Source of the DNA: Truepera sp.
GTDB taxonomy: Bacteria; Deinococcota; Deinococci; Deinococcales; Trueperaceae
NCBI GenBank assembly: GCA_048594695.1
Contig: JBMDWS010000371.1
Span: 1-52,302 of the forward strand
Length of the DNA stretch: 52,302 nt
Reading direction: 5' to 3'
Positions 1-52,302 of the stretch are shown here, in pieces. Every line of letters begins with the position of its first letter. The first letter of the stretch is position 1. A program made the translations under genes and the position numbers. The notes beneath the pieces are model-generated. The model did not search any database. It was not told the origin of the DNA and saw nothing but the letters and a program-made list of their open reading frames with translations.

Positions 1-2715
1 AAGGCGTGGCCACGTTTTCTTGCGGGCTACGCGGTCACCGAGCTCGGGCTATGGCTTATCGTGTCGCTCCTGAGCCCCCATCTGACCGGGTCCTGGGGTG
101 CGGCGTTTGCCCTTACAGCAGGTTCGCTTGGCGTTCTTGCCGGTATTCTGGCCCTTATCGTCGTTACCGTTGGGCTCGACATCGTCCTGGGGCTGCCGCC
201 AAGTGCGCTTCTGGTGACCGGCGTGCGGGGTGGCACTCTCGGGGTGCAGCGCGCCGTCGTGGGGGGGCTGCGGGTACGGCGCGACGTGAAGGCCAAAGCC
301 GCCTTTGTGGCCGACGTGGCGCTCCTGCGCAAGCGCCTGCGCGGGCTAGGGCGCGATATGAGCGTGCTTGGCGATCTCTATCCGGGCAGCGCCGAACTGC
401 ACAGGTGGCAGGAGATGGCGCAGGCCGCTTACGAAAACCTCAAGTGGGCCGATGAGGCGATCCTTAAGGACACGACGGACGACGTGAAGTCCTGGGAAGA
501 CGCGGTTCGCGGCTTTACCGGGGCTCGGGGGAGTGAACTCGCGGTCAAGCTTGGGCAGGAGGGCATTCCGGGTTTCGAGGAGAGACAGGCTAGCCTGAGT
601 GACGCTCTCGCCCAACCCCAGGAAGACTGGACGCTCGACGGTGTTCGCAAGCTTTTAGGGCTCGAGCTGACTGCCCTCGGGGAGCGCTACAACCGAGCCC
701 TGCGTGAGCGTGATCTGGCGCAGGCCAGCCTCAACAAGGCCGATCCGACCCTGCTGAGCTTGGTCGAGCGTCAGCACACGGCGCGCCTGCAGCTTTTGGG
801 CGAGATCGGTACGGCGCAGCGTGCGCTCGAGAATGACGCGGCCCTGCTCATCCCCTGGGACGCCTTTATGGCCCGTGTCGCGTCGCTGCGGCAGGATTAC
901 CCCTCAGACGTGGCGCTCCGCACCTTCGAGGATGAACTTGCAGCGCTTCTCAAGCGTGGTCGCGCTGCGCTCACCGATCTGCACGCCCGCGCCGAGGCGC
1001 TCGACGCGCTCGAGGCTACTCTGGGCCTGATGAGTGCTGGGCCTGTAGACGCGCCCCCGCTAGACGATGACCTCGAGGCCGTGGATGAGGATTTTGTTAC
1101 CGACGCGCCCTACGCCGACGTGTCTGGCGAAGCCCCATTCGACCTCACCGACGAGACCGCCGCCGATTTTCTGGACGACGCCGACAGCTTCTCGACCGCG
1201 CTGGACGCCGACGAGCAGGATGATCTCGAGGAAGCAGCGCGTGAACCCATTCCGGAAGTCGGTGGCATCCCTATCACCCTGCCGCCCCTCGAGATGCTCG
1301 AGGCGCCGCTTGAAACGCATGAGGACTCTTCCGCGCAGAGCCGTGAGGTTCAAACACGCATCGCCAAGATCGACAAGACGCTCGCGGATTTCCGCCTGCG
1401 AGGGCGCGTGGCGACCTCCGTACGTGGACCGACCGTGACCCGGTTCGAGGTTGAACCGGCAGCAGGGGAAAAGATCAGCCGCTTTTCAGGCCTCTCGGAT
1501 GACCTGGCGCTGGCGATGGCGGTGGGCTCGGTGCGTATCGAAGCGCCCATTCCCGGCAAGAGCGTGATCGGTCTCGAAGTCCCCAACGCGCACCGCGACC
1601 TCATCAAGTTCCGCGAAGCCGCCGAGTCGCCATCCTTTCGCCGCACCAAGGCAAGGCTGCCCCTTATCCTCGGCAAGAGTATCGACGGGGAGATGATTGT
1701 CGGCGATCTCGCCCGGATGCCGCACCTCCTCATCGCGGGCTCGACGGGCTCGGGCAAGTCGGTCGCAGTCAACACGCTGGTGGGTTCGCTGCTCTACAAG
1801 TTTTTGCCGACCGACCTGAGATTTTTGATGATCGACCCGAAGATGGTCGAACTGACGCCTTACGACGGCATCCCCCACCTGCTGCGTCCGGTCGTGACCA
1901 ACCCCAACGACGCCTCGGGTGTTCTGCTCGGGCTCGTCGCACACATGGAGCGCCGCTACAAGATGATGAGCAAGATCGGCGCGAAAAATTTGGACCAGTA
2001 CAATCAGAAAGCCCGAACGCTCGATATGCCCGAGTTGCCCTTTATCATCATCATCATCGACGAGCTGGCGGACCTGATGATCACCTCACCCAAAGAGGTC
2101 GAGTCGGCGATCATGCGCCTGGCGCAGATGGCGCGGGCCACCGGGATGCATCTGGTACTGGCGACGCAGCGCCCGAGCGTGGACATTCTGACGAGCCTGA
2201 TCAAGGTGAACGTCCCGGCCAGGGTGGCCTTTGCGGTTTCATCGGGGCACGACTCCCGGACCATTCTCGACACGATGGGTGCCGAGCGCCTGACAGGTAT
2301 GGGCGACATGCTCTTCTACCAGCCCGGGCTCGTCAAACCGGTGCGGTTGCAAGGTCCGTTTATCAGCGAGGACGAAATCTTTACCCTGGCGTCCTTTTTG
2401 CGTCGCCAGTACTTCGACGACGAGTTTGTCGAAGCCTACGGCTCGGACTTCGACCCACCCCCCGCCGATGAATCCTCAGCAAGCGGCATGGTCGACTGGA
2501 ACGACGACAAGCTCCGCGAGGCGGCCGAACTGGTAATCAACCTGGGCGAGGCGAGCGTGTCTCGTTTGCAGCGGCGGCTGTCGGTCGGGCACGCCCGGGC
2601 AGGCAAGCTGATGGACTCCTTGGAGGTTCTCGGCGTGGTCGGTCCGCACATCGGCTCGAAGCCGCGTGAGGTGCTCGTCGAGCTACACGAATTGCCCGAT
2701 ATTTTTGGCAAGTAG
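1..2715 (+). CDS. ftsK: DNA translocase FtsK/SpoIIIE (5' end lies upstream of the window)
   Basis: Frame is open from base 1. TM segment, coiled-coil/acidic linker, RecA-like motor (GSTGSGKS Walker [11 protein letters not shown] Walker B, LATQRPS) and gamma domain ([22 protein letters not shown]). Confidence 0.97.
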
Positions 2716-2789
2716 AGGACTCTCTACACGCCCACGGCCGCGCTCAATGAGGGTAGGTGCGCGCTTTCGCCATGCGCTGGTGTAGGCGT

Positions 2790-3284
2790 ATGAAACTACA
2801 TTTTGGGGTTTTAACACTTGTTGCCTTCGCTGCTGCCGGGTGCAGCAGCACGACAAATATAGATCCGCCCTGCTCGAGCGTCGCGCCCTCCGGGGCGCTC
2901 GCCGTTGCTTGTGTGCCCGATACGACACCCGACCCGGTCGGCGCTTGGTCGGGAACCCTGACGACCGAGGGCGTTTCGGGTAACCAAGCCTTTACCGCCC
3001 AAATTGTACTCGAAGAGGACGGGGGCGACTTTACCGGCATGTTTACCGTGGGCAATCAGACATTTTCCACAGCGGGCTTTAGCTATACTCGCACTGCCGG
3101 AGAGGTGCAGCTCACCTTTCAGAGCCCCGGTGGTGTGCTCGTTCCACAAGTCTCGCCCGCGCTCTTTACGGGCCTGACCTGGACGGGTTCACTGACCCAG
3201 ACAACCTTTTCGGGGAGCTGGGCCTGGGAAAAGGAGAGCCGCGAAGCGGCCCGTGGGACGTTTACGCTCGAGCGTCAGCCCTGA
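2790..3284 (+). CDS. Lipoprotein of unknown function, beta-rich
   Basis: From ATG 2790: MKLHFGVLTLVAFAAAG-C is a signal peptide II with lipobox. Mature part has WSGTL/FSGSW-type beta strands. Confidence 0.75.
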   Translation: MKLHFGVLTLVAFAAAGCSSTTNIDPPCSSVAPSGALAVACVPDTTPDPVGAWSGTLTTEGVSGNQAFTAQIVLEEDGGDFTGMFTVGNQTFSTAGFSYTRTAGEVQLTFQSPGGVLVPQVSPALFTGLTWTGSLTQTTFSGSWAWEKESREAARGTFTLERQP

Positions 3285-3294
3285 GCGCCCCGTC

Positions 3295-3816
3295 TTATTC
3301 CTCGAGGTACGAATTGAGCGCCGTTCTGACCGAATAGTTCGACCATTCCTTGAGAAAGTTGGACGAACTCCAGGCCTTATCGAGGCCGACGCCGGAAATG
3401 ACTTCGATGCCGAGCGCCTCGCACACTTCCCACTCGGGGATGTTGGTGTGGTCGACGCGGTCGCCGCCCTTGGTAAACACGTGCGGTTTGATCTGCCGGA
3501 GCGCCTCGCGCACTGTCGAGTCGTTTTCGATTTCAAAGGGAATGACGTAATCGACTTCGCGGATGCAGGAAACGACCGCCGAGCGGGTGGCGAGGTCCAT
3601 GAAGGGCTTACCCTTTTTGTTCGTCAGAAACTGGTCACCGTTGACCACCACGACGAGCGTGTCGCCATACTGCTTGGATTCGATAAGGCAGCTCGCGTGA
3701 CCGGGGTGCAAGGGATCGAAGCCGCCCGAGGTGCAGACGATTTTGCCGAGCGAGTCGCGCAGCGCGTCGAACTCGTCGAAACTGACGATCTTGGCGTACT
3801 TAAGAGATGCTGACAT
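3295..3816 (-). CDS. Cytidylyl/adenylyltransferase (CTP_transf_like, RfaE domain II/TagD-like)
   Basis: SGGFDPLHPGH (HxGH motif), LVVVVNGD, KPHVFTKGGDR, C-terminal SSS. Confidence 0.88.
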   Translation of the reverse strand: MSASLKYAKIVSFDEFDALRDSLGKIVCTSGGFDPLHPGHASCLIESKQYGDTLVVVVNGDQFLTNKKGKPFMDLATRSAVVSCIREVDYVIPFEIENDSTVREALRQIKPHVFTKGGDRVDHTNIPEWEVCEALGIEVISGVGLDKAWSSSNFLKEWSNYSVRTALNSYLEE

Positions 3817-3843
3817 GATGACACTCCAAGAGAGAAGTTTTGC

Positions 3844-4758
3844 TCATTTGCCAAACCTGCGCTCGCGGGCCTGAAAGCTGCGCAGGGCGCGCAGAAAGTC
3901 CACCTTACGGAAGCTGGGCCAAAAGGCGTCGCAGAAATAATACTCGCTGTAGGCAGCCTGCCAGAGTAAAAAACCCGAAAGTCGCACTTCGCCCGAGGTG
4001 CGGATGATGAAATCCGGGTCGGGTGACCCGGCGGTGTAGAGGTAGCGTTCGATCTCGTCGACGGTGACGGCTCGCGCGAGGTCCTCGAGGCTCTTGGCGT
4101 CCCCGGCCCGGTCACGCAAGAGCTTGCGAACCGCTGCGACGATCTCTTCGCGCCCGCCGTACCCGATGGCGACGTTGAGCTGGCGCTCGCCATAACGCTC
4201 CGTTGCCGCCTCGACGTCTCGAAGGGCCGCCTTGACGTCCTCGGGAAAGTCGCTGGTGTCCCCGATGACCCGGACGCGCACGTGGTTCTTGTGAATCTTG
4301 GGGTCTTCGATCATGGCGCGTGCTTGCCGCGCGAATAGGCTATGCAGGTGTGAGACTTCTGTTTCGGCGCGGCCCCGGTTGTCGGAGCTGAAGCCCCACA
4401 GCGTCACATGACGGATGCCGATGTCGAAGCACCACTCGAGCACCTCCCGCGCCTTGCCCGCGCCGTAGTCGTGACCTGCCGCAACGTCGAGACCCACGCT
4501 GCGGGCGAAGCGGCGGTTGCCGTCCATGATGAGGCCGATGTGGTTGGGCAGTTTGCCGTGCCCCACGCTCGCCTCGAGCCTTCGCTCGTAGAGCCAGTAG
4601 AGCGGCTGGGTCAAGGAATCCCAGGTATCCAGGAGATGTCGAAAGGCGGGTTTGCCAGCGCTTGGGGCCACGTTCTCCAGTTTACTTTGTACGTTTGGTC
4701 CTTGTACGCCCTGTTCCTGTGCGCCCGGCCCCTGTGCGCTCGACTCGCCCGCCGCCAT
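3844..4758 (-). CDS. uppS: Cis-prenyltransferase (UppS family, Rv1086-like subtype)
   Basis: HIGLIMDGNRR, FSSDN, YGGREEI, IIRTSGEVRLSGFLLWQ and C-terminal RRFGK motifs. Start placed at ATG 4758, 5 nt after TAGTGT. Confidence 0.93.
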   Translation of the reverse strand: MAAGESSAQGPGAQEQGVQGPNVQSKLENVAPSAGKPAFRHLLDTWDSLTQPLYWLYERRLEASVGHGKLPNHIGLIMDGNRRFARSVGLDVAAGHDYGAGKAREVLEWCFDIGIRHVTLWGFSSDNRGRAETEVSHLHSLFARQARAMIEDPKIHKNHVRVRVIGDTSDFPEDVKAALRDVEAATERYGERQLNVAIGYGGREEIVAAVRKLLRDRAGDAKSLEDLARAVTVDEIERYLYTAGSPDPDFIIRTSGEVRLSGFLLWQAAYSEYYFCDAFWPSFRKVDFLRALRSFQARERRFGK

Positions 4759-4772
4759 GTTCGACACTATGC

Positions 4773-5816
4773 TTAGTCTTGACGGCTCGAAGGGGCCTGG
4801 GCGTACTGCGCCTCGAAGTACGCTGCCTGCCCCTCCTTGCTGCCCTGCCACCAGGCGCGGTTGTCGCGGTACCAGGCGACGACCTCGGCAATACCTTCGG
4901 CGAACGTCACCTGCGGACTCCAGCCGAGCTCGAGCCGCGCCTTGGAGATGTCTAGCGCGTAGCGGTAATCGTGACCGGGACGGTCTGTAACGAACTGCAC
5001 AAGCGTGTGCGGCTTGTCGAGCGCGTCCAGGACCGTTTCGGCGATAGTCACGCCGTCAGTCTGGTTCTGCCCACCGAGGTTGTAGGCCTCGCCGCTTTTG
5101 CCGCGCAGCAGCGCCGCATGGATGCCGCGTGCGTGGTCGAGGACATAGATATAGTCGCGAATCGCCTTGCCGGTGCCGTAGAGAGGCAACGGTTTGTCGT
5201 CGAGCGCGTTGGTGATGAAGAGCGGGATGACTTTCTCCGGAAACTGATGCGTGCCGTAATTGTTCGAGCCGCGGGTAGTGACCGTGTCCATGCCGTAGGT
5301 CGTGTGGTAGGCCTGCACCAGCAGGTCGCCTCCGGCCTTCGAGGCGCTGTAGGGGCTGCGCGGCTTGAAGGCGTCGTCCTCACGGCTGAGGCCCGTCATG
5401 ACCTCGCCGTAGACCTCGTCGGTCGAAACGTGGAGCATGCGGACGCTGCGTTCGCGGGCCGCCTCGAGCAGCACCCGCACGCCCTCGACGTTTGAGCGGA
5501 TAAAAGGCGCAGCGTTCTGGATCGAGCGGTCGACGTGGGTTTCGGCGGCGAAGTTGACAATCGCGTCGCAGCCTTCCAGCGCCCCTGCGACGGTGTCCGG
5601 GTCGGCGATGTCGCCGCGCACGAAGGTGTAGCGCGAGTCGTTTTCAAAAGCCCGCAGGGTTTCCGGATTGGCGGCGTAGGTCATCAGGTCCAGGTTGACG
5701 ACGCCGAGGTCCGGGTACTCGCTCAGAACGTGGCGCACATAGCACGAGCCGATAAAGCCGAGGCCGCCCGTGACGAGCAGTTTTTGGTAGCTTCTCTCTT
5801 CGGTTTTCTGCGTCAT
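4773..5816 (-). CDS. rfbB: dTDP-glucose 4,6-dehydratase
   Basis: LLVTGGLGFIG, AAETHVDRSI, STDEVYG, YSASK, DRPGHDYRY. ATG 5816 overlaps the rmlC stop (ATGA). Confidence 0.96.
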   Translation of the reverse strand: MTQKTEERSYQKLLVTGGLGFIGSCYVRHVLSEYPDLGVVNLDLMTYAANPETLRAFENDSRYTFVRGDIADPDTVAGALEGCDAIVNFAAETHVDRSIQNAAPFIRSNVEGVRVLLEAARERSVRMLHVSTDEVYGEVMTGLSREDDAFKPRSPYSASKAGGDLLVQAYHTTYGMDTVTTRGSNNYGTHQFPEKVIPLFITNALDDKPLPLYGTGKAIRDYIYVLDHARGIHAALLRGKSGEAYNLGGQNQTDGVTIAETVLDALDKPHTLVQFVTDRPGHDYRYALDISKARLELGWSPQVTFAEGIAEVVAWYRDNRAWWQGSKEGQAAYFEAQYAQAPSSRQD

Positions 5817-6349
5817 CCCTTGTCCTCTGCCCACAGTTCCGCGCCGAAGAAGTCCCAGGACAGACGGCCCTCGTTGGGATTCTCGAGGTTGAACTGCTGA
5901 TCCATGCCGTAGAGCAAGATGGCCCCTCGCGGCCCCGCCTGATAGCCGTGCGCCACACCCGCCGGGATGTGAAGCTGTACGGGCTCTTCGCCCGAGAGGA
6001 CGACCATGCGCCGGTTGCCCTCGGTCGCCGAGCCTTTGCGGCAGTCGACGAGCCACACCTTGAGCTGCCCCTCGATGACGGTCCAGAGTTCGTTTTGTGG
6101 TTCACGAGGGTGGATGTGAAAGGCGTTGATACGCCCCGCTTCGGCTCTTGAGACGCTTAGTTGCTGCACCGTAAAGGGACTGGGCAGATTTTGCACGTTG
6201 CCCCCGTCGAAGCGGGCGTATTCCATGAAAAAGCCGTTGTCCGAGCGGCTTTTTCTGAGCTTATGCAGGAAAACACCGTCGATGGCAGGGGCAGGCGGGT
6301 AGTCCTGAAAGGTGAGGGCGCGCTGCGCAGGGTCGGAGAGCTGGGTCAT
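5813..6349 (-). CDS. rfbC: dTDP-4-dehydrorhamnose 3,5-epimerase (cupin)
   Basis: DNGFFME, AFHIH, VDCRKGSAT, HIPAGVAHGY. Lies between rmlD and rmlB; AAGGA RBS before ATG 6349. Confidence 0.88.
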   Translation of the reverse strand: MTQLSDPAQRALTFQDYPPAPAIDGVFLHKLRKSRSDNGFFMEYARFDGGNVQNLPSPFTVQQLSVSRAEAGRINAFHIHPREPQNELWTVIEGQLKVWLVDCRKGSATEGNRRMVVLSGEEPVQLHIPAGVAHGYQAGPRGAILLYGMDQQFNLENPNEGRLSWDFFGAELWAEDKG

Positions 6350-6359
6350 CGGAGGTCCT

Positions 6360-7094
6360 TTACCTAGATGGGGTTTCACGGGCCAGAAGTGCGGGTTTGA
6401 GGGTTTGCCAGCGGTCGATATTGAGGCTGATGTCGTCGGGTAAGTCGACGCCCGCTGCGTCCTTCGAGCCTACCTGCACGGACGGGCTGCGCTGCCGCGC
6501 CAGATCGAAAACCCGTTTGCGTTCTGTGGCGATATGCAGCGTATCAAACGGGATAGCCTCCAGCTGCCGCACGGCTAGCGCGATATCCGGCGCGATCACG
6601 TCGACGTAATCCTGGCTGGTATAGAGGTCGTCGAAGGCGGTGGGGTAGGGCCAGTCGCGGGGCCGGAAGCTCGTCCGAACGACGAGGTAACGCGGCGCGA
6701 CGCGGGCCACGGCCTCGGCAGCGAGTTTGGAGAGGGCGTAGTAGTTGCGCACCGGGCCGACAGGGTCGGTTTCCCGGTACCCGCCCCGGTCGCCGTAAAA
6801 AACGTAATCGGTCGAGATGTAGACGAGCGGGATGTTGCCGAGCGCCTGCACGATGTTGCGTGTGCCGTTCACGTTGACCGCCCAGCAGCCTTCGCGGTCG
6901 GTCTCGGCCCCCTTGACGTTCGTATAGGCAGCCGCGTGCACCACGACGTCGGGCGCGTGGGTGGCGAGCGCCATGACTACGCTGCCCGGCCGTGTAAGGT
7001 CGAGTTCGGCACTGCTCGGGGCGACGACCTCAGGCAGCAGGGGCTGGAGTTCTTGGCCCAGGCGACCACTCCCGCCGGTCAGCAAGACTTTCAC
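6360..7094 (-). CDS. rfbD: dTDP-4-dehydrorhamnose reductase (short form)
   Basis: TGGSGRLG, HAAAYTNV, ISTDYVF, YALSK (YxxxK). Confidence 0.9.
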   Translation of the reverse strand: MKVLLTGGSGRLGQELQPLLPEVVAPSSAELDLTRPGSVVMALATHAPDVVVHAAAYTNVKGAETDREGCWAVNVNGTRNIVQALGNIPLVYISTDYVFYGDRGGYRETDPVGPVRNYYALSKLAAEAVARVAPRYLVVRTSFRPRDWPYPTAFDDLYTSQDYVDVIAPDIALAVRQLEAIPFDTLHIATERKRVFDLARQRSPSVQVGSKDAAGVDLPDDISLNIDRWQTLKPALLARETPSR

Positions 7095-7118
7095 AGCAGT
7101 TCCCTCACAGGGTCACGC

Positions 7119-8015
7119 TCATGCGGGCTGCTCGAGGTTCGGACGGACGAGCTCGAGCAGGTACTGTCCGTACCCGGTCTTGGCCATCGGCTCGGCCAAC
7201 GTCCTGACCGCCTCCGCGTCGATCCAGCCCTTGCGGTAGGCGATCTCTTCCAAGCAGGCAACCTTGAGCCCCTGGCGTGACTCGATCGTTTCGACGAAAT
7301 TGCAGGCTTGCAAGAGCGACTCGTGGGTGCCCGTGTCGAGCCAGGCCATGCCGCGCCCGAGCGCCTCGACGCGCAGCTTGCCCTCAGCCAGGTAGGCCTT
7401 GTTGACGTCGGTGATCTCGAGCTCCCCGCGCTCGGACGGAGCGAGATCGGCGGCAATCGCAAGTGCCCGGTTGTCGTAGAAGTAGAGGCCGGTCACGGCG
7501 TAGTTCGACTTGGGGGTAGTGGGCTTTTCCTCGAGCGATACGACCCGTCCGTCGTTACCGAATTCCACGACGCCGTAGCGTTCGGGGTCGCGCACATAGT
7601 AGCCGAACACCGTCGCGCCCCCCTCGCGGGCAACGTCGGCGGTGGCCCGCGCGAGCTGCTGCGAAAAGCTCTGCCCAAAGAAGATGTTGTCACCCAGACT
7701 CAGAGCCACGGTGTCGTTCCCGACGAAATCTTTGCCGAGTGTCAGGGCCTGGGCGATGCCGCCCTTGGGGTTGGCCTGCTCGAGGTAGGTAAACTTCAGC
7801 CCCCACTGGTTGCCGTCGCCCAGCAGTCTCTCGAAAGCGGGCAGGTCGAAGGGCGTCGAGATGACCAAGATCTCGCGTACACCCGCGAGCATCAGCACCG
7901 AAATGGGGTAATAGATCATCGGCTTGTCGAAAACGGGGATGAGCTGCTTGCAGATGCCCCGTGTGGCCGGATAGAGGCGTGTTCCCGAGCCTCCTGCCAG
8001 GATAATGCCTTTCAT
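7119..8015 (-). CDS. rfbA: Glucose-1-phosphate thymidylyltransferase
   Basis: [47 protein letters not shown]. Confidence 0.97.
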
Positions 8016-8027
8016 GATGTCACCTTA

Positions 8028-8510
8028 TCATCGCTGCGCCCGTCCGGCGCTTGATTTTGCCCGACCTGCAAGCACACTGCAGAGGAGAAAGAGACTACCG
8101 CCCAGTACGAAAAAAGGGTCCCAGAGGATGAGGTGCCACGTAGCCCTCTCGGTCGTCATGGAGGCGGGCGTGGCAAGAAGGCCGAGCGCCATGAGTGCCC
8201 GCACCGCGAGGTTCGCACCGCCGTAGAGGAGAAGAACCGTTCCGATTGCCCCAGATCCCCAGCGGCGGAGCCAGCGGGGAAACGTCTCGCCCCAGGGCTG
8301 TACGAGCGAGAGCGGGACGAATCCGGCAGCGACTTTGAGGAGCCCGGTCGCTGCTACGAAGGCCAGAAACCAGCGCTCGCGGCTGAGGAGCAGGATCTGC
8401 TCGGACTGGGTACGAGCTAGCCACGTCCCGCCCAGTGCCCAGTAAAAGCTCAGCGCCCCAAAAGCGAAAGCCCAGAGGGCGGCACCGTAGGCGGCCCTCC
8501 TTATAAGCAC
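8028..8510 (-). CDS. Membrane protein, DUF3995-like
   Basis: Four hydrophobic helices with SFYWALGG and LWDPFF motifs. Starts immediately after the stop of the upstream fusion gene. Confidence 0.7.
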   Translation of the reverse strand: MLIRRAAYGAALWAFAFGALSFYWALGGTWLARTQSEQILLLSRERWFLAFVAATGLLKVAAGFVPLSLVQPWGETFPRWLRRWGSGAIGTVLLLYGGANLAVRALMALGLLATPASMTTERATWHLILWDPFFVLGGSLFLLCSVLAGRAKSSAGRAQR

Positions 8511-11500
8511 TTAGCGAGCACCCCGGCGCGCCAGCACAGCGATCACGGTCTGGACCAGGATGACGATGTCCCACCACAGGGACCAGTTGCGCACGTACTG
8601 CGCCTCCATCTCGAGCCGCTCCTCGAAGGTCACGTCGGCGCGCCCGGTCACCTGCCAGTACCCTGTCATACCCGGTTTGGCCTCGAGGATGACATCTTGC
8701 ATCCCGCGCATGTCCGGCAGCTCCTGCACCAGGTAAGGGCGTGGCCCGACCAAGCTCATTTCGCCCCGCACGACGTTCAGGAGCTGCGTGAGTTCGTCGA
8801 GGCTGTAGTTGCGGATAAAAGCTCCGGCCCGAGTGATACGGGGGTCGTGCTCGAGCTTGTGAAATCTCTCGTACTCCTCGCGGACTTTGGGGTCGTCGCG
8901 CATCATCTCCTGCAGGCGGGCGTCGGCGTCTTGGTACATCGAGCGGAACTTGAGGCACTTGAAGGGTTTGCCCTTCTGCCCGATGCGGGTACTCCAGTAA
9001 AAAGCCGAGCCGGGCGAGTCAAGCCGGACCCAGAGGGCCAGCGCGATGAGAATCGGCGAGATGAGTAGGCCCCCCAGAACGCTGCCGAGCAGATCCACGG
9101 CGCGTTTGACGCTCTGATTGATCCGCGAGTAGAGACCGAGGCGGACCTCGAGCGCCAGCATACCGTCGAGGTCGCTGGCATAGACGCCCTGTGAGGGCAG
9201 ATTGACGAGGTCCGGGATGAACTGCACCCGGCGAAAGATGCGCCCGCGTGTGTTGATGAGGCCACTTAGGAGCTGCGGCGTCGCCGTCGGGATGGCGACG
9301 ATGGCGTGCTGTACGCCGCGCCGGAGCGCGAAGAGGTCGGCGTCGCTCAGTTTGCCCCGTACCCGCAGGCCCTCGAGCGTCAGCGCCTGCTTGTCCGGGT
9401 CGTCGTCGAAAAACGCGATGGGGTGGAGCCCGTCGAGGGGGCGAGCGCTGAGCGCCCGGGCGATGCGCCGCCCCGCCTTGCCTGCACCCAAGATCACGAC
9501 CGCTCTGCCCCAGAGTCGCCAGTGGTTCAGGAGCCGCTTGATAAGGGCACGTCCCAGCGGGGCCAGCACCATACTAAAAATGATCGTCAGGATCAGAATC
9601 GAGCGCGGCACGACGAGTTCGCGGGTAAAGAGTACGGTGCCGACAGCCAGAATGAGCCCCGCGTAGGCCGAGGCGGCGACGTGCTTTTGTAACTCCTGTG
9701 CTTCGGTCAGGCCGTAGCCCGGGTAGAGCCCCTCGCGCCAAGCCATGGCGGGCCAGAGCAGCAGGGCGTAACGGGCCAGCTCGAGGGAATCGGCTCCGGT
9801 AAATATTGGCGACATCCCGAACCATTCGCCCACATACTTGCGGGTCCAAATGGCTAGGGTGAACGCGATAAGCGTCATCGTAAAGTCGGTGAACATGAGC
9901 GCCAGGCGCACGCCGAGCTGCCGCATGGCACTGTCGCGTTCACCCGTGCGGGCATAGCGGTAGACCGCCGCCCGCCAGCCCGCGACCGCTGCGAGCGGGT
10001 AGAGAAGTTGCCCGGAAAAAAGGGTCACGTCGAACAGATTGGCGGCTCCGAGCGCCGCGATCACGGCCAAGAAGGCCGCGTCGCCCTTACGCAGGGCGAC
10101 CTGGGTGAGCGCCGCCAGAAACAGCAAAAAGCCCATAAATCCGACGAGGCCACGCTCGAAAAGGATCTGCAAGGGTAGCGAGTGGGCGTGATTGGGTGCT
10201 TGCTGGTCGGGCCAGAGCTGCCGGAAGTAGTCGGCAAAAGGGACGCTCTGCCCCCAGACGGGTGAAGCTGTAAAGCCTTGCCAGGCTGTTTGCCACTGGG
10301 TCAGGCGGGCGCGTTGCAGGCTCAGACCACGGGCCGCGGGGGCCGGAGCGTAGCGGGTTGGGGAGAGGCCGTACTCGAGCTGCAAACCCGCGAACGCCGC
10401 TTCGGAGCCCGCCACCCCGCGCTGATCCGGTGCGAACCCGAGGGAGCCGTCTACCGTATCGACTTTGCCTTCGTAGACGAAAGTGACGTAGACCCGTTGC
10501 CAGAGGCCGCGTGTTTCGAGAACACCCGCGTCGAGAACGCGTCCGGGTCCGCTGGCAGCAGCCCGCCAGTCGTCGCCGATAAGGGCAGCCTCGAGGGTAA
10601 GCGCGTCGCCACCAGAACTGCTCTGCCACGACCCGCGAATGCCCGTCTCGAGTGTACTGTCCTCGCGCCAGAGCCAGAGGCTGAGGGTATAGGCCTCGCC
10701 TTTGGTGAGTGGGACGACCTGCTGGAGCCGCGCACCCGACCCAGGCTGAAGTTTGGTGACCAGATAGGTCGTGAGGGGCGGGTTCTCGAAAGACAGCGTG
10801 GTGTCTTTGACCCGGACGCCCACGGGATCCCACCAGCTGCCGTTCCCGACCTCGGTGCCCTGAAGCAGATTTTTGGATTGCGCCGTGACCGGCGCGACGT
10901 CGATCAGAAAACCCGAGTTGCCCCAGCCGAAAAGGGGTCCTAGCAGCGCCGCGCCAAGTAGCGTCGTGCCGAAGGCCAGGACCGTAATCAGCCGCCGCTG
11001 CGGCGCGCGCGTCGTCCCGACGAGGCTGAGAGCCAGCGCTACGATGATCCAGGCGATCGCAGCCTCGCGGCTTCCCGAAACGAGCACGCCGAGGGCGGCC
11101 AGCGTCAGGCTGAGCAGTTGCCAGCGCAACTTGGGCAACAAGATCGCGACGAGCGCCCCGAGCGTGAGAACCGTATGCCCGTAGAGACTGGTCTGGGGCA
11201 GCGACTCGAGCTCACCCGGTAACGCAGGAGACAGAGTGCCACCGAGCGCGTCATAAACACCCAGACCCACAAGAAGCGCGAGCCCGGTCAGGAGCCCGAC
11301 GCCGATCCAGGAGGACTCGAGGCTCTCCCTACCGATCTTGGACAGATGAAGGATGGCGAAAGCCCGGTAGATCAGCCAGGGAGCGACGATCTGTAGCGCC
11401 CCGAAGAGAAAGCCCTGAAGCCCGTGATGAACGCCAAAGGGCAGCGCTAGGAGGAGCGCCGCACCGAGCCAGAGTAGATCCGAACGCATGAGACGCCAAC

Positions 11501-11612
11501 GGCTGACAACGAGCATCAAGAGACCAATGAACGGGCTGTAGGCGGGTAAGAAGGCAAAGCCGAGACCCAAAATAAACGTCAGACCCTTGGTAAGGGGCGA
11601 CAAAACGGTCAT
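8511..11612 (-). CDS. Fusion: O-antigen ligase-like (Wzy_C) domain with a periplasmic CBM-like insert, joined to a WbaP/WcaJ-type polyprenyl-phosphate sugar-1-phosphate transferase
   Basis: Multi-TM N-half with SGSREA and HAHSLPLQILFERGLVG. C-half has a Rossmann-like ILGAGKAG and Bac_transf motifs KFRSM, SLDELTQLLNVVRGEMSLVGPRP, KPGMTGYWQV, YVRNWSLWWD. Confidence 0.88.
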   Translation of the reverse strand: MTVLSPLTKGLTFILGLGFAFLPAYSPFIGLLMLVVSRWRLMRSDLLWLGAALLLALPFGVHHGLQGFLFGALQIVAPWLIYRAFAILHLSKIGRESLESSWIGVGLLTGLALLVGLGVYDALGGTLSPALPGELESLPQTSLYGHTVLTLGALVAILLPKLRWQLLSLTLAALGVLVSGSREAAIAWIIVALALSLVGTTRAPQRRLITVLAFGTTLLGAALLGPLFGWGNSGFLIDVAPVTAQSKNLLQGTEVGNGSWWDPVGVRVKDTTLSFENPPLTTYLVTKLQPGSGARLQQVVPLTKGEAYTLSLWLWREDSTLETGIRGSWQSSSGGDALTLEAALIGDDWRAAASGPGRVLDAGVLETRGLWQRVYVTFVYEGKVDTVDGSLGFAPDQRGVAGSEAAFAGLQLEYGLSPTRYAPAPAARGLSLQRARLTQWQTAWQGFTASPVWGQSVPFADYFRQLWPDQQAPNHAHSLPLQILFERGLVGFMGFLLFLAALTQVALRKGDAAFLAVIAALGAANLFDVTLFSGQLLYPLAAVAGWRAAVYRYARTGERDSAMRQLGVRLALMFTDFTMTLIAFTLAIWTRKYVGEWFGMSPIFTGADSLELARYALLLWPAMAWREGLYPGYGLTEAQELQKHVAASAYAGLILAVGTVLFTRELVVPRSILILTIIFSMVLAPLGRALIKRLLNHWRLWGRAVVILGAGKAGRRIARALSARPLDGLHPIAFFDDDPDKQALTLEGLRVRGKLSDADLFALRRGVQHAIVAIPTATPQLLSGLINTRGRIFRRVQFIPDLVNLPSQGVYASDLDGMLALEVRLGLYSRINQSVKRAVDLLGSVLGGLLISPILIALALWVRLDSPGSAFYWSTRIGQKGKPFKCLKFRSMYQDADARLQEMMRDDPKVREEYERFHKLEHDPRITRAGAFIRNYSLDELTQLLNVVRGEMSLVGPRPYLVQELPDMRGMQDVILEAKPGMTGYWQVTGRADVTFEERLEMEAQYVRNWSLWWDIVILVQTVIAVLARRGAR

Positions 11613-13516
11613 TTGCCCGGAGCCTGCGGAGAAGAGAACGCGGTCACAGCCCCATTATGCGCTCGCCTCGAGGATACAGAGCGAGGAAAGGGCGAAGGTG
11701 CGCTTAAGGTGGCGAGGCCCAGCATCAGGGTGAAGAGAACCCCGCTGTAATAAAGGGTGGTGTCGAAGAGGTTCATGAGGAGCACGCTACCCACCAGGAT
11801 GAGCGCAGGCACGCCGCCCTGGCGCGCTGCGTAGACGAGCAAACCTGCGCTCAGTGCCAACGCTGACAGGAGGCCGAGAACACCGTAGGAGACAGCCGAC
11901 TCGAGCCAGAAGTTGTGCGCGTGCTGCACCGCCTCGCCGCCGTAGTTCGCTGCCCAGTAAAGGCTGAAGCCGCCTTCGCCCAGACCCCGTAAAGGGTGCG
12001 CCGTAAAGGCGTCCCAGGCGGCTGACCAGATATCGCTACGGGCGGTGATCTGACTGAAACTCAGTAGGCGCAGAGCAGAAAGCTGTGGCAGAGCGCGGGC
12101 TAGTCCCAGTAGGACGGCTGCTCCGAAGAGGGCTGCGAGCGCGAGACCGGGGCGCCACTTTCGGGGGAGCCAGAGCCAGGCCAGCCCCAAAAGCCCCGCG
12201 ACGACCCCAAGGAGCGCGGCGCGGCTCCCGGTCAGGAACATATCGAAGAGGGTAATGCCCGCACCGAGCGCGCCCCAAAGGGGCGACGCCAAGCTGACGA
12301 AGGCGAGGCCCAAGGTGCCCAGAGAGTGTCCTGCAAGGTTGGGGTCGCTAAAGACGATGGTCTGCCGGGCACTGCTGACGGCTTCGGAGAATCTCGTTCC
12401 GTCTGGACCGCGGACGGCGACGTTACGGGTCTCGAGCCGTAGTCCGTCACCAGTACTTAGCGCGACCGAGAGGGTTTCCGTAGATCGTGACCCTCTGACC
12501 AGGGGGCGCTCGAGGGTCTGCCAGGCCGCTGTAGGGATAAAAGAAAAGCCCGATTGCGACTCGGGCGGTGCGCCCCAGTTGACCTGAAGTGCCGCGCCCT
12601 GCGGTTGCAAGGGTCCCAGCGGAGTCAGACCGCGATAAAAGAATATCCGCCGCAGATCGAGCGTTTCGCCCCCAAAACCCTGGATCAGTATGCGAACGAC
12701 GTGTGCTTGTGGGTCGATTTCATCGGGTACGCGCCAGGACAGGCTGTAGCGCTGCCAATCGTCGGTGAGGGTAATGGGCAGACAGCGCCCACCCCCGCGT
12801 TCGTTCCAGGCCTGGAGTAGGACGCCGAAACAGTCGCGGCCCCCGATCGGTTCACCCCGCTGAAGGGGGGGGGACACGCTTTCTCCCCGGTCGGGGGTGC
12901 CGGGTGGGGGTGCCCGGCGTATCTCCAGGATGACCTTGAATATGCGCGTTTTAAGGCTCTCGTGAGTGTCGAAAGTGCGCATGAGGTAAGGCTGGCCTTC
13001 GTTTTCCGTGCGTTCCGGTACAGTGACGCGGGTAAAGGGAACGCCACCTGCACTGAGGGGCGTGAGCCTAAAGCGTGCGTTCGAGCGGTACCAGTCCCAG
13101 CCAGGTTTTCCCTGTAGCAGCCGTACGTCTAGGCGCAGGCTCGCCCGCTCGATATCCGGGGCGTGCCACGACCGATAGCCCACGTTTTGTACCGTGTTTT
13201 GACCCTTCAGGGCGCTCCAGATCCCGGCTTTGTCGGAAACCTGCCAGTCATTGCGCGACAGTTCACGTTCCAAAACACCTGCGGCTGTGAAGACAAGGAG
13301 GGTTGCCAAGATAATCCAGCGAAAGGTACGGGGCAGGGGCAAGAGGGCTACGGTGCAGGCGACCGCGAGTTGCAGTGCTGCGCCGATGATTGCGCCGACC
13401 GACTGTCCGAACAACAGGGCGTAAAGCAGCAGGGGAAGCGTCGTCGCCAGCCATACCAAGGTGAGCGGTTTGACGCGCCCGCGTGGGGGAAAACGCTTCA
13501 GCTGCGCGCCTCCCAA
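11609..13516 (-). CDS. O-antigen ligase family protein with a large periplasmic domain
   Basis: DPNLAG, LTGSRAA, RSDIW, HPLRGLG, HAHNFWLE motifs typical of Wzy_C/WaaL. About 290-aa soluble insert. Exact start uncertain. Confidence 0.82.
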   Translation of the reverse strand: MGGAQLKRFPPRGRVKPLTLVWLATTLPLLLYALLFGQSVGAIIGAALQLAVACTVALLPLPRTFRWIILATLLVFTAAGVLERELSRNDWQVSDKAGIWSALKGQNTVQNVGYRSWHAPDIERASLRLDVRLLQGKPGWDWYRSNARFRLTPLSAGGVPFTRVTVPERTENEGQPYLMRTFDTHESLKTRIFKVILEIRRAPPPGTPDRGESVSPPLQRGEPIGGRDCFGVLLQAWNERGGGRCLPITLTDDWQRYSLSWRVPDEIDPQAHVVRILIQGFGGETLDLRRIFFYRGLTPLGPLQPQGAALQVNWGAPPESQSGFSFIPTAAWQTLERPLVRGSRSTETLSVALSTGDGLRLETRNVAVRGPDGTRFSEAVSSARQTIVFSDPNLAGHSLGTLGLAFVSLASPLWGALGAGITLFDMFLTGSRAALLGVVAGLLGLAWLWLPRKWRPGLALAALFGAAVLLGLARALPQLSALRLLSFSQITARSDIWSAAWDAFTAHPLRGLGEGGFSLYWAANYGGEAVQHAHNFWLESAVSYGVLGLLSALALSAGLLVYAARQGGVPALILVGSVLLMNLFDTTLYYSGVLFTLMLGLATLSAPSPFPRSVSSRRAHNGAVTAFSSPQAPGK

Positions 13517-14694
13517 AAGGCTGCGTACTTCTCTGTAACGAAGCGCTCGAATTCAGCGCGAAAGCGTGGCACCGAAAAGCTCTCGGCGTGTTCCCGCAGG
13601 GCGTGCGGATCGAAACGCGCGTCCTCGAAGCGGGCGAGGGCGCGCCGCAGGCTTTCCGGCGTCTGCTCCTCGAAATAGACGCCCGTGGGTTCGGGATCGT
13701 CCAGGCCGCGCACGGTCTCGAGGCTTCCGCCCTTGCCGAAAGCGATGACCGGGGTGCCGCAGGCCTGCGCCTCGAGCGGCACGATGCCGAAGTCCTCTTC
13801 AGCAGCGAAGATAAAGGCCCGGGCGCGCTGCATGTGATCCTTGAGCGCGGCGTAGGGCTGGTAGCCGAGCATCTGCACGTTGGGTCCGGCTTTGGCCCGG
13901 ATTTTCTCGAGGTCGGGGCCGTCGCCGATCACGACGAGGCGCTTGTCAGGCATCTTGGTAAACGCCTCGACGATAAGGTCAACGCGTTTGTAGGGGACGA
14001 GTCTCGAGGCTGTCAGGTAAAAATCGTCTTTGGTCTCGTGCAGGTCGAACTGCGTAGTGTCGACCGGCGGGTAGATGATGGTCGAGGGGCGGCGGTAGAC
14101 GCGGTAGATGCGCCGGGCGATAAAGCGTGAGATAGCGATAAATTCGTCGACGCCGTTGGCCGTTCGGCTGTCCCAGAGGCGCATGTAGTGTAGGATGCTG
14201 CGGGCAACCGTGCTCTTGAGGCCCCGCGTCAGGCCCGAATCGGCCAGGTACGAATGCTGCAGATCCCAGGCGTAGCGAATGGGCGAGTAGCACATGCATA
14301 GGTGCAGCTGATCGGGGCTGGTCAGCACGCCCTTGGCGACTGCGTGTGAGCTCGAGACGATAAGGTCGTAGTTGCCGAGGTCGAACTGTTCGACGGCCAT
14401 GGGCATGAGCGGCAGATACTGACGGTACTGCGTCTTGGCAAAGGGAAGGCGCTGCAAGAACGAGGTGGTGACGGGCTTGTTGTGGATAAAGCCGCGGCCT
14501 TCCGGGGGTAAAAAGTCCACGAGGCTGAAGAGGTCGGCCTGGGGCAGGATGTGAAGCATTTGCTCGAGCACGCGCTCGGCCCCGGCGTAGACGGTGAGCC
14601 AGTCGTGGATGATGGCGACGCGGGCGTTTTGCAGGATAGACGGGTCGGAGAGTCTTGGTGCCCCGGTCGCGGCACTCAACGTTTTGTCAGGCAT
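13498..14694 (-). CDS. GT4 glycosyltransferase (WbaZ-like)
   Basis: HDWLTVYAGAERVL, SRLVPYKR, EEDFGIVPLEAQACG. Confidence 0.92.
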   Translation of the reverse strand: MPDKTLSAATGAPRLSDPSILQNARVAIIHDWLTVYAGAERVLEQMLHILPQADLFSLVDFLPPEGRGFIHNKPVTTSFLQRLPFAKTQYRQYLPLMPMAVEQFDLGNYDLIVSSSHAVAKGVLTSPDQLHLCMCYSPIRYAWDLQHSYLADSGLTRGLKSTVARSILHYMRLWDSRTANGVDEFIAISRFIARRIYRVYRRPSTIIYPPVDTTQFDLHETKDDFYLTASRLVPYKRVDLIVEAFTKMPDKRLVVIGDGPDLEKIRAKAGPNVQMLGYQPYAALKDHMQRARAFIFAAEEDFGIVPLEAQACGTPVIAFGKGGSLETVRGLDDPEPTGVYFEEQTPESLRRALARFEDARFDPHALREHAESFSVPRFRAEFERFVTEKYAAFWEARS

Positions 14695-15616
14695 AGCGCG
14701 ACCTTTCGAAGGCTAGCATGTCGGATAGGGTTTTCTCAAGAGAAATAGTAGGCTCCCAGCCGATCTCCGAGCGGGCTTTGTTGGCGCTGCCCACCAGTTC
14801 AGGAATGTCGGTGGCGCGCACCCGGGACGCTTCGGTCTCGAGCCGGACGGGCACACGTGCCTCGGCCATGACCCGCTCCGCGAGTTCGCGTACCGACACG
14901 CCCCGGCCCGAGGCAAGGTTGTAGACGTCGCCGCTTCTACCCTGCCTTAATAGCAGGGGGTAAGCGCGGACGATGTCGCGCACGTCGGTAAAGTCGCGAA
15001 CCGAATCCAGGTTGCCAAGCTTGATTACGGCCTCGCGCTGGCCCGCCTCGATCTGGGCGAGCTGCTGCACCAGCGTAGGGAAGAGAAAGTCGGGCGACTG
15101 CCCTGGTCCTACGTGGTTGAAAGGGCGCACGCGCACGACCCGGTTGCCTGCAAGGGCGTAAGGGATCGCGGCAAGGTCCGCAGCGGCCTTGCTCGAGCCG
15201 TAGTGGTTGACCGGGACAAGCGGGGTCGTTTCGGCGAGCGTACCCGTGTGTGCGCCGTAGGCGTAGGCGCTGCCGACGACCAGTACGCTGGCACCATGGG
15301 TGCTGGCAGCCTCGAGGACGTTTAAAGTACCCATCAGGTTCACGCCAAAAAAGTCCTGAACCAGTCCGGAACCCGGTCGGGTAACGCCCGCGAGATGATA
15401 AACCTCGTCAGGAGCAAGGTCACGCACAGTGCGGGAGACCGCCTGCGCGTCGCACACGTCTAGGGAGATCGGGGATGAGGCCGCCGTGCCACGGTCTCCG
15501 GGCCGCAAGCTGGTGCTATAGACCTCAGTGCCGAGGCGCGTCAACTCTTGCTGTAAATAGGTGCCGACAAAACCGTTCCCGCCTGTAATCAGCGCCTTTA
15601 TCCCTGTGCGCGTCAC
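14687..15616 (-). CDS. rmd: GDP-4-keto-6-deoxy-D-mannose reductase (Rmd-like SDR)
   Basis: ITGGNGFVG, YGSSK, RPFNHVGPGQS, LGNLDSVRDFTDVRD; directly downstream of gmd. Confidence 0.8.
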   Translation of the reverse strand: MTRTGIKALITGGNGFVGTYLQQELTRLGTEVYSTSLRPGDRGTAASSPISLDVCDAQAVSRTVRDLAPDEVYHLAGVTRPGSGLVQDFFGVNLMGTLNVLEAASTHGASVLVVGSAYAYGAHTGTLAETTPLVPVNHYGSSKAAADLAAIPYALAGNRVVRVRPFNHVGPGQSPDFLFPTLVQQLAQIEAGQREAVIKLGNLDSVRDFTDVRDIVRAYPLLLRQGRSGDVYNLASGRGVSVRELAERVMAEARVPVRLETEASRVRATDIPELVGSANKARSEIGWEPTISLEKTLSDMLAFERSRYA

Positions 15617-15624
15617 GAACGTCT

Positions 15625-16644
<1,020 letters not shown>

Positions 16645-16651
16645 TTAACCT

Positions 16652-17710
16652 TCAAAGCTCGAGCGCCTGCTCAGTTAAGCTCAGCACTTCGCTTGTGCAG
16701 CGGTCCCAGCTGAAGCGTTCGGCCTGTTTTTGTCCAGCCTCGCGCAAGCGGGCTTGCAGGGTGGTGTCCTGCATAAACTGACCGATTTTACCAGCAATGT
16801 CGGTCTCGGAGTAGGGGTCGAAGTAGAGCGCGGCGTCGCCGCAGACCTCGGGGAGTGAGGCTGCGTTCGAAACCAGGACCGGGCAACCGAGCGTCATCGC
16901 CTCGAGCGGCGGAATTCCGAAGCCTTCATAGTAGGCGGGGTGGATAAAGCCTGTGGCGTTTTCATAGAGGGCGCGCAGCTCGCCGTCTGAGACGTAACCG
17001 ACGTGGGTCACGCTTTTGGGCAGTTTGAGTCCCTCGCCGTGAACGCGGGTGTTGCTGCCCCCGGCGATGACAATGCGAAAGGGGGTCTCGCCGAGAAGAG
17101 CCAGCGCACCGAGCAGGCGCGCGAAGTTTTTGTGCGGACTGTTGCTGCCGACCGCCAGGAGATAAGGTCCCGTGAGTCCGTGTCGGGTGAGGATACCGGG
17201 ATCACTCATGTGCTCGAGCACATGCTCTTTACCAAGGTAAACGACCTGCTGTTTCCCTACAGGAATACGGGCGTAGCGAGTGAGTTCCCGCTCGGAAAAA
17301 TGTGAGTCGGTGATAATTTGCCGCGCTGTTCGGCCTAGCGTCGTAAAAAGGATCCGGTACCATGAGCGGAAAGCCAGAGAGTAGGCTTCTGGTACAGCAA
17401 AAGGTGAAGCGTCATGGAGGATGACGACCTGTCGAGGGTGAAAGAGCGGCCCGGTGTTGGTCATGCCAAGAAGCGTGCCGTGGCGTGCGTAGCGGGGCAG
17501 CTCGAGCTGCTCCCACAAGTGTCCCGTGCGGTTTCCGACGACCTCTGCCCCCAGAAATTCTGCGAGTTCCGGGAAGAGGACTCCTTTGGGTGTCAGAAAG
17601 CGAGTTTTGGGCCGCAAAACTTTGATGCGCTTACTGACCTCGGTTGCGACGCGCTGCACGCCGACAAGGTTCTGGGTTAGGAAGCGGGCATTGACGAAGA
17701 GTTCGCTCAT
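16652..17710 (-). CDS. GT4 (group 1) glycosyltransferase
   Basis: VNARFLTQ..GVQR, WEQLELP, YEGFGIPPLEAM..GCP. Confidence 0.92.
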   Translation of the reverse strand: MSELFVNARFLTQNLVGVQRVATEVSKRIKVLRPKTRFLTPKGVLFPELAEFLGAEVVGNRTGHLWEQLELPRYARHGTLLGMTNTGPLFHPRQVVILHDASPFAVPEAYSLAFRSWYRILFTTLGRTARQIITDSHFSERELTRYARIPVGKQQVVYLGKEHVLEHMSDPGILTRHGLTGPYLLAVGSNSPHKNFARLLGALALLGETPFRIVIAGGSNTRVHGEGLKLPKSVTHVGYVSDGELRALYENATGFIHPAYYEGFGIPPLEAMTLGCPVLVSNAASLPEVCGDAALYFDPYSETDIAGKIGQFMQDTTLQARLREAGQKQAERFSWDRCTSEVLSLTEQALEL

Positions 17711-19056
17711 GTGTGCGGAGCGTGTAGAGGCGCGGCAAAGCCCCAGTACCGATAGAGATAAAGCAGCACGCCGATATTGATCCAGAAGAAGGCGTGCAGA
17801 AATTCGTAGCCGATAAACATATTGAGAAAAATGGTCAGGGCTCCGATCAGAAAGGGGAGATAGTGCTCGCGTTGCCCCTGCGAAAGCCGTGGCAGCGCGG
17901 CGAAGAACTTACCAAAAAGCACGCTGAACAAAAGGGCGATAAGACCAAAACCAAACGCGCCGGTCTCGGCGAAAATGGCGACGATATCGTTTCCTGCCGA
18001 ATAGTTGGGATTGGTGTTGGGATCGCCGAAAAGCACCTCGCCCCGGTAGGTGCCGTACTGCCCGACGCCGATGCCGTCGAAGGGTTGCTCGCGAATGATC
18101 GTCGTCAGGATACCCAGATTCTCGAGCCGGTCGGTAAAGGCCTGGGCCTGAAAGCCCTGCTCGAGGGTGGTTCTGAAGACGGGGAGCGAGCTGACAAAGG
18201 CGACGCCGGGGGGAATCGCCAGCACCAGCAGAGCACCAAAGACGAGGCGGTAGCGTTTGTAGGTCGCATCGATATAGATAGCTACGGCGACCAGCGAGAT
18301 AAGTGCAAACTTCGACTGCGACAGCAGCAGCGCGAGGAGTCCGAGAAGGGCCAGCGGCCAGAAGTAACGGACGTAGCGACGGCTCAGCATCAGCATCAGG
18401 CCTGTCAGGTAGGCTACCGAAAACTGTTGCGGCTCAGCCGTTGCGCCCGCCAAGCGTGGCAGGAACGAGGCTGTCGGCCAGACGCCTAGCGACCCGCCAA
18501 ACGAATGGGCGAGGATTTCGTTGGTGCTGCGGTAGCCGCTCCAGTAGAGGAGCAGCAGGATATAGGCTACGACGATAGATAGCGCGGCGCTGACGACGAG
18601 GAGCGCCTCGAGCCGCCCGAAGCTGACGAGGCCGTGCTCGAGGGCGTAGTAGACGAGAAACGCGGTGGTAAAGACCGCTACGTATTTCGAGGTCTCGCTC
18701 AGGTAGCGGAGCCAGGAAAAGACCTCGTTGCTGCTGGCGTTGACGACTGTGGTGAGGGCCAGCACCATGAAAAAGATCAGCGCGACGCTTAGAAAGAAGC
18801 GCACGGCGCGGTTGGCCCGAAAGCCGCCGCGCAGGGTGATCGCCAGGAACAGGAGGCCGAGACCGACCCAGGCCAAAAGTCGCTGAAAGGGTAGCGCGAC
18901 CCCGCCGACGTCAGGGATGCGAAACCAGGGGAACGAATAGATTAAGACCAGCGCGTAGACCGTAAAGGCCAAAAGAGGCGGATTGCGGAGCAGGCTGAAT
19001 AGCCGCGCGTACAGGTGGCTGACCTTGAGCTGTTTTGGCGCTTCGGCCTCGATCAC
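17707..19056 (-). CDS. Wzy-like polymerase / O-antigen ligase family membrane protein
   Basis: About 11 TM helices with RLAGATAEP, SQSK, PFDGIGVGQY and AETGAFG motifs; inside the glycan cluster. Confidence 0.75.
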   Translation of the reverse strand: MIEAEAPKQLKVSHLYARLFSLLRNPPLLAFTVYALVLIYSFPWFRIPDVGGVALPFQRLLAWVGLGLLFLAITLRGGFRANRAVRFFLSVALIFFMVLALTTVVNASSNEVFSWLRYLSETSKYVAVFTTAFLVYYALEHGLVSFGRLEALLVVSAALSIVVAYILLLLYWSGYRSTNEILAHSFGGSLGVWPTASFLPRLAGATAEPQQFSVAYLTGLMLMLSRRYVRYFWPLALLGLLALLLSQSKFALISLVAVAIYIDATYKRYRLVFGALLVLAIPPGVAFVSSLPVFRTTLEQGFQAQAFTDRLENLGILTTIIREQPFDGIGVGQYGTYRGEVLFGDPNTNPNYSAGNDIVAIFAETGAFGFGLIALLFSVLFGKFFAALPRLSQGQREHYLPFLIGALTIFLNMFIGYEFLHAFFWINIGVLLYLYRYWGFAAPLHAPHT

Positions 19057-19091
19057 GACGCTCCTAGGAGACTTCCGACGTTTAGTTTACC

Positions 19092-20021
19092 TTAGGTTTT
19101 ACTGCCACGCTCGAGCTCCCCTGCGCGCAGCATGATCCGGAGAATGAGGAGCGCGCGGTCCCACTGACGGCGGCGCAGCCTGTTGAGAAGTGCTGCCAGC
19201 ATCCCCAGGTAGACGCTCGGCAGGGCGTAGGGGTAAAAGCGCCGGGTAAAGCGCACACGGTTTCTGAGCGAATAGAAGTCCGATGTGTAGCTCTTGCTGT
19301 CTTTGGCCGCGTCGCTGCCGCCGATGCTCGAGCCCTCTTTGTGGTAGACGAGGCTCTTTGCCGCGTAGCCGAGCCCGAAGGTGCCACGGGCGCGCGCCGC
19401 CCAGTCGAGCTCCTCGAAGTAGAGAAAATAGTCCTCCTGCAAGAGCCCGATCCGTTCCAGAAAGGCCCTCGAGGCCAGAATCGACGCGCCGATGAGGTAG
19501 TCGATCTGCCCCTCGACAGCCTCCTCATCGATATGCTGCGCCAGCGGCTGGTGCTGCCCGACGTGAGCAACCGTGCCGAGCCAGCGGTTGTAGCGGGCGC
19601 CGCCCAGTGCCTGCACGATGTCCCGCTGCGCTTCGTAGAGCAGCGTCGAGCCGCACAGCCCGAGGCCGGGGTCGGCCTGCATTTTCGCGACGAGGACGCT
19701 GAGACTGTCCGGTTCGACAAGCGTGTCGTTGTTGAGAAGCCAGACGTAGGCCGCGCCGTTTGACAGCGCGTAGCGCAGCCCCACGTTGTTGCCGCCCGCG
19801 AAACCCAGGTTGGCCCCGCTCTGGAGCAGGGTCAGATCCGGATGCAACTCGCGCAGGCGCGCTTCCGACCCATCGGTCGAGGCGTTATCGACGACGAGAA
19901 CCTCGACGTTCGGGTAGTTCAGACCAGCGAGCGACTTCAGGCAGGCGTCGGTGTCCCGCCAGCCGTTCCAGTTGAGCAGAACGACGTAGACGAGCGGTGA
20001 AGCGTCAGCGGCCGACGCCAA
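19092..20021 (-). CDS. GT2 glycosyltransferase (rhamnosyltransferase-like)
   Basis: VLLNWNG, VVDNASTDGS, NLGFAGGNN, LLNNDT, YFLYFEELDW. Confidence 0.92.
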   Translation of the reverse strand: MASAADASPLVYVVLLNWNGWRDTDACLKSLAGLNYPNVEVLVVDNASTDGSEARLRELHPDLTLLQSGANLGFAGGNNVGLRYALSNGAAYVWLLNNDTLVEPDSLSVLVAKMQADPGLGLCGSTLLYEAQRDIVQALGGARYNRWLGTVAHVGQHQPLAQHIDEEAVEGQIDYLIGASILASRAFLERIGLLQEDYFLYFEELDWAARARGTFGLGYAAKSLVYHKEGSSIGGSDAAKDSKSYTSDFYSLRNRVRFTRRFYPYALPSVYLGMLAALLNRLRRRQWDRALLILRIMLRAGELERGSKT

Positions 20022-21363
20022 GGTAGGTCAGGCCCGCCTCGTGAACGCTTTCGGGCTCAAGCATGTTGCGCGCGTCGAGGATCAGGTCGCCGCGCATCGC
20101 GCCCTTGATCTCGGCGAGTGGCAGGCGCGTGTACTCGGGCCAGTCGGTGACGACCACGAGCGCGTCGGCACCCTGGGCAAGACTCACCACGTCGTCGCAG
20201 TACTCGACGGGAAGCTCCGGGAAAAAGCGCTGCGCGTTGGGCATGGCGATAGGGTCGTGGACCTTGATGATCGCGCCCCGCTCGCTCAAATGCGCGATGA
20301 GGGTGAGTGCCTGAGCGTCGCGCAGGTCGTCGGTGTTGCCCTTGAAGGCGAGCCCCAGGAGCCCGATGGTCGTGCCGCGCAGAACCTTGAGGTGGCGCTG
20401 CAACTTGTCGATGACGTGCAGGCGCTGCTCTGCATTCACGGCAATAGCCGACTCGACGATGGGCATCTTGTAGTTGTAGCTTTTGGCGGTCGCGATGATC
20501 GCGCGCGTGTCCTTACCAAAGCACGAGCCGCCCCAGCCGATTCCAGCGCTTAGGAACTTGCCGCCGATGCGACTGTCGAGGCCGATGGCCCGGGCGACCT
20601 CGGTGATGTCCGCGCCGACATGTTCGGCGAGGCGCGAAAACTCGTTGATAAAGGAGATTTTTGTTGCCAGAAACGAATTCGCCGCGTACTTGGTCAGCTC
20701 GGCGCTCGTCGGCGTCGTGGTGATCAGGGAGGGCAGCGTGTAGCGCTCGGGACGAGGCGTTTCCTTGGGTGCGGGAAAGGTCTGCTCGAGAAAGGGTGCG
20801 TAGAGTTCGTGCAGCATACCGACCGCGGTAGGGTCGTCGGCCCCGATCACCACGCGATCGGGGTAAAGCGTGTCGTGCATGGCGCGACCTTCTGCCAGAA
20901 ACTCGGGATTCGAGGCGACCCAGACGCTGGCCCCGACGCCGCGGGCGCTGAGCGCCCGGGTGATGATGCCCTCGACGTGCCGGGCGCTGCCGATTGGAAC
21001 CGTCGATTTGTTGACGACGACGAGACGGGCTCCCTCGCCGATGCGCTCGGCGACCTCTTTGGCGGCGATATCGACGTACTGCATGTCGGCAGCGTCGCCG
21101 TCCTGGCGGGTTGGTGTGCTGACGGCGATAAAGACTACGCCACTGCCCTCGAGCGCGGGAAGCTCGGTCCCGAAGTGCAGGTTGTTTTTGGCGAGGCTTA
21201 GCAGCTCCTCGAGGCCGGGTTCGTGGATGGTGGCTTTACCTGCCTGCAGCGTTTCGACGATGCGCGGGTTTTTATCGACGCAGGTGACCTTGTGACCGAC
21301 GTAGGCGAGGGCGATGCCGGTCGTGAGGCCGACGTAACCGGTTCCGATGATGGTGACGTTCAT
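20005..21363 (-). CDS. ugd: UDP-glucose/GDP-mannose dehydrogenase
   Basis: IGTGYVG, KSTVP, NPEFL, AELTKYAAN, catalytic GGSCFGKD, AFKGNTDDLRD. Confidence 0.93.
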   Translation of the reverse strand: MNVTIIGTGYVGLTTGIALAYVGHKVTCVDKNPRIVETLQAGKATIHEPGLEELLSLAKNNLHFGTELPALEGSGVVFIAVSTPTRQDGDAADMQYVDIAAKEVAERIGEGARLVVVNKSTVPIGSARHVEGIITRALSARGVGASVWVASNPEFLAEGRAMHDTLYPDRVVIGADDPTAVGMLHELYAPFLEQTFPAPKETPRPERYTLPSLITTTPTSAELTKYAANSFLATKISFINEFSRLAEHVGADITEVARAIGLDSRIGGKFLSAGIGWGGSCFGKDTRAIIATAKSYNYKMPIVESAIAVNAEQRLHVIDKLQRHLKVLRGTTIGLLGLAFKGNTDDLRDAQALTLIAHLSERGAIIKVHDPIAMPNAQRFFPELPVEYCDDVVSLAQGADALVVVTDWPEYTRLPLAEIKGAMRGDLILDARNMLEPESVHEAGLTYLGVGR

Positions 21364-21443
21364 AAGACTTCCTTTGCAACCAGAGCTCTAGGGGTAGTGA
21401 GCCAGAGGCGGGTTTAGGCGACGGTGAGCCAGAAGCGAGGGGA

Positions 21444-23045
21444 TTAGGTAGCCAGGTGCGGAGGGCGCAGTCTGGGACGCCGGATAGCTGCCCACACGAA
21501 GACGATGACGAGACCTAGAACGGCCCCACTGACCGCAGCAATGACCGTATTGAAGGTGCTGCTCGGTCCTGTGGGTGCGGTCGGGACCGACGCCTGACTA
21601 AGGATGCGGGCGTTGGTTGGCGCGAGGTTGGTCAGGTACGAGACGCTCGCTTGGAGTTGTGTGACGGTGTCGTAGGCCGCGAGCGCCTTCTCGAGTTCAC
21701 GGTTCAGGCTGTCGCGTTGCTGATCGAGCGTGGCGACTTGCTGTTGTAGCGCGGCAACGTCCTGGGTGTAGCCCGGTAGTTCGCCGCGCAGGCTCGCGGC
21801 TTCAGCAAGGAGACCCTCGAGCGCCACCCTTTCGCGTTGCAACCCGGCCTGACGCAGCAGGGTCAGCACGTCCACGTTATCGCGGGCGTCCGTCTGAGCC
21901 TGAGCGTACCCGAGCAGGGCGAGGTCAAGAACCTGCTGGGCGCTAGCCGTCAGCTGGGTCCGGTTGGTCCTCCGGTCACTTTCGAGGTCGCTGGACACGG
22001 TTGCGACCGTTTCGCGGGATACAGCGAGCGCAAACTCGGCGAGTGCATCCTGTGTTGCCTGCGGCAGGTCGGAAAGCGGCTCGGAAGCCGCGATCGTGCG
22101 CCGCGCGTCACGCTCGAGCGCGGCGCCAGGGAGCGTGAGGTTGGGGCTCGTCTCGCTCTTTGTAGCCACCTCCAGGGCCTCCGTGGCCCCGAGCACGCCG
22201 AAAAGCTCTGGGCTACGGGTCGCTTCCCCAGCCGAACTCGAGACCGCACCAGCATCCTCCTGCAGCGCGGCGATACGCGCCCGGCTCGCCGCAATTTGCG
22301 TCTTAAGGTCGTTCAGACGGGCACGTCCGTCGGTGAGTTGCCGAGTGCGCCCGTCTAGCTCCGCTTCGAGACGAGGCCCTTCATCCTTGGCCGCGAAAGC
22401 CTGGACGCGTTCCTCGACGGCCTCGACGTCGCTCTGCAGGCGGGCGGCCTCACGAGCAGTCTGGTTGCCGACGAGCTCGAGGCTGGCAAAGAGCGAGCGC
22501 CGGACGGCGGCCAGCGTGCTTTCGGCCCAGGCATCGGCCAGCTGCGCCGCGCGTTCGGGGTTGGCGTTTCTGACGGTGTGAACGACCGATAGGGGTGGGA
22601 GCGTGCCGCTGACGTTAGGCGCTGTCGAGGGAAGCTCGCGCAAAGTGGTCAGGCTCAGGAGTTGCCCGGGCGAGATCTCCGCACCGGAAATCCTGGAAAC
22701 GGCGTCTTGCAGCACTTCCTGGCTGCGGGCCAGTGTGCTGTAGCTCTGAAACGAGATTTCGTTGGGTGGCCTGAAGGTGAGGGTATCGTCGCCCTCGATC
22801 GCAATCGCAGGCGGCGTCACCATAACCGTACTCTGGGCGCTATAGGTTGGCCTCTGACGTGCGTTGAGCACGTAGGCCACGACGCCGAACACGAGCGCCG
22901 TCGCCAGAATCAGCGGCAAACCGCGTAGCAGGACGAAGAAAACCTCACGCAGGGAGACCTCGTCGCTGGTTCCGTAGGGCGTGGGTTCCGGGGTTGGGGG
23001 CTGGCTCATGGGTTCTGGCTCCCGCTTTGGCGCTGTGACATGCAC
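21444..23045 (-). CDS. Wzz/GumC-like polysaccharide chain-length determinant
   Basis: DEVSLRE followed by a TM, long coiled coil, Pro-rich ASVPTAPTGP and a C-terminal TM; first gene of the cluster. Confidence 0.85.
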   Translation of the reverse strand: MHVTAPKREPEPMSQPPTPEPTPYGTSDEVSLREVFFVLLRGLPLILATALVFGVVAYVLNARQRPTYSAQSTVMVTPPAIAIEGDDTLTFRPPNEISFQSYSTLARSQEVLQDAVSRISGAEISPGQLLSLTTLRELPSTAPNVSGTLPPLSVVHTVRNANPERAAQLADAWAESTLAAVRRSLFASLELVGNQTAREAARLQSDVEAVEERVQAFAAKDEGPRLEAELDGRTRQLTDGRARLNDLKTQIAASRARIAALQEDAGAVSSSAGEATRSPELFGVLGATEALEVATKSETSPNLTLPGAALERDARRTIAASEPLSDLPQATQDALAEFALAVSRETVATVSSDLESDRRTNRTQLTASAQQVLDLALLGYAQAQTDARDNVDVLTLLRQAGLQRERVALEGLLAEAASLRGELPGYTQDVAALQQQVATLDQQRDSLNRELEKALAAYDTVTQLQASVSYLTNLAPTNARILSQASVPTAPTGPSSTFNTVIAAVSGAVLGLVIVFVWAAIRRPRLRPPHLAT

Positions 23046-23138
23046 ATCCTCTCAAGACAATCGGCCCAGCCTACCAAGACCTCAGGGCGCATGTCGGTGA
23101 CGCGCCGGCTCTGCTGAGACACGCTGGGGTGGACACGG

Positions 23139-24182
23139 TTAAGGTTGACGGCGGATGAATCCGTCAGCCTCGAGCCGTTCGACGGTGGTTTTGAGTTCGC
23201 CGGGTTCCAGGTTGAGGCTGCCTGCTGCGACCTCGAGGCGGGGATCCTTGCGAAAGAGCTCGAGGGTGCGCTGCCCGGTATAGCCGAATTCGCCGCGAAA
23301 GCGCATGGCGAGTTCGGTCATGGGGTTGAGGGCGTCTCGGCCGCGCAGGGTGAGGCCGTAGCGGCGCTGCTCCCAGTCGGACGGCTCGGTCGGCAGCTTG
23401 AGGTTGGGGGGGCGTGAACAGACGCTATAAAAACCGCTGTCGCTGGCGTCTGTGACCCTTGGGTGGGCTTCAATGAGCTGTAGGTAGGGTTTACCCGCAC
23501 GGTAATAGCGAACCGTGCCGGGGCTCAACTCGAGGCCACTGAAGGTGTCTAGCTCGACCTCGTGGCTGATCCGCAGGTTCAGGAGCAACCCGAGCAGACT
23601 GCCGACGATGAGGCTCGGCAGGACGTAGAGGCTCAGCTCGGCCCGTTCACCGAGGTTGAAGAGTGCTCGCAGGGCCAGCATCCCGCCTCGCGCCCGTGCG
23701 TCGCTGCCGCTTTCGCTGTAGAGCGCGCCGCAGAGTTGCCCGTGGCTAAAGAGCAGAAGGCCCTGCCGCGCCGGGCCGGTGAGCGTGAGCGCGCCGCTAA
23801 AGCGATCCTCCTCGAGGCGCAGGGTGAGCGCACGCAGGTCGGTCTCAGTGGTGCTGAACAGAGGCGTTTCGAAGAGTGTCGGGAGTGCCCGGAAGCCGCT
23901 GTGCGGTGCGTCGAGGGTTTGGAGCGGCAGCGTGGGGAGGGTCAGGCTCTCGGCGTGCGGCCAGAAGTCGAAGCGCGCACCGCTAAGGTCGATATCGAAA
24001 GTGCTGCCGAGTTCGGCACCCTCCAAGTCGGTGTGGGAACGCGGTTTGCCGCGCCTGAGCAGCACGAGTGAGGCGCTCTCCCCGCTCAGGACTGCCAGCG
24101 TGCCCGTAGCTGTCGATGCGTCCAGCATGCCCAGGAGGGCCCGGCTGCTGAGCGGTCCAAGCCGACCGCTCAGGCTCGTCAC
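23139..24182 (-). CDS. Hypothetical protein with DUF4388-like repeats and a possible C-terminal winged helix
   Basis: Two [T/S]G[T/A]L..(G..)LL..G modules; C-terminal ELKTTVERLEADGFIR. Start overlaps the Nudix stop (GTGA). Confidence 0.6.
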   Translation of the reverse strand: MTSLSGRLGPLSSRALLGMLDASTATGTLAVLSGESASLVLLRRGKPRSHTDLEGAELGSTFDIDLSGARFDFWPHAESLTLPTLPLQTLDAPHSGFRALPTLFETPLFSTTETDLRALTLRLEEDRFSGALTLTGPARQGLLLFSHGQLCGALYSESGSDARARGGMLALRALFNLGERAELSLYVLPSLIVGSLLGLLLNLRISHEVELDTFSGLELSPGTVRYYRAGKPYLQLIEAHPRVTDASDSGFYSVCSRPPNLKLPTEPSDWEQRRYGLTLRGRDALNPMTELAMRFRGEFGYTGQRTLELFRKDPRLEVAAGSLNLEPGELKTTVERLEADGFIRRQP

Positions 24183-24604
24183 GAGGAGTCCTCCGCCCTT
24201 TGGGACCTGTGCAGATGCGAGAGCATGGCCTCGAGCAGGCGCCGATCCTCCTCGAACGAGAGACGTGAATTCGCCTCTTCGGGGGTAAAAAACCCTCCGG
24301 CAGGAAAGAGAAACTCGCGCAAAACCGGAGTATCGGCGTCGGTCAGGAGCAGATACCAGGTGATCTCGCGGGGCACACCCCGAGCATTCTCATAGTGTGT
24401 AGTCTCGTGGAGTGCCTCGTCGGGACAGGTTGCAACCACGCCCGCCTCCTCCTCGACCACGCGCAGCGCCGCCTCGAGCGCCGTTTCACCGGGGTCCAAA
24501 TGGCCTTTGGGGAAGACCCAGGTTCCCTCGAGGTGCTGCAGGAGCAGCACAGCGCCGTCATGGCGAAAGACCACACCACCTGCGCCGCCAACTTCAGTCT
24601 GCAC
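24179..24604 (-). CDS. Nudix hydrolase, Thermus Ndx1 (Ap4A/Ap6A hydrolase)-like
   Basis: GAGGVVF..WVFPKGH..GE...AALRVVEEEAG Nudix box, Y.N.RG..REI.W, L.F.ED. GGAG before GTG. Confidence 0.85.
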   Translation of the reverse strand: MQTEVGGAGGVVFRHDGAVLLLQHLEGTWVFPKGHLDPGETALEAALRVVEEEAGVVATCPDEALHETTHYENARGVPREITWYLLLTDADTPVLREFLFPAGGFFTPEEANSRLSFEEDRRLLEAMLSHLHRSQRAEDSS

Positions 24605-24823
24605 CGGCTGCTCCAGGTATGGGGGGAAAGAAGAACCTGCTCATGACGTCATGCTACCAAACACTTCACAAAAACCGTCTGCAAATCTGCGGCAAGCATG
24701 GCTGAGGCTGCCGCTATCATCCCTGAAGCACCCCACGCGAAAAAATGGCTGATGCCAGGCGCTCTGCGGCTGACCCTGTATGAGGTGGCCTGAGTGTGAT
24801 ACGACTGAGTGTAGGTCGACTGG

Positions 24824-24853
24824 GCATGGTGACCAAGCTCAAGGCGACCATGC
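24824..24853 (-). terminator. Hairpin just downstream of the amidase stop (possible terminator)
   Basis: GCATGGT...ACCATGC inverted repeat; no clear U-tract. Confidence 0.35.
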
Positions 24854-24866
24854 GCTGAGGGCGGCG

Positions 24867-26540
24867 TCAGTTGGATGTGCCGGGTAGGTCAGCGAGCGTA
24901 CCGCCCGGTGACAAAAAGGCCTCGATACCGTCCGCGAGAGCTTCAGCCAGGGTCTGCTGGTAATGCGTGTCAGCGAGTTTGGGTCCCTCGACGGGGCTAT
25001 TGACGAACCCTAGCTCGACCAGGACGGCGGGAACCCGGGCGTCGCGCAGCACCACGAAGTAGTTGTTACGGATGCCACGATTCTCGCTCTGGGTAAACGC
25101 CACCAAGTCATTTTGCACTGTATCGGCCAGAATGGTGCTGTAAGCCAGGTTTTCTTCGCGCAGGAGGTCGCCGTCGATGCTCGCCGCTTCCTCTTGCGCC
25201 GAGGCCGTCCGTTCCAAGCCGACCTCGCCCCCCCCGTTTTCCAGCACCGCGAGGTCGATGACCGAGTCGTCCTGAGGTTCACCGAAGACCCAGGTCTCGA
25301 TGCCCTGTGCGCCCGCAACTTCGGTCGAGTTGGCGTGGAGCGACACGAAAAGGTTGTGTTCAGAAGGCACGGCGGAGCGGGCGCGGTCCTCGAGCTCGAC
25401 GAATGTGTCGTCGTCGCGGGTCATGGCAACGTTGATACCGCGCGACTCGAGTTCGTCGCGTAGCAGCAGCCCGACCGTCAGGACGAGGTCTTTTTCGACC
25501 ACGTACTCGCTCGAGGTTCCCGGATCCTCGCCGCCATGCCCGGGATCGATCACGACCGTTTTGCGGATATTCGCGGGCCGCCGCACGGGAGCAGGTTGCG
25601 GAGCAAGTTCGTTGAGGTCGGCCACCGCTTCCCCGCGCAGACTCGGGGCAAAGTCGATGTAGAGGGTCTCTTCGCTTCCCTCACCGCCGAGTCGTCCCAC
25701 CTCGAAGCCGCGCCCACTGGCTACGATCGGATAGCGGGTACCGACGATGAGCGCCCACTGGTCGGGGCCGAGTTCGCTGAAACCGAGGCTCGAGAGCTGC
25801 GGCCCGTCGGGGCGCTCGCTATACGTCTCGGCCCTTGCCCCGCGAAAGAGCACGATAAAGTTGTCACCTTGCGTGGCGAGTTCGTAGGTGACGCCCGCTG
25901 GAATGTCGATGGCGACGCGGGTGTAATCCCCGTGCAGGGCGTAGCGCGGCGCACCGAGCGCAATCAGCGAAGGGTCGGGGGGCGAAACTGGCGGGGGCAT
26001 GAGGGCCGCTGTGCTGAAGTCTATGGCTGCCATGCGCGCGGTTTTGTTCCACAGCACCGTGCCTCCAAAGGCCTCGACGAGCGCTTTGAGCGGCAGGTAG
26101 CTCGAGCCCGCTAAAATGGCGCTCGGCCCGGCCCGTGGGACGCTGTCTACCGTAAGCGCACCGTCACGTGTGTCGAGCGCCGCCTCTACGTCGTCGGTTG
26201 CCAGGATGTCTACGGTCTGGCCCGCCTTTTGAAAGCGGAGCGTGCCGGTGTCCGGCAGGTAGCTGGACTCGAGGCCCAGGGCGCTCGTCAGGATGTCGGT
26301 GCGAATGTAAGCGTTATCCGGTCCCTGGGGCGCGCTGAAATAGCACGCGGTTTCGCCGCTCAGGAGGATACCGTCTACCGAGACGTATGCGTCGCAGCTT
26401 TGGGCCTCTGCGCTGTTCCCGAAGAGAACGGCAAGAACGAGCAGCAGACTACAGAGGATGAGAAGCTTGGGGCGCAGGGAGTGGGAGCGCGTCACGACAT
26501 GAAAGTCTAGCACGGGGTTTTTTGCTTGATGCTGTGACAA
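24867..26540 (-). CDS. N-acetylmuramoyl-L-alanine amidase (Amidase_3) with N-terminal stalk/AMIN-like domains
   Basis: Signal peptide, VVIDPGHGGEDPG, EK, TRDDD, FVSLHANS, PAVLVELGF. Start uncertain. Confidence 0.92.
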   Translation of the reverse strand: MSQHQAKNPVLDFHVVTRSHSLRPKLLILCSLLLVLAVLFGNSAEAQSCDAYVSVDGILLSGETACYFSAPQGPDNAYIRTDILTSALGLESSYLPDTGTLRFQKAGQTVDILATDDVEAALDTRDGALTVDSVPRAGPSAILAGSSYLPLKALVEAFGGTVLWNKTARMAAIDFSTAALMPPPVSPPDPSLIALGAPRYALHGDYTRVAIDIPAGVTYELATQGDNFIVLFRGARAETYSERPDGPQLSSLGFSELGPDQWALIVGTRYPIVASGRGFEVGRLGGEGSEETLYIDFAPSLRGEAVADLNELAPQPAPVRRPANIRKTVVIDPGHGGEDPGTSSEYVVEKDLVLTVGLLLRDELESRGINVAMTRDDDTFVELEDRARSAVPSEHNLFVSLHANSTEVAGAQGIETWVFGEPQDDSVIDLAVLENGGGEVGLERTASAQEEAASIDGDLLREENLAYSTILADTVQNDLVAFTQSENRGIRNNYFVVLRDARVPAVLVELGFVNSPVEGPKLADTHYQQTLAEALADGIEAFLSPGGTLADLPGTSN

Positions 26541-26615
26541 CGCTGAGAGAAAGTGTTCATGAACGCCTTCATGAAGAGGTCATGTTCTGTGGTCCGAACC
26601 CTTATGCTTGGCTGC

Positions 26616-27914
26616 ATGACGACGCTTCTAAGAGCTCGGCTCTTTCACACACCGAAAGATCCTTTTGTCGAGGAGGATGCGCTCGAGACGCTCGACGGGG
26701 CCGTCGCCCGCGAGGGCGACCCGATCGAGGCGCTAGGCAGCGGGACGGAGCAGCGTGTGCGCTTTACGGGGGTGCCCGTGCTGGGCGACGGTCAGGACTA
26801 TCTGCTGCCTGGGTTTGTTGACATGCACGTGCACTATCCGCAGCAGAGTGTGATCGGGGCGATGGGTCTGACGCTGCTCGACTGGCTGCGTGAGCGCACC
26901 CTGCCCGAGGAGGCGCGGCTCGGGGACACCGACCACGCACGCCGCGTAGCCCGGCGCTTCGTGCGGGCACTGGCGCGTAACGGGACGACCACAGCGCTCG
27001 TTTTCGGTGCGCATATCCCGGCGGCGCAGGAGGTTTTCTTTGAAGAGGCCGAGGCGTCGGGGCTGCGCCTCACGAGCGGTCTGGTTCTCGGTGACCGACT
27101 CTTGCATCCGGCGCTCGAGGCCGACGCCGAAACCTCGTACCGGGAGAGCGAAGCCCTGCTGACGCGCTGGCATGGGCAGGGGCGAATCCGCTACGCCGTG
27201 ACCCCGCGCTTTGCCCTCTCCTGCAGCGAGACGGTGCTCGAGGCGGCCGGGGCGCTCCTTTCGCGCTACCCGGAAGCCTTTTTTCAGACCCACCTGAACG
27301 AGTCCAAAGCTGAAATCGAAACGGTCGCCGGGCTCTTCCCCTGGGCGCGGGATTACCTGGAGACTTACGAGCGCTATGGCCTCGTCACCGAGCGCTCGGT
27401 CTTTGCCCACAACGTTCACGTCGGCGACAGCGAACTCGCCCGGCTTGCTGCGGCCCGTGCAGCAGTGGCCCACTGTCCAAGCTCCAACATGTTTATCGGC
27501 AGCGGACTTTTTCCGCTCAAGCGGCACCTGGCACACGGCGTTCGGGTTGGACTCGGCAGCGATGTGGGAGGGGGCACCGGCTTCAGTCTCTTCAAGGAAG
27601 GGCTCATGGGCTATCAGGGGCAGATGCTCTTGCCGGACGGGTACGCGCTCTCGCCCGCGCACCTGCTCTACCTAGCGACCCGCGCCGGGGCGCTAGCTCT
27701 TGGGTTCGACGATATAGGGGACTTGCAGCCCGGAAAGCAGGCCGATCTCATCCTCGTGCGCCCGCCCGAGCGAAGCACGCTGGCCGAGGTGCTGGCGCAG
27801 AGTCCATCGGCTGAAGCGAGCCTGGGGGCGCTCTTTACACTCGCCCGCGAGGAGTGTATCCGTGAGGTCTTCGTCGCGGGCGAGCCGATTCTAGGCCGCC
27901 TCGAGGCAGCCTAG
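26616..27914 (+). CDS. guaD: Guanine deaminase
   Basis: PGFVDMHVHYPQ, GTTTA, VTPRFA, QTHLNE, HCPSSN..GSG, GSDVGGGT. Leaderless start 7 nt after TATGCT. Confidence 0.95.
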   Translation: MTTLLRARLFHTPKDPFVEEDALETLDGAVAREGDPIEALGSGTEQRVRFTGVPVLGDGQDYLLPGFVDMHVHYPQQSVIGAMGLTLLDWLRERTLPEEARLGDTDHARRVARRFVRALARNGTTTALVFGAHIPAAQEVFFEEAEASGLRLTSGLVLGDRLLHPALEADAETSYRESEALLTRWHGQGRIRYAVTPRFALSCSETVLEAAGALLSRYPEAFFQTHLNESKAEIETVAGLFPWARDYLETYERYGLVTERSVFAHNVHVGDSELARLAAARAAVAHCPSSNMFIGSGLFPLKRHLAHGVRVGLGSDVGGGTGFSLFKEGLMGYQGQMLLPDGYALSPAHLLYLATRAGALALGFDDIGDLQPGKQADLILVRPPERSTLAEVLAQSPSAEASLGALFTLAREECIREVFVAGEPILGRLEAA

Positions 27915-27926
27915 AAGATCATGGGT

Positions 27927-28316
27927 CTAGCCGAGCTGCGGGGCTTTTTCTGTTTCGTGCTTTGCCTGCCCAAGCGACTCGTCGATCAGGGGCAGTTCCG
28001 GGGTGCGCCGCTCGAGCTGGCTGCGCTCCTCGAGCGCCCCCTGGAATGAACGCGCGCCGAGCAGACGGTTGGCGTCGTGCTCGAGTTGATCGAAGACGTT
28101 GCGGTAGCTCCGGGTCAGTCCGTCGATCGCTTGCGCCGTGCCGACGAAGTGCTCCTGCACGTCGCTCTTGTACGCGTTAAGCTCCTCGGTCTTGGCCTGA
28201 AGTTTGGCCCGGAGCGCCTTGGCTTCGGGGTTATCGCGGCCCTGAAGGCGAAAGTAGCCGTAGGTGAGAAGGGCTCCGACAGCAAAGGCTGCGAGCAGCT
28301 GCAAAAATTGGATCAT
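27927..28316 (-). CDS. YhcB/ZapG (DUF1043)-like membrane-anchored coiled-coil protein
   Basis: N-terminal TM, then EELNAYKSDVQEHFVGTAQAIDGLTRSYRNVFDQL, matching the Y...V..HF..TA.....L...Y pattern. GGAGG RBS before ATG 28316. Confidence 0.72.
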   Translation of the reverse strand: MIQFLQLLAAFAVGALLTYGYFRLQGRDNPEAKALRAKLQAKTEELNAYKSDVQEHFVGTAQAIDGLTRSYRNVFDQLEHDANRLLGARSFQGALEERSQLERRTPELPLIDESLGQAKHETEKAPQLG

Positions 28317-28568
28317 GAATCCTCCGCAAAGCGCCCTGTTTTTCGGGCGCGGACGCCTCAGTCTAACGTAGGCCTGGGCCGAGGGGGAAGAGCTACGCGC
28401 TGACACTGCGACTGCCAAGCGGGTGTTTGAATGAGGTATGGGCCGGAAATGTGCCGCCTGACAAAGGGCAAACGGCTCGGTGCACGCTTTCTCGCGACGA
28501 CCTGCGGGGAGCAAGTGTCCCTGCGCTGCGCCCGATATCTTTTAGATGGCGCAGCGGTAGAGTTAGGT

Positions 28569-29399
28569 GTGCCCGATCCGTTTACACGGAAAACCTACCT
28601 GCACGCGGTGGACGACCCGGTTTTGCCTGTTCGCTTTTCGCTCGGTAAACGGGTGCGCGCCCTGCAGTTTCAGGCGTTTTTCAAGGGGCTCGAGACGACT
28701 GCCGAGGGGTTCATGGGCCGCGCTGACGGGCTAGAGCTGGTTGTTCTGACCCCCTCGGACTGGCGGCGACAACTCTCGGCACCCTACGGCTGGGGTCTGA
28801 CACGCCGCAGCGAAACGGGCGTGAGCGTGGCGCTGCCTGCGGGCTATCCGCCGCGCCTGATCGCGAAGTGGGACGCGGTGCGGCTGCGGGCGGGGCGCGC
28901 GGGTGTTCGGGCACCGGGCAGCGTCCCGGCCTTTCTGGACGCGCTTTTGGGTCTCGAGTGGGCGCACGCCCGGCTCCTGCTGACTTTGCCCGGCAAGCGT
29001 CCGAAAGCTTGGCTCCGTGAGCTGGGAGCTTGCTACCTCTATCAGCGGGTGCTTCGGGATCAGGGCGACACCTACATGCTCGAGACGCTCGACGCCTGGG
29101 CGCGGCTCGAGCATGCCGGGGGCGCGGAACCTGTGAGCGAAAACGCTGCCCAAGACGAGCTCGAGCCCCTTGGCCCCAACAGCCTCGGCGCTGACTGGGA
29201 CGACACCGCGCCTCCAGCCTCGCCCCGGGATTTTCTCTACCCGCGCAGCCGGATGACGCTGCCCACGCTGCTGGTCGCGCAGGGGGCGCTCTGGCTCGAG
29301 GCGGCAGTACTGGCCGAGCAGGAAGGCCGGGAACTCAGTCCCGAGGACGTGCAACGGGTGGCGAAAGCGACCCTCAAGAATCGTGCAGTGCCGCTGTAG
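28569..29399 (+). CDS. Hypothetical protein
   Basis: Long ORF with host-like codon use; likely GTG start 5 nt after TAGAGT. Confidence 0.6.
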   Translation: MPDPFTRKTYLHAVDDPVLPVRFSLGKRVRALQFQAFFKGLETTAEGFMGRADGLELVVLTPSDWRRQLSAPYGWGLTRRSETGVSVALPAGYPPRLIAKWDAVRLRAGRAGVRAPGSVPAFLDALLGLEWAHARLLLTLPGKRPKAWLRELGACYLYQRVLRDQGDTYMLETLDAWARLEHAGGAEPVSENAAQDELEPLGPNSLGADWDDTAPPASPRDFLYPRSRMTLPTLLVAQGALWLEAAVLAEQEGRELSPEDVQRVAKATLKNRAVPL

Positions 29400-31077
29400 G
29401 TGTATCGGGAGAAAGCGTGCCGGGACGGCTCTTGAGGCGGTGCTCGCTGAGCAGTTCGGCGAGCGCGGCGGCGTTTTCGACCCCCTCGAGGCGAGGCTCG
29501 AGCCAGTCTGCGACGCGACCGTGCAGGGTCGGGCGCTCACCGAGAGGGACCATCAGCAGCGCAGCGCGGCGCAGCAGTTCGTTGCGAAAGCGCAGCTCCA
29601 CTTCACCGGGCAACGTGCTCGGCTCGGTTCGCATCAGGAATCCTTCGCCCAGGAGCGCGTCGATGTCGGCCTGGGCGCGCTGCGCGAGCGCTTCGGCGAG
29701 GCTCAGCCAGACGCGTTCGCCCGCTAGGGCAAGCTGCGCGAGCAGATAGCGCTGGGCACCCGGTAGCATGTCGAGCCGCGCCTGTAGTAGCGATGTGAGT
29801 GAGCCGGAGAACGCGCCCGTGCGAGCATTGTTGAGCGTGCGACCGAGTTCGATGGTGTAGGCGGGGTTGCCGCCAGTCTCGCTGACGAGCGAGGTGACGA
29901 CGAGTTCTAGTGCCGGATCGACGAGCTGCCCGAGGATGTCGAGACAGGCTCGAGTGCTGAGTGGTGAGAGTGTGAGGATCTGGGCACCTGTCGTCACGGG
30001 CGGCTTGCGGCTTAGACGCAACAGCAAGAGCGGGACCGACGCCCCGCGCAGCGCGGTAATCAGCGGCTCGAGCAGCGCGCTCTGTGGTCCTTGCTCGGCA
30101 ATCAGTAGCAGGGGCTGCGCGGCGTCACTCAGTTCGCTTAAAAGCTGCTCCGGGTCCTGGGGTGCGCCGGAGATGACCTGAAGCTGTCCGGCCAGACTAC
30201 TCACGGTTCGTTCGCTCGTGGGCTCGAGCCAGAGGACCCGAGCAGCCCCCTGCGTCTCGACCGCCTGACTGAATTCGCGGACCAGCCGTGTCTTGCCGCT
30301 GCCCGCCTCACCGACGAGCCAGAGTTCTTGCGGCACCGTCGTTCGCTTTACGCCTGCCAGAATGCCCCAGAGCTCTTGTAGCTCGACCTCGCGTCCGACG
30401 AACTCGAGGTGCGCGTAGGGGTCGCGTTGACGTGCCTCCTGTACGAAGCGCTGTGCCTGCGTGATGTCGGGAAATCCCGCCAGCGACAGAACTGGGCTCG
30501 GCAGGTAACGCAGGCTGTGACGGGTGGCGCGGTAGGTCTCGGGACCGACCCAGACCTCGCCCGGGGTGGCGGCAGCCTCGAGGCGGGCTGCTAGGTTGAC
30601 GGCGCTGCCCATGACCGTGTAGCCCTTGATTCGGCCTGCGCCGAGGTCCCCGGCGATGACCAAACCCGTGTTGACCCCTGCACGTCCTTTAAGTGGATAG
30701 CCCTTGCTGCGACCGATGGCTTCGATCGCCCGCAGCCCTTCTGCAGCGGCTAGTACGGCCCGTTCTGGGTCGTTGGGGTGTGAGTGCGGCGCGCCGAAAA
30801 GTGCGATGAGGCCGTCTCCCTGAAACGCGTCGACGTAGCCGTCGTACTCCTCGATGATCCCCGCGACGACGGTCAAAACGTCGTCGGCGAGGTCGCGCAG
30901 CTTTTCCGGGTCGAAGTGTCGGGTGAGCGTGCTGAAGCCCGTTAGATCGATAAAAACAGCAGTGACGCGTCGGCGCTCGCGCCGGACCGGTGTCTCGTTA
31001 AGGGCCGTACCACACATGCCGCAAAAGCGCATCGCTGCCGGGTTGTCGGCTGCGCAGTTGGGGCAGCGTAGGCTCAT
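29374..31077 (-). CDS. Zinc ribbon + class III adenylate/guanylate cyclase + STAND (AAA_16) NTPase
   Basis: CPNC..FCGMCG, FIDLTGFS, FQGDG, TVMGSAVNLAARLE, FVGREVE, GEAGSGKT, GGNP. Leaderless start 7 nt after TATAAT. Confidence 0.88.
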   Translation of the reverse strand: MSLRCPNCAADNPAAMRFCGMCGTALNETPVRRERRRVTAVFIDLTGFSTLTRHFDPEKLRDLADDVLTVVAGIIEEYDGYVDAFQGDGLIALFGAPHSHPNDPERAVLAAAEGLRAIEAIGRSKGYPLKGRAGVNTGLVIAGDLGAGRIKGYTVMGSAVNLAARLEAAATPGEVWVGPETYRATRHSLRYLPSPVLSLAGFPDITQAQRFVQEARQRDPYAHLEFVGREVELQELWGILAGVKRTTVPQELWLVGEAGSGKTRLVREFSQAVETQGAARVLWLEPTSERTVSSLAGQLQVISGAPQDPEQLLSELSDAAQPLLLIAEQGPQSALLEPLITALRGASVPLLLLRLSRKPPVTTGAQILTLSPLSTRACLDILGQLVDPALELVVTSLVSETGGNPAYTIELGRTLNNARTGAFSGSLTSLLQARLDMLPGAQRYLLAQLALAGERVWLSLAEALAQRAQADIDALLGEGFLMRTEPSTLPGEVELRFRNELLRRAALLMVPLGERPTLHGRVADWLEPRLEGVENAAALAELLSEHRLKSRPGTLSPDTPTAALHDS

Positions 31078-31079
31078 GT

Positions 31080-31094
31080 TGCGTATTATACGCA
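31080..31094 (-). promoter_or_regulatory. -10 box (TATAAT) inside a perfect 7-1-7 inverted repeat
   Basis: TGCGTAT-T-ATACGCA; minus-strand TATAAT at 31085-31090, ATG at 31077. Confidence 0.6.
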
Positions 31095-31178
31095 TGTTAT
31101 GTCATGAGAGGTTATGGCTTACGTTTAGCCGATTTTCATCAAACTCTTACAAAATTGGGGCGGTGAGGGTAGGGGCCC

Positions 31179-32501
31179 CTAGCCGCCTCCAAGGCCAAGA
31201 AGCGGGGCCGGATCTTGGTAGATGATGTCGAAGTCGCGGATGCGCCCGAGGCGCAGCTGCAGGATGTTCGCCTCGATTATGCCGCCACCCAGATACCCCA
31301 GAATGTCGCCCTGAGCGACCTCATCGCCGATCTCGACCAGAGGGGTTTGCAAGTTGGTGTAGGCCGAGATGAGGTTGGGGCCGTGACGCAGCGCGACGGT
31401 GTAGCCGCTGTTGGCGGTAATCATCGAGGCGCGGTAGACCACCCCGGCCCGCACGGCGCGGACGGCGTTGCCCGGCTCGGGGGCGCGGAGCCAGACATCG
31501 GTCGCGCCCGCCTGACCGAAGGGGCGTACGACGACCGGATCAGGGAAGGGGGGCGTGTAGTCCACTGCGTTTTGCGGCTCGGGGGTGTCGAGGCTGCGGA
31601 TGATGCGCTCGAGCCTCGCTGCTTCTTCGGCAAATTCGGGGTCTGCCTCGGCGGCAGCGTCGTTTTCGGCTGCTGTTTGCCGTGCGGCTTCGGCCTGGGC
31701 TACGAGCCGGGCAGTCTCTTCACGGCGGCGCTCGAGTTCGGCGGCGAGTTCGCCCCGCGCCCCGGTCAGGTTCGCCTCGATGCTGCTCTGCTCCTGCAGG
31801 AGCGCTTCGCGCTGCGCCAGTTGCCCTGCACGGGTACTACTTAACTCGGTGATGAGCGTTTCGAGGTCTGCCTGGGCCGTCTCAAGAGCGCCCTGGTTGG
31901 TGGCAAGCTGACGCGCTTCGCCCCGAAGGCTACGCACGCGGGCGGCGCGGGCCGTGCGGGCACGGTTCAGGGCGGCGCTCGTCTGGTTGAAGGTCTCGAG
32001 CAGCGCCACGTCCTGATCGGTGAGGCGCGAGAGGTAATAGTTCTTGACGCGCAGATCGAAAAGGGTGTCGGTCTGCGAGAGCGCGCCGAGGGTGCGCCCG
32101 CCCCGACGCTTGTGCAGACTCATAATCAGCTCCTGAAGCTGCCGCTCGAGGCGTTCGCTGCGTGCCTCGAGTCCCTGGATACGTACAGCTGCAAGGCGCT
32201 GAGCCCGCTCGAGCGTTTGGGTTCGGGCGCGGATAGCCTCTTGCTGTGCGCCGAGTTCGACGATCCGCGCCGAGAGGCGGTCGCGCTCTGCGAGCTGCGT
32301 GTCGAGGCGCGTGTTGAGGCGTGAGAGAGCGCTCTCGAGCCTGCTGAGTTCGGCTCTACGGTCCGAGAGAATCTCCTCGAAACCGGCAATCTGCCCCTCG
32401 AGGCGTGTGCGGTCGTCCCCTTGTTGCGCCGCGCCCAAATGACTCAAAGTAAGGAGCGCGCCGAGGACCAGGGTCAATCTCCTGGGGGTGCGCCGTATCA
32501 A
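31179..32501 (-). CDS. envC: Murein hydrolase activator, EnvC-like (coiled coil + degenerate M23/LytM)
   Basis: Signal peptide, long coiled coil, C-terminal VRAVRAGVV..GYTVALRH..SAYTNL..V..GD.V.QGD.LG without the HxxxD/HxH zinc ligands; directly after ftsX. Confidence 0.78.
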   Translation of the reverse strand: MIRRTPRRLTLVLGALLTLSHLGAAQQGDDRTRLEGQIAGFEEILSDRRAELSRLESALSRLNTRLDTQLAERDRLSARIVELGAQQEAIRARTQTLERAQRLAAVRIQGLEARSERLERQLQELIMSLHKRRGGRTLGALSQTDTLFDLRVKNYYLSRLTDQDVALLETFNQTSAALNRARTARAARVRSLRGEARQLATNQGALETAQADLETLITELSSTRAGQLAQREALLQEQSSIEANLTGARGELAAELERRREETARLVAQAEAARQTAAENDAAAEADPEFAEEAARLERIIRSLDTPEPQNAVDYTPPFPDPVVVRPFGQAGATDVWLRAPEPGNAVRAVRAGVVYRASMITANSGYTVALRHGPNLISAYTNLQTPLVEIGDEVAQGDILGYLGGGIIEANILQLRLGRIRDFDIIYQDPAPLLGLGGG

Positions 32502-33358
32502 AACTCCTCCTGCAAGTACTGCGATACCGACAGGGCGCTCCCAACGAGCCCTACGACCAGGGCCAGCGCCACGAGTAGCCCCGAGAGCTGGGCCAGCACA
32601 AGCGGGTCGCGCTCGAGGGGTAAAAAGCGCAGCGTTTCCGAGAGCCGCGCTGCGATGAACGAGTAGCCGGGCACGACCAGCAGCACCGTCAGGAGGGCAC
32701 TGAAAAGACCTAGAAATAGCCCCTCGAGCAGAAAGGGCGAGCGGATAAACGATCTCGTCGCGCCGACCAGGCGCATCACCTCGATCTCGTCGCGCCGTGC
32801 GGTAATGGCGGCCCGAATCGAGTTGACGATGGCAAAAAGGGCGCTCGACAGTAAGACGATGATCAGTACCGAGCCGATCAGGCGCAGTGCGTCGTTGATC
32901 GCCAGAAACGTCTTGACCGCGTCGCCTCCGTCCTCAACCGACTCGACACCCGGCAGGGTGCGCAGGGCGGTGGCGACCTGTTCGGTCAGGGTGGGGTCGG
33001 TGAGCTGTAAGTAAAGCGTGTAGGGAAGCGGGTTATTGACCTCGCGGCTCGGCCCGGCGATGTAGGGCAGTTCGCCGACGAGTTCGCTCAGCGCCTCGTC
33101 GGGTGAGACGAGGCTCGCTCTGACCACGCCGTTCCAGCCTTGAACGGTCTGGAGCACGCGTTCGGGAGCGGCGTTCGGAGAGAGGTAGGCCGCGAGCTCG
33201 AGCTCGTTTTGTAGTTCGCCCAGGTTCAGGTTGACGTTCAGGCTGAGCAGGGAAAACGCTGCCAGAATCGTCAGGGACAGCGTCATCGTCGTCAGGGTCG
33301 AGATGCTGGCAATCCAGTTCTTGCGAATGGCGCGCAGGGCTTGACTAAGGGCGTACAT
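32498..33358 (-). CDS. ftsX: Cell division permease FtsX
   Basis: NPLP in the extracellular loop, NSIRAAITARRDEIEVMRLVGATRSFIRSPFLLEG, four TMs. Confidence 0.94.
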   Translation of the reverse strand: MYALSQALRAIRKNWIASISTLTTMTLSLTILAAFSLLSLNVNLNLGELQNELELAAYLSPNAAPERVLQTVQGWNGVVRASLVSPDEALSELVGELPYIAGPSREVNNPLPYTLYLQLTDPTLTEQVATALRTLPGVESVEDGGDAVKTFLAINDALRLIGSVLIIVLLSSALFAIVNSIRAAITARRDEIEVMRLVGATRSFIRSPFLLEGLFLGLFSALLTVLLVVPGYSFIAARLSETLRFLPLERDPLVLAQLSGLLVALALVVGLVGSALSVSQYLQEEF

Positions 33359-33495
33359 CAGGAAAGGATCCTCCGGCTGGGTGGTGATGTGTCGAGATCA
33401 CGTGTTGAAGTCACGCGTCAAAGTCGCACGTATCCTTGGGTTATACCAAAAGCATCCCGTACGCCTGTGAGACGGGTTTTGCTAGACTAGAAATT

Positions 33496-33867
33496 ATGAC
33501 TGTCAAACAAAGTTTCCTGCGGGCGCTGCGGCGCTTTTTCTCCACGGTGGTGTCGCTGCGCTGCCCGGCCTGTGCGCGGGGCAAGATCGCCGCTGGACCC
33601 TTCGGGATCCAGGAGCAGTGCCCGGTTTGTGGCGCACGTCTGGAGCGGGGAGACGAGGGACACTGGCTGGTCGCTTCGACGCTCAACTATTTTTTCAACG
33701 CGCTCATCTGCGTTGGTCTGACGGTCTATCTGGTGCAGCGGTTCGGCTTTTTTTCTGGTCTGGCCTGGGTCATCGTGAGTGTCGCGCTGCTTCTCGCACT
33801 TCTGCTCTACCGACCCTCGAAAGCCTTGGGGGTATGGATTTTGTGGCTTTTCGGTTTTGTCAAATGA
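33496..33867 (+). CDS. DUF983 family membrane protein
   Basis: RCPACARGKI...CPVCG, two TMs, RPSKA. Leaderless start 7 nt after TAGACT. Confidence 0.8.
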   Translation: MTVKQSFLRALRRFFSTVVSLRCPACARGKIAAGPFGIQEQCPVCGARLERGDEGHWLVASTLNYFFNALICVGLTVYLVQRFGFFSGLAWVIVSVALLLALLLYRPSKALGVWILWLFGFVK

Positions 33868-33886
33868 GCTCTGCTGCCATGCGCAC

Positions 33887-33915
33887 AAAAGAGGCCGGAC
33901 GCAAAGTCCGGCCTC
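33887..33915 (-). terminator. Intrinsic terminator of the DUF1080 lipoprotein gene (possibly bidirectional)
   Basis: GAGGCCGGAC-GCAAA-GTCCGGCCTC perfect 10-bp stem followed on the minus strand by TTTT; lies between convergent genes. Confidence 0.75.
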
Positions 33916-33945
33916 GAGCCTCCTACATTCGCGCCTAGCCCAGCA

Positions 33946-35814
33946 CTAGTTCAGCGGTTCGATCCAGATGTTGCGGTAGCGCACCTTTTTGCCGTGATCC
34001 TGCAGCACGATAGGTCCACGGCTCGAGCCCTCAGCCGCGCCCAGCGTCGTCGAGCGCGGAATCGCCGTGCCGTAATGGACCCGTTTGCCGTTCCAGTAGA
34101 CCGTCACGTAGGCGGGCTTGACCTTTTTGCCCCCGGAGTACTGGGCAGCGCGGAAGATGATGTCGTAGCTTTGCCACACCCCGGCTGCGCGGCTGGCGTT
34201 CTGGCTGGCGTTCCGGACGCCGTAGACCGCGCCTGCGTCGTTGGCTCCCGACAACGTGCGCCCGTACGAATCGAGAATTTGCACTTCGTAGCGGCCCTGT
34301 AAGTAGACGCCGCTATTGCCGCGTGCCTGCTCGGTCGTGCCCGATGGGCTGGCGGGTACGTTGAACTCGAGGTGCAGCTTGAAGTCGCCGAAGGTAGCCC
34401 TGGTGCGGAGGTCGTTGGCCCCGACGGTCGCACCCGGTAGAACCTCGAGCGTGCCACTGTTGATGGGCCAGAGCTTGCCGCCGCTACTTTCAGGAGTCCA
34501 GGCCGACGTGCTTGTGCCGTTAAAGAGGACTACCCGGCTGCTGGGTGTGGTGGGAAGCGTACTTGCCAGCGACTTGATCTCGATGTTGCGGTAGTAGACC
34601 TCGGCCCCCTCGGCCTGGAACAGGATACGGCCCCGGGTCAGCGGGTTGCCGCTCGAGTCCTTGAGCGTGCCTTTATTGACCACGGTGCCGTTGACGATGT
34701 GGGTGGCTTCATTGCCCTGCACGATCAGCTCGACAGTGTTCCAGCCGGTCAGCGAGTCCCGCGTCTGACTCTTGGCGACCTGTACGAACGAGCCGGATCT
34801 GGTGGTGTAGGGTGTGCCGCCTGCCTGATAGCGCACGGGCGAGGCTGTCGTCGAGGCGACGGTCGTCGTGAGTGTGGGGCCGCCGATCAGCCAGAAGTCG
34901 CCAGTGTCGCCCTCCTGCACCTGAATTTCGCTGCCGGTGGGCCAGACCTTGTCGCTGCTGCCCGCGTGATAGATCACGCCGCTGTCGCGCTTGGCGGTAG
35001 CCCGGGGCGCAAAGCGTTTCGTACCCCACTTGTACTGAAAGCGCAGATGGTAGTTGCTGTAGGTGTTTTCGGTTACGAGGTAGCCAAAGGGCTGCGTCGC
35101 GCTGGTCGCAGGGATGTCGTTGATATGCAGCATGCCGTCCTCGACCTTGAAGACGCCTTTGGGATCGTTGTTTTTGCCGAGGCCCGAGAGGTAGGTGTCC
35201 CAGCCGCTCAGGTTGACGCCGTTAAAAAGCTTTTGCCACTCGCCGCTCGAGGGCGTGGTGCCTGCCGGGGTCAGGGTAATGCTGTCGAGGGCAAGCGCGT
35301 ACCCGCCGCTGCGGCTGTCTTTACCCGTTACGGTGAAGCGAAATCCCTTGTTACCCGCCGAGGCGAAGGTGACTGTGCCAGCGTTGACCGTGGCAAACTG
35401 CGCGGACGCCGAATACTGGTTGACGGGTGATCCCCGGTTAGTAAAGCCCCCGCTGGGGCTCTCTGCGGTAGCAAACTGGAAGATCCCCCGTTTGTCCCAG
35501 TTCTTGACCCGAATCGTGACGGTGTACGCACCTGCCTGGGGCACGCTGGCGCTGTAGGTGATCTGCGCTCCGCTCCCACTTGCGCTCAAAAAAGCACATC
35601 TCCCGCCGCTACAGGTGGCGTCGCTCGAGGTGGCACTGCTGCCCCTGCTAACCGAGGCTACGCCGAGCGACTCGACTTCGAAAGACGTGCTGCTGGCCTG
35701 TGCCGAAAGGGTAACCTCACCCTCGGGTGTGAGGGTTGCGCAGGCCGTGAGCAGTAAAAGCAGGCATACTACGAGCTGAAAGCGAATGAACCAAAACCTT
35801 CTCGAGTGCTGCAT
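33946..35814 (-). CDS. Lipoprotein with a CBM-like domain and two DUF1080 (3-keto-disaccharide hydrolase-like) domains
   Basis: LLLLTA-C lipobox. Two LFNG..L..W / [D/N]SG[V] / E.Q[V/I] / G.I..Q..G..V.YRNI.I modules; N-terminal beta sandwich ending ALDSITL. Confidence 0.85.
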   Translation of the reverse strand: MQHSRRFWFIRFQLVVCLLLLLTACATLTPEGEVTLSAQASSTSFEVESLGVASVSRGSSATSSDATCSGGRCAFLSASGSGAQITYSASVPQAGAYTVTIRVKNWDKRGIFQFATAESPSGGFTNRGSPVNQYSASAQFATVNAGTVTFASAGNKGFRFTVTGKDSRSGGYALALDSITLTPAGTTPSSGEWQKLFNGVNLSGWDTYLSGLGKNNDPKGVFKVEDGMLHINDIPATSATQPFGYLVTENTYSNYHLRFQYKWGTKRFAPRATAKRDSGVIYHAGSSDKVWPTGSEIQVQEGDTGDFWLIGGPTLTTTVASTTASPVRYQAGGTPYTTRSGSFVQVAKSQTRDSLTGWNTVELIVQGNEATHIVNGTVVNKGTLKDSSGNPLTRGRILFQAEGAEVYYRNIEIKSLASTLPTTPSSRVVLFNGTSTSAWTPESSGGKLWPINSGTLEVLPGATVGANDLRTRATFGDFKLHLEFNVPASPSGTTEQARGNSGVYLQGRYEVQILDSYGRTLSGANDAGAVYGVRNASQNASRAAGVWQSYDIIFRAAQYSGGKKVKPAYVTVYWNGKRVHYGTAIPRSTTLGAAEGSSRGPIVLQDHGKKVRYRNIWIEPLN

Positions 35815-35977
35815 GTCAAGACCTCCGGCGCGTCGCTGGACCAGGCGACCGTCCTTTCGTGCTGGCGCACGTCTGCTTGACCGATGCTGCAGAGGCGTGC
35901 TGCTTAGGATTTACCCTAGGGGTGCGGGTGAGGTGCCTTTTGTTAGATTCTTGACTCGTGCCGGACGTGTGAAAAAA

Positions 35978-36790
35978 TTAGTGCCACCAGGGTGAGAATG
36001 TAGGGTAGTAGGCCTGCACGATCGCCTGGAAGAGAAAGTAATCGACGATGAGATGCACGACGAGTACCCACAGGAGCACACGGGAGCGTTCAAACATTGC
36101 ACCCTGCGTGAGCGCGAAAAGGTAGACCAAGATCGGTCCAACGCCGCGAAAGGCCATGGTCCAGAGAACTGTGGTGTAGATGACCGCCTGAGCGAGGTTG
36201 GCGGTACGGGCTGGAAAAAGCTGACGTAAGACCGCGTACCCGACGTTGATAAAAAAGAGCTCGTCCCAGATGCCGACGAGGTTGATGCCGATAAAAAGGC
36301 GCAGGAGGGCTTCGTTGTCTGGCTGAGGCGGTAACGTCCAGTTGAACGGGACTTCGGGGCTAAGCACACCGAAGTAGAGTCGAAGCGCCCCCCAGGCCAG
36401 AGGTACGGCGAGCAGGGTATAGAAGACTTCGAGCCGGTCGATATGCCGTGGCCAGAAAGCGAAGGTAATGGGCCTAGGCCGCTCGTGCCACAAGATGAGC
36501 GTCGGTAAGAGTAGCGCTAGGCTAAAACACGTACCCAGGAGCAAAAATCCCCGGTTGCTGGTATCTGTCGTGACGGGAGCCAGAGACAGTACCAGAAGGG
36601 CCGCCGCCAGCGCCCCGTAGCGTTTTCGCCGTTCGGGGGGCTCGAGCGTCAAGGCCCATATAAAAGTGACTACAAAAGGTATGCCCCAGAGCCACGCGTC
36701 GAGGGCAATCCACAGCACCGCTGCCCCGAGCAGACTCAGGAGCGTCAGGTACGTTGTCCGCTTGATGGGGGCAGTCGGTGCTGCGGGCAC
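35978..36790 (-). CDS. CPBP (CAAX/Abi) intramembrane metalloprotease family
   Basis: Multi-TM with VGIWDELFF and C-terminal VVHLIVD. Leaderless GTG 5 nt after TAAGAT. Confidence 0.8.
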   Translation of the reverse strand: MPAAPTAPIKRTTYLTLLSLLGAAVLWIALDAWLWGIPFVVTFIWALTLEPPERRKRYGALAAALLVLSLAPVTTDTSNRGFLLLGTCFSLALLLPTLILWHERPRPITFAFWPRHIDRLEVFYTLLAVPLAWGALRLYFGVLSPEVPFNWTLPPQPDNEALLRLFIGINLVGIWDELFFINVGYAVLRQLFPARTANLAQAVIYTTVLWTMAFRGVGPILVYLFALTQGAMFERSRVLLWVLVVHLIVDYFLFQAIVQAYYPTFSPWWH

Positions 36791-36840
36791 AGAGCATCTT
36801 ACCCGTCGTTGCCCGTGCGGGGGCAGGTATGCTAGGGGGC

Positions 36841-37932
36841 GTGCCCGAAGCTGCCCTGTCTCGCCGAACCCTTGCCCACAATGTCGCGTCGCTTCGCGCC
36901 CGTCTGGAGCCTGGTACCGAGATATTGGCTCCAGTCAAGGCCAACGCCTACGGGCACGGCGCGGTCGGCACGGCTGCGTCGCTCGCCGACCTTGGCGTGT
37001 CCTGGTTCGGGGTGGCAACCGCTGGCGAAGCGCTCGAGCTGCGTTCGGGCGGCGTCAGGGGTAACATCCTCATCTTTACGCCGGTCTACGAGGGTCTCGA
37101 GCCCCTGATCGACGCGGGCATCCGGCTCACGGTGGCGGATACGCAGAGTGCCGAAGCTGTCGTACGCGCTGCTGCGGGCCAAGCTGCCTATGTTCACCTT
37201 AAAACCGACACCGGTATGGGCCGACTGGGTGAAGGGGTAGAGGGAACCCTGAGAACAGCGCAGCGTCTGGACGGGGCCAAAAACGTGGTGCTTGAGGGTC
37301 TCTGGACGCACTTCGCTTGCTCTGACGACGCCGACCGTCGCTACACCGAGATGCAGCTCGGGCGCTACCGGGACGCGCTCTCGGCGCTTGAGCGCTCGGG
37401 TATCGCGGTTCCCCTCAAGCACACCGCCAATTCGGCAGCGACTGTCGCATACCCCGAGTCGCACTTCGATCTTGTCCGGCCTGGGATCGCGCTCTACGGT
37501 TACCACTCGAGCCCCTATAGCGCCACGCTCGCGCCGGAACTCACGCCCGTCATGACGCTGACAGCTCCCGTGACCTTCGTGAAGCGGGTCAAAGAGGGAC
37601 AGAGCCTCTCCTATGGGGCGCTCTGGACCGCGCCCGATGACACGACCATCGCCACGGTACGTTTTGGTTACGCTGATGGTTACCCGCGTGTCCTCTCCAC
37701 CCGGCCCGCCGCGCAGGTGCGGCTGCACGGGCAGCTACGACCCATCGTCGGGCGCGTCTGCATGGATCAGTTGATGGTCGATGTCGGTGAGCTGGACGTA
37801 CAGGTTGGCGACCGGGCGCTGATCTTTGGTCCGGCAGGTCCGACCGCTGAAGACCTGGGCGAAGGGGCCGGAACCATCTCGTACGAGCTGCTGGTGCGGC
37901 TGGGTCCGCGCATTGCCCGACGTTTCGTGTAG
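36841..37932 (+). CDS. alr: Alanine racemase
   Basis: APVKANAYGHG (PLP lysine), HLKTDTGMGRLG, THFA, VRPGIALYG, GYADG, GRVCMDQ. Start moved to GTG 36841, 7 nt after TATGCT. Confidence 0.97.
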   Translation: MPEAALSRRTLAHNVASLRARLEPGTEILAPVKANAYGHGAVGTAASLADLGVSWFGVATAGEALELRSGGVRGNILIFTPVYEGLEPLIDAGIRLTVADTQSAEAVVRAAAGQAAYVHLKTDTGMGRLGEGVEGTLRTAQRLDGAKNVVLEGLWTHFACSDDADRRYTEMQLGRYRDALSALERSGIAVPLKHTANSAATVAYPESHFDLVRPGIALYGYHSSPYSATLAPELTPVMTLTAPVTFVKRVKEGQSLSYGALWTAPDDTTIATVRFGYADGYPRVLSTRPAAQVRLHGQLRPIVGRVCMDQLMVDVGELDVQVGDRALIFGPAGPTAEDLGEGAGTISYELLVRLGPRIARRFV

Positions 37933-38257
37933 CGTTCGGAAATGGCGGGACTGGGGATCCGTAGCCTGGGCTGCGCGCTCCGTAGGGTGCTGGGCACCCG
38001 ACCAAATCGGCGGCAATTGCCGCACTTTGTGCCATGCCTTCTGTATCCTGCGGGCCGGTGTTCCCTGCGATGGCTGCGCTCTGACTCCGCGAAAGACCTG
38101 AGTGTCCTATGTGAAGAACTTGAGAAAATCCCCAAGACTTTCTTGGTGCTCTCGCATAAAGACCATTTTCAGCCTGTTACGGTACAATGATAGTCGATCT
38201 GGTAAACTTCTACCAGCCACCGGAACAACTCGTGACACTATTCTTTAAGGAGATCTC

Positions 38258-39343
38258 TTGATCGACCTCACCGTTCCCCCAGCCAGCCTTTTAGACGACC
38301 TCAGACCCCGCACGCCGGCAGGCCTCCTCAGCCGACAGGAAAAAGACCGGCTTATCGAACGTGGTTTTCTGGGGCTCTACCGCTGGTACACCGCCCGTTC
38401 CCAGGAAACCCGTAACTGGAATCCGGACAAATCGTTTGAGTGGCGCAAGCTCCGTAAGGATCTGTCCGATCCGCTCATGCAGATTCTGCAGGGCTTTTTC
38501 GCCGTCGAATACTACACGCCCGACTACGTCGACGAAATTCTGAACCTCGTGCGCCGCAGCCACGGACGCAGCCACTTCCAGCTGCGCTGGGGTGCCGAAG
38601 AGGAAAAGCACGCCGACACCTGGGAAAACTCACTGCTTTTCTCGCAGCAGCGCAGCCCCGCCTTTATCGAATCCTATAAGGAAGACCTGCGCTCGTCGGT
38701 GCACCGCTCCCGCTGGCCCGACGACGCGCTGCGTAACCTCGTCTACACGGTGTTTCAGGAGCGGGCTACGCAGCTCAACTACCTGAACCTTCTCAAGATC
38801 GCGCAGGGCAAGTCGGATAAGCCGCAGCATAAGGGCGACGCCGACCCGGTGCTGGCACGCGTGGCGCAAACCATCGCTACCGACGAGGCGGCTCACTACA
38901 ATTTCTTCCTCGAGGGCGTGCGGCTTTTCCTCTACTACTACCCGCAGCGCACCCTCGAGGCCGTCCGCGACGTGATCACGCACTTCACCATGCCCGCCCA
39001 CGACATCGTGCCGGACTGGGACGCCTTCAACTACGCCGTTTACAAGGCAGGTGTCTACGGTCCCCGTGAATACGCTCGCGACGTGGTACAGATCGTTTTT
39101 CGCAATCTGGGCATCGAGAGCCGCAAGAAGCTCGAGGAAGGCATCAAAAAGGGCCGCATCGTTCCGACCAAAAATGACGATGGCACCCACCAGACCGCCA
39201 TCTGGCAGACCTTCGACTACGGCCTCGTCGAAGGCGACGTGAAGCGCGTTCACGACAAGATTCTCAAGTACGAGCAGGAGACCGGGCGCTACGAGGTGGA
39301 CCCGTTCGACTTTACGCCGAACCCGGAGTGGCCGAAAGAGTAA
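38258..39343 (+). CDS. Acyl-ACP desaturase-like ferritin-fold di-iron protein
   Basis: W.AEEEKH, YTVFQERAT..NY, IATDEAAHY.FF and F.MP motifs. TAAGGAG RBS before TTG. Confidence 0.88.
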   Translation: MIDLTVPPASLLDDLRPRTPAGLLSRQEKDRLIERGFLGLYRWYTARSQETRNWNPDKSFEWRKLRKDLSDPLMQILQGFFAVEYYTPDYVDEILNLVRRSHGRSHFQLRWGAEEEKHADTWENSLLFSQQRSPAFIESYKEDLRSSVHRSRWPDDALRNLVYTVFQERATQLNYLNLLKIAQGKSDKPQHKGDADPVLARVAQTIATDEAAHYNFFLEGVRLFLYYYPQRTLEAVRDVITHFTMPAHDIVPDWDAFNYAVYKAGVYGPREYARDVVQIVFRNLGIESRKKLEEGIKKGRIVPTKNDDGTHQTAIWQTFDYGLVEGDVKRVHDKILKYEQETGRYEVDPFDFTPNPEWPKE

Positions 39344-39359
39344 GCTCAGATTTGACAAG

Positions 39360-39392
39360 AAATCCCGCCTGAGCTGGAAGGCGGGATTTTTT
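39360..39392 (+). terminator. Intrinsic terminator
   Basis: AAATCCCGCCT-GAGCTGGA-AGGCGGGATTT then TTT, 16 nt after the desaturase stop. Confidence 0.88.
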
Positions 39393-39401
39393 ATAAGTCA
39401 A

Positions 39402-39893
39402 TCATGGTTCTTGTAGTTCTAAAATATACGCGTCGCAACGAGATCGTGGCAGGTTGAAAACTTTCTCAAAATCACCATAAGCATCATAAAAATCGCTGAA
39501 CAGATCCTTGTTGAAATCTATGCGTGCATTTGAAACTTTGAGGCTGTTACGGTATTTTTCTACTCTGAAGCGAGTTAGCACTGAGAAATCGCCATTTGGA
39601 TTGAGGATATGAGCATGAATCCAATCGTTTCTTTCTGCGACGTCAAAAACCTTCTTTAGCGCAGCTAGTTTGGGCTTATTCTTTTCGGGGGAGTGCGCTA
39701 AAAGTTTTTCGAGTTTTTCCTTCTTGCGCCCCGCAGATTGTGGGTTCCATTCCAAGCAATTTGCTTTGGCTGGCCCATCAGAAAATTCGTATATCGCTAC
39801 TTCCAACATCAGCTCGAAATTTGACCAGAAGGCGATGAAACAACCGAATTCATACATAAATCGTTGCGTAGGATGAAGATGCTCTAGTGACAA
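39402..39893 (-). CDS. Low-GC hypothetical protein with a HEPN-like Rx4H motif
   Basis: AT-rich codons, GGAGA RBS before TTG, helical N-terminus with W..FE..LE, and ERNDWIHA. Confidence 0.65.
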   Translation of the reverse strand: MSLEHLHPTQRFMYEFGCFIAFWSNFELMLEVAIYEFSDGPAKANCLEWNPQSAGRKKEKLEKLLAHSPEKNKPKLAALKKVFDVAERNDWIHAHILNPNGDFSVLTRFRVEKYRNSLKVSNARIDFNKDLFSDFYDAYGDFEKVFNLPRSRCDAYILELQEP

Positions 39894-39958
39894 AATAATC
39901 TCCGGTTCTCTGAAGAAACGTGGTTACTTATTCTACCAAGCATTCATTACCGCTTGGG

Positions 39959-40537
39959 TCAGTGAAACTTTTCGCCCCCCTCGAGCATCTCCAATATCTT
40001 CTCCATCCGCCGCCGCCGAGTTTCCGGCTTTTTGGCAGTTTGCAAGCGGTAAAAGATCGCGTAGCGGTTTTGCCTGTTGAGGGTGTCGAAAAATGCTTTG
40101 GCTGTGGGGCTCGCCTCCAGAGCCAAAAGAAAGTCCTCGGGTAAGGTCATCTCGCTTGGTGGAGCGTAGGCGGCTTCCCAGCGCCCGTCGGCCTGGGCGG
40201 CACGGACGTGAATCAGACCCGCTTCCTGCATGCGGCCCTCGGCGGTGAGGCGCTCGACATGCTCGCGATTGACTTTCGACCAGGTGCGTCCTTTGCGGCG
40301 CGGCGTGAACCGCTGCACATAGGCCTGTGCGTCGAGGCTTTTGCTGATGCCGTCGATCCAGCCCCAGCAGAGTGCCTCGATGACCGCCTCCCGCCAGATA
40401 ATGCTCTGCCTTCCCGAGCCCTTTTTGTACATCTTGATCCACACTTCGGGTTCGGAGGCGTGGTGCTGCTCGAGCCACGCGCCGAAGTCGGCGGGTGTAG
40501 CAAAGGCGTGCGTGCGGGTTGGGTCGGGTTCAGGCAT
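39959..40537 (-). CDS. YdeI/OmdA family (bacteriocin-protection) protein
   Basis: WLEQHH, EALCWGWIDG, FTPRR...WS.VN, AKKPETRRRR. Confidence 0.9.
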   Translation of the reverse strand: MPEPDPTRTHAFATPADFGAWLEQHHASEPEVWIKMYKKGSGRQSIIWREAVIEALCWGWIDGISKSLDAQAYVQRFTPRRKGRTWSKVNREHVERLTAEGRMQEAGLIHVRAAQADGRWEAAYAPPSEMTLPEDFLLALEASPTAKAFFDTLNRQNRYAIFYRLQTAKKPETRRRRMEKILEMLEGGEKFH

Positions 40538-40651
40538 GAAAAGTTACGTCAGTCTATCCCGGTTTCTCTGTGTTATGGCGCACGCGCCCAGTGCTGTGTC
40601 GATCATGTGCCCCGCTGCGGTTGCCCTGTTCGGGAGCGTCTAGAGTAGGGC

Positions 40652-41176
40652 GTGGCCGCTTTCGACTACGATCTGGACTTCAAGACAACCGATTTTCGGG
40701 CGCACCCCGAGCTTTACCGGGTCGGCAAGGGCGAGCAGGGCGTGCTTCTGGTCGAGCCCTACAAGAGCGAAATCCTGCCCCACTGGCGCTTCAAAACGCC
40801 GGAGGTGGCAGAAGCGTCCTCCAAGAAAATCTACGCGATGTTCGAGGCGTACCTGGAAGTCGAGGATTTTCCGGGTGCGGACATGGCGCGCAAATTCTTG
40901 CAGATGGGTTGGACGCGCTCGCGGCGCTACGCCAACCACAAGGGTGGCAAAAAGTACGACGGTCCCGTGCCCGACGATAAAAAAGGGCAGAGTGGGGCAC
41001 ATGGGAGAGCCGTGCTACCTAGAGAGATCGACGAAGTCAAGGCTGCTTCAGCGGAGATCTTTTATGCCCGCTACCTTCGGGCTCGGGAGCACCCAGAGTA
41101 TAAAAGGCAGCGGGCGGAGCATATCGCGCGTTACGAAAAGGTGAATGAACACCGTGCCAAAGCCGAACGCCGCTAA
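40652..41176 (+). CDS. DUF4385 family protein
   Basis: YRVGKGEQGVLLVEPYKSEILPHWRFKTP, GADMARKFLQMGWTRSRRYANHKGGKKY. Confidence 0.88.
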   Translation: MAAFDYDLDFKTTDFRAHPELYRVGKGEQGVLLVEPYKSEILPHWRFKTPEVAEASSKKIYAMFEAYLEVEDFPGADMARKFLQMGWTRSRRYANHKGGKKYDGPVPDDKKGQSGAHGRAVLPREIDEVKAASAEIFYARYLRAREHPEYKRQRAEHIARYEKVNEHRAKAERR

Positions 41177-43035
41177 TCCACCCGGCGGATGCCCAGAGGC
41201 AGCTCCGACAAGACGTTTGGAACGATGGCAACGTAGAGATTGTTCGCGTTGACGTCTCGCGGCAAACGGAACTGAAAAGAGAGCTGGCTGTCTCTTGGAG
41301 AGACCGAGCTGACCGTTCGCAGGGTGCGCTGGCGACCGATTCCCTGGACTTCTATAAGCTGCACGCTCTGAATGTTGTACCCGAGACCGAACGGGCTAAT
41401 CGTACTGAAAAACTCGTCACGTTCGTCGTCCAGCAAGACGTCGACGGTTCTCAGGAGAGTGCTGCCGCCGATGCTGGCGCTTAGAACGAGGGGCGACTGG
41501 GCTGCCAGTTCATTAAATTCGAGCGGCTCGAGCCCGAGGCTATCAGCTGCGTCGCTGCCGAGCAGAAGCTCGACGAAGCTCTTGACCGCTGTGAAAGGGT
41601 CAACGCGGTAGTACTTACGCAGCTGATAGTCCGCCGGGTTGTTGTCCGCAATTTGCGTCGTGACCGACGCCAGATCGAAAGTCATCTCGTAGCCTTCGCG
41701 CACCTCGAAGAGATCGAGCTTCCCGAACGGAACCCGGACGCTCAGCAGCACGTCGGCGAAGACGCCAGCCTTAAGATCACGGATCGTCGTGGCGAGGGTG
41801 CCCAGGCTGCCAAGCGACACGTTTCCCTGCGCGGTCAGATTACCGGCGCGAGTCAGGTTGGTGCAGCCCGCCGGAGGGCGACAATCGAAACCCAGTCGGA
41901 CAGCGCCGCTGGTACGTGCCCGCGCCGAGAAGGTTCTCGAGCCCGCCCCGTAGCTACCACCCAGCGTCAGGCCTGGAGTCAACGTGGCCTCAAACGAAAA
42001 GCCCAACGCGCTGAAGGTCTGGGTCACACCATTACGAATCTTGCACGCGACGTCGAGCCCGTTGAAGTTTGTGTTGATGCGGTGGTTACCCGAGCTTACG
42101 GTGAGCTGGGGCGAAGCCGTGAAGAGGAAGCTGGCGCGACCTGCTGTGACGAAGGGAACTGGCAGATCAAAGACAAAGCGGAAGGTCGGACTCCCGGTAT
42201 TAAGCGTAAAGCTCGGCGTGCCCAGATCGAAAGTGGTGGGAGGGGTGTCGCCGTTACAGCGGAAGGGACCGATGTCAAACGCCTGGGGCAGCACGCTGTT
42301 TCTGGTTTTGGGAGTGAAGGTGAAGGTGCCGTCCCGCGCACGCTGAACATTATAGGCACGCTTGACGTCTTCGGAAACGGTCACTTCTTCAGAGACGAGC
42401 TCGAGCGTCTCATATACCTTAAGTGCGCTAAAAATTGTAGCCATTGGTACAATCTCGAGGGTAACCTCGGTGCCTGTTGCGACGCTCCGGCTCGAGACGA
42501 TCTCGCCCATGACCGGAAACCCTGTAGACGTCTTGCTGAACCACAGCTTGCCTACAGTCGGGGAAACATCTTGCAGGATAACGGTGTACGTCTTGCCAAC
42601 ATCGAAAGGACTGACCCCTACGGGGAATACGGGTTCGGCAACGATTTTGCTGCTCTCGATGCGAACCACCGTTTCAGCGAGGCTGCCGACCGAGGCCAGG
42701 ATGGGCGCTGAAACTGCGTCACCAGAGCGAGCTCGGAGCAGAGCGCTGCCGACGGCATGCCCTTTAGCGTTTCCAGCCTGATCAACGCTTACGACAGCGG
42801 GATTACTGCTTTCCCAGACTATCGAGCCCTCGACAGGATTCCCTTCTGCATCGAGAGTCTGGGCGGTGAGGGTCTGCAGTGCGCCGATATTCTCGAGGAG
42901 CAGCGAGCCCTCTGGAACGACAACGCGCTCGGCACTTGCGCTAGAGGGCGGTTCAGTCGGAGGGCCGGACTGGCAGGCGCTGAGTGCGAGGGTGGCAAAT
43001 AGACTTGACCAGCAGAGGTAAACTTTAAAGGTCAC
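41173..43035 (-). CDS. Large lipoprotein with an N-terminal Ig-like (Big_2) domain and a beta-rich body
   Basis: LALSA-C lipobox, IVWESSNPAVVSVDQAG..G...GSA Ig-like motif, Cys pairs in the mature region. AGGAGA RBS before GTG. Confidence 0.82.
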   Translation of the reverse strand: MTFKVYLCWSSLFATLALSACQSGPPTEPPSSASAERVVVPEGSLLLENIGALQTLTAQTLDAEGNPVEGSIVWESSNPAVVSVDQAGNAKGHAVGSALLRARSGDAVSAPILASVGSLAETVVRIESSKIVAEPVFPVGVSPFDVGKTYTVILQDVSPTVGKLWFSKTSTGFPVMGEIVSSRSVATGTEVTLEIVPMATIFSALKVYETLELVSEEVTVSEDVKRAYNVQRARDGTFTFTPKTRNSVLPQAFDIGPFRCNGDTPPTTFDLGTPSFTLNTGSPTFRFVFDLPVPFVTAGRASFLFTASPQLTVSSGNHRINTNFNGLDVACKIRNGVTQTFSALGFSFEATLTPGLTLGGSYGAGSRTFSARARTSGAVRLGFDCRPPAGCTNLTRAGNLTAQGNVSLGSLGTLATTIRDLKAGVFADVLLSVRVPFGKLDLFEVREGYEMTFDLASVTTQIADNNPADYQLRKYYRVDPFTAVKSFVELLLGSDAADSLGLEPLEFNELAAQSPLVLSASIGGSTLLRTVDVLLDDERDEFFSTISPFGLGYNIQSVQLIEVQGIGRQRTLRTVSSVSPRDSQLSFQFRLPRDVNANNLYVAIVPNVLSELPLGIRRVD

Positions 43036-43135
43036 CGGGTATCTCCTTTTCTGCCTGGCTAGGCGCTAGACGAAGGTTGCGATGGGTAGGTTTGCGGATG
43101 ACGTTTAGACACGAGCTTCACCCCTTTCTGATCCC

Positions 43136-43300
43136 TTAGCGCAGCCCCTGATGCTCGAGCTGCTTGACGACGTAGCGCCGCAAGCTCGCCCACGAGGCGA
43201 ACGTCTGTTGCTGACCGGTTTTCAAATCGTGGAGAGAAAGACGCACAGTGCCGTCTTTACGCTGAGCGCGAAGGATAAAAGCGGCGCTGCCCCGGGTCAT
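43136..43300 (-). CDS. Small protein (54 aa) absent from the ORF track
   Basis: MTRGSAAFILRAQRKDGTVRLSLHDLKTGQQQTFASWASLRRYVVKQLEHQGLR*. ATG lies 6 nt after CACAGT and just downstream of heptamer repeats; same orientation as both neighbours. Confidence 0.7.
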   Translation of the reverse strand: MTRGSAAFILRAQRKDGTVRLSLHDLKTGQQQTFASWASLRRYVVKQLEHQGLR

Positions 43301-43320
43301 GGCGCTACTGTGGCAGAGGG

Positions 43321-43351
43321 GCGTTACGTGAGCGTTTCACCGGAGCGTTGC
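43321..43351 (-). promoter_or_regulatory. Candidate SARP-type binding site: heptamer direct repeats
   Basis: Plus strand GCGTTAC (43321), GCGTTTC (43332), GCGTTGC (43345). The first two are exactly 11 bp apart and end 8 bp upstream of a -10-like CACAGT on the minus strand. Confidence 0.6.
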
Positions 43352-43397
43352 ATGAACTGGGTCACATGGGATACGTCGGTTCGTACCCGGATACACG

Positions 43398-46300
43398 CTA
43401 GAAGTCGGGCAAGCTGGACAAGAGTGCGTCCCCGAGTTGCTCTACGTTCAGGGTGCAGCTGTGCGCCAGGTCTGAGAGGCCGGCCTCGAGTTCGGTATGA
43501 ATGCTTAGCGGGACGTCACTTACGAGACTCGACATCGTTTTCATGATCGCCTGCATGACGGTTCCGCGTAGCCCTGGATCTTCGGCGATAAAAACGGCGT
43601 GGGCGATTTTTCGGCGATGCTGCTGTGCAAAATTCAGGAGGCCGAGCTGCTGTGGCACGGAGGGCGAAGGGCAGTCTCGCCCCACGAGAATCAGGCAAGC
43701 AAAGCTTCTGTCCAGCTCGTTGGCGAGCTGCTGCACGCGTGTGACGCCTTCGTCACGTACCGCTTTTAACCAAAGTTGGACCAAGACTGGAATGGGTGCC
43801 TCAGTTAAAACTGTAGCGACCAGATACTCGGGGGTATCGGGGTACGTAAGGATGCGCTGAAACTTTTCGGTCAGTGTGGTTTGGTCTGGGCTTGGCACAT
43901 TGACCTCGGGTGGGAGGGCGGCGCCAAAGGCCGCTGGTCCTGTAGGTGCGGGCAAATATGATCGTGAGGGTGGAAATGTCCGAGGTTTAGGGAGTACCTG
44001 CTGAAGTTCGTTCCAGACGTATCCCGGGACGGCTTTGCGGCTGAGCTTGTCGGCGAAAGCCATGACCTGTTCGCGCTGCTGGGGATTGCCGTAGCGCAGC
44101 GCCGCGATGGCTACCCTGGCGCGGGCACGGTCGATGACCGTGTCTTCTAGGGCATAGAGACTTTGCCTCAGCGTAAGTTCACCTGCACCGAGTTCGCCGC
44201 TAGCGAAATAAACTTCTGTTAGGTAGCCCAGCACGACGGCGCGGTTGCTCGGGTCGTGAGTATGAGCCGCGAGCGACTCGAGGAGTTGTCGGGCGTTTTC
44301 GGGTTGTTCCAGTTCGAGATAGGCCTTAGCCAGGTTGATTTTGAGGATCTCGCTGGCATCGTAGTGGTCGATCGGCAGAGCTTTGACCGCCAGCTCGAGT
44401 GCCGCTTCAGGTTGATCCAGCTCAAGTTGACAGTAGAGATAGTTGGCTACGGACCACACCCACCAGTAGCGGTCGTGGTGCTGCTCGGCAAGCCGCAACG
44501 CGCGGAGGTAGAGGGGAGCCGCCTCGGTGTAGGCCCCGTTGCCGCAGTAGAGCCAGGCCAGATTGGAATGAAGCTGAATCACGAGACGCGGCTCGAGGGT
44601 GGCGAGGTCGCTTCCGAGGAGCGTCTCGAGCCGCGCCACCACACGTTCCTGCTCGCCTGAAAGAGCGCAGACATTGGCGTAGGCGAGGAGCGCACTCACG
44701 TAACTTTCAGGAAATACTTTGGTTACTTCCGAGGTCGAGGTGGAGAGTTCCAGCGCTGCCTCGGCACTTTTCAGGGCCGTACCGAGCTGACCCAGGCGAA
44801 GCGCCACATAGGTCTTCAGGATCAGCACTTTACGTTTCAAGGTGGGGTCTCGGGTGCCTAGCAGGGATTCGCAAATCTTCGCAGCTTCGTTGTAGCGTCT
44901 GAGGCTCAGGAGGGCGTCGGCTCTCAGGTAAGTAAGCCTGTCGAGCATGTTTCGGTTCGGCTCGAGAGCGAGCGCGCGCTCCAAGATGGCGAGGGCTTCG
45001 TGAGTGAGCCCTTGCGCAAGAAAAGTTGTTGCGGCCTCCTCGAAAGCGTCGGCTGCGTGCTCGCTAAGGTTGGCGTTCAACCAGTGCTCGGCGACGCTTA
45101 GAGGTTCCGCCGTGCCGGTTAGGGCCTCGGCCAACCGGGCGTGCAGGTAGTGGCGGCGGGTAGCTGAGAGGGAGAGGTAGACGCTTTGCCGCAGCACATC
45201 GTGGCTGAAGTGGTCTTCAAGGGTTAGACCCGCGGTTTCGGCCTCCTCGAGTGCACCGAGCACCGCGACTTCGGAGAGCCCGGTCACGCGAGCAAGCAGT
45301 CCGGGAGAGAAAACACCCTGCACGACGCTAGCAGCTTGAAGCACCCGCCTCACCTCTTCGGGCAGCGCGGCCAGCCGGCTCAAGATGAGTTCGGTAATGC
45401 GGCTCGGCACCTCGAGTTCGGCATAGTCCCGGGTTACCTCGTCGAGGTGGGTGTGCCAGTTGCTTCCCTCGGCGCGGAGCAGGGTGCTCTCAAACAGGCT
45501 TTTGAGAGTTTCGAGAGCAAATAGCGGGTTGCCTTGCGAGCGCTGATAGAGCCAGCGGCTAAAGATTTCCGGTCCTTCCGCTGCACCGATGAGTTGCCCC
45601 ACAAGCTGCCGGGTTTCTGCTTCGCTGAGCGGGCCCAGCTGAATTTCGTCGAGACAGCCCTGTGATCGCAGGGCGGCGCGCGCCGCGTACAGGGCGGGAG
45701 TTTGTTCATGGAGGCGGTAGGCTCCGAAACAGCGTGACCGTCTTCGCAACACCAGGTAGATGAAAAGCTCGAGCGTCGCATTGTCGGCCCACTGCAAGTC
45801 GTCGAACACTAGGGGTGCCGCAAAGCCCTCACAGATGCGGGCTAGCGCGTCGATTAGACGCGCTTTGGCAAGCCCCGGCTCGAGTGGGCCGGGCGTGAGT
45901 TCGGGTGCGGTTTCTGGAATCAGTCGGGCGAGGTCTTCGCGGTAGTGCTCCAGCTCGGGCAGGCGCTTCAGGTTTGCCCGGATAAGGTCCACGACAGGGT
46001 AATAGGGTACGTGGGCAAGACCTTCACGGCAGCGACTCCAGAAGGCTCCGGGCAGACTTTCCTCGAGTAAGCGGGTTTTGCCTACACCAGGTTCGCCCGC
46101 AAGCAGCAAGGCGGCAGGTTGTGGCTCGCTCGCCTCGAGAAGTCGCGCCGTTTCCAGACCCCTGCCGACGAGTTTCGGTGGGCGCAGCACTGTTAGGGGG
46201 ACGGTGTTCCGGGCTGGTGCGGGAAGAGCCGTGGTTCCCTGCAGGGGTTCTGCCTGTTGTATGACGCGAAAAAGCCGCTGGGTGCGCTCGAGAGGTTCGA

Positions 46301-46943
46301 GGTCGAGCTCATCTTCTAGCCGTTCAAGAAAGAGCTGGTAGCGCTTAAGCGCCTCGTCGCGCTGTCCGCTCAGATAGGCCTGCTCTAGATACCGGTTCAG
46401 GATGTCTTCGGCAAGCGGATCTCGTTCGAGCAACTGCTGGAGCAGTCCGGCGGCTTGCGCGTGCTCCTTATCCCTATCTAGCTCGAGAACGCGTTGCAAG
46501 GTTGCCTTTCGCCAAGCACTGAGCAAAATCTCCCGTTCGTTACCGCACCACGCCTCGAAGCCGGGGACATTCCCCAGAGGAAACCCGTCGAGCAGCGGAC
46601 GTTGGTGAAGGTCTAGAACGGCTCCCCAGTCTTTTTTTGCAAGCGCCTCGCGCAGTAACCTCACGTCGCTGGCAACGCGCCAGCGCAGGCGCAGCGGTTC
46701 GCTGTCGAAGTCTTCAACCCACGCCGGTGCTTTGGCGCGGCTAATAAGAACGCGCAGACTGCGCCGGGCTCGCTGTTCGTCTTCGTCAGGCCAGAACACT
46801 CCCAAAAGCTCGTCGCGGCTGACCCAGTCGCGGGCGCAGGCGAGGTAGACGAGCAGGAAAAAGGGTTTATGGGGGGGAAGCTCCATGTGCCGCGCGCCCC
46901 ACTCGAGGTGAGGCGTGCCCAGCAGGCGCACGAGGAGCGACAT
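43398..46943 (-). CDS. SARP/BTAD transcriptional activator + STAND ATPase (AAA_16) + TPR + extra C-terminal domain
   Basis: VRLLG.P, LLVYLA....VSRDEL...FWPD, FEAW, DPLAE, LELEP-type BTAD end, LVGR, GEPGVGKTRL, VFDDLQWAD, GNPLF, FSHD, TPR-like helices. Leaderless ATG 5 nt after TACACT. Confidence 0.9.
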   Translation of the reverse strand: MSLLVRLLGTPHLEWGARHMELPPHKPFFLLVYLACARDWVSRDELLGVFWPDEDEQRARRSLRVLISRAKAPAWVEDFDSEPLRLRWRVASDVRLLREALAKKDWGAVLDLHQRPLLDGFPLGNVPGFEAWCGNEREILLSAWRKATLQRVLELDRDKEHAQAAGLLQQLLERDPLAEDILNRYLEQAYLSGQRDEALKRYQLFLERLEDELDLEPLERTQRLFRVIQQAEPLQGTTALPAPARNTVPLTVLRPPKLVGRGLETARLLEASEPQPAALLLAGEPGVGKTRLLEESLPGAFWSRCREGLAHVPYYPVVDLIRANLKRLPELEHYREDLARLIPETAPELTPGPLEPGLAKARLIDALARICEGFAAPLVFDDLQWADNATLELFIYLVLRRRSRCFGAYRLHEQTPALYAARAALRSQGCLDEIQLGPLSEAETRQLVGQLIGAAEGPEIFSRWLYQRSQGNPLFALETLKSLFESTLLRAEGSNWHTHLDEVTRDYAELEVPSRITELILSRLAALPEEVRRVLQAASVVQGVFSPGLLARVTGLSEVAVLGALEEAETAGLTLEDHFSHDVLRQSVYLSLSATRRHYLHARLAEALTGTAEPLSVAEHWLNANLSEHAADAFEEAATTFLAQGLTHEALAILERALALEPNRNMLDRLTYLRADALLSLRRYNEAAKICESLLGTRDPTLKRKVLILKTYVALRLGQLGTALKSAEAALELSTSTSEVTKVFPESYVSALLAYANVCALSGEQERVVARLETLLGSDLATLEPRLVIQLHSNLAWLYCGNGAYTEAAPLYLRALRLAEQHHDRYWWVWSVANYLYCQLELDQPEAALELAVKALPIDHYDASEILKINLAKAYLELEQPENARQLLESLAAHTHDPSNRAVVLGYLTEVYFASGELGAGELTLRQSLYALEDTVIDRARARVAIAALRYGNPQQREQVMAFADKLSRKAVPGYVWNELQQVLPKPRTFPPSRSYLPAPTGPAAFGAALPPEVNVPSPDQTTLTEKFQRILTYPDTPEYLVATVLTEAPIPVLVQLWLKAVRDEGVTRVQQLANELDRSFACLILVGRDCPSPSVPQQLGLLNFAQQHRRKIAHAVFIAEDPGLRGTVMQAIMKTMSSLVSDVPLSIHTELEAGLSDLAHSCTLNVEQLGDALLSSLPDF

Positions 46944-47052
46944 AGCTGAGTGTACTCGGCCTGACCAGGAGGCCTTATCTCAAGAGGTTACCCGTGAGGA
47001 AGTAAACGCGCCCCCAGCGCGCGCTGACCATTCTCGCCAGTCGCCCGCCTTG

Positions 47053-47436
47053 CATGCAGGACGGGTCGATATGCAGAGTGCAGAGATGGATGCGGGGCTG
47101 CAGACGAAAAAACGTGCGACTCCTGCCACCGACCCAGGGCACTGGGGGCGCGGATTGTAAAAAGCCGAGTGCCGCTCCAGGGGCGACAGGGCGCACCGTG
47201 AGGCTGGTGAGGTAAACCCTTACAAGGGCAAGGATGCCGAAACCTCGTTCGGCAAGTATTTCCTGAAGCCAGTCGAGATAATCCAGGCTGAACGCGACAC
47301 CCGAGTCCGCCTTCGAGAAGGGCGTGCGGGGTCGACAACGAAGTTTAGACGCAGAATGGTCCCGGGATCACAGCGAACCTCGCCCTCAACAATGAGGGTC
47401 TTTCCTCTAGCGTCACTCTCGCAGACCCGTTACATG
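47053..47436. ncRNA. Putative large structured non-coding RNA, unassigned (plus strand slightly favoured)
   Basis: No convincing ORF. Long-range closing stem and at least six internal helices visible; A-rich loops on the plus strand. No known family recognised. Confidence 0.45.
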
Positions 47437-47535
47437 ATTTATTCAGGTAACTGTACCGACGCATGGTTTGCTTTTCTGAAGCGGGTGCTGTTCGGGATAA
47501 TGGGTGTTACGGGCGTCTGCGCAGGGAATCTGGTT

Positions 47536-48015
47536 TCAGGGCTCTTGCCTGGGGCAAAGCTCGAGCACGAACCTCTCGCTGTAACGGCCCCCGTTATGGC
47601 GCAGGCAGCAGCCACGGCAGGCCCAGCTTTTTCGCGTTTTGCGCCAACGCGGGTAGGCCGCGCCGCAGGTACGGCAGACGAGGCGGTAGGGTGCCGTCGG
47701 TAGATTGACTGTATCTGTATCGAAGCAGCGCCTCGGGGTCGCGCCGATGCGCTGGGCGACCTCACGCCAACGCGGTCCGTGCCCGGCGCGGTGGCCCGCC
47801 AAAGCGTGGGCGATCTCGTGTAGGAGGGTGTCCCGAACCGCCGCCTCGCTATTGAGGGCGACCAGCGGGGCCGAGAGGTAGAGCGTCTTGCGGCTGTAAT
47901 CGCAGAGGCCGAAGGTGCGTTTGCGCCGGAACCAGGCAAGACGCCAGCCTTTTGCGCCTAGACCATGTTCACGTAACAGGGCGTCGCCAAGTGCCTGTGC
48001 GGACTCGAGCGTCAC
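47536..48015 (-). CDS. SprT-like zinc metalloprotease with a C-terminal zinc ribbon
   Basis: KRTFGLC, DTLLHEIAHAL, GHGPRW, then C..C / C..C. Confidence 0.9.
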   Translation of the reverse strand: MTLESAQALGDALLREHGLGAKGWRLAWFRRKRTFGLCDYSRKTLYLSAPLVALNSEAAVRDTLLHEIAHALAGHRAGHGPRWREVAQRIGATPRRCFDTDTVNLPTAPYRLVCRTCGAAYPRWRKTRKSWACRGCCLRHNGGRYSERFVLELCPRQEP

Positions 48016-48099
48016 GCCCTCACCGGCGGCTGGCGCTTTGGGGCCGTCTCGACAAGCGCGTTCATAAACGGAGTCTACGATGCTCGGGGTTGGTGCGGT

Positions 48100-48588
48100 C
48101 TAGGCCAGGCCCAGCCACCGCAGAAAACGCGAGGTCGGGCTTGGTGGGGTTAGCTCGAGGCAGCGTTCACCTGTGGCTGCCGTGAGTTCGTTGCGGTAGA
48201 GCGCGATGAGGGTCTCGTTCAGGCGCTCGCCCCGGCTAAAGTGCCGGATAAAGATGGGGTTGAGCGTCGCCAGCAGGGGCTCGAGCGTGCCCACTTCGGG
48301 TAGTTCGCCGTGTCGCTCGAGGTGGTCTTGCAGGTATTCCCACTGCACCAGGTAATAGAGCCGTTCGGCGTCGCGGAGGCGCAGACCCAGCGCTTGCACT
48401 TCGGGGAGGCTGAGGGCCCGGAGGCGGCTCAGGCTGTAGCGAGTCGCGCTGAAGGCGCGCTCGAGGGCGCGGGTGTCGACGCCGAGGGCCGACGCGAGGC
48501 GCGCGCGTCCCCGGTTGTCCCTCTCGCTGGGGCGCACTTTTGTCCGCCTTAGGGGTGCCCATCCCAGGGGTTGTCTGCTGTAAGCCAT
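48100..48588 (-). CDS. Hypothetical protein
   Basis: GGGAGG RBS before ATG 48588, host-like codons, helical; weak HhH-like segment LSLPEVQALGL...AERL. Confidence 0.62.
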   Translation of the reverse strand: MAYSRQPLGWAPLRRTKVRPSERDNRGRARLASALGVDTRALERAFSATRYSLSRLRALSLPEVQALGLRLRDAERLYYLVQWEYLQDHLERHGELPEVGTLEPLLATLNPIFIRHFSRGERLNETLIALYRNELTAATGERCLELTPPSPTSRFLRWLGLA

Positions 48589-48692
48589 ACGCGTCACCTC
48601 CCGTTCGCTCTTTTCCGTTATAGGGCGAAGTTCGGTCAGTAAAGCGTGTCAAACTTAACTTCAGCTTAAGAGTGTGGCAACAAAGTGAGATT

Positions 48693-49412
48693 TTAGACGA
48701 GGAGTTTCGTGAGTCCTGTAACTGCGTCGAGCGGCAGGGTATAGGTGGCGCGGGCGCTCAGCGGTGTGCGTTCGGGGTTGATTTCGATGACCGCTGCGCC
48801 GCCGCGCAGCGCGAGTCCGGCCAGGCTCGCCGCTGGCTCGACGACGCCCGAAGTGCCCACGACGAGCGTCACGTCGGCCCGGGCAAAAGCTTCTGCTGCG
48901 GCCTGCAGGGTTGTCTGCGGCAGCGCCTCACCGAACCAGACGACGTTCGGGCGCATCCGGCTGCCGCAGGCCGCACAGTGCGGCGGCAGCGCCATCTCCA
49001 GCTCGAGGGGTTCCAGCCCAGCGCAGCGTTCACAGCGGGCCAGAGTGAGGTTGCCGTGCAGCTCGAGAACCCGCTGCGACCCGGCGCGCTGATGCAGCCC
49101 GTCGACGTTTTGCGTAACGAGCGTAAACTCGGGGACACTCGCCCCCAGCCCTGCGAGCAGCGTGTGGGCCGGGTTGGGCTCGGCGGTAGCAGCCCGCCCA
49201 AAGCGCCAGAAGTACCATTCCCAGACGGTCTGCGGGTCGCGTGCGTAGGCTTCGGGCGTAGCGAGGTCGGTGGCGCGGTGGCTTTTCCATAGCCCACCCG
49301 CGCCGCGAAAGGTCTCGAGGCCTGAGGCCGCGCTGACCCCTGCTCCGGTCAGTACCGCGACGCGCTCGGCCCCTGCAAGCAAGCCTCGCAGCTTCAGGAG
49401 CGTCTCGTCCAC
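48693..49412 (-). CDS. cobB: NAD-dependent protein deacylase (sirtuin)
   Basis: TGAGVSAASG..TFRG, TQNVDGLH, ELHG, C..C/C..C, RPNVVWFGE, VGTSG.V.PA, IEIN. Confidence 0.95.
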   Translation of the reverse strand: MDETLLKLRGLLAGAERVAVLTGAGVSAASGLETFRGAGGLWKSHRATDLATPEAYARDPQTVWEWYFWRFGRAATAEPNPAHTLLAGLGASVPEFTLVTQNVDGLHQRAGSQRVLELHGNLTLARCERCAGLEPLELEMALPPHCAACGSRMRPNVVWFGEALPQTTLQAAAEAFARADVTLVVGTSGVVEPAASLAGLALRGGAAVIEINPERTPLSARATYTLPLDAVTGLTKLLV

Positions 49413-49444
49413 GCCCTAGTATAGGTGGGTATACTCGGAGGGTT

Positions 49445-50098
49445 ATGTCCGTGCCCGTTCGGGCCGGAAACGTGTCTTTCGCCAAGGAGAATCCCTTGCC
49501 CTTTATCGCTATCGAAGGCCCCATCGGGGCGGGAAAAACCAGCTTGAGTCGTCTGCTCGCCGAAGAACTCGGTGCCCGGCTCATGCTCGAGGTCGTCGAG
49601 GAAAATCCCTTCCTGGCGCCCTTTTACGCCGAGCCCGAACGCTACGCCTTTAGCGTGCAAACGTTCTTTTTGCTCTCGCGCTACAAGCAGGTGCAGGACA
49701 TGCTGCAGGGGTCGCTCTTTTTTAGCGATACGGTTGCCGACTATCTTTTTGACAAGGACTTTATCTTCGCCTCGCTGAACCTGCAGGGCGACGAGTGGGA
49801 ACTCTACCGCGACCTCTACGCGCAGCTGCGGCCCCGGTTGCCCGCACCTGACCTGACTGTGTACCTGCGGGCTTCGCCCGACCTGCTTTTGGAGCGCATC
49901 GCGCGGCGCGGGCGTCCTTTCGAGCAGGGTATGGAAGCCTCCTATCTGCGCCGTCTCGGGGACGCCTACGACCGCTACTTCGAGCATTACGAAGCGCCCC
50001 TGCACGTTGTCGAAGCCGCTGGCTTCGACTTTGTCGGGTGCGCCCAGGACCGGGAGGCCGTGGTCGGTGCCATCTTGCAGCACACCCGCGCTGCCTGA
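49445..50098 (+). CDS. Deoxynucleoside kinase
   Basis: IEGPIGAGKTS P-loop, ENPFL..FY, Q.FFL.SR, DY, PDL.VYL, RGRPFE. Confidence 0.92.
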   Translation: MSVPVRAGNVSFAKENPLPFIAIEGPIGAGKTSLSRLLAEELGARLMLEVVEENPFLAPFYAEPERYAFSVQTFFLLSRYKQVQDMLQGSLFFSDTVADYLFDKDFIFASLNLQGDEWELYRDLYAQLRPRLPAPDLTVYLRASPDLLLERIARRGRPFEQGMEASYLRRLGDAYDRYFEHYEAPLHVVEAAGFDFVGCAQDREAVVGAILQHTRAA

Positions 50099-50745
50099 TG
50101 TTCGTCGCGGTCGCGGGCAACATCGGGGCGGGCAAGTCGAGCCTGACGCGGGTGCTCGCCGATCACTTCGCGCTCTCGCCTGTTTACGAGGCGGTCGACG
50201 AGAATCCGTATCTGCAGGACTTTTACCGGGACATGCCGCGCTACGCATTCCACTCGCAGATGTTCTTTCTGGCCAAGCGGCTTGAGCAGCACGTTTCCCA
50301 GGTCAATCCAGGTAGCCGCGTGATTCAGGACCGCACGCTCTACGAAGACGCCAACATCTTTGCCCGTAACCTCTTCGAGGAGGGTGTCATGGACGCACGC
50401 GACTTTGGCGTCTATATGGCGATGTACCGGGCCATGCGCGCGGCGCTGCGCCCGCCGGACCTGCTTATCTACTTGCGAGCCTCACTACCGACGCTGCGCC
50501 GGCACATTGCCCTGCGCGGACGCGCCTTCGAGACGGGCATCAGCGACGCTTACCTGGCGGGTCTCGGCACGCTCTATGAGCGCTGGTTCACGGCCTATGA
50601 CCTCTCGCCCAAAGTGGTCCTTAGCGCCGACGACCTCGATTTCGTCAACGACCCCGACGCGCTGGCCCAAGTGGTTCATACCCTAGACAGCTGGTTGACC
50701 CCGCCCATCCTCTCGCTGCACGCAGACTATGAAACTGTGACTTAG
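50098..50745 (+). CDS. Deoxynucleoside kinase (second paralog)
   Basis: VAGNIGAGKSS, ENPYL.DFY, QDRT.YED, PDLLIYL, RGR.FE. ATG 50098 overlaps the upstream stop (TGATG). Confidence 0.92.
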   Translation: MFVAVAGNIGAGKSSLTRVLADHFALSPVYEAVDENPYLQDFYRDMPRYAFHSQMFFLAKRLEQHVSQVNPGSRVIQDRTLYEDANIFARNLFEEGVMDARDFGVYMAMYRAMRAALRPPDLLIYLRASLPTLRRHIALRGRAFETGISDAYLAGLGTLYERWFTAYDLSPKVVLSADDLDFVNDPDALAQVVHTLDSWLTPPILSLHADYETVT

Positions 50746-50844
50746 TTGATCGTTGGGGCAGACGCCTGATATTTTTCATGTGGGCGTAATCAACGTGGTG
50801 ACGCGCACTACGTTTTTCCGCCGGACGTGAGGTGAATACCAGCC

Positions 50845-52302
50845 ATGAGGCTCGATAAACTCGTTCGCGACGCGCTCGGTTTACGCCTGGCCCTTCCCGA
50901 GGTCGATGTGGTGCGTGTGGTTCAGGACACGCGTACGCTCGAGCCCGGCGTCCCTTTCGTTTTCGTGGCCCGGCGGGGGCGCGATTTCGACGGGCACCGC
51001 TTTGCTGCCAAGGCGATTGCACAGGGCGCAGTGGCAGTTGTCGGAAGCGCTGGACCGGAGGAGCGTGAGAGTTTTCCCTGGCTCTACGCCGCGCCCTATA
51101 TCTACGTTGCTGACGACCGCGTGGCCCTGGCGAAGCTGGCGGCAACCCTCTTCCAGAAGCCTTCCCAGCATCTTTTTACCCTCGGGGTCACCGGTACCGA
51201 CGGCAAGACGACGACCTCGTATCTGCTCGAGCATCTCCTGTCCGGGACGCACCGGGTCGGACTTCTCTCGACGGCGGGCAACCGCGTCGCGGGGCTCGAG
51301 GTCACCCTCCCCGGTCACTTCACTACGCCCGAAGCGCCCGAAGTGCAGGAGCTTCTCGCGCGCTGCGTGGAGGCGGGCTGCACACACGCGGTGATCGAGT
51401 CGAGTTCGCACGGCTTTGCCCTCGACCGCCTCGCTGAAGTCGATTACGACGTGGGTGTGTGGACCAACCTGACGCCCGAACACCTCGATTTTCACGGCAC
51501 CTACGCTCGCTACCGCGAGGCTAAGGGCGAGCTGATGGCGCGGGCGCAGGTGAGTGTCCTGAACGCCGACGACCCGGAATTCGACTATAACGCTGCGCGC
51601 TCGGCGCGTGTCGTGCCTTACGGCCTGAACGAAGGAGCCGAGTGGCGCGCGACCGAGATCGTCGAGCACGCGGGCAGTCTCTCGTGGACGCTCGAGCGGC
51701 GTGGTGCGCGCTTTGCCGCCGCGCTCCCGATGATCGGGCGCTACAACATCTCGAACGCCCTCGCGGCTCTCGCGGCAGCGGCGGAGGCGGGCGTGTCCAT
51801 TGGGGTATCGCTGCGCCGCCTCTCGACGTTTCCCGGTGTGCCCGGACGGATGCAGGTGGTGCAGAGTGAGCCCTTCGTAGCTGTCGTAGATTTTGCCCAC
51901 ACCCCGCCCGCGCTGACCAAGGCGCTCCTCGCGCTTCGTTCTCAGGTCACGGGCCGCCTGATCGTGGTGGTCGGGGCCGCAGGCGAGCGTGATCCCGGCA
52001 AGCGCCAGCCTTTGGGGGAGAGCGCCGTGCGCCACGCGGACTACGCCATCTTTACCGAAGAAGACTCGCGCTCGGAAGATGCCGAGATGATCCTGGCGCA
52101 ACTTGCCGCTGGGGCTGAAGAGGCAGGCGGCAAGCGGGAGCAGACGTTCACCCTCGTCCCGGACCGCCGTGAGGCGATTCGCCGCGCCGCCGAAATCGCC
52201 GGGGCGGGTGACGTGGTGCTCTTCGCTGGAAAAGGGCACGAACGGACCCTCGAGCGTGCCCACATGGTGCTCGAGTGGGATGAAGTGGCTGAGGTCAGGA
52301 CG
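50845..52302 (+). CDS. murE: UDP-N-acetylmuramyl-tripeptide synthetase (3' end just outside the window; absent from the ORF track)
   Basis: Read manually from ATG 50845: FDGH, GVTGTDGKTTT, TTPEA, ESSSHG, TNLTPEHLDFHG, PGRM, VDFAHTP, GERD..KR, AGKGHE. Confidence 0.95.
   Translation, partial: MRLDKLVRDALGLRLALPEVDVVRVVQDTRTLEPGVPFVFVARRGRDFDGHRFAAKAIAQGAVAVVGSAGPEERESFPWLYAAPYIYVADDRVALAKLAATLFQKPSQHLFTLGVTGTDGKTTTSYLLEHLLSGTHRVGLLSTAGNRVAGLEVTLPGHFTTPEAPEVQELLARCVEAGCTHAVIESSSHGFALDRLAEVDYDVGVWTNLTPEHLDFHGTYARYREAKGELMARAQVSVLNADDPEFDYNAARSARVVPYGLNEGAEWRATEIVEHAGSLSWTLERRGARFAAALPMIGRYNISNALAALAAAAEAGVSIGVSLRRLSTFPGVPGRMQVVQSEPFVAVVDFAHTPPALTKALLALRSQVTGRLIVVVGAAGERDPGKRQPLGESAVRHADYAIFTEEDSRSEDAEMILAQLAAGAEEAGGKREQTFTLVPDRREAIRRAAEIAGAGDVVLFAGKGHERTLERAHMVLEWDEVAEVRT

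Follow-up and report, generated by a model that had tools for sequence, protein, structure and literature searches.

A conserved microprotein gene behind a SARP-type repeat box is linked to BTAD regulators in Trueperaceae and Chloroflexota and may form a counterpart of AfsR/AfsS

The window, i.e. the whole 52,302-nt stretch of Truepera sp. DNA that was analysed, carried a large SARP-type regulator gene on its minus strand, followed by a two-heptamer box, a gene for a 54-aa microprotein and a gene for a predicted lipoprotein. The small ORF and the box were tightly linked to BTAD regulators outside antibiotic clusters: a regulator homologue was present within ~4 kb (the fetched stretch) in 101 of 120 small-gene loci from 68 genomes. 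We lean towards reading this arrangement as an AfsR/AfsS-like feedback unit, in which the regulator would activate the box and the microprotein would bind back and tune the regulator. The features, all on the minus strand, were the following:

46949..46954, minus strand: TACACT, a -10-like hexamer 5 nt 5' of the regulator ATG, putative function
43398..46943, minus strand: large SARP-type regulator of 1181 aa, weak wHTH, then BTAD-STAND-TPR, with an extra C-terminal tail
43401..43880, minus strand: 160-aa C-terminal extension of the regulator, after a Pro-rich linker
43345..43351, minus strand: third heptamer GCAACGC, 13 bp further up and out of phase
43332..43338, minus strand: upstream heptamer GAAACGC of the SARP-type box, 59 nt past the regulator stop
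43321..43327, minus strand: downstream heptamer GTAACGC, 4 nt past the first heptamer and 8 nt before the -10
43307..43312, minus strand: -10-like hexamer CACAGT, 6 nt before the ATG at 43300
43136..43300, minus strand: 54-aa microprotein ending in GLR, with three predicted strands and one helix
43043..43047, minus strand: AGGAG, Shine-Dalgarno of the lipoprotein gene, 7 nt before the GTG at 43035
41173..43035, minus strand: 620-aa predicted lipoprotein with a GTG start, 100 nt past the 54-aa ORF; the variable cargo gene

The regulator had been described in the first-pass annotation as a SARP/BTAD-STAND-TPR protein. Pfam searches bore this out for the BTAD (aa 108–228; PF03704, 44.9 bits, cut-off 22.1), the ATPase (AAA_16, aa 257–402, 65 bits) and the TPR region (TPR_19, TPR_7 and TPR_14, all above cut-off), and gave only a weak match below cut-off for the N-terminal wHTH (Trans_reg_C, E 0.039), in which W51, P52, R64 and R69 were conserved at the positions expected for an OmpR-type wHTH. 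The Walker A motif GEPGVGKT, the DDLQWAD motif and F-x-HD (F-S-H-D at aa 579–582) were invariant or nearly so. F579, H581 and D582 were invariant across 31 regulators, matching the F/Y-HD latch described for AfsR-like regulators in the accessible part of bioRxiv 10.64898/2026.09.02.748808. As in AfsR of Streptomyces, the BTAD, preceded here by a putative wHTH, is followed by a STAND ATPase with an HD latch and then by TPRs, and AfsR was the best PDB sequence match to the N-terminal part of the regulator (E 1.9e-6). Unlike in AfsR, the ATPase scored as AAA_16, and NB-ARC was absent from the 20 Pfam families listed at E ≤ 1; the regulator is therefore AfsR-like in architecture, not an AfsR orthologue. 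TACACT is likely its leaderless promoter, judging from sequence and position.

The closest regulators aligned with this protein only up to ~aa 985, and the tail lay beyond. For the tail, no Pfam match and no homologue of comparable length were found, and a search across 200 other genomes returned just three marginal matches (E ~0.008). Its structure model was poor (pLDDT 43). A resemblance to SpoIIAA-like proteins, which we had presumed, gave no match on comparison.

Past the regulator stop, the layout of the first-pass annotation (heptamer pair with an 11-bp period, 8 nt, CACAGT, 6 nt, ATG) was confirmed on the minus strand. A contig of a public run (X1, possibly the source sample) covered positions 43094–43525 with one difference. 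A fixed-pattern scan of the genome gave one match at spacer 4 and 1, 1 and 3 matches at spacers 3, 5 and 6, so that the single site in the window is by itself within chance and the significance of the box derives from its conservation. A repeat with at least 6/7 identity at lag 11 was found in 94 of 116 homologous upstream regions, compared with 5–20 of 116 at other lags (7–10, 12–24) and a shuffled mean of 9. Among 100 sites, the spacer between box and -10 was 8 in 55 and 9 in 42, and the gap between -10 and ATG was 6 nt in 78; the first position of the -10 was C in 25, pointing to a weaker -10. The conserved 11-bp repeat thus stood, but the motif proposed earlier, (G/T)AACGC-N4-GTAACGC, was too narrow, the consensus being G-N-(A/G)-A-C-G-(C/G). 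The third repeat is present 13 bp further up, as had been noted, but is not conserved (0 of 100 loci) and is probably incidental.

The geometry of box and -10 agrees with the SARP rule given in the accessible text of PMC10936776 (11-bp period, 3' repeat 8 bp from the -10). It also resembles the afsS promoter as far as it is described in the available parts of PMC10936776 and PMC10832544, with two 11-bp-period repeats 8(–9) bp before a weak -10, which is CACTGT in afsS and CACAGT here. A sigma-70 consensus scan of the unit found no promoter and no terminator. In leaderless promoters of Deinococcota, a TANNNT-like hexamer lies 6–7 nt 5' of the start codon (PMC12340547 and PMC4007540, accessible sections). 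CACAGT, 6 nt before the ATG, likely marks such a leaderless start of the 54-aa ORF by its sequence and spacing; unlike in the plain leaderless promoters, it is joined to an upstream activator box.

The hidden 54-aa ORF proposed in the first-pass annotation proved to be real and conserved. Members of its family occurred in 81 of 128 genomes of the Trueperaceae and in 18 of 61 sampled Chloroflexota, with up to 11 matches per genome. In all 23 non-overlapping pairs pN was below pS, showing that the ORF is under purifying selection, and residue-level conservation spanned the two phyla. The members shared no common Pfam or NCBIfam family. Searching with the 54-aa sequence alone returned almost nothing (one match among 5.8 billion, six among representatives), so profiles were needed to collect the family. 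With 81 genomes sampled from each, neither the phylum of Actinokineospora (G326) nor that of a Burkholderiales MAG (G329) gave a match to the profile. A 65-aa ORF beside a BTAD gene (locus L175) was considered as a member, and its resemblance was not significant. In the Atlas, the homologue P0029 matched nothing beyond unnamed clusters scoring under 0.9 (Pseudomonadota, Chloroflexota), to be taken merely as leads.

The regulator lay directly upstream of the small gene, on the same strand and within 320 bp, in 79 of the 120 loci; in 13 none was detected despite at least 1.5 kb of upstream sequence. In the Chloroflexota sample, 22 of 30 loci had a regulator match within 1.5 kb and 12 of 30 had the box at lag 11, with none at lags 9, 10, 12, 13 or 14. 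Starting from 60 BTAD genes, the small gene was found beside 17 and the box beside 25 (3–9 at other lags). Since only these 17, and two of the ten BTAD genes in the genome of the window, carried the small gene, the microprotein is not an obligatory subunit. Four loci (L188, L190, L192 and L217) had the box and regulator directly before a long or unrelated ORF.

Box variants and microprotein subtypes agreed with the tree of the adjoining regulator. On a tree of 61 regulators, position 2 of the box changed 10 and 12 times (shuffled minimum 22). Microprotein distance tracked regulator distance (r 0.70, permutation maximum 0.12), and the microprotein followed the regulator rather than its own-genome paralogue in 31 of 35 cases. 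Such agreement between trees would arise from physical linkage by itself, and related loci are not independent.

The 620-aa ORF was found ~100 bp past the small ORF, as annotated: its GTG (43035) is 100 nt after the end of the 54-aa ORF. A signal peptide with the lipobox LALSA-C21 could be read from the sequence, and Pfam gave one Big_2 match (aa 50–106), leaving the remainder of the protein unassigned. The first-pass annotation had envisaged a fixed three-part module with this Ig lipoprotein. Regulator, box and microprotein do recur together in two phyla, but the lipoprotein is not a constant partner, with one homologue among the small-gene loci. The cargoes were mutually unrelated (PKD, beta-helix, WD40, LRR, cupredoxin, M28 peptidase, GGDEF, LysE), and a signal or lipobox was present in 60 of 111 loci versus 363 of 1797 control ORFs. 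What follows the small gene is exchangeable and usually encodes an exported protein.

In the feedback unit that we favour, the BTAD-STAND-TPR protein would bind the two-heptamer box as a tandem pair and recruit RNA polymerase to the weak promoter, a step that is highly probable by analogy with known SARPs. A leaderless transcript would start at the microprotein ATG and run on into the exported-protein gene. Again by analogy, the HD latch would quite probably serve to switch the regulator between ADP and ATP, and the TPR region would be the sensor. That the microprotein binds back to the regulator has, in our judgement, about an even chance. The wHTH-BTAD part would be its most likely target, since the microprotein also accompanies regulators of 359–425 aa without Walker A. 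Given the AfsS precedent, an enhancing effect appears slightly likelier than an inhibiting one, which is a guess.

A complex prediction for regulator aa 1–940 and the microprotein scored weakly (0.35; best control 0.00), with runs agreeing in at least 88% of contacts and partner pLDDT of at least 75. In calibration, 116 of 157 solved pairs reached the mark, as did 2 of 215 mismatched ones, and passes at ≤0.60 comprised only 18 solved pairs plus both mismatches that passed. On this calibration a weak pass is false more often than true, except where the guess was probable to begin with. Mimicry of a part of the regulator by the microprotein was considered and rejected (hhalign probability 0.2).

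Alternatively, regulator and box could work as proposed while the microprotein, rather than binding the regulator, targets DNA, RNA or RNA polymerase at the promoters concerned. The predicted fold, a small and compact beta-beta-beta-alpha, would suit this, as would the nearly invariant R11 (71 of 80), the net charge of +7 in the window's copy and the dsRBD and AP2 chains among the weak fold matches (Z ~4). The median charge was just +2 (range -7 to +11), however, no fold match stood out (best Z 5.0, still compatible with a remote relation), and the microprotein subtype follows the regulator clade; we regard this explanation as unlikely. Still less probable is that the small ORF serves chiefly as a translational leader, whose leaderless initiation hands ribosomes to the cargo gene by coupling. 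In Deinococcota it is the first ORF and probably leaderless, and in 22 of 111 loci there is a 1- or 4-nt overlap between its stop and the downstream ORF picked. Yet conservation at residue level across two phyla and pN<pS exceed the needs of a leader. The cargo gene of the window has a Shine-Dalgarno of its own and starts 100 nt further on, 24 of 114 loci have a second box-like promoter past the small ORF, and inspection by eye showed a leader with a GGAG-like site in many Chloroflexota copies.

The repeat might instead be bound by a global response regulator of the OmpR/PhoB type. An exact-pattern GTDB scan gave 86 matches, with a BTAD/STAND gene within 3.5 kb in 19 of the 80 matches listed, and some matches preceded 26-aa membrane peptides that look KdpF-like. 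However, a single genome can contain different box variants, which go with the tree of the regulator next to them, boxes are enriched beside BTAD genes, and a matrix scan of the genome (13 sites scoring at least 18, 5–8 at other lags) revealed no clear broad regulon, leaving this explanation very improbable. We give least credence to the microprotein as an accessory protein, be it chaperone or inhibitor, of the exported cargo, with which it shares a likely operon and whose export signals are enriched, because the cargoes are unrelated to each other whereas the microprotein follows the regulator.

The feedback reading draws on afsR-afsS, in which, according to the available part of PMC10832544, the small gene lies immediately downstream of afsR, AfsR activates afsS, and AfsS binds AfsR and raises its DNA affinity. 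Here, too, a small gene lies directly downstream of a SARP gene, behind a box. AfsS needs its two to five internal peptide repeats to bind AfsR, whereas none were seen in the microprotein alignments and a folded domain is predicted. The unit further differs from afsR-afsS in that its small gene is probably leaderless in Deinococcota, that a variable gene for an exported protein comes next, and that a genome can hold many paralogous copies of the unit (up to 11 matches); no biosynthetic cluster was seen among the genes checked. The regulator also resembles the ectopic AfsR-like regulators of Actinomycetota in lying outside biosynthetic clusters as a large SARP with a conserved F/Y-HD motif (bioRxiv 10.64898/2026.09.02.748808); the accessible part of that survey gives their targets as unknown and names no adjacent microprotein or box. 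A literature search over open-licence titles and abstract openings found no description of the regulator-box-microprotein unit. It is conceivable, at somewhat less than even chances, that the microprotein founds a family of SARP-dedicated cofactors across Deinococcota and Chloroflexota, each turned on by its own NLR-like activator and binding back to it in a feedback switch for exchangeable surface proteins, as an independently evolved counterpart of AfsS.

SARP and STAND activators have been studied almost only in the antibiotic control of Streptomyces, and for most of their relatives neither a site nor a target nor a partner is known. The unit offers a predicted operator, start site, target genes and a candidate partner for many regulators in two other phyla, and defines a microprotein family missing from Pfam and NCBIfam. 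Parts of the unit are present in named records of Truepera and Meiothermus, which makes it directly testable. If the microprotein does modulate the regulator, small-protein feedback would be a recurring trait of bacterial NLR-like transcription switches.

The unit lies on the minus strand, and the elements described in the first-pass annotation were all found where it places them:

46943-43398, minus strand: regulator gene (from the sequence; Pfam BTAD, AAA_16 and TPRs)
43338-43332 and 43327-43321, minus strand: the two heptamers of the box (from the sequence)
43312-43307, minus strand: CACAGT, a −10-like hexamer (from the sequence)
43300-43136, minus strand: 54-aa ORF (from the sequence; no Pfam match)
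43035-41173, minus strand: 620-aa lipoprotein ORF (from the sequence; one Pfam Big_2 domain)

NCBIfam gave zero matches above cut-off. Taken alone, the single box site could be explained by chance, and its conservation was therefore examined. The lipoprotein stop overlaps that of a convergent DUF4385 gene (40652-41176, plus strand) by 4 nt (41173-41176), with no terminator detected. Elsewhere in the window, a polysaccharide gene cluster includes a 1033-aa fusion protein (8511-11612, minus) that joins an O-antigen ligase (Wzy_C) region to CoA_binding_3 and a bacterial sugar transferase. Two ORFs, at 39402-39893 (minus, 163 aa) and 48100-48597 (minus, 165 aa), had no Pfam match at E ≤ 1.

The small ORF represents a genuine protein family. 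As a single query, the 54-aa sequence matched 13 of 60 relatives (E ≤ 0.1). A 22-row profile detected the protein in 81/128 genomes of the family and an 80-row profile in 104/299 genomes of the phylum (61/101, 8/108, 8/12, 0/15 and 26/62 in the individual families), both tallies including the window's own genome (G000) and the unpublished genome G128. With a broadened profile, 18 of the 61 genomes sampled in a Chloroflexia MAG's phylum gave matches, at least seven of these genomes having supplied rows to that profile; none of the 81 sampled in each of two further phyla did. In all 23 non-overlapping pairs of 60–97% identity, pN was below pS. The AlphaFold2 model (pLDDT 88) consists of three strands and one helix; fold searches returned no specific match, and Pfam, NCBIfam and PDB held no family common to the members. 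No description of the family was found in the literature at title and abstract level. The own genome contains a second member of the Chloroflexota type (contig C71, 7824-8073), which is divergent from a 1272-codon BTAD frame and likewise has an 11-bp repeat and a −10-like hexamer of its own.

Linkage was assessed for the best 120 of 167 matches to the 22-row profile, after removal of the row from the own genome and of three from G128; these loci came from 68 genomes and a few overlap one another. The first-pass annotation had suggested testing whether regulator, small gene and lipoprotein co-occur. The first two mostly do: at 79/120 loci the gene directly upstream, in the same orientation and no more than 320 bp away, encodes a regulator homologue. 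Elsewhere the homologue was divergent (9), downstream (7) or further upstream (6); 13 loci with 1.5 kb or more of upstream sequence showed none, and six contigs were too short to judge. Among the 30 Chloroflexota loci examined (of 43 matches with loci given), 22 had a regulator match within 1.5 kb. The third part varies, and the reverse link, from regulator to small gene, is looser. It was judged on 60 BTAD genes, taken as the stronger among 99 matches from nine genomes, leaving out genome G025 and weaker rows. The small gene lay near 17 of them and the box near 25, vs 3–9 at control lags; for five of the 60 the script gave a shorter frame than the tool, and the flanks taken for these five could be off. 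Five regulators of 359–425 aa without Walker A likewise adjoin the small gene. On three contigs (G006:C142, G127:C80, G032:C250), tandem arrays carry it between successive BTAD-STAND genes.

The suggested 11-bp-spaced repeat proved conserved. A lag-11 repeat (at least 6/7) occurred within 110 nt upstream of the small gene at 94/116 loci, vs 5–20 at other lags, 9 in shuffles and 3/112 in coding controls. The heptamer consensus was G-N-(A/G)-A-C-G-(C/G). The full pattern (repeat, 8–9 nt, xAxxxT, 5–9 nt, in-frame start), applied with lax thresholds and without a matched control, was placed at 100/116 loci, with a spacer of 8 nt in 55 and 9 nt in 42, and 6 nt before the start in 78. The third heptamer is probably incidental to the box; a copy at 13 bp occurred at 0/100 loci. 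With a matrix trained on other genomes, the window's site ranked first in its own genome (24.8 bits; one control lag reached 24.0). In Chloroflexota the box was present at lag 11 in 12/30 loci, with none at five other lags. SARP promoters share this geometry, as passages of PMC10936776 describe, and a −10 followed by ATG is a common leaderless layout in the phylum according to parts of PMC12340547 and PMC4007540.

In a search starting from the motif only, the small gene accompanied 11 of the 80 GTDB matches listed and a regulator 19 of them; some regulators with a box appear to drive other ORFs directly. Near BTAD genes on contigs C336, C416 and C111 of the own genome, 11-bp GTCA/GTAA-type repeats, 9 nt and a −10-like hexamer were seen by eye, downstream of or divergent from these genes and without the small gene. 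Loci L190 and L217 (~3500) carry the same box before leaderless 52- and 37-aa Thr/Pro-rich peptides, possibly precursor peptides, with a BTAD-STAND gene downstream on the opposite strand. In Actinokineospora (L175:3540-3737), the box is followed by a leaderless ORF of 65 aa, its first strand similar, and then by a BTAD gene; the ORF's match to the small-protein profile was not significant. Four Solirubrobacteraceae loci (L199, L200, L212, L225; ~3500) have a similar repeat and −10 before 26-aa hydrophobic peptides. The peptides look KdpF-like, which hints that the repeat there is an OmpR-type box sharing this geometry.

The Ig lipoprotein is not a fixed third part. A signal peptide or lipobox was found by a crude script in 60/111 downstream ORFs, some of them wrong-frame picks, vs 363/1797 control ORFs of the own genome. 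Among 36 of the 111 picked by eye, a domain scan found PKD, beta-helix, WD40, LRR, DUF11, cupredoxin, M28 peptidase, Band 7, hydrolase, GGDEF, LysE or no domain. The window's lipoprotein had a single distant homologue among the loci then compared (L070, 26% over 506 aa). A second box with a −10 followed the small ORF at 24/114 loci vs 2–8 at other lags; in the window, inspection by eye showed none.

Regulator, box and small protein co-vary. Mapped onto a FastTree phylogeny built from 61 wHTH-BTAD domains, box position 2 changed 10 and 12 times, and none of 300 shuffles gave fewer than 22 changes. Judged by eye, GT-type boxes and small proteins ending in GLR mostly accompany GExGxGK regulators, other boxes and tails GxGGxGK regulators. 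The window's asymmetric box recurs at the nearest regulator (L074), there with an unrelated lipoprotein behind it. Small-protein and regulator distances correlate (r 0.70), and the small protein tracks the regulator over its own-genome paralogue in 31/35 cases. These patterns point to long co-inheritance and do not prove binding, since physical linkage alone suffices.

At its C terminus the regulator extends by 160 aa (43401-43880, minus) beyond a Pro-rich linker; this tail is of lower GC (0.57 vs 0.62), and homologue searches detected no relative of it. In the regulators closest to this one the protein stops at about aa 985 and the box comes directly after. Contigs from public runs span parts of the tail and junction region, making an assembly artefact less likely. 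By eye we took the tail to resemble STAS/SpoIIAA, an identity no test supported. At 46196, inside the regulator gene, one contig from public run X2 lacks one base: either the strain's allele is frameshifted or the assembly is in error.

Both the class of regulator and the geometry of the promoter are already known; at title and abstract level, neither the cross-phylum coupling of the microprotein to SARP boxes nor exchangeable exported cargo behind it was found in the literature. A precedent is AfsS of Streptomyces, a small protein encoded downstream of its SARP and under its control, which in turn binds the SARP and strengthens DNA binding (passages of PMC10832544). The predicted complex of regulator aa 1-940 with the microprotein scored 0.35 (best control 0.00), with contact agreement of at least 88% and partner pLDDT of at least 75. 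Of the calibration pairs, 116/157 solved and 2/215 mismatched ones reached the mark; among those reaching it with a score of 0.60 or less there were just 18 solved pairs, together with both of the mismatches that passed. The prediction lends weak support to binding, which we consider about as probable as its absence. F579, H581 and D582 are invariant among the regulators aligned, and an HD-latched STAND switch is described for AfsR-like regulators in part of a preprint (bioRxiv 10.64898/2026.09.02.748808). By analogy with AfsR, opening of an HD-latched STAND switch would place two SARP domains on the repeats and bring RNA polymerase to the weak leaderless promoter, from which the microprotein would be made first and the cargo next.
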